Counted from the first letter of the stretch, positions 1 through 64,000 are shown. The stretch: 64,000 nt of DNA from Fonticula alba ATCC 38817 (GCA_000388065.2 KB932204.1), one strand, 5' to 3'. Numbers and translations are program-made. The notes: generated by a model from the letters alone, not told the origin.

Positions 1-3000
1 CGAGGAGCCGGGGCTTCTACGAAGCGCTGCCCGCCAAGACCCGGCGAAGACCCGGCCGGCCTTCTTCCTGCCACGGGCGCCGGGGTCCGGGGTCCGGCTT
101 CCGGCGCCCGAGCACACACCGGGGCCCCGGGGCGCGTGACATGACATCCCGCTTCTTTCAAGGCGGCCGGGCGGATTGGACCAGGACGGGCTGGATCGGC
201 GTAGGCGCAGGCCACGCCAGGGAGGCCAGCGTGCTCTCAGCCTGAGCGCCGAGGGTCCCAGCTCCGGTCCTCGGGCTTGCTCTGCGCGAGTGTGGGTGTG
301 TGTGTGTGTGTGTGGGTGGGAGGGGTGCACAGGGGGGACCAACTTCTTTGCCCCCACCGGGGGCGGAAGATCGAGAGGAGCGAGTATGGCGCTTGGCGGG
401 GGGCTGCGCCGGGGAGGCCGCCCCTCTCCCGTCCGGGCGGGGCCTCCATCTCCCCGGTGGGGGAGGTATGCGCCTCGGCCCCGCACGGGGGAACCGGGCG
501 CAGACTGCGAGCGCCCCGAAGACTGGTCTGCAGGGGGCCTTTTGCCCGCGGAACCGCCAGAGCGCAGAACTCCTCGAAACCGGGTGGGTCCCTTGCGACC
601 GAGGCTGGGACGAGGGGGCGTGCCCCCCCCCCCCCCCTCTGCCCGCCCTCTCCCGCCTCCGTGCCTCTGTGCGGGCGGCCTCCGAACCCTTTTTCCTCCC
701 GTGGCCGGCTCGCCTGGCGGGGAGCCCCGCCCTCCGGACTAGTAACTCTAGACACAACTGCCTGGGCGCCCCCCCCCCCCCTCCCTCCCTCCGGGCCCCG
801 TGTGCCTCCCGTTCATTCGGGGCAGCCTCCTTCTTTGGTCCCCCGCCTGCCGCCTGTCCCCCTTGCGGCCCCTCGCTTGTCTGAGCTTCTCCTTGCGGGG
901 GGGGGGGGGGGAATGCCTCCCGGATCTGTTTGCGCGCTGGCCAGGGGCTGGCAGTGCGTGGCCAGGAGCCTGAGCATGGCCCTTTTTGGCAGGCTGAGCC
1001 AGCCCCTGGCCGGCGCGGACGGCTCTCGAGGACGCGGGCCACCTTTTCGGCCCCTCGGCCCGCTGGCCACCCAGCAAGTGCTGGTATGTTTGTGTGCGCA
1101 CGCCGCTCGTGAGGCTGGAGAACCCCCGGGGCACTCGGCCAGGGTGCCAAGGTATGGCCCCCTGGCAGCCCAGGCCGTCGACTGCGCGCCCGCGCAAACG
1201 GATACCCGTGAACGTCAAGAGGGCGGGGGAGCCCCTCCCCCCCCCCCCCGAGGGCGGGGTAGCCTGTTCCCCGGGCCGGCCGGCCCGGTCTGCGAGGATG
1301 CCGGCCAGACACGTCAGATGCCGATGGTTCACTCTTCGAGGGGCTCGGGTGGTGGGACTCCGCCCCCCCCCCCCTCGCAGGGAGAAGCCCTGCGGCGAAG
1401 GCTATCCGGCGTTGGGCCGGGGGCGAGCTCGCTGGGGAGGTACGAGGGCTCGCTGGCCAATTCGACCCGATACCTGGGGCATGGTTCGGGCAAGGTGGCT
1501 TCCCCGCCCCGGAGTTGGAGGCCACCAGGGCCGTCTGCATGTCACAGCGGCCCTGGTACAAGGTCCGGGGGTCGGGGTGCGGGGAGTCGGATCGCGACCT
1601 GGAGATGGCCCTTGGTTGAAGACGACCCGGCGGACACCATGGCAGCTGGCCTCGGGCGAGCTCCCCCGCCCCTGGCCAAACGCTGGGCCTTGAGCTGGGT
1701 GGCAGGCGCCCCGGGGCGCATGATACGCCTCTTCTCTCCCTTCCTCTCTCTCTCTCTCTCTCCCTCTCGAGGGGGGCGGGCGCTGGGCGGGTTTCTGTCC
1801 GAGTGGCCGGATGGCAAGGCGCCCATGAGGCGTGCCGGGGCCATGTCCTGGGTGAGAGCGCCCAGCCAAGGCATGCGGCGCGCGCAGACCGGTCCCCCAG
1901 CACCGATCCCAGGCTGTCCCGGCGCCGGTGTTCAAGAGCGCGCCCTAGACCGCCCCCCCCCCCCCCCCCCCCCCCCTGCACCGTTATTATTGCCGGCGTT
2001 CGGGGGCGGGCCGGAACGGTCTCGGCACCAGCGGTTGGATGGCGGACAAAACGCCGAACATCCCCGCCCCATAGCCCCCCGGCGTCTGTCTCGGGCCCCA
2101 GGGACAGGGCGCGGCGCCAAGAATTAGTGAGCTCACACACTTATACACACCGGGACGGAGAAAGGGATGATGATGATGGTGATGATGATGAAGAGGAAGA
2201 TGATGATCAGGAGCCGCCTCATGTCGGGGCGATCCACGATGTGTAGGCGAGCCGAGGCGAGCTCCTGCCCGCGACTCCCCTGTAACCCCCTCCCCCGCTC
2301 TCCTCGGACTGTGGTTCTCCCTCCCTCTCTCTCTCTCTCTCTCCCCCGGATATTGGTCCTTGGTTTTCCAGCCAATGGAGGCGGGATTTTCAGTGTTAAT
2401 TGTTTCTGCTACATTTGGTTTATACGCTCGTCACACGGGACCATCACATGCGTGCAATGTGATCCACTTCGAACCTCGATCAGGATCTCGGCCTCTGGCC
2501 CCTTCCCGAGCGCGGGGCCACTTTTTCTCCCCCACCCGCCCCCAGGCATGGGGCGCACATACAGGGTAGTTTATGCTCCGCGCGGGATGGCTTCACCAAT
2601 CCAGCTGGAGGGGAGGAGGGACTCCCTACCCAGGCCGACCTTACTCTCTCCCTCTCTCCCGCGCGCTCTCTCTCTCTCTGGCCCTTTCCTGCACCCCCCC
2701 AGGTCCCGCTCAGGGTGCGAGGTGGCTGCGCGCGCTCCCCCAGCGACTTCTCACGGCGCAGTTATTACATGTGGCATGGTGCCCTCCCGCCGAGCGCACC
2801 AGTACCTGGATGGGTGAATGTAGCTTGCCAGAGTGTGCCCATTCGGTTCCCCCCCTGGCCTGGCCGTTTGTGCGCCTTTTCCCTGCCTCCTGTCTATTCT
2901 GCACCCTCCTCGGGCGCGGCATGCCGAAGGGCCTCTCCTGCTCTCCGGTCCACCCCCGGGGGTTTTACTCGACCGAGAGGCCCCTTTTAACGACCCCCCC

Positions 3001-3146
3001 CTCCGTCGGAGGCGCCTTTCCTGGACTCAGCCGTCCATCCAGCCATCCCTTCATCCCCCCCTCTCTCTCTCTCTTTCTCCTTCTCTCTCTCCCTTCCTGT
3101 CCCTCGCCTCTCTGCCTCTTCTGTTTCCCCTCTTCCGGTCTCTATT

Positions 3147-5801
3147 ATGGCCGGTGATCTCCCATCTGCCCCTGGCACTGGGGTGATTGACTTCTCCCTC
3201 GAGGAGGAAACTTTCCCCCCAAGCGCCGGGGGCTACTTCGCTGATGTCGGGGCGGCTGGGCATTTCTCCCCGACTGATCGATCGGCATCGGGTCCTGCCG
3301 GGGCAGACCATGCCTCGGAGATGATCGAGATGATGCCGGTCGAGGCGACCGGCCACCACTTCGATGAGCACACCCACAGCAGTGGCGGCGAGGTGGGCCT
3401 CAACACCGAGGATGTTTATTGGCACGGGCACCCGCTGAGTGAGCATGCGCACCTGCACCATCGAGTTCCCCTGATGCCCGCATCGACGGCCGACTGGCCG
3501 GACCCGGACCAAGATCACCCCCCGCCGGCGAGCCGGCGATCGTCCGGATCCTTCGGCGGCGGCGGCGGCGGCGGCGGCGGGCGCAAGTCCCTGGCCATGT
3601 CAATCTTGGAGCTGGGCGACGATGTGTCTCGCCGAGCGCAGGCCGGTTGCCTCGATCTCTGGCGCCACCCGACCATGGTGACGCTGACGCTCCTCGGGGC
3701 GGTCCTGGGCATCGGGGCCGGGGTGGCAGCCAACTGGCTGATCCCGGCCGAGAGCTCCTGGCGCGAGGTGGCAGTTTTCACCCTCGCCGCGCCGGGGATC
3801 GTCTTCTCCCGGGCCCTGCGTGCCCTGTCCATGCCGATGGTGGTCATCGGTGTCGTGTGCAGCATTATCCAACTGCAACTGTACCAGCCCGGGTCCCGGG
3901 GCAAGCGCGCGCGCAGCATCGCCGCCACGACGGCCGCCTGGTTCGCACTGACAACCGTCTGCGCGGGCATCCTCGGGGCCGTGCTCGGGGCTCTGACCCT
4001 GACCAATACCTCGGCTCAATGCGAGTACGACGGGTCTCTCAGTGGCAGCCGCAATGGCGATGACTGGAACGGAGGGGACATCTCCGGGGTCGACGCGCTG
4101 CGTTTCATCCTGGAGGCTTCGGTCCCGGACAACATGGTTGAGGCTGCTCTGAATGTATGTTTTTTTTTTCTTTCCTTCCCATCCTCCGGCTAATTGCCGG
4201 TTGTCTGCCCCTCTGGGCGCATCCATTCATGGTGTTTCTTTCCTCCCTTGGCCCAGACGCGCGCGCGCGCACACAGACAAACTAACACATATGCCCCATT
4301 GTCGTCAGATGAATGGTCTTGGTTTGATTGTGTGTTCGGTGGCCATGGCCGTTGGAATTGGCCAGCTGGGTGATTTGACGTGTGTCTCTCGCATTCCCTC
4401 GCTCGCGCTTCCGCCCCTTCCCCGACACGGGCCCAAGGGACTGGATGCTAACCTTGCCCTCGACACGTGGCATCCCCCCCCCCCCCCCCTCACTCTTGTC
4501 GCCATCCCAAGTGACGCCCTGAAGAACCTCTTCCTGGCCACGCGTAACCTCATTGTCCATATCATCAGCTGGGTCTTGGTCGCCACTCCGGTGGGCATCT
4601 TTTCCCTGATCGCCGGTCGAGTTGCCGAGGTGCGATCGTGAATGTGCCGCTGCCGCATTTTCCCCGAATGTTTGCCCTCCCCCCCCCCTCCTCCTCCCTT
4701 GCTGACCCGCGTGCCGGCCGCGGTGCCCGTGGCCCTTCCGATGGACACCAGGATGGTGCCGTGCTCACGGAACACATGACCGTCCTTGGGGCCTATTTGG
4801 GCGTGCTGTTCGCCGGGCTGATCCTCCACTCGGTGGTCTTGCTGCCGGCCTTGGCATCGGTCTTCGGCCGGGTCAATGCCTTCAAGCTGATGTGGCCCGC
4901 GCGGACGGCCGTGCTGACGGCCCTCGGAACCGCCTCCCCGGCCGGCACCCTGCCGAACTCGATCGCCGCCTGTACCAACGGGCCCGCTCAATGTGCCGAA
5001 GAAACAGCCCGTTTCGTGTGTGGCGCCGGGTGCCTGCTGCATCCGAATGCCATGGCCCTGTCTTCCGCCATCGCGGCGGTCTTCGTCTCCAGTGTCTGCG
5101 GAAGTGAGGGTTCCCCGAGTGCGCTCCAACTGCTGGCCACCATCGCCGCGGCCCCGCTGTCCGGTCTCGCTGCTGCCAGTATTCCCGACTCCGGGGCCTT
5201 TGCCCTGGCGTTGGTGGTGGTGGCTGCCGGCGCTCCGCCGGAGGCGGCGATGCTCGTGGTCCCGGTTGACTGGCTGCTGGTGCGGTTCCGTGTCGCGGTC
5301 AATGTTTGGGCCGACATCGTTGTATGCGCATGCGTGGACCGGCGATTCCCGGAGGCCCCGCGCTTGGGTGCCGCCGCCGAGGCGGCCATCCGGGCTAGCG
5401 GGACCGACGGGCTGTCCGATCACCGGTCTTCGGTCGGATCCAGTGTCGGCGGGGCCGGCGGCCCGAGCGGAGGCCCCTATGGTGCCAGCGCCGGCGGCGG
5501 CCCGTATGGCGGCAATGCCGGTGGCGGCCTGGGCGCCTGGGCGGGCCCGGCGCCCGAGGCCTCGACCAGGGACCCCTCCTTCCATTCGGGCGATGATCTG
5601 TCCCTGAAGGGATCCGAGAGTGACATGAACATGGCTGTCGTGGCGCCGGTTCCACCGGCCTCCCACCAAACTGGCGACCGGCGCCCGTTGCTGGCAGCGG
5701 CTGACTCGCACGGGCCAGATGGGCAGGCGCCCTTTGGCCTGGACTCGTTGGACATGGACCAGCCGCCGTCCGCGCGTTTCTCCATCTCCTCTCAGTGGTA
5801 G
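3147..5801 (+). CDS. SLC1/DAACS (dicarboxylate/amino acid:cation symporter, EAAT/GltPh-like) family transporter, divergent
   Basis: Four exons join in frame: 3147-4154, 4309-4379, 4511-4629, 4752-5801, with GT..AG ends and ACTAAC/GCTAAC/GCTGAC branch sites. Family motifs seen: VPDNMVEAAL (PxN), MNGLGLIVCSVAMAVGIG (NxLGLI), TPVGIFSLIAG, GTASPAGTLP (HP1), AASIPDSG (HP2) and VDWLLVRFRVAVNVWAD (TM8). Confidence 0.9.
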
Positions 5802-6568
5802 ACCGCCCGGTGCTGGGGGAGACATCGATCGCCATCACTCCGGTCTGCGCGCCTCGTGCGATGGAGAGAGAGAGAGAGAGAGGGGGGGGGCAGGAGAAAG
5901 AAAACACACACCGAGGCACAAAGCAGCAGTATGTATGTATAGACGCCTTTGATCTGCCGCCTTGCTTTTCTTTTCTTCTTGGAGTTATGTTCGGTCCCGC
6001 TTGGCGTGGCAGCCCGGGGTTTGAGAGCGCCAGAAACCTGCTCCTGCTTGGGCGCTCTCCCGCGCACGGCTCTGCCGAGCTCCCGAGAAGCAGGGGAAGC
6101 AAGCCACAGTGTCTTCGAGGAAGTGGTGTATTCTTGGACATGCACCTGCACACATGTCCTCCAGGGGGCAGCTTGTGGGTGGAAAAGTGAGGTGATAGGG
6201 GGCGGATGGGGACATTATCGCGCAAGGTGAAGGGTGGGAGGAGGAGGCATGCCGGGGCTGAACTCTGGCCGACGGGATATGGGGGCCCGGGGAGGGCATG
6301 CACTCCGTGTGCCTATCGCCTTTGCGCGAATGTCCTTGCAGCCGGTCCCCGTGTCCGTGCTCCCTCACAAACCCCATGCCCTGCGGTGTGTGCTCACACA
6401 GCACGACAAGAAGCTGGAATAGGATGAGCGGGAGCAGGGGGCCACGCGGATGCGCATGCGAATGTTGTCTTTGCATTATGGTCACCTGCAAACAGGACCA
6501 TGCACAAGATATGCCAGGACAGACAGGGTGTGGATGCCAGGGGGGGGGGGTACGGCCGTGGTGGCTGC

Positions 6569-7574
6569 CTATTGGGCCGGCGGGGACTCCTTGATGACGG
6601 AGTTGATGAAGTCCTCCAGTGGCCGGAGCTCCTTCTCGTCGACGAGCTTGAACTCGGCGGTGAAGTAATAGAAGTGCTTGAAGCAGGCGTTGATGTGCGC
6701 CTCGGCACCGATCTCCTGGATCATCTCAAAGTGGTGGATGTACACATGGCAGAACACGCGCGTCAGCCGGCGGAAGATGTTGGCACAAATGGCCTTGAAG
6801 TTCTTCGGGAAGGGCCGGCCAACCTCGGGCGGGAAGATGCTCTCGTCGTTGATCTGCGACTCGACCCACTTCATCAGGAGGTCCACGTAGAGGGGAGTCG
6901 ACACGGAGGTGGCCTGCTTGTACTGGTGGTCATCCTTCCAGTAGTACTCGAACTTCGAGCCGGCAGTCATCCGAGGGCAGGTCTTCGGGGTGCAGAAGTC
7001 CACCAGAGTGCCGTAAATGAGGTTGATACGGTTGAAGAAGTCGACCACTGTGTGCGAGGTCGGCAGGCGGGGGGGGGGNNNNNNNNNNNNNNNNNNNNNN
7101 NNNNNNNNNNNNNNNNNNNNNNNNNNNNNNNNNNNNNNGGGGGGGGGGAGAGGTGCGAGGTCCGTTAGCATGGAGGCCGGCGAGACGCGAGGAGACACGG
7201 GGAGTCGCGGGGACCGGAGAGCCGAGCATCATCAATGGAAATGGGAAAACACACCATGCACGGCAAGCCACTCGTTGAGATCGTCCCCGGGGGGGAGCTT
7301 GACCGAGTGCTGAATCTTGAAGCTGGCACCGAGGGAAGCCTTGGACTTCTTGTGGAGCTCATAGCGAATCGTGCCTACCGAGGTGGAGGTGGGGCAGGGC
7401 CAGGGTCAGTGTTAGGGAGATGGAGGAGGAGGAGGAGGAGGAGCCGCGGCAGACGGATTGCCGGGGGGCGCGAGGGAAATCCCCGGAGACAGGGACCCTG
7501 ATGGGTGGATGCGCACCAGGCTCGAATTTCTTTTTCGGGCGGAAGGTTTTGTTCTTATCGAAAAGCTTCATCAT
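6569..7574 (-). CDS. MOB3: MOB kinase activator family protein, MOB3-type
   Basis: Exons 7574-7517, 7374-7255 and 7047-6569 splice in phase to [29 protein letters not shown]...[28 protein letters not shown]...CPRMTAG...FPKNF...YIHHF...[41 protein letters not shown] and YIHHF match the MOB3 subfamily better than MOB1. Confidence 0.92.
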
Positions 7575-10057
7575 GGTTGCGGTGTGGGGGGATGTCCTCG
7601 CTGAGAGAGAGAGAGAAGCGTTTCGGGCCGCCACAGGGATGTGCAAGCGGAAAGGGTGGGGAGGGGGGGGGGAAGGGAAGAAAAGCAGGAAGGCGGGAAG
7701 GCTGTCAAAGGAAAAGGACGGGGTCCGTGAGGAGAGGGCTTCGCCTCCCGGGTCCCTGGGATGGATGCTGAAAAGGCTCCTCCGGCCACCCAATCCCAGT
7801 CCCAGCCCCGGTCCCCGCCCCGGTCCCCGCCCCCAGCCCCTTCTTTCCCTTTCCGACTCGGACTGGTGGAATCTCCCTCCGCCTCGCCCTTCGGAGAAAC
7901 GGAGGGGCCGACGATACAGGGGGGGGGGGGGCGTCCTCCAAAGCGGCTGCCTCCCCCTGTCCATCCAGGGGACGCATTTGCAGACGGGGGGGGGGGGGGA
8001 TTCCAGCGCACCGGCGCTCGCGAGGGGTGCCAGGCGGCCGGGCGTGGCCAGGGGGGCTGGCGGAGCCTGGAGCATAAATAGAACCGACAAGGAGAGTTCG
8101 TGGCGGGGGGGCGCCACATCGAACCCCTCCACGGGTCATACTCCCCCGGGCGGTTGGGGCTCGTTTGCCTGGGAGCCAATCCCGCATGCCACACGCGAGG
8201 AGCTGTGCCTGGGAGCTGGAAAAGGCCCGGCGGCCGGCCCAGTCCCCTTCGCCCCCCCNNNNNNNNNNNNNNNNNNNNNNNNNNNNNNNNNNNNNNNNNN
8301 NNNNNNNNNNNNNNNNNCCCCCCGTGTCCCGCCCCCGGTTCCCGTCCCTCCTCCCCCTCGCCGGCTGGCTGACTACCAGGACAACCCTCGCATTCCGGTC
8401 GCATCCCAAGGGGAGACCGGTCGTGAAGGGGTCTTTTCGGTCGCCGAGCCCCCCATGGGGGCAGTCCAGCCAGGGGCTCCTGCACACGGACCACTGACCG
8501 CAGTCTGTCCTGCCGCCGGCCGGGGAGCCGACAAAGGCCAAGGGCCGGGCGACGCGGCGACGCAGGGAGGGGTACAGCGAGCAGGTCGCATTCCACCCTG
8601 CGGGCGATGACGAGGGACCTCAGGGCGAGGTGCGTTCGGCCTCCCGGCGCCGCTCCGCTGGAGTGCCAACCAACCAACCAACCGCGGCGAGCGCCGGTTG
8701 CCCGGATTTCCCTCCGATGGTTTCCCCGAAGGGCCGGGATGGAAACCATCCGTCGAGGGACACATATGTGGACTGAACTTTTATCGGGACGCGCGGTCTG
8801 GAAGCTGGCATGATGGCCGGGCCGCCACTTGAGGCCCGCCATTCCTGTCCCGTTCCTCGGCCCGCAACAGCCCAAAGCCCTATCATCGTCATCGTCATTA
8901 TCCCCCAGCCAGATGGCTGGAGGGGGAGGCGGCGGGGAGCACCGCCGGTGAATAATGCGGCGACCCCTGAGGCCGGTTCGTTACGAGGATCACGTCGGCG
9001 CGCGTGACACGTCGGCGGCAATTAACCGGTTAATCGACATTGGCGTTCTGGCGTGTGACTTCCCTTGTGCCTGTCTCACCCCGGGCTGGCTTGTGTGAAA
9101 GTCTTGGTCTCCGCTGCCCGGCCCCCTCCCGTCCTCGCTCTCCCTGCCGGACCCTGTGGTGTGTGTGATTAAACCGGACGCCAGCGGCGGGATCCACCAC
9201 GGAGGCCTGGATCGGGGCCGCGGGGGGGGGGGGGGGGGGGGGGGGGCCGGGGGGATCGCGTCTGGGCTTTTGGCCCAGGTGGTTTCCCAGCAGAAGGAAG
9301 ATGAAGATCCCCGACTTTGTCGGCGGGCTCACGTTGAGCCCCAGGCAAAAAAGGGTTTCGGCCCTCTCTTCCTCTCCCTCTCCGTCTCTCTCTCCCTCTC
9401 ATTCTCTCGTCCTCTCTCCGTCCACGCTCCTTTCCGCAGGGGGGGATGCGCTTGTAAGTGTGTTTGGCTGGGCGCGAATCTTTGGGGCGCAGTCAGGCAA
9501 TGACCACCGGGGGTGGTGTGAGTCTGCCTGTGTGTGGGACTGTTTGTTATTGTTTCCCCCTAGTTGGGGATGGTGTGGTGGGAGAGGTGCGGACATGCGG
9601 CTCCGCTGAAGAGCCCACTTGGAGGCCCACCGGCTGCTACTGCCGTCGCTTGGTCTTGCCGCCACCGGCGGTGGCGTTCGTCAAAATCTCCGAGCGCCGT
9701 GTTAGCATGTTGCCGATGCACGTCCCGTGCCGTGGGTTCCCCTCGCCTTCCCCGCCGCACCGTGTCCAAACCCGGTAATGGGTCCCGGGGGCCCAGGTGC
9801 TAACTCCGTAGCCCGAACGCGCGTGGGTGCCAAGTTTCTCGGTGACTGACCGTTGGCGTGTGCCTTCACAGATGGGTCACACTTCAAGAGGCATGGGTGT
9901 TTGCTCGTGGTCGCTTGGGGGATCCGGCTCAACCCCCCCCCCCTCCCCCACTTTTCCCTTTCCCCTCCCCCNNNNNNNNNNNNNNNNNNNNNNNNNNNNN
10001 NNNNNNNNNNNNNNNNNCCCCCACCCCCCACCTGCTCCCCTCCTTGGCTATGGAGCC

Positions 10058-13000
10058 ATGAGCCAGTCGCTGGATAGCCCCCCCTCGCCCGGGCAGGACC
10101 ACGCCGAACTGGGCCTGAGCCCGGCGACACACTCATCGCCCCCGGCATCGGCCTCGCCGGGATCCCGCAGCTCGGTCCCCTCGCCCGGCCTCCCACCGGG
10201 TGCCATGGAAAAGCAGGACTTCCCGATCTATGACGATGAGTCGGCCCCGAACGACGCCCCCGACCACGACACGGTTTTCCACGACGACGGGGATGACGGT
10301 GACGTTGACGAGACGGCGGCGTTGCTGAATTCGGGGTCTGGCCCCAATCTGGCCACCGGGTCGGCACACTATGGCCCTGGCCTGGTGAGCCCCTCGCCCG
10401 GGGACGTTTCGTCCCGTGGTCGTACCTTCTCCATTGCCAGCACCGCGTCGGTGGGAGATTTGTTCTCCAAGCGCAGCCTCGAGGCGCTGGTGCCGGCTGA
10501 CCGGCGCTGGCGTTCGGCCATCGTCATCTACCTGTTCTTCTCCTTGATTGTGGTCAGTGCCTTCCTGATTGTGGCACACATGAATGGCCTGCAGCCGAAG
10601 CTTGCCGAGTCCGACCTCGACCTCGGCGGGGATCCCTTCGGTTTGAGCGAGCACCGGTGCGTTTTGTCTCTTCTCTTTGCCCCGGCCCCTTTTCCCTCGC
10701 CGCTCGGACCCTCTCCATCACGCGCGCACGCATTCACACTTCCTCCCCCCCCCCCCCCCCCTCTCTCTCTCTCTTCTCCGCCATGTCCACTTGTCATGGG
10801 GAATTTCGTCCAGTGCCCGCGACAATGTGCAGGAGCTGGTCAACATTGCGAAGCAGCACCACGGCGAGGTTCTTCCCTCCGGATTGTCACTGCTGACCGG
10901 ACGAGTGTCGACCACGGAGTCGGCCACGCGCACGCGGCAGTGGCTCGAGCGCAAGGTTGGCGAGTTGGTCGCCCTGGCCGAAGAGGGCGGCAGCCCGGCC
11001 GGCTGCACTGTCACCCTGGAGGTTCGGTCGCACAATGGTGTCATCAACACCATTGGTCGCGACTCGGCGGTCATCAGCTATGCGGATGTGGTGAATGTGG
11101 CAGCAAGGGTTACCTGGCCCGGGGTCGGCTCGGATGCCGGCGCCCTGTTGGTCAGTGCGCACTACGATTCGGTCATCCATTCGCCCGGTGCATCGGACAA
11201 TGGCGCCTCGGTGGCTGCGGCCCTGGAGGTCCTTCGGGCTCTGGTTATTTCCCCAACCGAGTTGCCCTTTGATGTGATTTTCCTTTTCGATGATGCCGAG
11301 GAGTCTGGCCTTCTCGGGATGTATGGCTTCATCCAGTGCGTCCCCTTGCTTGTCTGTCTTGGTTCTTTCCTGCCCGGTGCATCGGTTCCACGAGTTTCCG
11401 CTTGTTTGATCCCTTTTTCTTATTCCTTATTCCCTGTCATGCGGCTCTTTTCTTACTGATTTCCTGTCTTCTCTTCTTGCCTCTTTCCCCTCTTTCCCCT
11501 CTCTCCCCTCTCTCCCCTCTCTCCCCTCTCCCCCTCTNNNNNNNNNNNNNNNNNNNNNNNNNNNNNNNNNNNNNNNNNNNNNNNNNNNNNNNNNNNNNNN
11601 NNNNNNNNNNNNNNNNNNNNNNNNNNNNNNNNNNNNNNNNNNNNNNNNNNNNNNNNNNNNNNNNNNNNNNNNNNNNNNNNNNNNNNNNNNNNNNNNNNNN
11701 NNNNNNNNNNNNNNNNNNNNNNNNNNNNNNNNNNNNNNNNNNNNNNNNNNNNNNNNNNNNNNNNNNNNNNNNNNNNNNNNNNNNNNNNNNNNNNNNNNNN
11801 NCCCCCTCTCTCCCCTCCTCTTCCCCTCTCGCAACACACACATCCGCAGTTATGACCCCTGGTTTGCGGATGTTCGCGCACACATCAACCTGGACTCGGC
11901 CGGCGGCTGGCGCATCCCGCTGCTCACCCAGATGGGTGGCTCCAACAACCCATACGCCCTGTCTCAGGCGAAGCTGGCGCGTGCGTATGCCGGAGGCGTC
12001 AGCCCGCCACATGCCTCGGCCTTGGTGACGGACATTTATGCACTGCTGCCCAGCTTCACCAACTACTATGCCCTCAGCCAGATGGGCATTCCCGGGCTGG
12101 ATATCGACCTCTACCAGAATGGGTATTCCTACCACACGCGGCTGGATGGCCTTGATGACTATGTGCGTGGGACATTGCTGTACTTTGCGCAGGCTCTACA
12201 TGGGACCGTGCAGCAGCTGGCCCTTGCCGGGCCCCTGCCCTCCCTGTCGCCGGTCATCAGTCCCAACCCCTCCCTGGCGTCGGTGCTCGGGGTGGTGGGG
12301 GATTCTTCGGTGCCGGAGCCCACTTGCAGCGCCAGCGGGGCCGAAGCCGTCGCAGCCTCCTCGGACCCCGGCGATCCGGCGCCCGTCCCTCCGCCTGGCG
12401 TGTTCTATGATCTTTTCTTCACGATCTTCGTTTATTACAGCCACACAACGGCCCTGGCCCTCGGGGTGACCCTCTTTGTGGTGTGCCTGCTGGTGGCGGT
12501 GCTGACGTATGTCCTGTCCGCGCGGCGGGTGATCGCGGCGGCCACTCGCCTGCCGGGGACTCTCGGCGCGGCGGCCAGCTCTTCCTCCTCGCTCAAGGCC
12601 ATCCTCAGCATTCGGAGCTCGCTCCATGCCAAGGCCCTCTTCTCGACGAAGCCCTTCCAACAGGCTTTGACCCACGTATGGCGGGCCCGGGTGCCGGCCA
12701 CCATTCGCATGCAGGTGGCTGCCCTGCTGGCCGCCCTGCTGGCCATCCCCCTGGCGGTGCTCTTCGGCGTGACCGGTGGTGCCATGATGGGGGCCCTGCG
12801 CCGGGCCATCTGGTATGCCAATGCCCCGGCTTCGGTGGCCATGATTGCGGCCTGGTCGCTGGCCGGTGTCCTGATGGCCGGCTGGCTGATGTCCTTCCTG
12901 GGTCGGGCCCGGCCGGCGGATGTAACGCGTGCGGCATTGGCATCGGCCGATGCCTCATCGCTCCTGGCATCCACCCTTTCCCCGGGCAGCATCAATTCCT

Positions 13001-15455
13001 TCGACACCGGCTTCGGCGGGCTTGGCCATGGTGCGGCCGGGGGTCCCGGCGAGTCTGCCACTGGAAATGCCTCGGTGGTGGGCCTCACTGGCGGGACTTC
13101 CGGTGCGCATGTGTCCCCGGCCGGGGCACCCGGTCCGGGCCGCGTTTCGGCAACCGGCTCATCGGTGGCGTCCCTCGGCTCACGGGCATCTACCGCCGCC
13201 TCTGCCAGCACGGCTGCCGGGATTTCGGCATCCGCCGCCGGCGGGCCGACCGGCCATCCGAAGCTCAGCTCGGTCAATTACTGCGGGTGTGGGTATCTCC
13301 TGTCCCCGGGGGAGTACTGCCATGGGTGTGGGATCTCGGTGCCGCCGCTGTCGGCGCGGCAAATGGCCGCAGCCTTCTCGGCCGGAGCGTCTCCCCCAAC
13401 GGCAGGCTCTTCTTCGGGGCCTGGCGGCCTGCCGGGTGGCGGCAGTCCTGCCATGGGGGCCATTGCCGCTGGCGGGTCTCCCCCGGGTCACGGGGCGCTC
13501 GGTGGCCATGGCGCCGGCATGGGTGGCTCGATTGGCGGATCGGTTTCCTCGACATCTGGATCCTCGTCTCAGGTCGGGGTTGGCAATGGTGTGGTCCTGC
13601 CACTTGGGTCCATTGACCACCTGTCCTCGGATGATGATGATCTTGGCGTCGACCCGGGGGACATTGACACCAGCCTGGCACTGTCTGGTGGTCCGGGCGG
13701 GTCGTCACTGTCCGGCGGCAAGTCCGGCCCGGGTCACCATGCTGGTGGCAGTGCTGCGCATACTTACATCGAAAGTTTGACTTCGTCCTCATCGGCGGCG
13801 GCCCCGCTGCTGCCCGGTGGCGGGGTTGCCGGTCCTGGGGATTACTCGCACATGCCTTCGAGTTATGCCTACTCGCATCGGCAGTACTTTGCCGGGGGCC
13901 CGGGCGAGGGCCCCGGTGGGGCTGGCGTCGTGATGGTGGCCGGTGGAGGCCCCGGCGGAGCGGCCTCTTCGGTTGGCTTGCCATATTCCTCGTCGGCCAA
14001 GCGGATTTCCATGCTGACCACCGAGGAGCTGGCTGCCCTGGCCAAGTACCTCCCCCGGCGGAAGTCCCCATTCCTTGTGACGCCGACGGTGGCCATGGGC
14101 CTCTCCGTGTGGTTTGTATATTCGGTGCGTTTGGGGGTTTCCCCTGTGGCAGCTTGTCCCCTCCTGCCCCGTTCCGTCGTCCCCCCCCCCCTCCCCCCTC
14201 TCCAGCCCATCCCTCGCTCGTCTCTTTGTTGAGCCTCCTGCGGCCCAACTGACCTTCCTCTCTCTCCATCTCTCCCTCTCTCTGTCACCTCCTCCCCCCT
14301 TCCCCCCCCCCCCCCGATATGGGCGTCTGGCAGATCATGCTACTGATCCTGTCGGTATCGGGCTTTGGCATGTCCTATTTGGTGCTGTACTGGTCGCTGA
14401 TGTTCCTGCCGGCGGCCGTGATTTGGAGCGTGCGCGTGTCCATGTCGAAGGCGCGGCGAAACTTGCGCCGACTCTTGGCGGCGGTGGCTCTGCTCCTGTG
14501 GGTGGCATTGCCGCTGACGGTGCACCTGTTCGTGTGCTGGGCCGCCGTGGCCGGCTTGATCCCGATGCTGGACCGGTTCGGGTCGACTTTCCCGGGCGAC
14601 GCGGCTTTTGGCGCGGTGGTGGGCATCCTCACCGGGCTGGGGTCCCTGCCGCTGTTGGTAATCCAAACCCGAGCGTCGGTGGCCCGGACGGCGGTCACTT
14701 GGGCTACCCTGGCGGTGGCGCTGGTTGGGACCCTCCTGCTGGCGGCCTCGCTGCAGCCATATGACGCGCTGCATCCCCGGCGGGTGGATCTGATGCACAT
14801 GTACAACATGACGGATCAGACGGTGTCGGTGACCCTGGGAGCTCCCAATCGCGGGGACCTGCACCCGGTGCTGGACGCCATGGAGGCGCATGGGCTCGGC
14901 CAGGAGTCCTGGGTGCCGTGCTCGGTGCCGACCTACCAATTCCAGATGACTTCCAGCCAGACGGCTGGGTACTGCTTGCGGCCGGAGGCCCTCGGTCGGG
15001 AGCCAGGCACGTCGCTGCCTCGGCCGAATGTCATCCTGCCGAAGTACTTCTTCTCGTCGTCGGCATCGCCGGTCGACCCGGATTCGTGGCAGGCCCAGTT
15101 GGATATCCTGGCGCCGGGGGCCGCGAATTTGGTCATCTACTTTGACGGCGATTTGGAGGATTGGTCTCTGCCGATTGAGATCCCGGAGGCAGGGCACGCC
15201 GGGCACCTGGCCACCGGGCCCGGGGAGCGTGCCGTTTCCCGGCGCGCCTCCAATGGCTCGGTCAGCTCGTTGGTCTTGACCTTCCCCGGGCGCACGACCG
15301 AGGTCAATGTCCGGGTGTGGGCCAGCTATCCCTTCCACACGCCGGAGCTCCGGCTCGTGGACGAGTCCTTCCCGGCGGAGGCGGCCCACTGGCACAAGGC
15401 CAACATGCCTGGGCCTGTGATCATCACGTGGAACTTCCAGGTTTTGGCCCCGTGA
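10058..15455 (+). CDS. M28 family multi-pass membrane zinc metallopeptidase (ERMP1/Pff1-like)
   Basis: Exons 10058-10656, 10814-11335, 11850-14124, 14334-15455 have consistent phases. Motifs: LLVSAHYDS..SPGASDNGASVA, IFLFDDAEESGLLG, HYDPWFADVRAHINLDSAG and YSYHTRLD. There is an N-terminal TM anchor, several C-terminal hydrophobic segments and a PRR(V)DLMH-type C-terminal domain. An N gap lies in intron 2. Confidence 0.9.
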
Positions 15456-16000
15456 ACCCGCTCCAATATCACGCACTCATTTGCTCGATTGTTCGATGCC
15501 CTTGTCCTGCTTGGACCGGCGCCTGGGCATATGTGCGTGTGCGCGCGTGTGGGCCGGCGAGGCGGGGCCGGAGGCCGGGGGCCGGGGGCCGGGTGCAGGG
15601 CTTGCGTGTGTGGTGGGGTGTGTTTGTGTGGGGTGTGTGTGGTGGTGTTTTTGGGGTGGTTGGTGGTAAGAATGAGGGTGCAGGGGGGGGGGGGGGGGAT
15701 TTGGCAGCGATCTGAATTGCTTGTTGCCCTCCGAATGCGAAGCGTGGCTGGGTGGGGCTGTGTTGTGGCGGCTGTCTTGCGAGATGAAGAGCAATTGCGA
15801 TCGGGTGGGCGCACCCTCCCGGACCTCCGGGTTCCAGGAGGGTCGAGCACTCCCTCCTCTCCCCTCTCCCCTCTCCCCCTTTTCCCTCCCTTCCCCCCCC
15901 CCCCCCCCGATTGTTGCCGTTCATTGCCCACCACCACCGTATTCTCCTCGGCTCTTCTCTTCAGTGATCCCTTCGCCTGTTTGTTTGAAAGAAGCCCAAC

Positions 16001-18078
16001 ATGTCGGAGCAGTCCATTCCTGATCAGACCGCCGTGCAGCAGCTCGCCGCCGCTGTGGAGGCTGCCTCGGTGCCTGCCTCTGGCAGTGCTCACAAGCCCA
16101 AGGTCCTGATGATGGTAGGCATGGCTGGATCTGGAAAGACGACGCTCGTGCAGGTGCGTGCCTGGTGACCACCATCACGGTCGGCCATCGTCAGCGACAA
16201 TGGCGGTGGTTGGCGAACAAAGGAAGCCCCCCAATAGCCGCGGTAACATCAACTCCCATGGATGATGTTTGCGCCGCCGCTGCTGGTTCCACCGCCGCCG
16301 CTGCTGCTACCTATGCTGTCCTTGCTACCCTCTTCTTCCGCTTCTTCCTTGCGACCTTCCTAACATGGTTGTTCCTGTTCCAGCGGCTGGCTGCCGAGCT
16401 GGCCGCCCAGAAGAAGCGTGTCTACACGATCAACTTGGACCCGGCCGTTGCGCAGATCCCCTATTTTGCCAACATCGACATTCGCGACACGATCACCTTC
16501 AAGGATGTCATGACGCAGTATGTGAACACCAGATCGGTCTTCGCTCTTTTGTCTGCCCTTCCTCCAGGCCCGGTGCTGACTTCCCTACTTTAGGTTCAAG
16601 CTTGGCCCCAATGGTGCCATCATGACGGCCCTGAATCTGTTCACCACCAAGTTCGACCAGGTGATGGAATACCTTGAGAAGAGTGCTTCCGAGATTGAGT
16701 GCGTTTCCTTCCCCCTTGCCATGGGGCTGTGCGCGCGCGTCGAGGGCCGCACTACCGGCACCACCATGTGCAAACAACGACCCCCTCATACACTAACCTC
16801 CCCCCCCCCCCCCCCCCGTCTCTTGCTGGTCCTCTGGATGGCCCTGCCTTGTGTCCACTTGACCTCCCTGCCGGCTGGGATCTGCGGCAGCTACATCATC
16901 GTCGACACGCCTGGGCAGATCGAGGTCTTCACTTGGTCGGCCTCCGGAACCATCATCACGGAATTCCTGGCCCACTCATACCCCACGTCGCTCATCTACA
17001 CGGTGGACTTGATGCGGTGCCTGAATGCGACCACCTTCATGTCCAACATGCTGATGAGCTGCTCCATCCTGTACAAGACGCAGCTGCCGTACATCATTGC
17101 CTTCAACAAGGCGGACATCACTTCGCACGAGTTCGCCATCGAGTGGATGACCGACCCGGATGCCCTGAGCGATGCCCTTGAGCGGGATACCACATATATG
17201 GCTTCCTATGTGCGGTCCATGGCCCTGGTGTTGGAGGAGTTCTACGAGCATCTTCGCGTGCGTCTTTCAGTCTCACGCAGACGCACACACACACGCACAC
17301 ACGCACACACGCACACACGCACATACGCACACACGCACATACGCACACACACACGCACACACCGCCCTCGCCTATATGTAGCTCAATTTCTTCACATACT
17401 AATGTCCTGCCTTTTCGGTGGGTGCTCGGCCCCTGGTCACGGTTTTCCCCCTCCCCCGCCGCATAGTGTGTCGGTGTGTCGGCCCTTGTCGGGTCGGGCA
17501 TGGATGAGTTCTTCGAGGCGCTCGACGAGTCGCTGGTGGATTACGACACCAAGTACCTGCCGATGTTGGAGGAGCTGAAGGCCGAGCGCCTGCGCAACGA
17601 GGAGGCCAAGCGCCAGGCCCTGCTGGCCAAGTACCAGCGAGATATGGCGGCCGAGCGTCGGAAGCAGCGCCAAGCCGAGCGCAATCCCTGGGACAGCCCG
17701 CATGCGTCGGATGATGAGGATGAGGATGATGGCGATACCTTCGGCATGGACTCGGCGATTGATCCGTTCGCCGAGCACGAGGAGGACTCCTATGATGAGG
17801 ATGACTTTGACATCGGCGGCCAGTACTCGGATCAGTTTGAGAGCAGTGACGAGGAAGATGGCGAGGGTGGCTTCCTGCCCACGGGGGCCACCATGTCGGG
17901 GGCCATGGGGGCGACGGGCACACCGCGCCGCCATGAGGACACCCTGGCCGCGGACCTGGCCCGTTTGGGGCTTGGGCCACTGAACAGTAGCCGGTCGCCT
18001 GGCGGGGACGCCGCGTCTACCAGTGCCTACCTGCAGGTGCTTGAGGGCATGAGCCGGTCAAAGGTGTCCGACGAATAA
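16001..18078 (+). CDS. GPN1: GPN-loop GTPase 1 (XAB1/Npa3; RNA polymerase II assembly/import)
   Basis: Exons 16001-16153, 16384-16517, 16594-16698, 16891-17257, 17467-18078. Motifs: [70 protein letters not shown], followed by an acidic C-terminal tail. Confidence 0.96.
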
Positions 18079-18831
18079 CGCGGGAACAAAGGAGGCGAAG
18101 GGGAGAGGGGGGCGGGGGACGCCCATGCGAGGCTGGCATTTGCCCTTTTCCCCCCCTGCACAGGCCGAAAGTCCCCCTTCCCTGTCCCTGCTCCTCGTGC
18201 TCCTCCTGCTCCTCCTCCTCCTCGCTTTTTGGGCGTTTCAGATATAGATACACACCTGTTGTGAGAGCTTCTTTGTGCTGCTCTTTGGGAGGTCCTGCTG
18301 GGGTTTTTTTTTTCCTTGCGCCGGTGCCCATTCTAGTGGTGTCCGGACCATTTGCAACAGGGCTGGGAGATGTGGGCGGCCATCGTTCATTCGAGGATGC
18401 GTGACTGTTGAAGGTGCGGGTGGTGTCGAGGCTCTCAGCCAGGAGTGCCTCTCCCATCGCCCAGGGCCAGCTGCGGGCGCCGATGCGATGACTTGATCGG
18501 CGATTCCCCGCCTCCCTGAGAGGACACATCCCACGGCACTCTCTCTCTCTCTCTCTCTGCGGCCGGCCAAGGTGCGGGAAGATGTTTAGCCATGCCATGC
18601 TTGCAGGGCAAAGAGGAAAATAGGGAATGTAGACAGGGTAGGATGCAATTGACAAGCAGCAGGCCAAGTTCCGGAGATACCCCGACAAGGGGGCCATGAG
18701 GCTTCTATTCGGGCATCCTTCTCGTGAAGGGGAGACGAGGGGAAAGGGAAAAAAAAGAAAGAAAAAGAAACAGACGGCAGGATGCAAGTGCAACATCATC
18801 ACAAGGACAGGGCGCCTCCGAGACCGGCGAC

Positions 18832-21800
18832 TCAGTTGACCGTGTGTCGGTCGATCACCGAGCCGGTGAGGGTCTTGCTGACGCGGTAATATTGGCTGAT
18901 GTGGGAGCGGCCAAGAAGCTCGAGGAAGTTCTCATCGTGCGTGATGAGCACCAGCTGGAAGTTGTTTTGCGCCCGGCGCTCGGTGATCAGCCGCTCGAGG
19001 GCCTCGGCCAAGGCGGTGACATTCCTTTCATCAAGGTTGGTGGTGGGCTCATCGAGGACCAGGACGCCGCAATTCAGGCCGAAGGCTTCGGCCAGGGCCA
19101 GGCGCACGATGATCGATGCCAGGACCTTTTGGCCGGCACTACACCGACCACGCATGTCCAGAGCCACGCCATTCCGGTACATCACCAGTCGATAGTGGCA
19201 GGAGTCCAGCTGGTCAGCGGCGTCGGTGGCGGCGCCGGCCGGGCGCTCGCTGATGGCCTGGATCTCGATGAGCTCGATGTCCTCGCCGGTATAGGTGCTG
19301 GCCCAAAGATCGGCGATGATGCGGTTAATTTCACGCATCTTCAGGGCGTGGAAGCGCGCGATCGACGCATCGATGGTCCGCCCATAGTGGTCGAGGTCGC
19401 GCTGGCACAGCTCATAGGCGCGGAACTCCAGCAGGAACTTCTTGTACGCGTCATCGGCCCCGGCGATCTCCGGCCGGCCGAGGTACGCCTCGCGGTCGGC
19501 GCGCTGGCGAGCCAGCTCCTGTAGGATGCCAGCCTGGCGGCCACGCTGCTCCTTCAAGGAGAGCACTTCCCGGCGGAGGGCTCCGGGCCCGGCATCGGGA
19601 TTGGCATCGTCCGGCCGGAGGGTCGGCCCAGTGGCAATCAGGGGAACCCGCAGAGCCAGGGACTTCCGGCGGATTTCGGCCTCCAGGTCCCGGGCGCCGG
19701 CGAGCAGCTCGGCGGTGTCTTGGCGTGCGGTGACCAGCTGCTGGCGGCGCTGGCGCCAGATCCGCAACAATGACAACCGTGAAGCATGGGACTCCGCGCT
19801 ACGGAGGGTTTCTCGCTGGCGAGCGGCGTCAGCCTGGCTGGCAGCCAACCGAGGGAGAACCGTATTCTCCAGGACATCCCGCAGGGTGGAAGGGTCGCCG
19901 GCATCGGGGACCGGGCTGTCCCCCATCAAGCCGCGGGCATGGAAGCCCGCGATGTCGGACTGGGCATCGGTGGCCAAGCGTGCGAGACGGCTGCGGTGTT
20001 CGCGTGCACGCCCCAAGAGCGCGCGAAGGTCCGCCACACCAGCGGCCAATTGACGATGGGATGCCTGGCGCCGATCGCGCTCGGACTCGCTGGAGCGGCG
20101 ATGCTCTTGCAGTCGGCGCTGGGCCTCGGAGATGGACTGTGCGGCTGCCTGAGCCTCAGCCTCATGCGTCTGAAGAGGGCGGCACAGGAGGGGGGGGGGG
20201 CGGCGGCGCGCGCGAAGGGGTGAGAGCGAGGTCATGGGAGGGATCCACCACGAGGGGAGCACAGGGAGAAGAGGGAGCAGGAAGAGGAGCAGGCGATATC
20301 CGGGGCACATACGGTCGCGGATTCCTGCAAGGTCTGAATCTGCTGGCGAAGAGCGCGCCGACGATCAGCGCTGGCACTGGGAGAGGCAACCGCACGCTCG
20401 GCGGCAATTTGGTCCATGAGACGCTCCTTCTGCGACAGGAAAGCCTGATGCTGAGTTCGGAGGTCCTCCAATTGGGCATCAAGATGATCCCTGTGTATAC
20501 CATCGGCCCGGGGGCATGCCAGGGAGGGGAGAGCAGGATGCAATACCGGCGGCAGGTAAGAAAGATGGCGGGCAGGGGGGGGCGGAAAGCAAGATGACAC
20601 GCAGAAATGTGGAGATATGCGCACTGGCCGGCCTTGCAATCGGCCACGGAGGCCTCGGCATCAGCCTGCGAAGCAACCGGGCCGATTTGCTCAATCTTGA
20701 TGGCGCCATGGCGGGTGGGGGGGAGGAGAGGGAGTCAGAGACCGAAAGGGGGAAAGCAGCAGGGCAGGCGCGAGGGAATGGACAAAAAGGACAAGATGCC
20801 ACAGAGAGGAGGTACCTGCTCGAGGAGAGAGCGGCGCTCGGAAAGGAGATGCTGCATGCCCTGCGGACCGGGGGCTTGAACGCGGGCGACAACGGCCTCC
20901 AGCGAGGCAAGAGGCTTGGCCAGGGTGTTGCACCGTGCGGCGGCAGTGCGTGCGGCATCTTCAGCGGCGGACAGCGCCCGGCGCTGATCGCTCAGTTCCG
21001 CGCGCAGGGTGGACGCCTGGTGGAGCTCTCGCAGGAGGTCCCCCTGGCGGCTGAGCAGCGTCTCAAGCTCGCCAATCGAGCGAAGGAGCAGCCGAACTTG
21101 CAGATGCTGGGACTGCTCATCGGACACGGCCAGGGACCGGCGCAAGGTGCTCAGGTAATCCTCCACCGAGGCGGACATGACGTCCTCCGGGGAGGAGCCC
21201 TGATCGAAGGGGCGCGTGCAGAGAGGACAGTCGTGTCGAACTGGAGCACCCTCCTCGCCAAGGGCAAAGGCACGCATGCTCTTCTCAATCGCGTCGAGGC
21301 CACGAAGGAGCTGCAGCCGGCTCCGGTGACTGGCCAGGGCGGAGGCCAAATCCAGGCCCTCGGCCCAGGCGACCAGAGAGTCGGACGGGGCGTCCGGCTC
21401 CGGGGGGCTACGCAGGCCCGGCACCTCGGCCAATGTCATGGGGGACAGGATGCCCGGTGCCAGGGCGGCCAGCAGCTCGGCCAAGCGGGACTGCACTCCA
21501 GCAAGTGTGGTTTCCAGGCGAGTGACATCCGCTTGAAGGGTGGCCTGATGGGCTGTGTGGGTCTGGCTTTGAGAGGTGGCCTCTCGGACCACACCACGAC
21601 AAGCGGCCAGAGCCGTGAGGATGTCGGCCTCGGAGGGGCCATTTTCTCCGGGTGCAGGCAACGCCAAGGCCGACCCGAGGATCGAGGTGGACGAGCAAGC
21701 AATAGCATCCTGAAGCTCTCGGGAGCTGGGGAGGAGGAGGTCAGTGGGTAGTGGGAGCCGATGGACGGAGGTAGCAGCGCTGGGGGGGGNNNNNNNNNNN

Positions 21801-24800
21801 NNNNNNNNNNNNNNNNNNNNNNNNNNNNNNNNNNNNNNNNNNNNNNNNNNNNNNNNNNNNNNNNNNNNNNNNNNNNNNNNNNNNNNNNNNNNNNNNNNNN
21901 NNNNNNNNNNNNNNNNNNNNNNNNNNNNNNNNNNNNNNNNNNNNNNNNNNNNNNNNNNNNNNNNNNNNNNNNNNNNNNNNNNNNNNNNNNNNNNNNNNNN
22001 NNNNNNNNNNNNNNNNNNGGGGGAGGGAGGAAGGAGAGGGAAAGTGGGAAACACACTTTTCGGCAATTTGGGAGGCCAGACGACGTTCCTGCTCCACGAG
22101 AGCCGCGCGCCGGGATCCGAGCTGGAGATCCTTCTCGGCCTCCGTCAGGCGCCGCTGCAGAGCTGCACGCTCGAGGGCCAGGGCTGACTGCCGGTGCTCG
22201 AAGTCCAGGGCCTTGAGCTGCGCGTCAATGTCCTCACGTTGGCGTTCCTGAATTCCGGCGGCTGCAGTGTCAGTGAATCAGGCAGAGCACAAGCGCGCGT
22301 CTGCATATGTGCGTGCGAGTGTGTCCACATCTTGGTATATATGTGCACGGATTTCCTCTTCACATGAGCGCATGTGGCAGGGAGATGGAGAGGGGGGCGG
22401 GAGGGCGGGAGGGCGGGGCGGGACAGACGCACGAGCTGGACCAGGGGCGAGGCATCAAGCGAAGCAGAGCGAGACTCCTCATCGGCAAGCTCCTGCCGCA
22501 GGGCAGCCACCTGGCGAGTGGCCGCACTGGCTGCCCGCTGGGCAGCCTGCTGGATATTTTCCTGAACCGCGACCGTTTGGGCGAGAGCCGTCGCATCCCG
22601 GTGCATGGTATCGATGAAAGTCCGCAGGCTGCTCTCCTGGCGAGTCAGGAGGGGATCCAAGGCGGCCAGGAGTTGCGGCAGTGAATCCAATCCGGCAAGC
22701 GGCAGTGCCTCGACCTCCGGTCGGACATCGGACGGGAGCAAATCTGCCAAAGCAGCGCGCTGGGCGGCCGCCTGTTCAAGGAATGCGGCATGGTCCTGGT
22801 GACAGCACGGCGAGTGAGATGAAGAGCAGGAGACGGAAAGCCGGAGGGCGGCCACGAAGGACGAAGTTCATTGGCGCACCGTGTTGAGGGACGCAAGCTG
22901 GTGGCCAAAGTGCTGGATGCGGGCTGTTGCGGCTTGCGCGGCGGAAAGGGTTTGCTCGAGGGCGGTGATGCTGCGCTGGATCATGTCCGGCGTTTGAGCC
23001 GCCAAATCCGAGCTCTCCAGGGTGCGGATCTCGCGAGCCAGCTCCTCATCGGTGACTGGGCAGGGGAGGGGTCAGGAAACCGGGGCATGGGGAGGTAGAA
23101 GGGAGCAGGCACTCGAAGGGGGGGGGGGGGGGGCAAAGGCGGTGATCGAATGGCACACACGTTGGGTCTGGTCGCCACGGGCTTCGGTCTCGAGGATGCG
23201 CACGTCGGCCTCGCGTTGTTGAGCCTGGTCGCGCCGACGAGCAAGGGTCTGGCACAGGGCACCAAGCTCCCGGGCAGCGGACTCCGCCTCGGCAAGCTCC
23301 TTCTCCCTATGGAGGATGTCGCTGTTGAGGGTGTCCACGCTGGCCGAGATCTGTCCACGCTCGCTGTCCAACTGGCTGATGATGTTTCGGGTCTGATGGG
23401 GCGACACCGACAAAAGAGAGGCATCGAGGGAGGGGGAGGGGGAGAGGGGGGGGCGGGAGCAGATGGTGAGTCAAGAGAAGAGGAAAGAGATAGGGGAGAG
23501 AAAGCCGCCAAAGTGACACACCTCGGCGGCCAGATCGCGGAAGGATTTGGCCCGGATCATACGCTCCTCGGAGATGCGGGATTGGGTGGACTGTTCGCGG
23601 CGAATCTTCTTCATCTCCACGAGGGCTTTGGAGTAGCGCGTGGCGGCAAAAATGGCATCAAACTTGGCTTTCAGGTCTTTGGAATCGGAAAAGGGCCTGC
23701 CAGAAGCATGTTGGAGTGTGAGGGTCGATGGGGGGGGGGATGCCGGGAGAAAGCAAAGGGAAGGAAGAAAGAGGGGGAAAGCGAGAAAGAGGGGGAAAGC
23801 GAGAAAGAGGGGAAAAGCGAGAAAGAGGGGAAAAGCGAGAAAGAGGGGAAAAGCGAGANNNNNNNNNNNNNNNNNNNNNNNNNNNNNNNNNNNNNNNNNN
23901 NNNNNNNNNNNNNNNNNNNNNNNNNNNNNNNNNNNNNNNNNNNNNNNNNNNNNNNNNNNNNNNNNNNNNNNNNNNNNNNNNNNNNNNNNNNNNNNNNNNN
24001 NNNNNNNNNNNNNNNNNNNNNNNNNNNNNNNNNNNNNNNNNNNNNNNNNNNNNNNNNNNNNNNNNNNNNNNNNNNNNNNNNNNNNNNNNNNNNNNNNNNN
24101 NNNNNNNNNNNNNNNNNNNNNNNNNNNNNNNNNNNNNNNNNNNNNNNNNNNNNNNNNNNNNNNNNNNNNNNNNNNNNNNNNNNNNNNNNNNNNNNNNNNN
24201 NNNNNNNNNNNNNNNNNNNNNNNNNNNNNNNNNNNNNNNNNNNNNNNNNNNNNNNNNNNNNNNNNNNNNNNNNNNNNNNNNNNNNNNNNNNNNNNNNNNN
24301 NNNNNNNNNNNNNNNNNNNNNNNNNNNNNNNNNNNNNNNNNNNNNNNNNNNNNNNNNNNNNNNNNNNNNNNNNNNNNNNNNNNNNNNNNNNNNNGGTGCC
24401 GATGGCAATCCCGGAGGTAGTCGAGGGGGCTATCGTCCTGATGGCAGAAGATGACACTCTCCAGGATGACTTCGCTGACACCGAGGCGCTCGATCATGGC
24501 GGTCTTCATTTCGCCGGTACGCATGCTGATATTCCGTTCCGATTGGCCCTCCATATACTGGAAATTGGTGTCGAGCGTTGTGAAGCGATCGGCCGCGCGG
24601 CCCATCTTTGCCTCGACGGAAAAGAGCCGAGTCGTCCGGCAGCGGGTCTGGTGGATGTCCCGAAAGCCGAGAGTGATACGTCCCGTAACCGCGTGCTGTC
24701 CAGCGATCTTCAAATCGTGGACGAAGCTCTTCCCCTTGTCGGAGTTCTTGGGCAGCTCGCCGGTTGTCGCATACTTGAGACACTCGATGACGGTCTGCCA

Positions 24801-25009
24801 TGGAGGGGTTGGAAGGGGGGGGGGATAGGAGGGTGAGAGAGGGTGAGAGGCGAGGAGATGGGCGGCGAAGGGCACAGGGGGGAGGGGGGGGGGGGTCGAA
24901 CGAGGATGACGTCCAAAGGCCGATCGAGGCCGAGGGGAGGGACATACGGTCTTTCCTGCGCCATTAGCACCGACGATGACAGTCAGCGGGGTGAAAAAAT
25001 CAATCCGGA
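18832..25009 (-). CDS. RAD50: DNA repair protein RAD50 (5' coding exon not located)
   Basis: Exons (minus): 25009-24948, 24794-~24430, 23696-23522, 23392-23161, 23055-22880, 22795-22433, 22247-22057, 21725-20816, 20695-20625, 20489-20312, 20169-18832. Motifs: Walker A IVGANGAGKT/TVIECLKYATTG, VIFCHQDDS, KFDAIF, zinc hook CPLC, DMRGRCSAGQKVLAS, Walker B LDEPTTNLD and QLVLITHD. Total about 1350-1400 aa. Confidence 0.95.
23769..23858. repeat. 18-bp purine-rich tandem repeat (about 5 copies) in a RAD50 intron, running into an assembly gap
   Basis: AGAGGGGGAAAGCGAGAA / AGAGGGGAAAAGCGAGAA units. Confidence 0.85.
23859..24394. other. Largest assembly gap (536 N), inside RAD50
   Basis: Run of N. 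Many smaller gaps elsewhere are almost all flanked by C/G homopolymers or purine/pyrimidine tracts. Confidence 0.99.
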
Positions 25010-25643
25010 CTGGAGNNNNNNNNNNNNNNNNNNNNNNNNNNNNNNNNNNNNNNNNNNNNNNNNNNNNNNNNNNNNNNNNNNNNNNNNNNNNNNNNNNNNN
25101 NNNNNNNNNNNNNNNGGGGAGATGGGTGTATTAAACAAGCTGAGTGGGGGTCCACGGGGGCACCATAAAAGAGGGGGCATCGTCAGGCGTTCGAGATCGC
25201 GTCCAGCCCATCCCCCCCCCCACCCCCCACCCAACGGGTGCGCCCGGAGCGCTGGGTCTACTGTCTCCGCCCGCCGGGGGTGAGAAATGCATGTGTCCAC
25301 AGGTCTATCTAAAGTGGAAATCGGGAGGGGGTGGGGGTGGGGGTGGGAGAGGGGGACGATGTCAAACATCCGAAGTGACACATGCACCATCGACAAGCCG
25401 ATGCATGCGAGTAAAAAAAAAAGATCAAGGCGCAAGACCCCCGGGAGAAGACCCGATCGCGGCGGAAGGGTGGGGAGTCGGGAATGTGGCGCCACGCTGG
25501 GAGGTGCCACCGGATTGACACCCAACCTCATGGCGGCCGGGGATGTCCCGGGGGATTGCCTCGGCTCGTGGTGAAGATTCGCAGGGGGGGGGGAGTGTTC
25601 CCGTTTGACACTCTGTTTCTATCCACGCAACACACAGGCCGTC

Positions 25644-26822
25644 CTAGTGGGTGATGAATTCCCAGCTGTCCGGGTCATCGGCACTCGAGTGTGTGCTGTC
25701 GGGGCCAGGGAGGATGTGCAGCTGTCGAGGGTGGCGCAGGGGTGCGAGGGCCATGGCGGCCGCGGTCGGCGGCACGGACGCCGGTAGGAGAGGCATGTCC
25801 AAGCGGAGCTGTGCCAGCCACATGGGCACGGCGCCGGACGCGATGGACCAATTGAGAAGCGTCTGCCCATGTGTGAGGAGGCTATTGAGGCGCCACTGGA
25901 CGAAGGTAAGATGGGGAGTTGGGAGGTTTTCCGTGAGGTTCAGCTGGTTCCGGGTGCCGGAGGGGAGATGGAACTTGCCCGGGGCCGTGGCCGAGATGTG
26001 CTGGCTGATGGCCTGGCGGAGGGGAGACCCCTCGAATGGGCCGAGATTGTGGAAGAATTGCTCCATCTTCAGCAGACCGAGCAGGCCAAACCCGGAAGCC
26101 AAGTCCAGGAAGTCGGCGGCCGAGGGACAGGGGAGGGTGGCCAGGCGCTGGGCGCTGGTGCCATGCGCCGAGAAGAGAGTCGACGAGGCTTGCCTCAAGG
26201 GGGGCGGCACCGGGGAAACCGAGGTGAAGGGCTCGGTGGAAAGTTGAGATGCCATGTCGAACCAGTCATTGATATCGACTCGGTTGATGCACAGGAAGGA
26301 TGTGGGCTCCGGGGGCGGAAGAGAGGGCTCCACTAACCGGCGAAGGTGCGCTGCCAGGAGCAGGGCTTGCGAGTTGTACATGTTGAAGCGATCGCACAGA
26401 TCCAACGGCGAGAGGGTAGCCAACTGGGTGCCACTTGGGAAGAAGGACATCAAGGGGACCTCGGCGTGGACATGATCCAGCACAGCCGCCAGGAGGGAAG
26501 AAAGATCCTGGCGTGGGTCATTTGGCGCCAGGCCGCGCAGAATGGCGAAGAGCTCCACCTCGAAGCCGGACACATGGTGCGCCTGCCCGGTGGCCAGGGC
26601 CCGGCAGATGGCATGGTCATACAGGGCCAGGGTCAGCAATGCATCCAGATGATTGAGGTAGATCAGGCGCCCGGCCACCTCCACCGGCAAAGGATGACGC
26701 AGGTCCGAGACGCTCCACTTTTCGGGGGAAAGGGCAAAGAAAACACGCTCTTGGGCGGAGGAGCTGAGAAGGCCTGTGTCGGGCGCGCGCGCGCGCGTGT
26801 GTGCGTGTGTGTGCGTGTGCGT

Positions 26823-26861
<39 letters not shown>

Positions 26862-28854
26862 GCGGGGGGGGGAGGAGGGGGAGGGGCGATCATGAGTCAG
26901 GAGCGAATTGGCCGCATCGGGACCAAGGAGATGGTGATTGTGGGCCGGCCATGACCAGGGTCATGGCGAGGGGAGCACGGACCAGGCTGCTGGCGGAGGA
27001 GCTCTGAGAGAGCCTCCTTGAGAGGCAGTGGAGGCCCGGCAAAGAGGGCCTTGCGGACTTGATCGAAGGGGGCAGAGGCACCCGGAGGAGTGTCCGTGGT
27101 CAGGGCCGTCTCGCAAAGGTACTCATAGAGCGGGCTGATCACCGTCTGCAAGGCCCCCAGTCCGAGGGCGTGGAAGTAATGGTTGAGCTCGGTGGTGGAG
27201 CGAGCCAGGTGCGATGATACCCGACAGTGCTGGATGTCACGATCAGCAACCAGTTGCTGGAAGGCCAGCGAGCCGAACTTATTGTAGCCGAAGGGGGCCT
27301 CGCCAGAAGAGCTGGCATGGACTACGGGTCCGGGGAAGATGTTGCCAAAGCGGCTTGGGGCTTGGGCCAGGGGACAGCGGGGGGGAGGGGGGGGGGGGGG
27401 GGGGGAGCACAAAACCGGCAGGAAGCCAAGTCAGGGGAAGGGGTCTCTGGCGGGAAGAGGCCAACAGGGCGCCGGGGAGAGATGCGAAAGCGTCCCAAAC
27501 CCGTGCATTCGGTTGCTGCCACACGTACAGGGAAGGAGAACCTGGAATGAACGGCTCTCCGCCATGGTGATGAGGTCACGATAGTCCTTGAAGCTGGGCG
27601 CCGACCGGCCTGGTGCCGATGGCAATCCCGGAGGTAGTCGAGGGGAGGGGGGAGGGGGGGGGGGGGAGGGAGAGGGGGAGCGGCGCGGACAAACGAATCA
27701 GCAGAAGGGAGATCCAGAGGATGAGCCGCTCCTCAAGCAGACATAGTGCGGGGTGTGGCGGTGGTTCCAAAGAAAGGCCAGGAGCGAGGGGTGTCATACC
27801 ACGCAAGTCCAGGAGGCGCAGTTGTTTGCACTCGTCGAGCACATTTTCCTGGATGGAAAATCCGTGGATTCCTTCATGAGGCACGATGTGTCAGGCCATG
27901 GGCAGGCAGGGGCCCGGTGAGTCAAGGCTGGCGCACCATTGATGCTGATCGATTCGAGAGTGGTAATGGTCGAAAGGATAGCGAAGAGTCGGTTGATGTT
28001 GAGCCGAGAGGGGGCTTTCCGGGGGGAGGGTGCCGAAGGGGGATGTCAGATAGGGGGCCCGGGGGAAATAAGCTGCCGTATGTATGGCGGATGGCGGTCG
28101 CACAATCGATCTCGAGATGCCGAATGGGCAGATCCATGAGTAGATCCCTCAGGTTGAGGCCATCGTGGTCGATAGGGCAGTCTGGGCGGGGAGTTAGAGC
28201 GGGCCTGTGTGGGGCGGGGCAAGTGGCGAGGAGGGGAGAGAGGATCATTAGGGCCGTTGGACAATTACAGGAGAGGGGGGGGGGGGCGGGGGAGCCCCAC
28301 GCACCGATGAGGGAGAGACTGAGCCCATTGGTGGCCTGAGTGGCCCGGAAGAAGTTGGCAAAGAAGAAGGACGCGAAGTATGTCAAGTGAACCTCTGAGG
28401 TTGGGAGGAAAAGCGCATGTTAGCCAGACGATCGAAGCAGCGGGGCAAGCGAAGCAGCGGGGCAAGCGAAGCAGCGGGGCAAGCGAAGCAGCCGGCGGGA
28501 TGATACTTTTGAGGGTCAGCGAGTGCACATTGTGCGGCTCGAAGCTAAGATACTTGTCCATGACCTCGTCTTGAGGCAGGAAGACCTTGGGACCTAGTTG
28601 CCGGGGGCAAAGCAGGACAGAACAGAAGGAGTCAGAGAGGCAGGCACATGAGGGGCCGGGGTCAGGGCAAAGGGAGACCCATACTTTCAATGGTCAGGAA
28701 GCTGGTTTTGGGGCTAACCAGAACCGACAGAAGTTGCGGGGTAAGATACCAGCCGGCGAGGTTCAGGCTAGATGCAGGGAGGGCCATTCGACAGAGGAAG
28801 TCGATGGATTCTCGAGGAAAGTGGACATCTTTCCGAGTCGGAGATGGTGATGAT

Positions 28855-28893
<39 letters not shown>

Positions 28894-29791
28894 CAGGGGG
28901 AGGAAAAAAAATGGTGATGGTCAGAGTACAGACAGCGGGAGACATGGTGACGTGCTGAAGCGGCGGGCGAGGAGGGAGAGAGGGTACCCTTGGCGCGAAA
29001 GGCAACGTGGTCACATGCGGGAATGTGGAAGTTGGCTTCCAGCTGGGCTGTGTCGACTGAAGGACGGAGGGAAGCGGTTGGTCATTTGGTCGGGGGCGCG
29101 TGGGGGACATGTGGGAGGTCGGAGAAGCTTGAGCAAAGGCCGGCATGGTGCAATCAGGAGGCAGAATCGCACGGCGGGGTGTGACAGTGGCCACGAGAAA
29201 AGGACGAGAGTCGGGGTGTGTGGGTGGGATGAGGCTGACGCGACAACCGGGGATCAGGGTCTTCGGGGGGCCTGCTTGGGTCACTTTAGAGGCAAACAGT
29301 CGTCGGGAGGCGGTGCCCAGGGCGCCGAGCCTCATGTTGAGGGACAACATCCCGGATGTTGCAGAGAGGCGCACAAGGCAGGGGGGAAACGGCGAGAGCA
29401 GCGACAGAGGGGGGATGAAGAGCGATGTCACAAGAGGGAAAAGGGGGGGAAGAGAGGGGAGGGGGAGAGAGAGAGAGAGGGAGGGAGGAAACAAGGAGGA
29501 GGGCAGAAAGAGGGGGGAGGAGGAAACATGGTCTGCCTCCAGGCCGGATAATGCAGGAAGATTGCGGAAATAGGTCCGCGCCAAAAGGTCTGTCCCACAC
29601 CGGCGAGCGTGTGTGTGGGGGGGGGGGGGGAGATACGCGTGTGTCCCAACCCCGATGGTGAGACCGCCCTGAGTCGGGGGATACCCTGGGGTCCCGGCGA
29701 TCCGGCCCCAAGCCATAGAAAGAGTGCCGAGGCCAGCGCAGGTGGCCACCATCGGCCGGAATGAGCACTCACCTTCTCAGTGCGAAACATC
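25644..29791 (-). CDS. Hypothetical multi-exon protein with leucine-rich-repeat-like segments (may be more than one gene)
   Basis: A run of phase-consistent GT/AG-bounded exons gives ASSLNLAGWYLTPQLL, NVHSLTLKK, DLPIRHLEIDCA and ENVLDECKQLRLLDLRG. Two longer exons follow (ORFs 26897-27412 and 25644-26690). The start codon and some junctions are unresolved. Confidence 0.45.
28433..28492. repeat. 17-bp tandem repeat, 3.5 copies, intronic
   Basis: (CGAAGCAGCGGGGCAAG)x3 followed by CGAAGCAGC. Confidence 0.9.
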
Positions 29792-29950
29792 CTGCAAGGG
29801 TGATGGCCGCAATGGTCTCCGCCGAGGCGCGCGCAGGAAGGGAGGCACGAGGGGCGGGGCGGGGCGGGGNNNNNNNNNNGGGGGGGGGGCAGTCCAAAGG
29901 GCAGAGGAAGGTCTATTGAGATGCGATCGGGCCATGATGCCAACGCTTGG

Positions 29951-31516
29951 TCAGAGCAGCAGATCAGCCACGGTCCGGTGGGAGATGTCCATGCAGTTGT
30001 GCACCAGGTGACTGATCTGCGTGTCGAGGGAGTTGTGCGAGGCGGCTCCGGGGGGGATGAAGGACGAGGAGGAGGCCAGCGAAGTGGCAGCCGAGGAGCC
30101 GGAGGAGGAAATGCCAGCTGCCCCGGCGGATGTTCCAGCCCCGGCCAGGGTCAACTGCAGGGAGAGCCCGATGAATGTGGGCTGGAGGAGGAGAAGATGC
30201 CGGACGGCCAGGGCAGTCGGCCGGCCGGCGAGGGCGGCGCCGGACGCCCGGTCCGGGGGCGGGGCCGCCACCAGGGCCGCGAGACAGCCGGCCGAGTGGC
30301 CAAGCGCGGCCGAGGCCGTGGAGGTGCCATACAAGTGTGACCGGCACACCCGGTCAAAGGCCCCGGGATGGGGCTGCAGCGAGGCCAGGAAGCCGAGCAC
30401 ACGCAGGACAGACAAGCGCAGGTAGTCCGAGGGGGGAGGCTGGTGGAGAGGCACCGGTGGGGATCCCGCAAGGAGGGGCGGCGTGGCGGCTGGATGCGCG
30501 CGGCCGGAGTTCGAGCGCGGATCCAGCGATGAGGAGAACCGCAGCAAGAAGTATTGGCATACGCGCAGCGACCCGAGGGCGGCCATCTCCCGCAGACCAT
30601 GACCCAGGGCCAGGCCGATGGTGGCCGATGTAGGGTCCAGGGCACTGGGCGCGTCACAGGCATTGATGTAAATGGCCCGGTCCAAGAGAGCCCCGGCCAC
30701 CAGCGGCATCCAGAGGCCGGAGGCCACGCCGCCGGCCGGGTACTGATCAGGCAAGAGCACCGAGCATAGACCAAAGAGGTAGGCCCGGGCAAGGCCGGCA
30801 AGAGGCTCCAGGCGTCGGGAGTGTGCCAGAAGCGGGGCAGCAGCCGGCACCGCAGTCGAAGAGGAGGGGGAGATGGCGGCGGCGGCGGCGGCGTTGGTGG
30901 TGGCGAGCGGCGCCAGGCCGGCCTGTTCGCCGGTGACGGGATGTGCGGCCTCGGTGGCGATGTCGGTGTCGGCCAATGCCCGGGTGGGCGGAGTGCTGGC
31001 GGCGACATGGGTGTTGGCCAGCAGGCGGGCCGCCTGCTCGAGGAAGTGCCCTGTCAGGGGAGGGTATGCCAGGCGGCCGGTGGGAAGATCCTCGCCGGTG
31101 GAGGCTTCGGCGGTGATCTGCCGGAAGTCCTCATGGAGCCGGGCCAGGAGATCGGTACAGGGGAGGAGGGACGCCTGGATGATGATCAGCTGGGTGCGAA
31201 TGAGGGCGCGCTCAAGCCACTCGCCAGGCTGGAAGCTCAAGGAGGAGGCCCGATCGCCCGGGAGGACGGTGTCGGCTCCCAGCAGTGCGGGGACGGTCTC
31301 GGCGAAAAGTCGCAGGCACCGGAGCAGGGGAAGCGCATCACGCGGAGCATCGGCCGGCTGATACGACGGGTCATGATACAGGAGTGTCACCTCGAAGCCG
31401 GCGAGGATGCCATCCCACAGCCGAGCAAGGACCGATGAGGGGACTGTGGGGGGTGGTCAGAGAAATGCCAAGAAAAAAAGAAGAAGAAGAAATGGCACGA
31501 GGAGGGGGGGTGGGGA

Positions 31517-31548
<32 letters not shown>

Positions 31549-34500
31549 GTCGTACGGTGGTCGGCAAGGGCCTTCGAGGAGACCATGGTGCGCCAGGCGA
31601 TCTCAAAGAAGGCAGCCAGCGTGAAGACACCGAAGGGAAGTCGAGGCAGCACGGGCATTGCGCTGGGCGCGGGGGTGGCCGTGGCTTCCGGGTCTTCGTG
31701 CGAGGTCTTTGGGGTCGGCTGCCAGGCCAGGCATTTGAAGATGTGCTCGGCCGCGGGGCAGGGAGCCAAGGCCAGAGGGGCGTCCTTGGAAATGGGGTAG
31801 GAGGCCGGGCCGGAAACCGCGACGCGTGAGGCCGGACGATGGCCATTTCCGGCCAGGGCCAGCCGCAGCAGCAGGCGCGGCAGTACCGGCGACTCATACA
31901 GCTGGCGGTAATGCCGCCGGGCGGGGCAATCGCCGGCCAGGGCATCGGCATGGGTGGCCACACAACCGGGAGTGCGGGTAACCTGGTCAGTGGCTCCGGC
32001 CGGTGCCACACCCAAGGCCGGCAGCGAGTCCAGCCGCAGGAACAGCGCCAACGAAGCAAACAGGCAATGCTGAGAGAATGCCTGGAAGGTGGGCCGGCCA
32101 CCGGAGGATGTCATTCCCTTGGCACCGGGGCCGGGGCCGGGGCCGCAGGAAAAGAGAGTGGCCCACATGGCCAGGCTGTCCAGCAGGGCCAGGCACAGGC
32201 CAAGGGCATGGGCCGGCTGCAGGCCGGGCAGCGTGGCCGGTGGCGGGGAGAGAGCCGTCACGGCGGCCGGGTAGCCGGCGAGAGCGGAAACCGCGGCCCC
32301 GGCCGACAGCAGGTGTCGCGTCAGGGCGCGATCGGCCAATTGCAGCATGAAGAGGGCATTGTTGAGAGCGGCCTGCTGGACGGGGGCCATGCGCTCGAGG
32401 TCCGAACGGACATCACCGATCGGCAGCAGCAGCAGGTCCGTCTGGAAGCGGAGGCAATCGCCGAGCAGTCGGTCCAGAATGCCGGCCGCTTCGGGGCTCA
32501 AGTCGCCCTGGGTGCCGGTGCTCCGGGGCAGGAGCCACATGATGCAGGACAGGAGCTGCGGCAGGCAGCGCAGATGCAAGCTCAGGCAGTCCTGGTCCGG
32601 GGCCGGGTGCCGGGCGAAGAGGGCGCTATTTTGACGCCACGCGCTCCAGAGGGCGGCGATGGTCGCCGCCAGGGCCGGATCATCCAGCGAGAAGCGGGCC
32701 TGCGCATCGAGCAAGATCGAATCGAGCGAGGCATTGGTCGACAGGGGCGCCGGGGAGCCGGGGCCACCGGAGGACACAAAGTGCCCGGTGGCGCTTGGAT
32801 GGCCGACAGCCGGGTTGACATGGGGCGATCCGCCGGCTGGCGCCTCGGCCAGGGCCTTGATCAGGCGGAAGACCGTTTGGATGAGTTCCTCGAGGGCGGT
32901 GAGGGCGGTGCGGGTGACGGTGCGTGACCAGCCGGCATCCAGGGGAATGGCATCCACCGAGGGCGAGGCGACCAGCGCCTCGGCAAAGGCACCGGGCTGT
33001 TGGCTCGACAGAGCTGCCAACTGCCGGAGGAGGGCCGCCTCGAGACCGGGCACCGGGGCAGCCAGAGCAAAGCCACCCAGATGGCACAGAATCGCCGGCC
33101 AGAGCTCGGCTGTGAAGCGGGGCATCTTCAGAAGGGAGACGATATTCCGTCTGGAAGGGCGAAGGAGGTGTCAGGCAAGCCCGGAGACAGCCGGCGTGCG
33201 CCGGCTCGGGGTGCGAGCATGGATGTCGAGTTGGCCATGCGTGCAGATAAATATATGCATGCATATGTATGGATGTGTGTGTGTGTGTGTGTGTGTGGAT
33301 GTGTGTGGATGCGCGGATGCGCGGGTGTATACGCACGAGATGATGCGTGAAATGCCAGAGATGGCCAGCACGCGCGAACCGTCCCACTGTTTCTGGTTGC
33401 CAATGAAGTCGCCACATCGAGCCGTGGCCTCGGTGAGGGATGTCCCCCGGTCGGTGGCCGTGGCCAAGCGCAATGGCTCGACCGAGGCCAGCAGGGGAAG
33501 CAGCTGCCCGGCCAAGCACAGATCCCAAGTGTCCGAGGTCAGGAGGCCGCCATGGGTGGAGAGGACCCGGCCAAGGGTTTGAACCGCGGCCGCGCGGACT
33601 TCCGGCCGGGGGTCGCATCGGGCCGGGAAGCCGAGCCGCGAAATGAGTGTCCGCCAGAGGAGCTCCACGCCGAGGGGGACATCCGGACGCCCGGCCAGCA
33701 GGAAGTGCCTCTCATGGCGATCCCGACAAACGCCGGCCAGCTGCTCGGCCGTGAGGGTTGTGCCCTCGGCCGGCAGGGTGCGCAGCTGGCAGAACTTGGC
33801 ACGCAGAAAGTCGGCGATATTCCACAAAAGGCTCATGGCGGTGAGGGAGGAGTTCAAATCGAAGCTCGAAGAGGAAAGGGCACCCAGGGCAAGAGCACAA
33901 CGGAAGGTGGACATCATGTCCAGCTGCGGAAGGTAGTCCGTGCAGATGAGCTGCAGGCATTGGAAGGCGCCCATGACCGCCGGGTGGTGAGAGGCGTCCA
34001 GACGCGGCGAGTCCTCGGCCGGGGGGTGGGAGCCTGCCGAGTCCTCGAGGGGGGTGTCCTCGAGGGCAGGCGGGAAAACCGGCAGCATGTCACACATTTC
34101 GCCCAGCGTATCCAGGATGGCCGGCCAGGCGTACTTCAGCGACTCGCCATGGGCTTGAAGCAGCTGCATCGAAGGGGGGGGGGGGTTAGGGCTTGGAAGG
34201 CAGGGCATGTCAAGATGGTGGACTGACGAACATTGTAGAGAGCCTGGAGCGACGTGGTGGAGGGGCCCGGGAAGGGACTTGAGGCGCAGAGGAGCAGCGG
34301 CCGGACCAGACGAATTTGCAGATCTACCAGCCGGCGAGTGGGTGAGTCAGTGGATGTCTGTGTGGGTGTGGGTGTGTGGGTGTGAAGAAGGAGCAAGATG
34401 GAGGGGGGAAGGGCAAGGAGGAGAGTGGACAGGGAAAGAGGCTTCGGCTTTTCGGAAGGCAGGCAAGCAGGGCGCGGAAGCAAGTGGCCAAAGGCAACAC

Positions 34501-37500
34501 GCACCGGGATCCCGAAGAAGAGTGTCGGCATCGAGGCACTCGGCCGCGCGGGTGACAATGTCGCACGTGGCTTCGGCGGCCTGCTGGCGGAGATGGGGCG
34601 GGACGACGGCGCCCGCGGCGCGGGACAGGCTGGCCGCGGACAGGCCCGCGACCGGGCTAGTCGCCAGACCGAAGGACAGGGAGACGGCCGCATCGCTCGG
34701 AGCCGGCAGCGGCGAGTCGGTCACCTGGCCATGGGCGAGCTGGCCGGCCAGCAGATTGTGCAAGGCATCCCATGCGCCCGAGGGGGCCGCCGTCCCAGGG
34801 GAGAGCTGCGGCGCCGGGGCGGCCGGCGGCGAGGAGACCGCCGTTGCATGCGAAGCGCCAAGGGCCCCGAGGGAATGGACGGTCCGCCGACCACCGGACG
34901 CCAGAGCATCCCCACCGGAGCCGGTGTCCAGAAGTGCCCGCGAGCCCAGGATCCGGGGCACGGTGGCGCATCCGAGGTCGCGCAGGCGCTCAATCCCAAC
35001 GGACAGGAACCCAGCCACGTCGGCGGGCTGAGGAGGGACGAGGAAAGTGTCAATGGGATTGGATATGGGGGGGGGCAGGGGCGGGCAAGACTCCAGGAAC
35101 CGGGCAGGAGGCTCGGTGGGGCTGGCGAAATAGCGTGGGCAGCCACACGCACCATTTCCTTTTGCGATGCGCGGCGAGCTTCGCCGAGAACGACCGAGGT
35201 GGCGGCACTGGTGAAGGCCGCCAAACCATCGATGTCCAGGGACCGGGCAGAATCGAAGACCGAGTCGGTCAAGCCGGTCAACGATGCGAGCAGGGTCCCG
35301 GGAGCCTGTGGGCCGGCCCCGGGGCCACCAGCACCAGCGCCGGTGCTGGGTGACCCTGGGGCGGCACCGACCGGGGGCCCACTCGGGCCAGTGGATCCGG
35401 CTGGGGCCCCGGCCGGGTTGCCCTGGGGCAGGGGAGCACTGCTGGCGGATCCACCGGCGGCGGGGGCATGGCTGCTGCTACTGCCACCGAGACGCCCAAG
35501 GGGCAGGACACTCAGGAGGTTGGCCACACCGAATAGACCGCCGGAGGGGCTTTGCGCGGGGCCAGCCCCGGGCCCGGGCCCGGTCGAGGAGGTCGCGCCA
35601 GCGGTGCTCCGGCCTCCCATGGCTGGGGCACTGGCAGTCGAGCCAGGAGCCGACAGGCCGGCGGGGCCGGCCGAACTGCCGGCCGTGCTGCCGGCCAGTG
35701 GAACACCGGTGACACTGGGCGACAGGGAGCAGCTCAGACCGAAGAGGATGGCCTTCCATGCGGCGATGCCGAGGCGCGCGCCGGCCATGTTGGCTGCCGA
35801 AGAGAGGAAGCGCGAGCAGAGGATGGCCTTTTCGGTGAGCTGGCCATCCGGGCCGCGATCTTGCGTGTGATTGGACACCTCCACCAGGAGGGTATCACTG
35901 TGAAGAGACCCGCAGAGGGGGAAGGGGGAAGAGACGAGAGGCAGGGGAGGGGGGGGGGGCGGGGGGGGGGGAGGGGGAGGGGTGAGAAGTCCAGGCCATG
36001 GGGAGAGAAGAAGACACAAGCGCGCGGGGCGAGGGGAGGGCAAAGGGATGCGCCCCGGGAGAGGGATGTGCAATCGAGGGACATACCGTTCGGAGTCCAG
36101 CCCGGCGTGTGTGAAAGACAAGCAGGCGGCAAGCAGCGCGTCGAGAAGGGCCTCAAGCGAGAGGAGGGGAAAGTAGAAGGGCCGACGACCGGGACCAGCC
36201 CCGGAGGATGGAGACCCCAAGATGTCAACCGGGCGCGGCGGCCGGGCCGAGGAGACTGGCGACCGGTCAAGCGCCGCGGCCAGAGCCCCGGACAGTGATG
36301 GCCCGAGCGCCCGGCACATGAGCGCACCCAGGGCAGCCGGGTCCTGCTGGGCCGCAGCCACGAGACCCGGCGGCAGGGCACGGCTGGCGCCGGGCGAGTG
36401 TAGCCATCCACCACTGGGGCTCGATGCGCCGGTGGAAGTGGCATCGGGCGCCGCAGGCAGTTGGAAGCGATCCGACAGGGCGGTCAGGTCGGCCGCCGGG
36501 AGGAGGGTATGGGCCAGAGAGCACAGGGCATCGACGGCCAGGCCGACGAGGCGCGTGGCACCGGCGTCCAGGGGCTCGGGCGGGGGGAAAATGCCGATGC
36601 GCTTTTCCTGGGGAGCCAGCAACACTGGGCTCGAAGGCCGGGGCAGAACCAGCCAGCTGGCAATGCGCTCACCGGCCGGGCGCCGGCGCAGCTCCCCGGC
36701 GAAGGGGGCCAGCGGGCCGTCCTCGAGCAGGAGAATGGCCGCCGGGAGCTGGGATGTTGGGACATACCCGCCACCGGGGACGGCACCGTCGGCCGCCAGG
36801 GCGGCGGAGAGGACACCACCAGCCCCGGGGCCGGTCTCGGTGGTTGCCGGGCCGCTGGCCAGGAGCTCCTGACAGGCAAGGATGGACTGCTCCTCGACGA
36901 GGGCCGACTCGGCGGCATTGAGCGTGGGCCGGCCATGGTGAGTGACGAAACCCGCGGCAAAGGAGGCAATCGACTGGACCACATCCGACGAGGCCCCCGG
37001 GGCATGGAGGTCAAACTGGGCATAAATGCGCCGAATGAGGGGGTCCTGCGAGGGACCGGCGGAGGCTGGCTCGGTGCCGGCACCGGAGCCGGCGCTATTG
37101 CGGGCACCCGGCGAAAGGAGCCCCGTCCCCGGGGTGCAGCCGGAAGCGAAAATGTCCCGCAGAGTCTCCATCGACAGGATGCGCATCCACCAGGCCCCGG
37201 GGCGAGTTCCACCCTGGGCACTGGCATCCCGAGCATCATCCTCAGGGTCGTCATCGTCGTCGGTGTCGGCCGCATCACTGTCGGCCGGATCGAGGGCCGG
37301 CGAGTCGGGGTTGGCGGATGTGGCATCGGAGTCGGGCTGGAGGCTGGGCGAGCCGGCTGACGAGGCGGGGGTCCGTCGGCGTCGAGCAGGCCGCTCCAGA
37401 GCCGTCAGGCTTCGCAAGATCATCGACAGGTAGATCTCACTTTCCATGGGCTAGGAGGTGGGCGAATTGGGTAGGACGGGAGGGGAGGGGGCGGTAGAAG

Positions 37501-37595
37501 GAGAGAGACAGAGAGGGGAAGGGAGGAATGGGAGTTAGGATGGCCTTCCTTGTGACAGAGAAGAAGAAATGGAACAGCGTGTGCGGGTGCAGACA

Positions 37596-37637
<42 letters not shown>

Positions 37638-40138
37638 AGGGAGAGGGAGGGAAGGGAGGATGGGAAACGCACCAGTTGCAGGGAGAAGTTCTGCACGAGA
37701 AGGGCCACCAGGCGGAAGGTACGTGCAGCGCGGGGATACTCACCGAGGATGTCTTCCAGCTCGGCATCTGAGGGGGCGGCTCCCCCACGCACATCGAAGG
37801 ACAGGCGTGAAGAGAGGCCACTGGCCGAGCCAGGGTGCGAGAGGAGGGCACTGGTGGCCCCGATGAGCAGGGGGCACAGCTGGTCGCGGAGGAGCCGCAG
37901 GAAGTGGGGATGCTGTGTGTGTGGGGGGGGGGGGGGGGGGGGGAGGCAGGAAGGAGGGCGTCAATGCGAGAGGGGGAGACACGGGCCGGAAGACGGGCCG
38001 GGGAAGAAGGAACAAGTGAAGACCCATTCAAGAAGCCCGCGGGGGCTGAGACTCATGGAGTGGGACAAACCTTGGTGAAGAGCGACGCGTGTGACGTGAG
38101 GATCGATGCAAGCAGCTCCAGGCAGAGGACCTTGCCGAGGCACTCGCCACCGGGACCGGCAACATAGCCATCCTCCAGGGAGTGCGGTGGACAGGCAATC
38201 AGGAAGGAGGGCCCATCACCGGCGGCCAGGGCACACAGATCGGAGAAGAGGGAGAAGGCGTAGAGCGACTCGGTGGCCGAGCAGGAGCCTGGCGTAGTAT
38301 GGGCTTTGTGCGCGCGCGCACACACACGCACACACGCACACACGCACACAGCCATACCCATCCACGGAGATTCATCGAGGTCAAGAGCCGATGCGCAGAG
38401 AAAAAAAAACGAAGAGGGTCAGTGACCAGGGCAGGGAAGATGGAGGCAGGAGCCGGGCAAAAAAAAAAAAGACAGAAAAAAGTGGGCTGCGGAGGGGGCG
38501 GGGGCCAAGGAAAATATCCACATGGCCAGTCACGCACGGACGTCGGTGGAAGAGTACCCGAGCTCCGAATAGTCGGACCGGGCAGCCAGAGCATCCATGG
38601 CCAGGGTGGTCGAGTGGTCGAAGCACTGGGTGGCCAGCTGGCGCAGGACCGCCAGGGCGGTATTGCGCACGACGCAGTAGCCGGACGAGACAAACTGCAA
38701 GGCGTCCTGGTGGGACAGCCCAATGGCCAGGAGGTCGGAGTAGACCGGCATCGAGGGCCAGCCGGCCGGGAGGGAGGCAAAGCGTGCGGCCACCAACAGC
38801 AGACGGCTGACCAGGAGGCTGGCCGCACCGACCGGGCCGGAGTTCGCCGCGAAGGCCAGGCAATCGGGGAAGAGCACTGGCAGGAGCTGCAGCAGGCGGA
38901 GCTGTGCATCCTGGAATGGGGAAAGGGCCTGGCCGCCAGGAGCCCCGGCCGGAGTCCCAGGAGCGCCTGGAGGTCCACCGGGGGAGCCACTACCACCGGG
39001 CCCGGCAAATTGGGCGTAAATGCTGCTGCTGATGGCGGTGGCTGGGACCGGGGTGCCGGGCAGGATGGCCCCGGGCAGGATGGGCGCCACGGCACCGGGC
39101 AGGAGGGCCGGACTGGGCCCACTTGAGGCCGGGCCCCCGACCGAGGAGAGACCCCCGACGGCGGATCCGCCCCCCACGGCGGACCCGGCCACGCCAATGA
39201 GCGAGCTGATCGTGGCACCGGAGATCCCGGCAAAGGAGGGGCTGGACAGGGACTTGCCTGGGGAAATGCCGGTGTCCGGCACATGGGCGGCCAAGTCCGG
39301 CGAGTCGTCGCCGAAGAGCGACGAGTAGCTCACCCCGGCCGAGGAGAGAGCCTGGAAATAGGAAATGGGCAGGGCCCATGGGACGGCACGCGGACCGGTC
39401 AAGCGGTCGGCCAGCTCGGCCGAGGTGGGCAGGGCGGTCGGCGGACCACCACCACCCAGCTCCAGGAGGCCGGCACTGCGCTCGAGATGCTCAACAAGCA
39501 GGCATAGTTGGGACTGGGGCGGGGGGTTAGCCGGGAAAGGCTCCTGAGTGGAAGGGGAGGGGCCGCGAGCCATGGAGGGCAGCAGCTGAGGGGGGGGGGG
39601 CGGGAGCAGAGAGACGAAAGGCGCACCTGATGCACAAGGCGATTGGCCAGGCTGCGGAAGATGAGATTCAAGCCGAGAGAGCCGAGTTTGGGGAAGGCGC
39701 GAATCTTGAGAATGGCCTTGAGTGCGGGGTCAAGAAGCGAGCCTGAAACTACGCGCCAGACAGAGGGGGGCACATCGGGGGGAGAGAGAGAGAGAGAGAG
39801 AGGGAGGGAGGGACGGAGGGAGGAAAGCAATGAGTCAGGAAGCAGGGCGGAGGAGGCAACGGGACCGACATGAGCACGTACGAGCATCGGCGGGAAGCGG
39901 TGTCGAAGCGACCTCCTTGAGGGATTTCAGCGAGCCGAGCGCCGCCTGTCGGGAGGGAGGAGGGGTGGTCAGCGAGTCGGCATCGGGGAAGGGCGCGGGA
40001 AGACAAAGACCCGGGGCATAAGGCAGGTACCTCGCGAATGGAAGGGTTACGGCTGCGGGCCTCGGAGGCGATGGCATTCAGGTCGCTTTCCAGCAGAGAC
40101 CGCAATCCGGCGTCGAGAACCGGAGCCGCTGAGGACAT
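29951..40138 (-). CDS. MON2: MON2 (Golgi/endosome Sec7-family-related scaffold)
   Basis: Multi-exon, starting MSSAAPVLDAGLRSLLESDLNAIASEARSRNPSIRE. Conserved blocks: QLRLLQLLP, VVRNTALAVLRQL, YAFSLFSDLC..LCLELLASIL, FLRLLRDQLCPLL, ESEIYLSMI, WMRILSME, DLNSSLTAMSLLWNIADF, CDPRPEVRAAAVQTL, QKQWDGSRVLAISG and RHLLLLQPT. Many G/S/P/A-rich insertions. Confidence 0.9.
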
Positions 40139-42077
40139 GGTGCACGTCCGCGCGGTGTGCCAGCGCGAAATTCGGCGAGGAGCGAGAAGGAAGGGAGCGG
40201 AGAGAAGGGAGGGAGTGTGGCAGGGGGGGGGGGAAGGGGGAACAAAACAGGGAAAAGGACAAAGTGAGAAGGGGATGGTTGCCCGGCCGCTCAGGACCGC
40301 GAGGGCCGGCGGGGGGGCGGTTGATCGATCTCTTCGTGTCACAGGGAAACGCGGTTGGCAAGACGCCAGGTGCCGACCGGCCGGGGGGGGGGGGGGGTCT
40401 TGCGTGTGATGGAGAAATTCCCCCGGAGGCCCCAGGCCGAGACATGGAGTGAGCCCAGCTCTTCACCGGCCCAAGCTATCCACCCCCCCGCGCTTCCAAC
40501 AACGATGGGCAACTCGGAAAACATTCGGGCAGGGGCGTCCCGGGGGCGGGGCAGTGGTCGACAGCGCCAATCGATCAGCCTCCCTCCTCCACCGAGAGCA
40601 GGCAGGCTGGCCAATCGGTTGGTCTCTTGTGCTTCCGGAGAACCGTGACCTTCTTTTCGTCGAGTCACCCGGACCAACGGGCTGGAGGGGGGGGGGGGAT
40701 GGGAGAAGAACGACTCTGCCTTACCCGAGCCCTGTCCTTGTCCTCGGGCTTCGGATCCCCNNNNNNNNNNNNNNNNNNNNNNNNNNNNNNNNNNNNNNNN
40801 NNNNNNNNNNNNNNNNNNNNNNNNNNNNNNNNNNNNNNNNNNNNNNNNNNNNNNNNNNNNNNNNNNNNNNNNNNNNNNNNNNNNNNCCCCCCCCCTGCAG
40901 GAGTAGAGTACACGCCCAACTTTCGACCCCCTGCTCTTTGTGCCGCCCAAAGTTGTTGCCTGGGGAGAACGACCGACCACAGGACAAGGATAGCCCTTGC
41001 CAGGGCGCGGGCTTGGACACACGGGGGTGCGTGCGCGCACACGCGTAAGGGGTGGCAGTCATTCCCGAGCAGGCCTCGATGATGCCAGCTTATTTGGAGA
41101 ACCGGGTGACGATCTTTTTGCGTCCCACGTTTGGGTGGAAGGGGGCGGGGGGGGGCGGGGGCGGGGGCGGCGGGAGACGTCCCAGTCGGGCTGTACAGTA
41201 AACCCGGAGAGGACACGATTGGCCCCCAGGCCGCCCCGCCTCGGACACACTGCCGGCTGTGCCTCTCGGCCTCCTGTCAATCGAGCTCCTGCCCTTCGTC
41301 ACCCACAATTACCATCTTCCGGATCTCGGGTGAGGCCCTTGTCCTATCGTGGCCAGAACCCACAAGTCATTATCGGGAGCCTATTAAGAAACAGGCCCAC
41401 CGCCGGGGGAGCGCCTCCGGCACGGACCGAGGGCAGCCGATGGAAATGCAACAAAGCAATGCGAGGGGGGTAGGAGGGGAAAAGAGAGAAACAGAGGGAG
41501 GGGTGGGGGCCCGGGGTGGGAAGAGGAGGGCGGTGTAGAGGGCCGAGGCAGACCCCCCACCCACCCCTCTGGGGCACGGGGGGCGCCTGGGGGCGAGAAC
41601 CCGCCTGACTATGGCCGCTAAAGGGTGTACAGATCTTCCTACTCAGCTGGGAGCATGACGCCGACCAGATGACTGTCCGTGCTCCCACACCCCCCTCTCC
41701 CCCCCCCCCCTTCACCATCCACATACTTTCCTTTTCTTGTCTGCCTCTCCCATCCACCCCACCGCCACCTGTTGAGGCCTCTTGACACACGCGTTTCCAT
41801 CCTTCGGCTCTCACTCTCCTACCCCCCGCGCAACGGCACATACATCCGTTCGCCAGGACCATCACTTGGCTCGGAGCTCCACGCGTCTGACGCGAAAGCC
41901 CATTTGAAGCAGAAGGCCACCCGTTCCGGAAATGGCCATGCCCCGGGAGAGTCATACCGATTTGCGTTCCTGAGCAGCGCCCCTTCCAGAGCCTCCAACC
42001 TCCGCCAGCTCCTTGCGCCGAGGCAGCCAGCCACCTCCTCGTGAGATCCTCCTATTCGGCACTTAGACAGAACCAAC

Positions 42078-45000
42078 ATGCGGGGCTTGTCCCGGCGCGG
42101 GCGCTTTCTCGCCTTCGCCATCGTCCTGGCATCGCTGAGTGTTTGTCTTCTGGCCCTCTTCGGCCATAAGGTGCGCACCTGAGCTTCGCACCTTCACCGG
42201 GGGAGCTCGGGACGGATGAACGGGCTGGGTGGGCAGGCTCGCGGGCCGGAGGGACATGGGCGGGACATGGGCGGGAGCCCCGATGTGTCGGCTCGGCATG
42301 GGCCCCCTCGCCCGTCGCCGTCCGAGCATTCGACCCTGTCTGGGGCTTAGCTTGTAAAGGGCACACCCGTCGCCTCAAAGCAAGCCAGCCGGCTCTCGGT
42401 GGCTTGGCAGCGTGGCATGCGTGTGGTGTCCATCGGCAAATGGCCGCCAATGGGCCATGACAGCTCTTGTCACCTCACAAGTTGAGCGAGGCTGAGTGGC
42501 ATCGAGCGAGGGGAGGGCCACCTTGGCCGGCCAGGGGCGCTGGCCATGTGCCATCATATCGCCTCGGAGGCCTTTTTCTTCTGCCTCTTCCCGGGACTAA
42601 CGAGCTCCTTCGGGGCGATGCCCCTGCGCCACCTTTCTTTCGCCCCGGGCAGGAGACGCCCTTTCTCACGGTGCAGGGCGATGTGATTTTCACCTTCCCC
42701 GGGAACACGCGACACCGATCGGCCCCGACCCAGTCGACCTCGCCGATGTACCAACATGCCCGGCCGGAGGGGGATCCCGACAACATGCCCCGGCCGACCG
42801 GGTTCGACATTGACCGCATCATCAAGCAATTTGAGGATGCTCGGCCGAAGGAACTCGACGACGAGTCCGGCATCCTGGATGAGAAGGCGGTCGAGGATCT
42901 CCTGTCACTGGATCCGGAATGGGCCCAACGGCCGGCAGCACCGCGCAAGCCCACCCAAGCGCCACCGGCCGCGGTGGTGGCGGAACCTACGATCCCCCCG
43001 GCCGCCGCCCCGACGGTGACGCCGACCCCTGCTCCGACAGTGGCGGCCGCTAAGCCGTCGGCCGATCCGGACATCGAGCTTCCCCTGCTGGAGGCGGAGC
43101 TCGACCAGAAGTCCGACAGCGACAAGGACGAGGAGGAGGAGGAGGAGGAGGAAGAGGGCGATTTCCTGGCCTCCCCCACCGACAAGCCGGCGGAGGACAA
43201 GCCGGCCGGCTCGAAGGCAGCTGCCAAGCCGGGCTCCGCCAAGGACGACGGCTTTGTCGATGTGCTCGACGAAGGCCCAGGTGATGAGCTTGAGGAGGGA
43301 CCGGGCGAAGTTCGGCCCAGTGAGGCGCTTCTCACCGGCGATGGAGGTGCGTAGAGGTGGGGTTCAAAATGGAATGCGTCCCATGCCGAAAGGATGGCCT
43401 GCTGACTTTCCTTCGCCGCGCGGCCTGGTGCCACGCGTATTGGCCATGCGCACGGTTCCGGGCGTTCATCATGTTTGGGGCGTGGCATTCATGCCCTCCC
43501 GCAGCTCGGTGCCCCTCACTCGACAGCACCCGTCTTCGGAGGTACGCACGGCAAAGCCACATTCTTCACAGTCGCCTGCGATTGAGAGAACCATCTTCCC
43601 CCAGGAGATCTGTCATGGAGGCAAACTCGCGCCGGGAACCACTTGCCCGCAATATCCGTCCGCGTCCCGATTCATACCTCCTACTCACGCGCACATGCCC
43701 ACACACACACACACACACACACGCGTAGCATCCTCCCGCCAGAGCGCTTCTCGCTGACGGAGCCCCGGGTGTCGTCGCTCAACCAGACCTTCTTGGAGAT
43801 TGACATTCGGCCATCGCCGGACTTCTTCTGCGGGCTCAAGCCGTGCGACGATACGGAAACCTGCAATGGGTTCACATTTTTCGATGTACGTCTGCGGAAT
43901 GCAGCGGACCGCCCTCTTGAGGCAATGTGAGACTGCCCGCATGTGCCATTGGCCATGGGAGAGGGGACGTGCCCGGTGCTAACATGGGGCTCCGGCGACA
44001 GACGACCATCCAGGCGCACGGCCTGGTTCTTGGGCCCCATAGCGTGCAGCATATGCCACGCCATGGTGGACAGTACCGCATGCTTTTCAAGGTTCCCTAT
44101 CCGGGTGAGTGGCACATCAACACGGACTTGACCATCTTCAATTACACCCGAGTCTTCGAGTACGTGCGACCCTGTCGGGAAGGGGCCAGAGGGCCTTTCC
44201 GCCCCCCCTGCCCCCCCCGCCCCCCCCCCCCCCCCCGCCCCAGCACTGCTGTTCAGGGAGACCGGGACCTCCTTCCCGGCGGACAGGGGCTGCTCACTGA
44301 CACCATGCTCGACCGCGGATTAGGCACCACCCCCATCGGCCACGGTTCCTGGAGAGCTGGGTCGGAAGCGTGGATGTGAAGAAGCTTTATCCGGAGCAGT
44401 ACTTCAAGCAAAGCGTCCGGAACTCGCCCATCCTGGCGGCCATTCCATCTGCCGGATCGATGCAGCCAATCACCGTGCGCAACCCAGCCATGTACTTTGT
44501 GGCCGGACATCACAAGGGACACAAGCTTCTCAGCGAGAAGCAGTATGTCGATGGGTCCGCCAATACCGACGACATGGATGTCGAGGCGGCCCTGGCTGCG
44601 GCGCGGACCTTCCAACAGGAAGTGAAGGAGTCGCGCCAGGAGCTGCCTCTTTGCCGGGAGCCGGATATCTTTGATCCGGACCGCCCGTATGGGTTCTGGA
44701 ATACGCGGACATACGAGTGGTTCCACATGGGCTGCCGGCTGAAGCGGTTCCCAGACCGAACCTCGATGGAGTGTACGTCACACGACATGCCCGCCTTGCA
44801 GCCTCCATCTGGCCGATTGCCTGCCACATCATTTGGGCGTATGCGTGTGAAGGTGCCCGTGCTCGGTGTCGATACGAGGCCCTTTCCATGGCCGGGAACA
44901 CCACATCCACCACCCATCGATGGACCCGCTGCCCGAAACTGACGAACGCCAAATCCAGATGTCCACGAGCACGAACGCCAATTGCCCTCGATCTTGGAGC

Positions 45001-45158
45001 ACTTCCGCCGTCAGTGGATCCGCATTGTGGGCGATTCCAACTCGCGGCATCTGTTCCTTCTCCTTTGCGAGCATGGGTGCGTTGTGATATGGGCGAAAAG
45101 AACCGGCCGCCCAGGGAAGGGCATTGTCCCATGGGCTTCTTTTGGATAGCGAGGGTTC

Positions 45159-45207
<49 letters not shown>

Positions 45208-46046
45208 CGCGCGTACGTGGTAAAAAAAACGCCCGACCGCTGAACCGGGGACCATATGGGGGTGGGGGGGGGGGCCTTGCCACACACAGAAAGGCGAATG
45301 TGGTCGACAGCGAGGACAAGAAGGGCAAGGCCTGCTACATCAGCTCGCACGACCTGGCCGTGACATACTTCTCCTGGTGGCCGATTCACACGCAGAATGT
45401 CACGGAACAGCTCCTCCTCCAGGGAGTCAGCGATGACATGCAACAGATGGCCGACGGCTCGGACCTGAGCCTGATCGTGGGCGATGATGAGGATGCCGAG
45501 GATCGCCTCCTCGGAATGGACATGCGGGCCCCGCATGCCACCCTCATTAGCACCGGCACCCATTCGTACCAGGACACCATGCGCGAGGGCCCCGAAGTGT
45601 GGAGCTACTTGCGGACATACGCCCGGCACTTGGCCCGCCTGGACCGGGAACGGTCCTCCGGCGAGGCCGGGCTCTTCGGCTCGACCGGCACGGACAAGCC
45701 GGCTCGCATCATCCTCCTGGACACGACGGCCAGCAATCCCAAGTGGCTGGACTCCCGCCCGGGCCAGTTCGATGGGGTGTTCCTGTTGCAGAACAATGCC
45801 CGACTGAATTTCCGAAATCGCCGTCTCCGAGAAATCCAAGCCGAAGAAACGGACCCCGATGTGCTGGAGCGCATTCGCATCATGGAGATGTATCGTCTGA
45901 CGGAGCCGGTGGCAACCGGGTCGCTGCTGCGCGATGCGGTGCACCTCCACTGGCACTATTACTTGGGCTTGTTGGAGGTCCTCTTCAACGGCATCGCCGG
46001 CGGCAAGTGGCCAAGCCCCGAGTCGCCCCCGGTACCGACCGAGTGA
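42078..46046 (+). CDS. Type II membrane SGNH-fold protein, NXPE/PC-esterase (TBL/Cas1p-like O-acyltransferase/esterase) family
   Basis: Exon 1 (42078-42170) encodes MRGLSRRGRFLAFAIVLASLSVCLLALFGHK, a basic N-terminus plus signal-anchor. A P/acidic stalk and a beta-rich segment (GGQYRMLFKVPYPGEWHI) follow, then LPLC..YGFWN..WFHMGCRL, IRIVGDSNSRHLF (GDS at 45030-45038) and LRDAVH (DxxH at 45933-45944). The final exons are 44959-45076 and 45290-46046. Confidence 0.75.
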
Positions 46047-46516
46047 AGGGGGCCCAGAAAGAGAGACGGAGACCCGGGCAGAAAGAGAGCGAGGGAGAGG
46101 AAGAGCGAGAGAGACAGAGAGAGAGAGAGAGAGAGAAGGAGAAAGGGGAGCAAGGCGAGATAGCGCTCCCCCCAGGGGCAAGTCCATGTCAGAAAAGGGA
46201 ACTAGACCGGCCGTGGGCGTGCGTTTCCGCGCCCGAGCACTCTCCAACACCACCACCCCCTCCGGCCCTCGCCCGGTTCCTCATCCCCCCCCCCCCCCCC
46301 GCGATGGCACAACTTGCCAAAGAAAACGCCGCCCAAAAATAAAGGCCTTCGCCGCAAGAGAGGAGCAGCCCCAAAGGCAGCCCATTCCAGAGGGAAAGGT
46401 GTTCATTCTACAGGGGTAAGGAGGGAAAGGGGTGGCATCCCAAGATGCGAAGAGAAACTGCTTGGAAAGGGAGGCGACAGGGAGACCCGAGGCCGGGAAG
46501 GGAAGACACGGCGCAA

Positions 46517-48967
46517 CTAGTTCATCATGAACTTGCGCTGCTTCTTCTTCTTCTCCGTGGAAGGAGCGGCGTCGGTGGTCTCCTCGGAGGAGGTGCGCTT
46601 TCGCCGCTTCCCGGTGGTCTGCTCGATGGCCGCCAGGACATCGGTCATGGCCTGGCTGTTGGCGGCGCCGGTTTGGAACTGGCCCGTCGGCGCCACATAC
46701 TCGGTGGACACCTGAGACCCGGTGTCCCGAAGAGCGCCCTTCGGGACGGCCTCTTGGAAGAGGGCGTCAATATCCTTGGAGGCACTGTCCTCCTGGCCGG
46801 GGGCCTCTTCGGCATCAAGAAGAAGCTGGGAAGGAGTGGGGGGAAAGAAAAAAAGGGTCTCCATGTTAGAGGGGGGGAAGTGGGGAAGGGAAAAAAAAGA
46901 ACAGGAAGGAAAAACAGAGTGGAGCCGAGGAAAGAAAAGAAAAGAAAGAGCCCTGACACGCACATCATGGGAGTCCGAGGCCGAGGTGCGGCTCTTCTTC
47001 TTGCTCTTCTTCTTGTCAGAGGACTTGGCCGAAGGGCCATCGGCCGCGAGCTTCCCGGCATCCGAAAAACCGAGCTCCGTCATGAGGCTGTCATCCTCCT
47101 GGCGAAGTTGCTCCAGAAGCGGATCACTCGACTTGCTGGTGGGGGCTGGCTCGGCCAGCAGGTCCGAGAATAGGGCCTTCTTCCGCTCGACCGACTCAGC
47201 CTGAGCCACCCACTGATCCTTCCCCTTGAGGTACTCGTCGATGCGGCAGTTCCGCAGGACCAGCCGCCCGGAGGGGGTATTGGCCAGGTCCTCCCGACGG
47301 GCGGCCAGCTCCGAGGCAATGGACTCGCGAGTGGGGATGTCCGAAATGCGCCAGATCTTGTCGACAACATGAGAGGCAAAGCGATTCTCAGCCAGCTGTC
47401 ATAGTCAGGAGGTGTGCATCGCACGAGGGAAGGAGGAGGGAGGGGGTCAGCTGGGACAACGATGAAAAGGGGAGGAAGAGTGAAGAGAGTGAAGAGAGCG
47501 AAGAGAGCGAAGAGAGCGAAAGGGGGGAAGGATGGGAGGGAGGGCAAGGAGGAGCGAACACACGCTGGCAAAATGGCCCTTAAGCTTGCGGGTCATGCGC
47601 TTCTTGGCGGCATCCGGCGAGGTGCCATTGAAGAAGGCCTCCATGACACGGCTGCCGGAGGGATGGCGGCACCAATCAAGTAGCTCACTGCTCTCGTAGT
47701 TGACAATGGCATCCGACAGATAGCGGACCTGATTCTCGGCAAAGAGGAAGAGATTTTGCAGAATCAGGCACCCGGGGACGGAGATGCCCTCCTTGGAGCG
47801 GGAGCTGGGCAATGCCACCAGTCGACGGATAGTCTCCTTACGGTCGGTCATACTCCGGAGGTTGAGAGCCTTGGCAAGGCACTACAAGAGGAGGCAAAAA
47901 GTCAGAATCCACGAGAAAGAGAGGGAGAGAGGGAGAGAGAGAGAAGGGGGGGGGGAGGAAGGCAGCCGGGTGGGAGACGAATCACAAAAAGCCAGCGCAA
48001 AGGAGGAGAGCGCCCTGACTGTCGGGCAGGCAGACGCACGGCATTGAACTCCTTGAAGAGGCCATTCAGGCGGACACACGAATTCGACAGGGCCACAAGG
48101 ATGCCACTCCGGTGAGGAAGAAGCTCCTCGGCGAAGGGAGTCACCTCAATGAGAATGAGCTCCAGAGTCGGGAGGGTCGGGATGACGGAAATCAGGTGCG
48201 ACACGACGAAGTTGGCCGACTGGTCGCGGATCATGTCCGCCAGGTGGCCACGGAAGACCGCCGTGTAGAGCGGGACATACTGAGACTCGGGCAGGACGGT
48301 GAGAATGCACTCGACCACATGGCTGGACACGCGGCCGGACAGCATGCCACCTACTACCGAGATGTTGGAGAACCCCGAACCCAGAAGCGGGGTCAGGAGG
48401 CGCTCGACGAGGCTGGCCTCGGAGGTGGGCCCGGCCAGACGATCCAAGCGCTGAGCCGCTTGGAGCAACTCCTGGAAGACAGCCGCGGCGTATGTGTCAC
48501 AGCAAACTTGTTCGATGGCCTCGGGCGGGGAATCGGCCAGCGTCGAGAGGAAACTCTCGACGATGGCGTAGAACCGAGTGGCGAAGGCCTCCGGGACGGG
48601 GGCACCGGCCTCGGCCGAGGCGCCGCGGTGCGCCGGGCCAGGCTGCACCGCCGAAAGGCCCTTCTTCTGGCGAGCCTGCTGCTGCTGGACGGCCGGGTCC
48701 GCGCCGGACAGCAGGGCCAGCAGGGCGCGGATGACGTGCGACGCATACTTGTCGAACATGGCATTTAGGAGGGTGCCCTCAAGGACCTATCCATCCGGGG
48801 GTAAGTGAGACAGAGACAGAGAAAGAAGGAAAGAGAAGGGTCAGCGAGAGGAGAGACGCGAGAGGAAGAGAGAGGAAGAGAGAGAGAGAGAGGAAGAGAG
48901 AGAGAGGGAGAGAGAGGAAGAGAGAGAGAGGAAGAGAGAGGAAGAGAGAGAGAGGAAGAGAGAGAGA

Positions 48968-49005
<38 letters not shown>

Positions 49006-49735
49006 GACAGGAGAAAATGCGGCCCAGGGCGGACGGCCAGGGGGATGAACCGCATGAAAGACATCCGGCCCCAACATGGGACAGCAATCGCCCGATCGCA
49101 CCTTGGCCATGTCGGAAATGTGGCTGATGATGCCGGACTCGTCTCCCTGAGCCAGCTGACGCTGGGCCGTCGCATGGGCCAGGGTAATGACCTTCTGGAC
49201 GACATGGGAACCATTGTGGTGGTCGGAGATCTTGGGGAAGAGATCCACCATGTACCGGGTGAGGGCGGTGAGCTGATCATCACTGGTCAGCTGGATGATG
49301 CGCTCAAGAGTGCGACTCGACTCGGAGTCCAAATAGCAAGCAACCTTCGGACCAACCTCCTCGAGGACATTGTCCACAAGGGAGCTGGTTTCTGGAGGGA
49401 GGACAACCCATCGCACACAGGCAGGGAGAAGCGAGGGGGGGAATCTCGGGTGAGTAGGTTGCAAGCTGAAAAGTCCCCGGGCGGGGGAGGGGGCGCGAGA
49501 GAGGGAGAGAGACCGGTGGAGGGCGAATATACGCACGAGCGAGATCCATGTCGCCAGACATGTCATCCAGGGTGGTTGCGATCTGCTGCAGGTACTTGAA
49601 GGTCGCGGCCGACGCATGAGTGGCCTCATCGGCATCGGGCTCGGAGCGGGTTTTGTTGGCGGCAACCGTGTCACCAGGCCGGCTGCGTCCGGAGCCCCAC
49701 TTGGAGCCAACGGGCTTCTTGGCAGGGGTGGACAT
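46517..49735 (-). CDS. NOP9: Nucleolar protein 9 (pumilio/PUF-repeat, 18S rRNA maturation)
   Basis: Multi-exon with Nop9-type PUF repeats: DSESSRTLERII, HHNGSHVVQKV, DKYASHVIR, DTYAAAVFQ, GRVSSHVVE, DQSANFVV, GCLILQNLF, HPSGSRVMEAF, NRFASHVVDKIW and TPSGRLVLRNCRID. The C-terminus is basic. Confidence 0.9.
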
Positions 49736-51341
49736 GGTGCACGGTGAGGGAAATGGGAGGAGGAGGGAGGAACGCGGGGAGAGAGAGAGAGAGAGAGAGA
49801 GAGAAAGGGAAGTGGCGAGAAGGCAAATCGCAGGAGGAGGGATGGCGAGAGGAAGTCGGGGGGAAGATTGGCAGTGGCCATGCGGTGAGGCACGAATTCA
49901 CCGACCTTTGGATGGAGCGATACTCCCCCCCCCCCTGTCCCCTCCGCCCTCTCCTCCACATTGGTGAGCAGGTGCCTCCCACGATGCCGTCGGGGCCGAA
50001 GGTATTGGGCGGGAGAGCCGAGCCGCTCTACGCCCTCACCGGAGAAGCGGGCATCCAGCATTCACACACACACACACACATACACGGTGGGCCAGATCGT
50101 CGGGCATCTTCAAAGGCCCGTCCGGCTGTGAACCACGATGGCCCGAGGTCAGGCGCCATGTGCCTTTTAATCATGTGCTGGTGGTTCTGTTGGAGAAGAA
50201 TGGGCCCTTATCTTTTGCCGCTCCCGGCCGTGTCATCCCCTGCAACCGGCCAGGCCTTGAGAGCATCGGGGAGGGGCGAGGGCCGTTGAGCCGGACACCG
50301 AAGCGAGCTTCCCCAAAGGTCTCGGCAAAATATAAATCCATAAATAATCCTGTCTCTGCAAGGATTATTCCCAGTGGTGTCTAAACTGCGCAGATATGTG
50401 CCTCTCTTGCGCAAGGTGGGCGCCACAGCCTCCCCCCCCCCCCCCCCTCCCCCATCGAGAGGGCCTTGGATCAGGTCAACACGCGTGTGTGAGCGGGCTG
50501 ACGGTCGCCGTCGGCCGGGGACGATATCCCGTCCTTCTGGGGAGCATGGGAAGGGGGGGGGGGGCGTTTGGGTGGGTTATGTTCTGCAGCGTCTGGGCAG
50601 AACATGGCTCTGGGGTAGAAGAGACCTACGAACAGGTGGCCCCCTTTCCCCCCCCCCCNNNNNNNNNNNNNNNNNNNNNNNNNNNNNNNNNNNCCCCCCC
50701 CCCCCCCCCCCGGCAGGCCTCGCAATCTACGGACCCTGTCTCCAGCACCACGGTTCCGGGCTTGCATCCGTGACTCGGAGCGCGTGGTACTGCCAGGAGG
50801 GCCATTCGGAGAGAAGCCCGTACTTTTCTCCCCTGGGGTCTCCCCCGAAGTACCCCGGGATTCGGGCACACAGGGGTGGTGGGGTGAGTTTTTGCGGCCC
50901 CCAGTTGCACGTTTGCCAGAGGACCACCCACCTCTCGAATCCTTCCTCCCCCTCTCCACTCCCCGAGCACCCTGCTGTTTTTGGTATTTTCCCCTTCTCT
51001 GCCTTCACTCCATCGCCCCTCGCTGCCCCTTTCCTGCTGGTGGTCCTGTGGTGGCCATGACGCCAGCCTCGCTCCCTCCTCCCGCCCCCCCCCTACCCCT
51101 CCCTCGTCTCGGAGAAGGGGGGGGGAGGGGGACCGACAAAGAGTGTGGGGGCGAGATATAAGTAGCCCCCCCTCTCTCCCCTCCCCTCTGGACATTGATC
51201 CATGCTCAGCCCATCATGCCTCATCCCCCCCCCCCCTCCTCCCTTATTGTCTCGACCTCTTCCCCTTTTAACACTACTGGTTCTTCGTCTCTTCCCCTTT
51301 GTAGCAGGAGAGTCCCCCTCAGAGGAAGTTTCATCTGCACC

Positions 51342-51764
51342 ATGTCGACTCCAAGCACCGAGCCCAACAAGGACATTGAGATGTGGAAGATCAAGAAGCT
51401 CATCAAGAGTCTTCAGGATGCCCGTGGGTGCGTTTGAGTTCATTCCCTTGAGGTCGGTTCTTTGTCCGAGTCTCCCCTCGAATTAACCTCCCTCTGCCCC
51501 CTCCCCAGTAATGGTACATCCATGATCTCCCTCATCATCCCCCCGAAGGATCAGATCTCCCGTGTGTCTAAGATGCTCAACGAGGAGGCTGGTACCGCCA
51601 ACAACATCAAGTCTCGTGTGAACCGCCTCTCCGTGCTTGCCGCCATTACCTCCAGTATCCAGCGCCTGAAGCTGTACAACAAGGGTACGGACTGGTCTTT
51701 TGGGGTCTTTGTTTTTGGCTTTTTCTCCCTTCTCGCGCTGGCGGGCGTGGTATGATGCTTAGTC

Positions 51765-51844
<80 letters not shown>

Positions 51845-53708
51845 TGTGTGTGTGTCTGTGTGTGTGTCCGTGTGTGTCCGTGTGTGTCCATGTGTGTCCA
51901 TGTGTGTCCGTGTTCGCGCCATCACCGGACCTTGTATCTCGTCTGCCAGTTACTCATCCCTCTTCCTCCGCAGTCCCCCCCAACGGCCTGATTATCTATT
52001 GCGGCACCGTCATGACCCCCGAGGGCAAGGAGCGCCAGGTGACCATCGACTTCGAGCCCTTCAAGCCGATCAACACCTCGCTGTACATGTGCGACAACCG
52101 CTTCCACACCGAGGCCCTGAGTGAGCTGCTGGAGGATGACCACCGGTTTGGCTTCATCATCATGGATGGTTCCGGCACCCTCTTCGGTGCGGTCACCGGT
52201 AACAATCGTGAGGTGCTCCACAAGTTCTCCGTCGATCTGCCGAAGAAGCACGGTCGTGGTGGTCAGTCTGCCGTTCGTTTCTCGCGTCTGCGTACGGAGC
52301 GGCGCCACAACTACACCCGTAAGGTGTGTGAGTTGGCCACCCAGCTCTTCATTACCAACGATCGTGTGCGTCAATCCTCTGGCCTTTCTCGTTTGTCGAC
52401 TTTTGTCCCCCCTGTCGCCCTCCTCCTCTTCCTCCTCCTCGCCCCCTCCCATGGATGGTGGATGTATTCTGACAAGCTTTCCGCATTCGCGCACGCACGC
52501 AAATGTGTTTCCTCTCCTTCCTCTCCGGGACGGGGGACATGCATGGCTGCCTTTCCCTTTGTCCCTCCGTTTGTGCCCCTGTTTCCCAGCCCAACGTCTA
52601 CGGTCTGATTCTTGCCGGTTCTGCCGATTTCAAGACTGAGCTCAGCCAGTCCGAGATGTTCGACCAGCGCCTGGTCCCGAAGATCATCAAGATCATTGAC
52701 GTCTCCTACGGCGGTGAGAACGGCTTCAGCCAGGCCATTTCCCTGTCGCAGGATGCCCTCGCCAATGTCAAGTTTGTTCACGAGAAGAAGCTCCTCGAGC
52801 AGTTCTTCGAGCAGATTTCCACCGACTCCGGCCTCTACTGCTTCGGCTTGCATGAGACTCTGGAGGTGCGTCCGGGGGCTGTGTTTCCGTGACCAGATGG
52901 CTGGCTCTCGGTCCATCATCTAAGGGGGGGGGGGGAGAGCGGAGACTATCTCCTCTTCCTCTTCTTCTTTTTTTCGCCCACCACGCCGAGTGAAAGCGGA
53001 TCACTGCGCCCCGTTTCTTTCGTACTTGTGTCTGACACGCCTTCCCGCTCATTTCCCTCGGGGCCCCTCCCTCCTTCTCGCTGCTTCAATCGGACCACAA
53101 CACAGGCTCTTGAGAACGGCGCCATTTCCACCCTGATTGTCTTCGAGAACTTGACGATCACCCGGTTCCAGGGCAAGACCCGCGATGGCAGTGCGTCCAT
53201 TTCCCTTGCCCCACTGCCAGACATCCCCCCCCCCCCCCCCCCCCCCCCCCGCCCGCAACAGCAAACTCACTCCTCCTTCCTCACTCTCCCAGCTGAGCGT
53301 GTCCTCTACCTCGACCTGCCCGCCGAGACCGACAAGATCAAGGATCCCAAGTCCGATGACGAGGTCGAGGTCACCGAGGCCATGTCCCTCGTCGAGTGGC
53401 TCACCGAGAACTACCAGAAGTTTGGTACGTGTTGCCCTCGCTTCCTCTGCCCCCCATGCGCCCTACGTGCATTCAGACTCACTCACCTCCTGATCCTGCT
53501 CTTCTCCTCTTCCCCTCTCCCAGGTGTTGTCCTTGAGTTTATTTCCGACCGCTCTCCCGAGGGGTCGCAGTTCGTCAAGGGCTTCGGTGGTATTGGTGGT
53601 GTGCTGCGCTACCGCCTGGGCGGCACTGGCGACGAGTATGGCAATGCTGCCGAGTCGGAGGACGACATGTTCTTCGCCACCGACGACGAGGATGATGACT
53701 TCTTCTAA
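51342..53708 (+). CDS. ETF1: Eukaryotic peptide chain release factor subunit 1 (eRF1/Sup45)
   Basis: Exons 51342-51427, 51509-51684, 51974-52365, 52590-52865, 53106-53190, 53293-53424, 53524-53708. Motifs: [49 protein letters not shown] and [17 protein letters not shown]. Confidence 0.98.
51766..51912. repeat. Imperfect (TG)n microsatellite in eRF1 intron 2
   Basis: About 150 bp of TG repeats with TC/CC/CA interruptions. Confidence 0.95.
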
Positions 53709-55106
53709 ATGGCACGCGCCCCTCATGTCACGATCGGCCACCCTCCTCCCCCCTCTTTCCCCTCCTCAGCGTGCATCTGCCGCCTGATCTTGTTCTCTGT
53801 CCCTCCTCTCATCGCGAGAGGAGAGGGTGACTCCTCATGCCTTCGGGGGCCCCCTTCTTCGTCCTTTTTCCACGCAGAAGCCCGGGAGGGGGCAGTCGTG
53901 TGGTGATATCTGGCAACACACGCGTCCTCCGTGCTGTGTTCCCCCCCCCCCTCCTTCCCTTCCCTCCCCTCCGCCACACACGCGCCCATGAGAGAGAGAG
54001 AGAGAGGATGCGCCGTATGCCCACGCCCTCTCCTGTGTGCGCGTGCGGTTGATCCAAAAATACACGCCTCCTTAGGCAACGCCACTGATGAAGCCGGTCA
54101 AACAACACAGGGGGGAGCCCTCTCTCTTTTTCTCTCCTGAATGGGGAGCCGAGCTTTGGGGAAGGCGCGAGACGAGGGGCAGGGGGCAGGGCGATTGGCC
54201 GTTGAGAATGATGTCTGTTCGCTCGTTGGCCTGTTCACTCCCGCGAGGGATCACTAACAGAGGGGCCCCGGTGCTGGAGGGGGTCCGAAAGGCCGGGAGT
54301 CATCAGGCACTGACTGGCCAATCTGAAGGGTCTTGAATGGGGAGGGTTTTTTTCTGCACCGTCTGGCGCAGAACCAGCGCGGGACGCATGGCAGCAGCAG
54401 GCGGGGCGACCGCAAGCGGGGCCGCAGCCGCCGATGCAGTCACAGGGCATGGATCACATGCATTATGCATTTGAGCAACATACCCATCTGGGCATGTGAT
54501 GCCGTCGATTGTGATGCCGTTCTCTTTGCCTTCCGATGTTGCCAGTCTTGAAAACTTGGCGAGGTACCTTCTCTGCGCGGCGGGTAAGAGCGGCATCTTC
54601 ACTTACAACCACGCTCACCCAGGGGCTGTCTATTTGTCCGGGGAACATCTCGGTGGAGCCGGTTTCCGCCTTGCCGCACATCTCCCTCTTCCTGTGGACA
54701 TTGGTCGCCGGTTGGCGTGCGGGTACCAGGGAATGCGCGCGGGGTGTTGGCCCGGGCAAAAATTCCACCGGAGTATGCGGCGGGGCGGGTGCGTCCGGTT
54801 GCGGGCCACCCCCTCCTCCCTCAGGGGTCTTGTGTTTTATTTTCACTTCCCCCCTCTTTTTCGGCTCCCCTTACGGCTGACTCGCCTGTGATGCCCTTTT
54901 GCCAAGCCCCCATCTCCCTTCATCTCTTCTTCTCTCTCTCTCTCTCTTTCTCCACCCCGTCTGCCACGCGCGTCCCCTGCTTTTGGGTACCTTCTCCACG
55001 TACCTCGGTTTTCCCTCCTGGCTCCACCTCCTGTTCATGGGCCCGCACGCGTAGCAACCTCGTACACCCACCTACCTACCCCGCTCCCCCCCCCCCCCCC
55101 TCCACG

Positions 55107-56434
55107 ATGTCGGTCCCCTCGGCCCACTCGATCAACAACACCCTGTCCGAGTTTGGCGCCCTGATCCAGGAGCTCTCGGCCCAGCTGGATTCCCAGCAGC
55201 AGCTGGCTGTCTCGGGGGACCAATCATCCTCGGCATCGGTGCGTTTATTTTCCCCCTGTCTTTCCCCTACTATTTCCCCCTCCTCTCTCTTTCCTCTCTT
55301 TCCGCCCTTTCCTCTCTTTCCGCCCTTTCCTCTCTTTCCGCCCTTTCCGCCCTTTCCGCCCTCTCCTTCCTTCCCTCTCCTCCCTCCCTCTTCTGTCTCC
55401 CCCTCCCTTCCCAATGGATGCCTTCCCCCACTCCCACCCCCCTCCGGGTTTTGGTTCCTCGGCGGGGGCCTGCGCGTGTGGGGGAGGATCGATGTCCAGT
55501 TTCCCATCCACTCATCCCCCCTCCCCCTTCTCTGACTGAAGTCATTCATCATGACTACGCTGGCTGTTGGCGTTTCCCTCTTGGTTCTCTCGGTCATCGG
55601 AACATCGGGGCTGCTGCGCACCGGGCGACGGGTTTGGCGCTACTTTGTGCCACTCTCCGGACGGCACCCTGGTGATCCTGGCGCTGTGCGTTCTTTCATG
55701 ATCCTCACCTGGCTCTTTCTTCCTCTGAGCGCCGCAACCCACGGGAGCGAAGGGTTCTCCCCCTCTTTCCCTCCCCCCCTCCGGCGACTAACACGCTGCT
55801 CCCGACCTTGCTCTCCCTTGCCTTTCCTGCCTTCGTAGACCCCTCGAACTGGCGCGACGACTCCCGATCCCGCGGTGCCTGCCGACTCGACGACGCATTC
55901 GACTACGTCGCCTCTTCACTGGGCTGCCTCGCGTGTGCCGCAGTCCCTGGCGGACCTTGTATCTCCGGAGTTCCCGGGCGACGTGGGCCTGCCTGACTTG
56001 GATGCATTGCGTGCGCATGCGGCCAGTTCTGGCGCTCCGGGCGACATCGGGGGACCAGACGAGCAGTTGCTTCACCTGCAGCGGGAAAACGCCTCGCTGG
56101 TCGAGACTCTGCGTGATTACCATGCGACCGTTGGGCGACTGATGAACAAGCACAAGACGCTGGCCGTACGTCGTGTGGCGATTCCCTTGCCTTTGTGTAT
56201 CTGGGCTTTTACTTACCCTCCCCCTCCTCCCTCATCCTCCCTCATCCTCCCGGTCCCCTCCCCCCCCCCCCCCGCCCACCCACCGCTTTTCCTCTGGCAG
56301 GCCAGTGTTCAGTCAGATCGGCAAGGGCTGCTGGCCAAGATCGATCATCTTGCAGCCGAGAACCAGGTGCGTGTCCTCCTCATTGTTCGGGTGCTCATCA
56401 TATCGGCCTTCTGTTTGATCTTCCTCTCTCTCTT

Positions 56435-56469
<35 letters not shown>

Positions 56470-56847
56470 CTCGCTCTCGCTCTCGCTCTCCTTGTCCCCC
56501 GCAGTCACACTGACCGCGCACTCTATTGTCCGGTCCTGTCCCCCTTTGCCCTCTTCCCCCTCCCCTGGCAGGGTCTTCGCGAGCAGGTGGACCAGCTCCA
56601 GCAGGTTGGGCTCCGATTGACGGACCGGTTGGACCGCGCACATGCGATCATCCGCAATGCGGCGGCCCTGCAATCCGAGGACGAAAGCGCTGTCAACCGG
56701 GAGATGGCCGCCCTACGCCGGGAGAACGAGAGCCTCCGGGTATTGATCGGCATTTCGGAAGCCTCGCTGGATCGCATCTCCTCGGGGTCGTCATTGCCCG
56801 GCGAGGCGGAGGCAGTCTCCTCGTCTGCCGGTGCACTGAACGCCTGA
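55107..56847 (+). CDS. Coiled-coil protein resembling SIKE1/FGFR1OP2 (STRIPAK small coiled-coil subunit)
   Basis: Exons 55107-55238, 55944 (or 55839)-56165, 56301-56366 and 56572-56847, all phase 0. LLHLQRENASLVETLRDYHATVGRLMNKHK and AIIRNAAAL...LRRENESLRVLIGI resemble the FGFR1OP2 blocks [30 protein letters not shown] and AVMRKAI...LEQENKGLREILQI (recalled, not searched). Confidence 0.65.
55290..55345. repeat. Short pyrimidine tandem repeat (TTTCCTCTCTTTCCGCCC-like), intronic
   Basis: Repeated TTTCCTCTCTTTCCGCCC / TTTCCGCCC units. Confidence 0.75.
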
Positions 56848-56963
56848 GCGCGAGGATTGGCATCTGCGCCCTTCTGGAGAGAATACACGCCTGTTTGCAT
56901 ACATCTCCATCGAGAAGACACCCGGCTGGAGAACATCCAGAACCAGCGCGGCCTGGCGCGCGC

Positions 56964-57020
<57 letters not shown>

Positions 57021-57191
57021 GTGCGCGGGGGAGGGCAGGGGCAAGGGTCTGAACAAATGAACATCGGCCTTTTTTGAGCCAGGATCTGGTAGGCGTGGGC
57101 CTGGTGCGATTACTTCACGTCCCCCTCCTTTTTCCTTGCTCCTTCTCCACATCTCCCATTTTTCGGGCTTTCGTGGGTCTTTTTTTTTTTC

Positions 57192-58833
57192 ATGGCCAAC
57201 ACACGCTTCGCCTACGTGCGGCACTTCGAGCAGGCGTCGGAGTACTTCCTTCCGCGGGACACCTGGCTGGTGATCCGCGTGGATGGCCGCGGCTTTTCGC
57301 GCTTCACCCAAGCTCACAATTATGTCAAGCCCAATGACGTGCGAGGGATCCAGCTGATGAATCGCGCGGCCATGCATGTGGCTCGGGAGTTCAACGAGTG
57401 CTGCGCCGCCTACGGACAGAGCGACGAGTACAGGTGCGATCTCGCCAGGGGGCGTGGAGGCGATTGTCCATGAGAATCCCCCCCCCTCCCCTCCCCCCGC
57501 CTCTCTCTCTCTCTCTCTCTCCTCGCATGGCTCCCGATGGCTGACCGTCGCGTCCATGCCCCCTCCCGCCTCCCGCACCCCCTGCCGGTCTGGGACGGGT
57601 CATGGCAATGGGCTCTTCAGCTTTGTCCTGCACAAATCGACGCAGCTTTACTCTCGGCGATTGTCGAAGATCGCTTCGTCAGTCAGCTCGGCCTTTTCGT
57701 CGGCCTTTGTCTTCCACTGGGCCGAGTACTTCCCCACCACCCCGCTGCAGTACCCACCGGCCTTCGACTCGCGTGTGGTTTCCTACCCCACTGTGCAGCA
57801 TGTTCGCGACTACTTCAGCTGGCGCCAAGCAGACTGTGCGTGTGTGGCGATATCCCCTTTGGAGGGTGGCGCTGGGCCTTGCCCCTGCCCTCTTCTCCCC
57901 GCCTCTCTTTCTGTGTCTGTCTTTCCATAGTGCCCGTGGTTGGCCATTCTAATGCCGACCCGTCCCCGTTGCCCCTTCCCTGCGGTGCTCGAGCAGGCCA
58001 CATCAACAACCTTTATAACACTTGCTTCTGGGCGCTGGTCCAGCAGGGCGGGATGACCCCACCCGAGGCGGAGGCCCGCCTGGATGTGCGTTCTCGCCTT
58101 TGCTTGCTTCATGTCCTCCCCCATCCGACATCACTTGCTGTTGCTCTTTTGCTCGCACCGCCCCGGCGGGGCTGAGACGTGCCTGCCGGGCGATGTCAAC
58201 AAGGTTTCTGACCCTTCCATCATGGGATCCACCCACATGTAGGGCACCTTCTCGAATGACAAGAATGAGCTCCTGTACTCGCAGTTTGGCATCAACTACA
58301 ATACCCTGTCGGCGGTTTTCCGGAAGGGAACCTTTTTGGCGAAGGAGGAGCCCGGTGCCTTCCCGGCGGATGCCTTCCTGCCGGGCGGCTGTACGGACTT
58401 GCTCCCCTGGCCGGCTAATGACCAATCGGTCGAGGGCTTCCCCGTGTCGCCATTGGCGGGGGCCGGGGCACTAGAGGCCAGCGTGGCCGGGCTATCGGTC
58501 TCCCCCTCTGAGCAGGAGGCAGGCGAGGTGACCGAGAAGGCGGACGATACGGCGGCCGCCATGTCGTCCTCCTCGACGTCGCATTTGAAGGGCCGGGCCT
58601 TGCGCCGGGCCCTGGCCAAGGAGGAGCGCAAGCAACGCAAGGCGGCCAACCTGCGAAAGGACTTCCATGCGCTGCACATTGACATCATTGGCGACAACTT
58701 TTGGGCGACCAGTGCCACCCCCGGGACCAAGCCCGGTCTGGGGGCGGTCCTCTTCGCTGAGCGTTCGGCCGACGCCCCTGCTCCTGGCACCCTGCGGCGG
58801 TCTCTCTCCCAGGAACTGGCCGACGTCCTGTGA
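57192..58833 (+). CDS. THG1: tRNA(His) guanylyltransferase
   Basis: Exons 57192-57433, 57621-57835, 57997-58085, 58243-58833. Motifs: [82 protein letters not shown] and [11 protein letters not shown]. Confidence 0.97.
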
Positions 58834-59246
58834 TGGGGGCGCCAGTGGCCCCGCCGATTGCGCCCGTCCGAAGAATAGATCCCGACGTCCCACGAGCCTG
58901 TTGGCCCCCGTTCTGAATCATGAGATCGGAGATGAAGGGCAAACATGGAGGTTCTGCTTATTTTCTCTCTGTGTCTCTTGCTCTCTGTCCCTCTCTCTCT
59001 CTCTCTCTCTGTTGTTGCCAGCCTTCTGCATGGGGTCCGGGTTGTTGGGCAAGGGACCAGGTCGCCCTTTTTGGGCGGCTCCGTGTCGCCGTCTCTCTCT
59101 CCCCAGATGAACGACAACGCGCTGCCACCTCTTCCTGAAGGGACCCTTTTCCTTTTGCCTTTTCTGCCAGCTCCCACTGCCCCCCCCCCCTGCTCCACCG
59201 CCCCTCCCCTTGCCCCCTCCCCCTCCCTCTAGGCTGTCGCCAATCC

Positions 59247-60009
59247 ATGCCGCCATCGACCATTGACGAGCCCAGGGCCTCGGCGTCGAGCCAGTCCCCG
59301 GCCGGGGGGAAACGCCCCAATCGGCGGCGTCCGAACAATCGCTCCGCATCCGGTCGCACGGAAACCCCACCGGAAGAGCTCTTTGCCGGGTTTGCCAGCC
59401 GGCGCACGGTTCGCCCCGCGCCTGCTCCAGCTGAGTCGGTGGACAGCCTCGCCGACCGGCTGGAGTCCACGGTGATTGCCGCGTCCACTGGGCCGAGTGG
59501 CATTTCCACAGATGGCGTGCCGGAGACCGTGAAGCCCCTGGCTTCTGCCACCGAGGAGGGGGAGCCTGTGGCGGCGGGCATCGCCACGGAGGCGGGTGAT
59601 CTGAAATCCGCCGGCGTGTCGACCGCCGTGGACATTCCGATGGGCGCCAGTGCCTCGGGCCCCCCCACTGCCTCGGGAGCCTCCGCTGAGTCAGGCTCGA
59701 CCAGTGCCCCGGCGCTGCGCAATGCTCGGACCGGACGCTCAGACCGGCCGGCTTTCTCGATGCATGTTGCCCGGCGAATGATCGAAAATGAATTGGAGAT
59801 CTCGATGGCGGTGTCGGACGAGCGCAAGGCCTTCGAGCGCGAACAGCTAGACCGTGCCCGTGGTACGTTTGAATTCTTGATGCTGCTATGTGTATGGGCC
59901 GCTCCGATTGACTGACTTCTTGAGAACCCCCTCACGACCAGAGGAGCGCCGGGTACGACGCGAGCAGGCTCGGCAGAGACGTCTTTCCGAGGAGGCGCCC
60001 GAGCAGTAG
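59247..60009 (+). CDS. Hypothetical low-complexity protein with C-terminal R3HCC1-like motif
   Basis: Exon 59247-59862 (GTACGT donor) and exon 59942-60009 join in phase 1. A disordered A/S/P/G-rich body is followed by DRPAFSMHVARRMIENELEI...EREQLDRAREERRVRREQ. Confidence 0.6.
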
Positions 60010-60253
60010 GAGAAAGCCCACCCGGCCGCGGATGTCTGTGCATCTGTGTGTGGGAGAGAGATGGCGGAGGGGACGGGGTTTTGTTCTCCGCCCGGCCATG
60101 ACACTCCTTTCCTGTCGGGGAAAGGGGTAGAATAAAAAAAGAGCGAGACTCGAGGTGGAGATGGAAAAAAAAAAAAAAAAGGCCAAAGAGTGTACAAGAG
60201 CGACAAAAGAAGAGGCGCACACAGTGGCCGTGGCTCGAAAAATGTGACGCCGG

Positions 60254-60264
60254 AAAAAAGAAAA
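60254..60264 (-). terminator. Pol III oligo-T terminator of tRNA-Phe
   Basis: The minus strand reads TTTTCTTTTTT starting 6 nt after the discriminator base. Confidence 0.75.
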
Positions 60265-60269
60265 GAGAG

Positions 60270-60342
60270 TGCCTCGAACCAGGATTGAACTGGTGACCTT
60301 GTGATCTTCAGTCACACGCTCTCCCAACTGAGCTATCGAGGC
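60270..60342 (-). tRNA. trnF-GAA: tRNA-Phe (anticodon GAA), intronless, 73 nt
   Basis: The reverse complement reads GCCTCGA TA GCTC AGTTGGGA GAGC G TGTGA CTGAAGA TCACA AGGTC ACCAG TTCAATC CTGGT TCGAGGC A. All four stems pair and the A and B boxes are present. There is no encoded CCA. Confidence 0.98.
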
Positions 60343-61369
60343 GGATGGTAGAATACCCACTTTTGGGAATATATGCGTTTTGTGGGCTCACCTCGGTACG
60401 GCTGCCCCCCCCCCCCCGTTCCTGGCTGGCCTCAGCTCCTTCGGTGTTGCCTTTCCGCCACAGCTCTGACCACAACCCCTGGCGAGGGAGGGAGGGAGCA
60501 GAGGAGGGTGCCTCTTTCCAGTCGCTCCGCTCGCCTCTCCGCGCACCTCCTCCTTCCTGGGCGCCTGCATTTGCGGAGGCTGTATCTTTCCCTTCCCCCC
60601 AAGACCCGAGCCCCTCCCAGAGGGGCCCGAATCTCGGGGACCAGTTCTGTGCTTCGATCGGGCCGGATGCCCTGCCCGATGATGCCCCCTCCCGGAAGGG
60701 TGAAACGCCGTCCCTGGCGCACTCTTCACAACGATGTGGTTCGCACGCTTTCCTGATTCGCCCTTTCCTGCTGTTGCCCTTTGCCCGCACGGCCCCCCCG
60801 GCCCCCGCCCCCCATCGAGATGGAACGCCCCGAGTGGCCCTCGAGGGCTTTCTCGGTGGTCCGGATCGCTTGCCCATTGGGCCGAGCGGCAACAGCGGCT
60901 GGCCGAGCTCCGGTTAGCAGAGAGCCCTATTCAGATCGCCGGTCTTTAGGGGGAACGATGCCAGGGACTCTCATGAAGCCCGAGCCCTGACGCGTATTCC
61001 GATGCCTGGGGGGAGCGTCTCGCGGCATGGTCTAAACACCTGCGGGCCACCTCCAAAGTGTTGGGACCCAGGCTCTGGATAGATCCAGAAGCCCTACTAC
61101 CAACGCATGGTACCAGCAATGGGCGTGCCGGAGCATGCCTCCCCTCCGAAATCGGGCGAGCGTGCGGGATCGGGAACCCCGGGCAATACGGTAGGCAGGG
61201 GGTAAAGCACACTGGTGGAAGAGGATTTCAAAAAGGCCCCTCCGGGTGTCTCCTGCGCATGAGACCAAGTATGCCCCCCTCCCCTTCCCCGCCGAATGCC
61301 CAACCTTCGCCTCTTCCCCCCTCTCGGACTCTCTCCCTTTCCTGCTGCTCCCTCTCTGTGACTGAAAGC

Positions 61370-62398
61370 ATGTTGTTCAGTCGGCATGGATTTCGATGCT
61401 GGCTGGGAGCCTCTTCGGCTTTGTCAGCCAAGCCCCGGGCTTTGCGGCCCATTTCCTCCCTGACAAGGCCCTGTCCGCTAACATCGACAGGCCTGCCTGC
61501 GAGTTTGCGTTCGCAGACCCACTTGCCGGGAGTCCAATTGTGCCTGGCCGTGGAGCAGGGCAAGAGCAAGCTGCCTGAGGGCATCAACCGGCCGGCCTCG
61601 TTGGGGCTTTTGCTTCGGATACTTGGGCTAAAGAATCAGGGCCTGCCATCGGAGCAAGCAGTCGGCCGTCTGATTGGCCGGGATAAGCAGACAGCCTCGC
61701 GGTTGATGGTCCAATATCTGGAACGCCACAGCATCTCGCCACCTTCGAAATTCCGACCCGTCGAGGAGCTTGAGGAGGACATCGTTTGGCTGGCTGGCTT
61801 GGACCCGCCGCCTTCGAAGGCCATGCTGAGCAAGCTGGTGAATGTCACCCCCTCGGTGATGATGACGTTGCTGGACAAGAAGATGCCGAACGCCGACCTG
61901 AGCTTCCGGCCCTGTCTCTGGCGACTGGATGAGCTGTGCACCGGCCTCGTAAGGCCATCGAATACCGACATGGCCCGGGAACTATCGGTGTCAGCCAACT
62001 CCATCTCGCTGGCCATGAGCAAATATGGATCCGGCATGAAGGCCCCTTCGGCACGCGTGTCGGAGCACCAGATTGAGCAGATTAAGGCGGCCTTTTCCTC
62101 GGAAGAGCCCCCCTCCGTCAGGGATTTGGCCATGAGTCTTGGCTTATCCAAAATGACCCTCTATCGGGAGTGCAAGAAGCTGAATCTGCCAACCAGGGGA
62201 CGGCTGCCGCCTCGCTCGCTTCTCGAAACTCTGGGCCGCTTGCACTTCGAGCAGGGCATCTCGAAGAAGGACGTTGCATTGCAGATGGAGTTACCCCAGT
62301 CCACGGTCAATCGCTATTTCCGGCTATACTTCACTCCAGACGGGCAGATCATCGAATCGGTAGCGGAGCCGCCGCCGACAGGCAAAGCCCAGCAATAG
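61370..62398 (+). CDS. Intronless 342-aa protein with predicted mitochondrial presequence and five tandem helix-turn-helix units
   Basis: Single ORF from the ATG at 61370. The first 61 residues have no D/E and contain 6 Arg and 1 Lys. Five S-x3-(A/L)-x2-(L/V/M)-x-(L/V/R)-(S/T/D/P)-x2-(T/S/V) HTH-like motifs start at aa 93, 148, 196, 248 and 297. Confidence 0.8.
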   Translation: MLFSRHGFRCWLGASSALSAKPRALRPISSLTRPCPLTSTGLPASLRSQTHLPGVQLCLAVEQGKSKLPEGINRPASLGLLLRILGLKNQGLPSEQAVGRLIGRDKQTASRLMVQYLERHSISPPSKFRPVEELEEDIVWLAGLDPPPSKAMLSKLVNVTPSVMMTLLDKKMPNADLSFRPCLWRLDELCTGLVRPSNTDMARELSVSANSISLAMSKYGSGMKAPSARVSEHQIEQIKAAFSSEEPPSVRDLAMSLGLSKMTLYRECKKLNLPTRGRLPPRSLLETLGRLHFEQGISKKDVALQMELPQSTVNRYFRLYFTPDGQIIESVAEPPPTGKAQQ

Positions 62399-62511
62399 CT
62401 CGGGCTCCTGTGGAATACACCAACTAGATGCCGAAAGGTCGTGTGCTTGTACAAAGGGGGGGGGCGGGGGGATTGCTCCACGTTGCCTGGATCCTACCCA
62501 AGAGTGGCATT

Positions 62512-62593
62512 CCCCCCCCCCCCCCCCCCCCCCCCCCCACCCGGCCCGTTTCCCCCCCTCCTTGGGGAAAAAACCCCGCACATGGCGCACCCG

Positions 62594-62672
<79 letters not shown>
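62512..62672. repeat. C27 and G78 homopolymer tracts
   Basis: C run 62512-62538 and G run 62595-62672, between the convergent ends of two genes. Confidence 0.9.
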
Positions 62673-62673
<1 letters not shown>

Positions 62674-62930
62674 AGGAGACGGTCTGGTGTGGTCCTTGAT
62701 CGGAGAGCCCCGAGGGATGGCCAGCACAATGTGCGACGCTCGGCCGGGTGTGGGACGGTCTTGATTTAGTTTCCCTTCCATGGGGCTGTGGGCTCCGCGT
62801 AAGACGAGGGGAGAGAAAGAAGAAACCCACCGAAGAAGTAGGCGGACATCACTGGCTGGCGGGCAGAAAGGGCGGATGCGACAGGGAGCGTCTATTCGGC
62901 CGGAGGCAACAGCGAATTGGGGGGTTCGGC

Positions 62931-63857
62931 TCATCGGAGGGCCAGGGCCATTGAGCCGGCGATGTCAAGGGCCCCGGTGATCAGGGCTAAAACCTGGGCC
63001 CGAGAGGTGGAGGTGACCTGAAGGTTGAAGGGAGCGGCGTTGAGGGCGGCACGGAGGCGATTGGCCAGGCGGCTCCAGGACTGGCTTGGAGTCTCGATGG
63101 GGGATTTGGATGGCTCCAGCGAAAGGCGCGGAGGGGTTTGACGATGCCGGACCGAGCGCCGGGTGTCGAGATGATCCGAGGCCATCAATGATGGAGGGGT
63201 CGGGATCATGGCCGACATGGGGAAAAAGTAGAGGAGACAAAAGAGATTGTACCAATCGGCTTCGGAAAAGTGCTTGGGATGCAGGTTGCTTGGGGGGCCG
63301 GGAGGATCCCGGGGCGGTGGGCCGAGAAGCGGCCCCTGGGCATCGGATGAGGTGAAAAGGCTGCTGAAGGACTCGAGGTAGGGCGAGGCAAAGGAGGGGC
63401 CCTTGACTGGGGCAGGTGCCGGGGCGGTGGCCGGGGGGACGGACGATTCGATGAAGGGCTGGATGATGCACTTGCAAGCGATCGAAATGAGCGTTTGGAT
63501 GGAAACCACCGCCGGCATTCGGGAAAACGCCGTCAGGCCAAGGAGCTCCGGGGAAGACAGGCGATATTCCGGGCGATTGGGAGCCGGACGCCCTGACAGG
63601 AGCTCATCTTGCGCGTATAGCTGGTTGAAAATGATCAGGCTTTTGAAGCATTCATCCGGGTCGGGTGCCAGGCTGACCAGGAGCAGGAGGAGGCCTCGTG
63701 TGGCGAAGCAGTTTGGCAAATGGGCAACAGGAGTCGCTGAGGTGGTGATCGGAGCAACATGAGCGCCTGTCAGGATCTCAAGCAGACCAATGCACAGGCG
63801 CCCGTAAAATTGCCGCAGAGAGGCGCGAACGTCAGGTGTGGTGCGCCGGTCTCGATG
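62931..63857 (-). CDS. 3' terminal exon of a hypothetical protein (gene continues upstream, beyond or near the window end)
   Basis: Pyrimidine tract and CCCCAG acceptor at 63858, then an open frame HRDRRTTPDVRASLRQFYGRLCIGLLEIL...FSEADWYNLFCLLYFFP...GSMALALR* to 62931. (CA)n intron sequence lies upstream. No family recognised. Confidence 0.6.
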   Translation of the reverse strand, partial: HRDRRTTPDVRASLRQFYGRLCIGLLEILTGAHVAPITTSATPVAHLPNCFATRGLLLLLVSLAPDPDECFKSLIIFNQLYAQDELLSGRPAPNRPEYRLSSPELLGLTAFSRMPAVVSIQTLISIACKCIIQPFIESSVPPATAPAPAPVKGPSFASPYLESFSSLFTSSDAQGPLLGPPPRDPPGPPSNLHPKHFSEADWYNLFCLLYFFPMSAMIPTPPSLMASDHLDTRRSVRHRQTPPRLSLEPSKSPIETPSQSWSRLANRLRAALNAAPFNLQVTSTSRAQVLALITGALDIAGSMALALR

Positions 63858-64000
63858 CTGGGGAAAGAGAGCGATTACGGAGAAAAGAACCGAGTCGCGG
63901 AGGGCATTCTGCGATGATGGTGTTGGTTCGTGGTGTCATATGGTCATGGTTGTGTGCGTGTGCGTGTGCGTGTGCGTGTGAAAGTGAGAAAGAGAGGAAG

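What the first reader, a model, noticed from the sequence alone, without database searches (positions are those of the whole stretch)
61370..62398. Intronless, apparently mitochondrion-targeted protein built from five tandem prokaryote-style HTH units
Seen in sequence: after about 60 aa of Arg/Ser/Leu/Ala-rich, acid-free sequence, the protein repeats a three-helix unit every 48-55 aa. The HTH cores are PSEQAVGRLIGRDKQTASRLM (aa93), PSKAMLSKLVNVTPSVMMTLL (148), PSNTDMARELSVSANSISLAM (196), PSVRDLAMSLGLSKMTLYREC (248) and ISKKDVALQMELPQSTVNRYF (297). Each is preceded by an amphipathic helix, three of them starting RP. No catalytic (DDE, nuclease) domain is visible, and every other complete gene called in the window has introns. 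Established: this pattern is the classical HTH of sigma-70 region 4, Fis/TetR-like regulators and IS/Tc transposase DNA-binding domains, and such N-termini are typical mitochondrial presequences. Inference: a modular tandem-HTH organellar nucleic-acid-binding protein (nucleoid, transcription or RNA-processing factor, by analogy to PPR/mTERF repeat proteins). It may derive from a bacterial gene or a domesticated transposase N-terminus. I recognise no described family with this architecture.
Basis: partly seen in the sequence, partly recalled or inferred. Interest (0 to 1): 0.8.

Follow-up and report, generated by a model that had tools for sequence, protein, structure and literature searches.

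The report
Short, divergent Fonticula tandem-HTH array protein
This expressed, intron-free gene of the amoeba Fonticula alba encodes five DNA-gripping helix-turn-helix modules in a row; it is the shortest and most divergent member of a family of at least 15 such genes found only in this species, and its proposed delivery to mitochondria is still a guess.

Summary
Window 61370-62398 (+) is an intact 342-codon ORF. RNA contigs from two samples cover it without a splice, while the intergenic DNA upstream is silent and the upstream neighbour is spliced.

Units 4 and 5 are classical HTH by Pfam and by fold. Unit 3 is marginal. Units 1 and 2 are tied in only by profile-profile matches and by the model.

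It is not an orphan. It aligns collinearly with the first five units of at least 14 Fonticula alba "hypothetical proteins" that carry 8-9 units. This undescribed, so far species-restricted family was already flagged by this scan on other DNA. This copy lacks the family's conserved C-terminal half and sits on the longest branch.

Outside Fonticula, the only relatives are multi-HTH arrays from metagenomes, some fused to LAGLIDADG or HNH homing nucleases. I found no transposase domain and no flanking repeats.

Mitochondrial targeting is plausible, because the leader is acid-free and Arg-rich like those of its paralogs. It is untested, and the mRNA also carries two in-frame upstream ATGs. The most likely role is a modular sequence-specific DNA binder.

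The parts
61226..62436 (+). Minimum extent of the unspliced mRNA
   Evidence: RNA contigs of four runs (two samples) span 61226/61253/61447/61485 to 62345/62434/62436, are 100% identical and show no joint. The stretch 60150-61225 has zero depth.
61259..61369 (+). In-frame upstream extension of 37 codons (ATGs at 61259 and 61271), used by the public 379-aa gene model
   Evidence: P0001 is 379 aa and its residues 38-379 equal the 342-aa ORF. Both ATGs lie inside the RNA contigs. This stretch is Pro/Ser-rich, and none of the paralog N-termini compared shows a counterpart to it.
61370..62398 (+).
   Evidence: Translation. GC by codon position is 0.57/0.47/0.73. It aligns collinearly with the paralogs.
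61370..61525 (+). Leader, aa 1-52: no acidic residue, 7 Arg/Lys, predicted disordered; candidate mitochondrial presequence
   Evidence: Composition. pLDDT is below 50 for residues 1-38. The 'MLF..R..F.C' start resembles that of paralog P0006.
61526..61585 (+). N-terminal cap helix and 'LP' loop (aa 53-72), the family's most conserved block
   Evidence: The motif G-x-x-L-x-x-x-[IV]-x-x-G-x-x-x-[LM]-P is present in all 15 members. This block has the lowest column entropy in the family alignment. The model shows helix 53-62.
61586..61744 (+). HTH-like unit 1 (aa 73-125)
   Evidence: Helices 75-85, 95-102 and 106-116 with pLDDT about 95. It carries the invariant family motif GRLxGxD. hhalign U1-U2 gives 91%. 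No Pfam hit.
61745..61897 (+). HTH-like unit 2 (aa 126-176)
   Evidence: Helices 131-142, 150-157 and 161-171. It carries the invariant DPP turn. hhalign U2-U3 gives 85%. No Pfam hit.
61898..62047 (+). HTH unit 3 (aa 177-226)
   Evidence: Helices 183-191, 198-204 and 209-219. NUMOD1 is marginal. It scores 7.3 bits against a unit HMM built from non-Fonticula arrays. PHROG 664 covers aa 197-275 at 3e-7.
62048..62197 (+). HTH unit 4 (aa 227-276)
   Evidence: Pfam hits to HTH_AraC, HTH_11, HTH_7 and HTH_38. Structural matches over aa 223-276 to the GcrA DNA-binding domain (Z 7.2, rmsd 2.0), the Tc3 HTH (Z 7.0), homeodomains and Myb repeats. It scores 21.4 bits against the outside unit HMM.
62198..62344 (+). 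HTH unit 5 (aa 277-325)
   Evidence: Pfam HTH_3 at 2e-4 and HTH_7 at 4e-3. Structural matches to SorC/DeoR N-terminal HTH domains, sigma region 4 and DosR (Z 5.4-5.9). It scores 21.5 bits against the outside unit HMM.
62345..62398 (+). Short, low-confidence tail (aa 326-342) and stop codon; the family's C-terminal half is absent
   Evidence: Block-mean pLDDT falls to 48 (aa 331-340) and 38 (aa 341-342), and residues 335-342 are below 50. The paralogs continue for about 300 more residues, including the invariant PEYFFLA block. tblastn finds no trace of that half anywhere in the window.

Best explanation
The gene encodes a small, basic protein (pI about 9.5). It has a flexible, acid-free leader, one capping helix and five consecutive three-helix HTH modules joined by short Pro-rich linkers. 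It has no enzymatic domain.

It is the shortest and most diverged paralog of a Fonticula alba-specific family of intronless genes for tandem-HTH arrays, whose other members mostly carry 8-9 modules.

By inference from the fold, each module would put its third helix into a DNA major groove, so that the array reads an extended site of roughly 20-30 bp. The recognition helices differ most between paralogs, so each paralog would read a different sequence.

The leader would direct the protein, and most of its paralogs, into mitochondria, where it would act on mitochondrial DNA as a nucleoid, promoter, terminator or origin factor.

Shown: the ORF, its expression, the lack of introns, family membership, the five-unit architecture and the HTH fold of units 4-5. 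Inferred: DNA rather than RNA as the ligand, modular reading of the site, and mitochondrial location.
For: Expression without introns.

Family membership:
- phmmer against 1.84 billion representatives gives collinear hits only to Fonticula proteins, E 3e-16 to 1e-5.
- BLASTP aligns aa 54-321 of this protein with aa 92-370 of H696_06061.
- 22 columns are invariant across 15 members.
- A profile search returned only Fonticula proteins, four of them (P0032-P0035) not seen before.
- A JGI metagenome scan with the family's two most conserved peptide patterns confirmed no relative.

Architecture: the AF2 model and the unit-to-unit profile matches.

HTH identity of units 3-5. In one search the protein scores 56.8 bits against an outside unit HMM, while the best of 500 shuffles scores 3.5.

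Diversification: recognition helices of units 2-4 have the highest column entropy, and the cap and linkers have the lowest.

Leader:
- There is no D/E in the first 61 aa.
- 11 of 15 family members have no D/E in their first 30 residues and a twelfth has its first one at residue 30, although the leaders themselves do not align.
- Six paralogs carry an R-[AG]-[FL]-S-S motif of the kind cut by the mitochondrial processing peptidase. That interpretation of the motif rests on general knowledge of presequences.

Paralog genes P0013 and P0006 are also intronless.
Against: - No localisation predictor or experiment was available.
- The leader has only moderate amphipathicity (maximum helical moment 0.51, in a stretch that contains prolines), and it lacks the R-x-F-S-S motif of its paralogs.
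- The mRNA includes in-frame ATGs at 61259 and 61271, so the main product may begin with a Pro/Ser-rich extension.
- Arg/Ala/Ser/Pro-rich disordered ends may simply reflect this GC-rich genome.
- Units 1 and 2 have no sequence-level HTH signal, and unit 2 is net acidic, so they may be structural rather than DNA-reading.
- The copy lacks the family's conserved C-terminal half and sits on a very long branch with atypical composition, which could mean relaxed constraint.
- No DNA target is known.
Confidence: 0.55

Rival explanations
1. It is a nuclear DNA-binding protein: a lineage-specific transcription factor, or a repeat- or transposon-binding factor descended from the DNA-binding end of a transposase or homing endonuclease. 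The acid-free N-terminus would be just a disordered region.
For: Structural neighbours of units 4-5 include the Tc3 transposase bipartite domain, homeodomains, Myb repeats and Reb1. AFDB neighbours include arrays named 'Mos1 transposase HTH domain'. The annotated start at 61259 gives a non-presequence-like N-terminus, and that ATG is in the mRNA. The family has many divergent copies, as expected for fast-evolving nuclear DNA-binding families.
Against: I saw no classical nuclear localisation signal in the sequence. The acid-free, Arg-rich composition of the first 30 or so residues recurs in about 12 of 15 paralogs even though those residues do not align. Six paralogs carry an R-x-F/L-S-S motif. 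There is no DDE or nuclease domain and there are no terminal repeats around the gene.
Confidence: 0.25
2. It is an organellar RNA-binding repeat protein that acts like PPR, OPR or mTERF factors on mitochondrial transcripts rather than on DNA.
For: The pattern fits nuclear-encoded organellar RNA factors: a lineage-specific expansion, repeat architecture, variable putative recognition surfaces and presequence-like leaders. Some winged-helix and HTH arrays do bind RNA, for example the SelB C-terminal domains, which appear among weak structural matches.
Against: Every Pfam and PHROG hit at whole-protein E <= 1e-4, and all but three of the structural matches with Z of at least 5, are double-stranded-DNA-binding HTH domains. 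The units are 48-55-aa three-helix bundles, not 30-38-aa helical hairpins. No PPR, mTERF or OPR model is hit.
Confidence: 0.1
3. It is a truncated, decaying paralog that is still transcribed but has no function of its own.
For: It lacks the conserved C-terminal half present in the full-length members. It has the longest branch in the family tree (about 4.4 substitutions per site) and atypical composition. It departs from otherwise near-invariant family residues, for example GFD to GIN and RDPP to LDPP. Long ORFs are less informative in a genome with 60% GC or more.
Against: The ORF is intact over 342 codons and shows coding-type GC periodicity. The predicted fold is confident, with pLDDT of at least 85 over most of aa 45-325. 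Units 4-5 match canonical HTH profiles better than the same units of the paralogs do; this comparison is partly circular, because the outside arrays were found with this protein. Transcript depth is similar to the neighbouring gene's. Other short members exist, of 252 and 418 aa.
Confidence: 0.1

Closest known systems
Fonticula alba tandem-HTH 'hypothetical proteins' (H696_06061, 05449, 05858, 04187, 04689, 05870, 05857, 06059, 02523, 05305, 04677, 06163, 06112, 06348)
   Same: They share the N-terminal cap motif, the GRLxGxD and DPP signatures and the order of units 1-5. They also share acid-free leaders and intronless genes. All of these were tested here.
   Different: This copy is only 24-29% identical to them. 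It stops after unit 5, so it lacks the conserved C-terminal half with the PEYFFLA block. It lacks the R-x-F-S-S leader motif, has a different amino-acid make-up and lies alone on a 3.07-Mb scaffold.
Multi-HTH arrays recovered from metagenomic and other unnamed environmental sequences (taxon not given by the sources), some fused to LAGLIDADG or HNH homing-endonuclease domains (e.g. P0019, P0018, P0029, P0008; PHROG 664)
   Same: They contain repeated 45-50-aa three-helix HTH units of the HTH_7, HTH_23 or HTH_38 type in long tandem arrays. Units 3-5 of this protein match them at E 4e-9 to 1e-3 in a library of 1.84 billion proteins.
   Different: Their units are near-identical copies within one protein, whereas here the units have diverged so far that units 1-2 are not recognised. 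Here there is no nuclease domain, the gene is eukaryotic, nuclear and expressed, and there is an N-terminal leader and cap helix. Whether the two share ancestry or merely converged on HTH sequence features cannot be decided from these scores.
Bipartite or multiple HTH DNA-binding domains of eukaryotes (Tc3/mariner and paired domains, the DUX4 double homeodomain, R2R3 Myb, Reb1)
   Same: They have the same three-helix fold per unit, with two or more units on a flexible linker reading adjacent DNA sites. Units 4-5 superpose on 1u78, 5z6z and 6kks over 87-91 residues.
   Different: No Pfam model of these families reaches its cut-off. This protein has five units rather than two or three, and there is no DDE transposase domain.
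PPR, OPR and mTERF organellar helical-repeat proteins (resemblance in proposed role only)
   Same: They are nuclear-encoded, lineage-expanded repeat proteins with targeting leaders and variable recognition surfaces. This resemblance is inferred, not tested.
   Different: The fold and unit length differ: these have helical hairpins of 30-38 aa, against three-helix bundles of 48-55 aa here. There is no sequence match, and most of those proteins bind RNA, mTERF proteins being the partial exception.

Membership tests
Fonticula alba tandem-HTH array family (undescribed) | Collinear alignment over several units, with the N-cap motif G-x-x-L-x-x-x-[IV]-x-x-G-x-x-x-[LM]-P and the GRLxGxD and DPP signatures | tested here: met
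   The motif starts at aa 54, and 22 columns are invariant across 15 members.
Fonticula alba tandem-HTH array family (undescribed) | Conserved C-terminal half (units 6-9, including the invariant PEYFFLA block) | tested here: not met
   The protein ends after unit 5. No trace of that half is found elsewhere in the window. Two other members (252 and 418 aa) are also short.
Fonticula alba tandem-HTH array family (undescribed) | Intronless gene with an acid-free, Arg-rich N-terminal leader | tested here: met
   RNA contigs are unspliced. The leader has 0 D/E and 7 R/K in 53 aa. This holds only if translation starts at 61370.
Pfam HTH_7 (resolvase-type HTH) / simple tri-helical HTH | Score above the curated cut-off, and a three-helix fold | tested here: met
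   HTH_7 scores 26.7 bits against a cut-off of 23.8, and HTH_3 scores 24.5 against 23. Units 4 and 5 superpose on HTH domains at rmsd 1.7-2.2 A.
Serine recombinase / resolvase | N-terminal catalytic resolvase domain | tested here: not met
   No such Pfam hit. The model contains only HTH units.
DDE transposases (Tc1/mariner, IS30, IS630) or an active transposon | DDE catalytic domain and terminal inverted repeats | tested here: not met
   No catalytic domain. No flanking inverted or direct repeats apart from homopolymer runs. There is a single copy in the window.
Homing endonucleases with NUMOD1 or HTH arrays | A LAGLIDADG, HNH or GIY-YIG nuclease domain, and NUMOD1 above its cut-off | tested here: not met
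   NUMOD1 scores 17.2 bits against a cut-off of 22.8. There is no nuclease domain. Only the outside hits carry LAGLIDADG or HNH domains.
PPR, mTERF or OPR organellar repeat proteins | Helical-hairpin repeats of 30-38 aa that match the family models | tested here: not met
   No hit at E up to 10. The units are three-helix and 48-55 aa long.
Mitochondrial matrix-targeted precursor | A cleavable amphipathic presequence recognised by predictors, or shown by localisation | not testable with these tools
   Only composition and a simple helical-moment calculation were possible. The start codon is ambiguous.

The most novel reading that the evidence does not exclude
The Fonticula tandem-HTH family is a new class of nuclear-encoded, mitochondrion-imported modular DNA readers, a DNA-level counterpart of PPR proteins. 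Each paralog would recognise a different element of the mitochondrial genome. Candidate targets are the short repeats that another note of this scan reports at the borders of strand-skew blocks (s1-065382, not tested here). The family may descend from the DNA-binding arrays of organellar or phage homing endonucleases. This gene would be its minimal five-module version.
Probability: 0.25. Interest if true: 0.8.

Novelty: new variant of a known kind. Interest (0 to 1): 0.5.

Why it matters
Tandem HTH arrays turn up widely among uncharacterised, mostly bacterial and phage-like, predicted proteins. They have hardly been studied as modular DNA readers.

A eukaryotic family that is expressed, intronless, confined to one lineage and possibly sent to mitochondria would add a new type of organellar gene-expression or genome-maintenance factor. 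It would also offer a natural series of 5- to 9-module proteins for working out how HTH modules are strung together to read long sites.

This particular gene is the smallest member, and its last two modules are the most canonical. That makes it the easiest one to express, localise and test for binding. For the scan itself, it adds one more, outlying member to a family already flagged on other DNA of this genome.

Tried and rejected
- The word-indexed protein search with the 342-aa query found only the protein itself. The exhaustive HMMER search was needed to find relatives.
- The PDB sequence search found nothing.
- Single-sequence AlphaFold gave a poor model (pLDDT 48), and the Foldseek search on that model was meaningless.
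- Whole-chain Foldseek of the good model against the PDB gave no significant hit (best E 0.14). This is as expected for units on flexible linkers. Only single units or unit pairs match.
- The Swiss-Prot AFDB search gave only uncharacterised Listeria proteins and weak sigma and TFIIB matches.
- Plain pairwise unit alignments do not show the repeat for units 1-3.
- The generic R-x-[FYL]-[SA] motif is not enriched in family leaders over bodies (0.78 against 0.63 per 100 aa). Only the specific R-[AG]-[FL]-S-S form recurs, and only within one sub-clade, so it is not independent evidence and it is absent from this protein.
- The tree could not place this protein within the family, because of its long branch and open forks.
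- The first metagenome scan failed because no stretch of the alignment was conserved enough. The second, with eight closer members, confirmed no relative.
- Five paper searches found no description of the family.
- A signal-peptide reading of the N-terminus was considered and rejected. By my own estimate the hydrophobic core (aa 10-20) is weak, with a Kyte-Doolittle mean of about 1.1, and a secreted HTH array makes little sense.
- A transposon reading was rejected: there is no catalytic domain and there are no terminal repeats.

Full report
**The ORF and its expression**

Window 61370-62398 (+) translates without interruption into 342 residues. The same frame stays open upstream to 61058.

The CDS shows coding-type periodicity, with GC at codon positions 1, 2 and 3 of 0.57, 0.47 and 0.73.

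RNA contigs from four runs of 2012 (two samples) cover 61226/61253 to 62434/62436. They contain no differing letter and no joint. The 1.07 kb upstream (60150-61225) has zero depth, and the upstream gene in the same libraries carries a GT..AG intron at 59862-59940. The libraries are therefore real RNA, and the gene is expressed and intronless.

The mRNA contains two in-frame ATGs upstream of 61370, at 61259 and 61271. The true N-terminus is therefore open. Two points favour 61370: none of the paralog N-termini compared shows a counterpart to the 37-codon extension, and the 'MLF..R..F.C' start resembles that of paralog P0006.

**The repeat architecture**

By sequence alone the repeat is only partly visible.
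- Pfam gives HTH_7 (26.7 bits, cut-off 23.8), HTH_3 and many sub-threshold HTH families, all in aa 190-330.
- Scanned unit by unit, units 4 and 5 hit HTH models, unit 3 is marginal (NUMOD1), and units 1 and 2 hit nothing.
- Simple pairwise alignments single out only U4-U5 and U3-U4.

Once the family alignment is used, the picture is clear.
- Unit profiles match each other in register: U1-U2 91%, U2-U3 85%, U3-U5 84% and U4-U5 92% probability.
- An AlphaFold2 model built on 15 sequences reaches mean pLDDT 81.5. It shows a disordered 1-38, a cap helix at 53-62 and five helix triplets at 75-116, 131-171, 183-219, 232-270 and 282-320. The single-sequence model had failed.
- Units 4 and 5 superpose on solved tri-helical DNA-binding domains at rmsd 1.7-2.2 A over 43-48 residues. 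These include the GcrA DNA-binding domain (Z 7.2), the Tc3 transposase HTH (Z 7.0), homeodomains, Myb repeats and the Tn3 resolvase HTH. The pair of units matches bipartite domains such as Tc3, DUX4 and R2R3 Myb.
- These Z values are below the tool's caution line. They are nevertheless about what a 45-residue domain can reach, and they agree with the Pfam result.
- No whole-chain match exists in the PDB.

**Family membership**

The protein is not an orphan. An exhaustive phmmer search of 1.84 billion representatives returned 29 relatives. Ten of them align collinearly with aa 18-334 at E 3e-16 to 1e-5. All ten are Fonticula alba 'hypothetical proteins' of 252-795 aa.

BLASTP aligns aa 54-321 of this protein with aa 92-370 of H696_06061. 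In the multiple alignment, the cap motif, GRLxGxD, the DPP turn and 22 columns in all are invariant across 15 members.

A profile search returned only Fonticula proteins, four of them (P0032-P0035) not seen before. A scan of JGI metagenome contigs with the two most conserved family peptides confirmed no relative. AFDB fold clusters rank three Fonticula paralogs first, at E 1e-11 to 1e-9.

The family genes examined are intronless, and two of them lie in tandem.

Earlier notes of this scan had already described this family on other pieces of the genome (s1-065373, s1-065392). I used that as a lead and re-derived it independently.

**How this copy differs from its paralogs**

- It stops after unit 5 and lacks the roughly 300-residue C-terminal half, including the invariant PEYFFLA block.
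- It is 24-29% identical to the other members.
- It has by far the longest branch, about 4.4 substitutions per site, and a deviant composition.
- It is a single copy in the window and has no flanking terminal repeats.

**Relatives outside Fonticula**

The remaining 19 hits are metagenomic proteins made of many near-identical HTH units.
- One carries a LAGLIDADG_2 domain (E 3e-30).
- Three end in what by eye are HNH motifs (sequences).
- One source names its protein a sigma subunit.

These proteins match only units 3-5 of this protein.

A 46-position unit HMM built from 104 units of these outside arrays, with no Fonticula sequence in it, scores this protein at 56.8 bits, against a maximum of 3.5 for 500 shuffles. 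The contributions are 7.3, 21.4 and 21.5 bits from units 3, 4 and 5. Units 1-2 are not recognised, and the paralogs score 24 bits or less. That last contrast is partly circular, because the outside arrays were found with this protein.

PHROG 664 ('DNA binding protein', 3e-7), the ESM Atlas searches by shape and by sequence features, and the AFDB fold clusters all point to the same kind of phage and bacterial multi-HTH arrays.

The module type is therefore the common simple HTH of resolvases, transposases and homing-endonuclease DNA-binding arrays. Descent from such an array is possible but not shown.

**Likely mechanism**

Within the family, the cap helix, the following loop, the first helix of unit 1 and the DPP turn are the most conserved parts. 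The third (recognition) helices of units 2-4 are the most variable. This pattern fits a fixed scaffold with diversified reading surfaces.

The mature part of the protein is basic (pI about 9.3), although unit 2 is net acidic.

I infer a modular, sequence-specific double-stranded-DNA binder that reads an extended site. RNA binding is a weaker alternative.

**Mitochondrial targeting**

The first 61 residues have no acidic residue and a net charge of +7, against 10.4% D+E in the rest of the protein. The region is predicted to be disordered.

In the family, 11 of 15 members have no acidic residue in their first 30 residues and a twelfth has its first one at residue 30, even though these leaders do not align. 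Six paralogs carry an R-[AG]-[FL]-S-S motif of the type cleaved by the mitochondrial processing peptidase. Composition kept without sequence conservation is typical of targeting peptides; this is established knowledge, not tested here.

Against this:
- The leader's helical moment is modest.
- This protein lacks the cleavage-type motif.
- The upstream ATGs may add a Pro-rich extension.
- The genome's GC bias favours Arg/Ala/Pro-rich tails.
- No predictor or experiment was available.

I put mitochondrial location at roughly 45%.

Another note of this scan reports short repeats at the borders of strand-skew blocks in Fonticula mitochondrial DNA (s1-065382). Those would be natural candidate targets, but I could not test this.

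**Verdict**

The object is a new, outlying and truncated member of an undescribed, species-restricted family of tandem-HTH arrays that this scan had met before on other DNA. Its architecture is a eukaryotic variant of a known but little-studied kind. Its cellular location and its ligand remain to be shown.

Noticed in passing
window 62512-62672: A C27 run (62512-62538) and a G78 run (62595-62672) lie about 115-275 nt downstream of the stop codon and could pair as a long hairpin. The RNA contigs end just before them, at 62434-62436. G or C homopolymer runs of 12-27 nt occur about 40 times across the window, so this looks like a genome-wide habit, but the 78-nt run is by far the longest. It could also be an assembly artefact.
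   Followed up: partly
window 59247-60149 (+): The upstream neighbour on the same strand is expressed and spliced, with a GT..AG intron at 59862-59940. Its first exon has no Pfam match. The RNA ends at 60148/60149, just before an A16 run at 60165-60180.
   Followed up: partly
window 57537-58172 (+): This ORF matches the C-terminal domain of tRNA-His guanylyltransferase (Thg1C, E 9e-11).
   Followed up: no
P0019, P0018, P0029, P0008 (metagenomic proteins, not in the window): These are long arrays of near-identical HTH units fused to LAGLIDADG_2 (P0019, Pfam E 3e-30) or, by eye, to HNH motifs (P0018, P0029, P0008). They look like homing-endonuclease-like proteins whose target-site reader is a 4-14-unit HTH array.
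   Followed up: partly
L001 8001-12697 (Fonticula scaffold KB932214.1): Two family members, H696_05857 (686 aa) and H696_05858 (516 aa, partial), lie in tandem on the same strand, and both are intronless.
   Followed up: no
window 62931-63719 (-): A 262-aa ORF on the opposite strand downstream has no Pfam match. The region has strong positive GC skew, 0.3-0.4.
   Followed up: no
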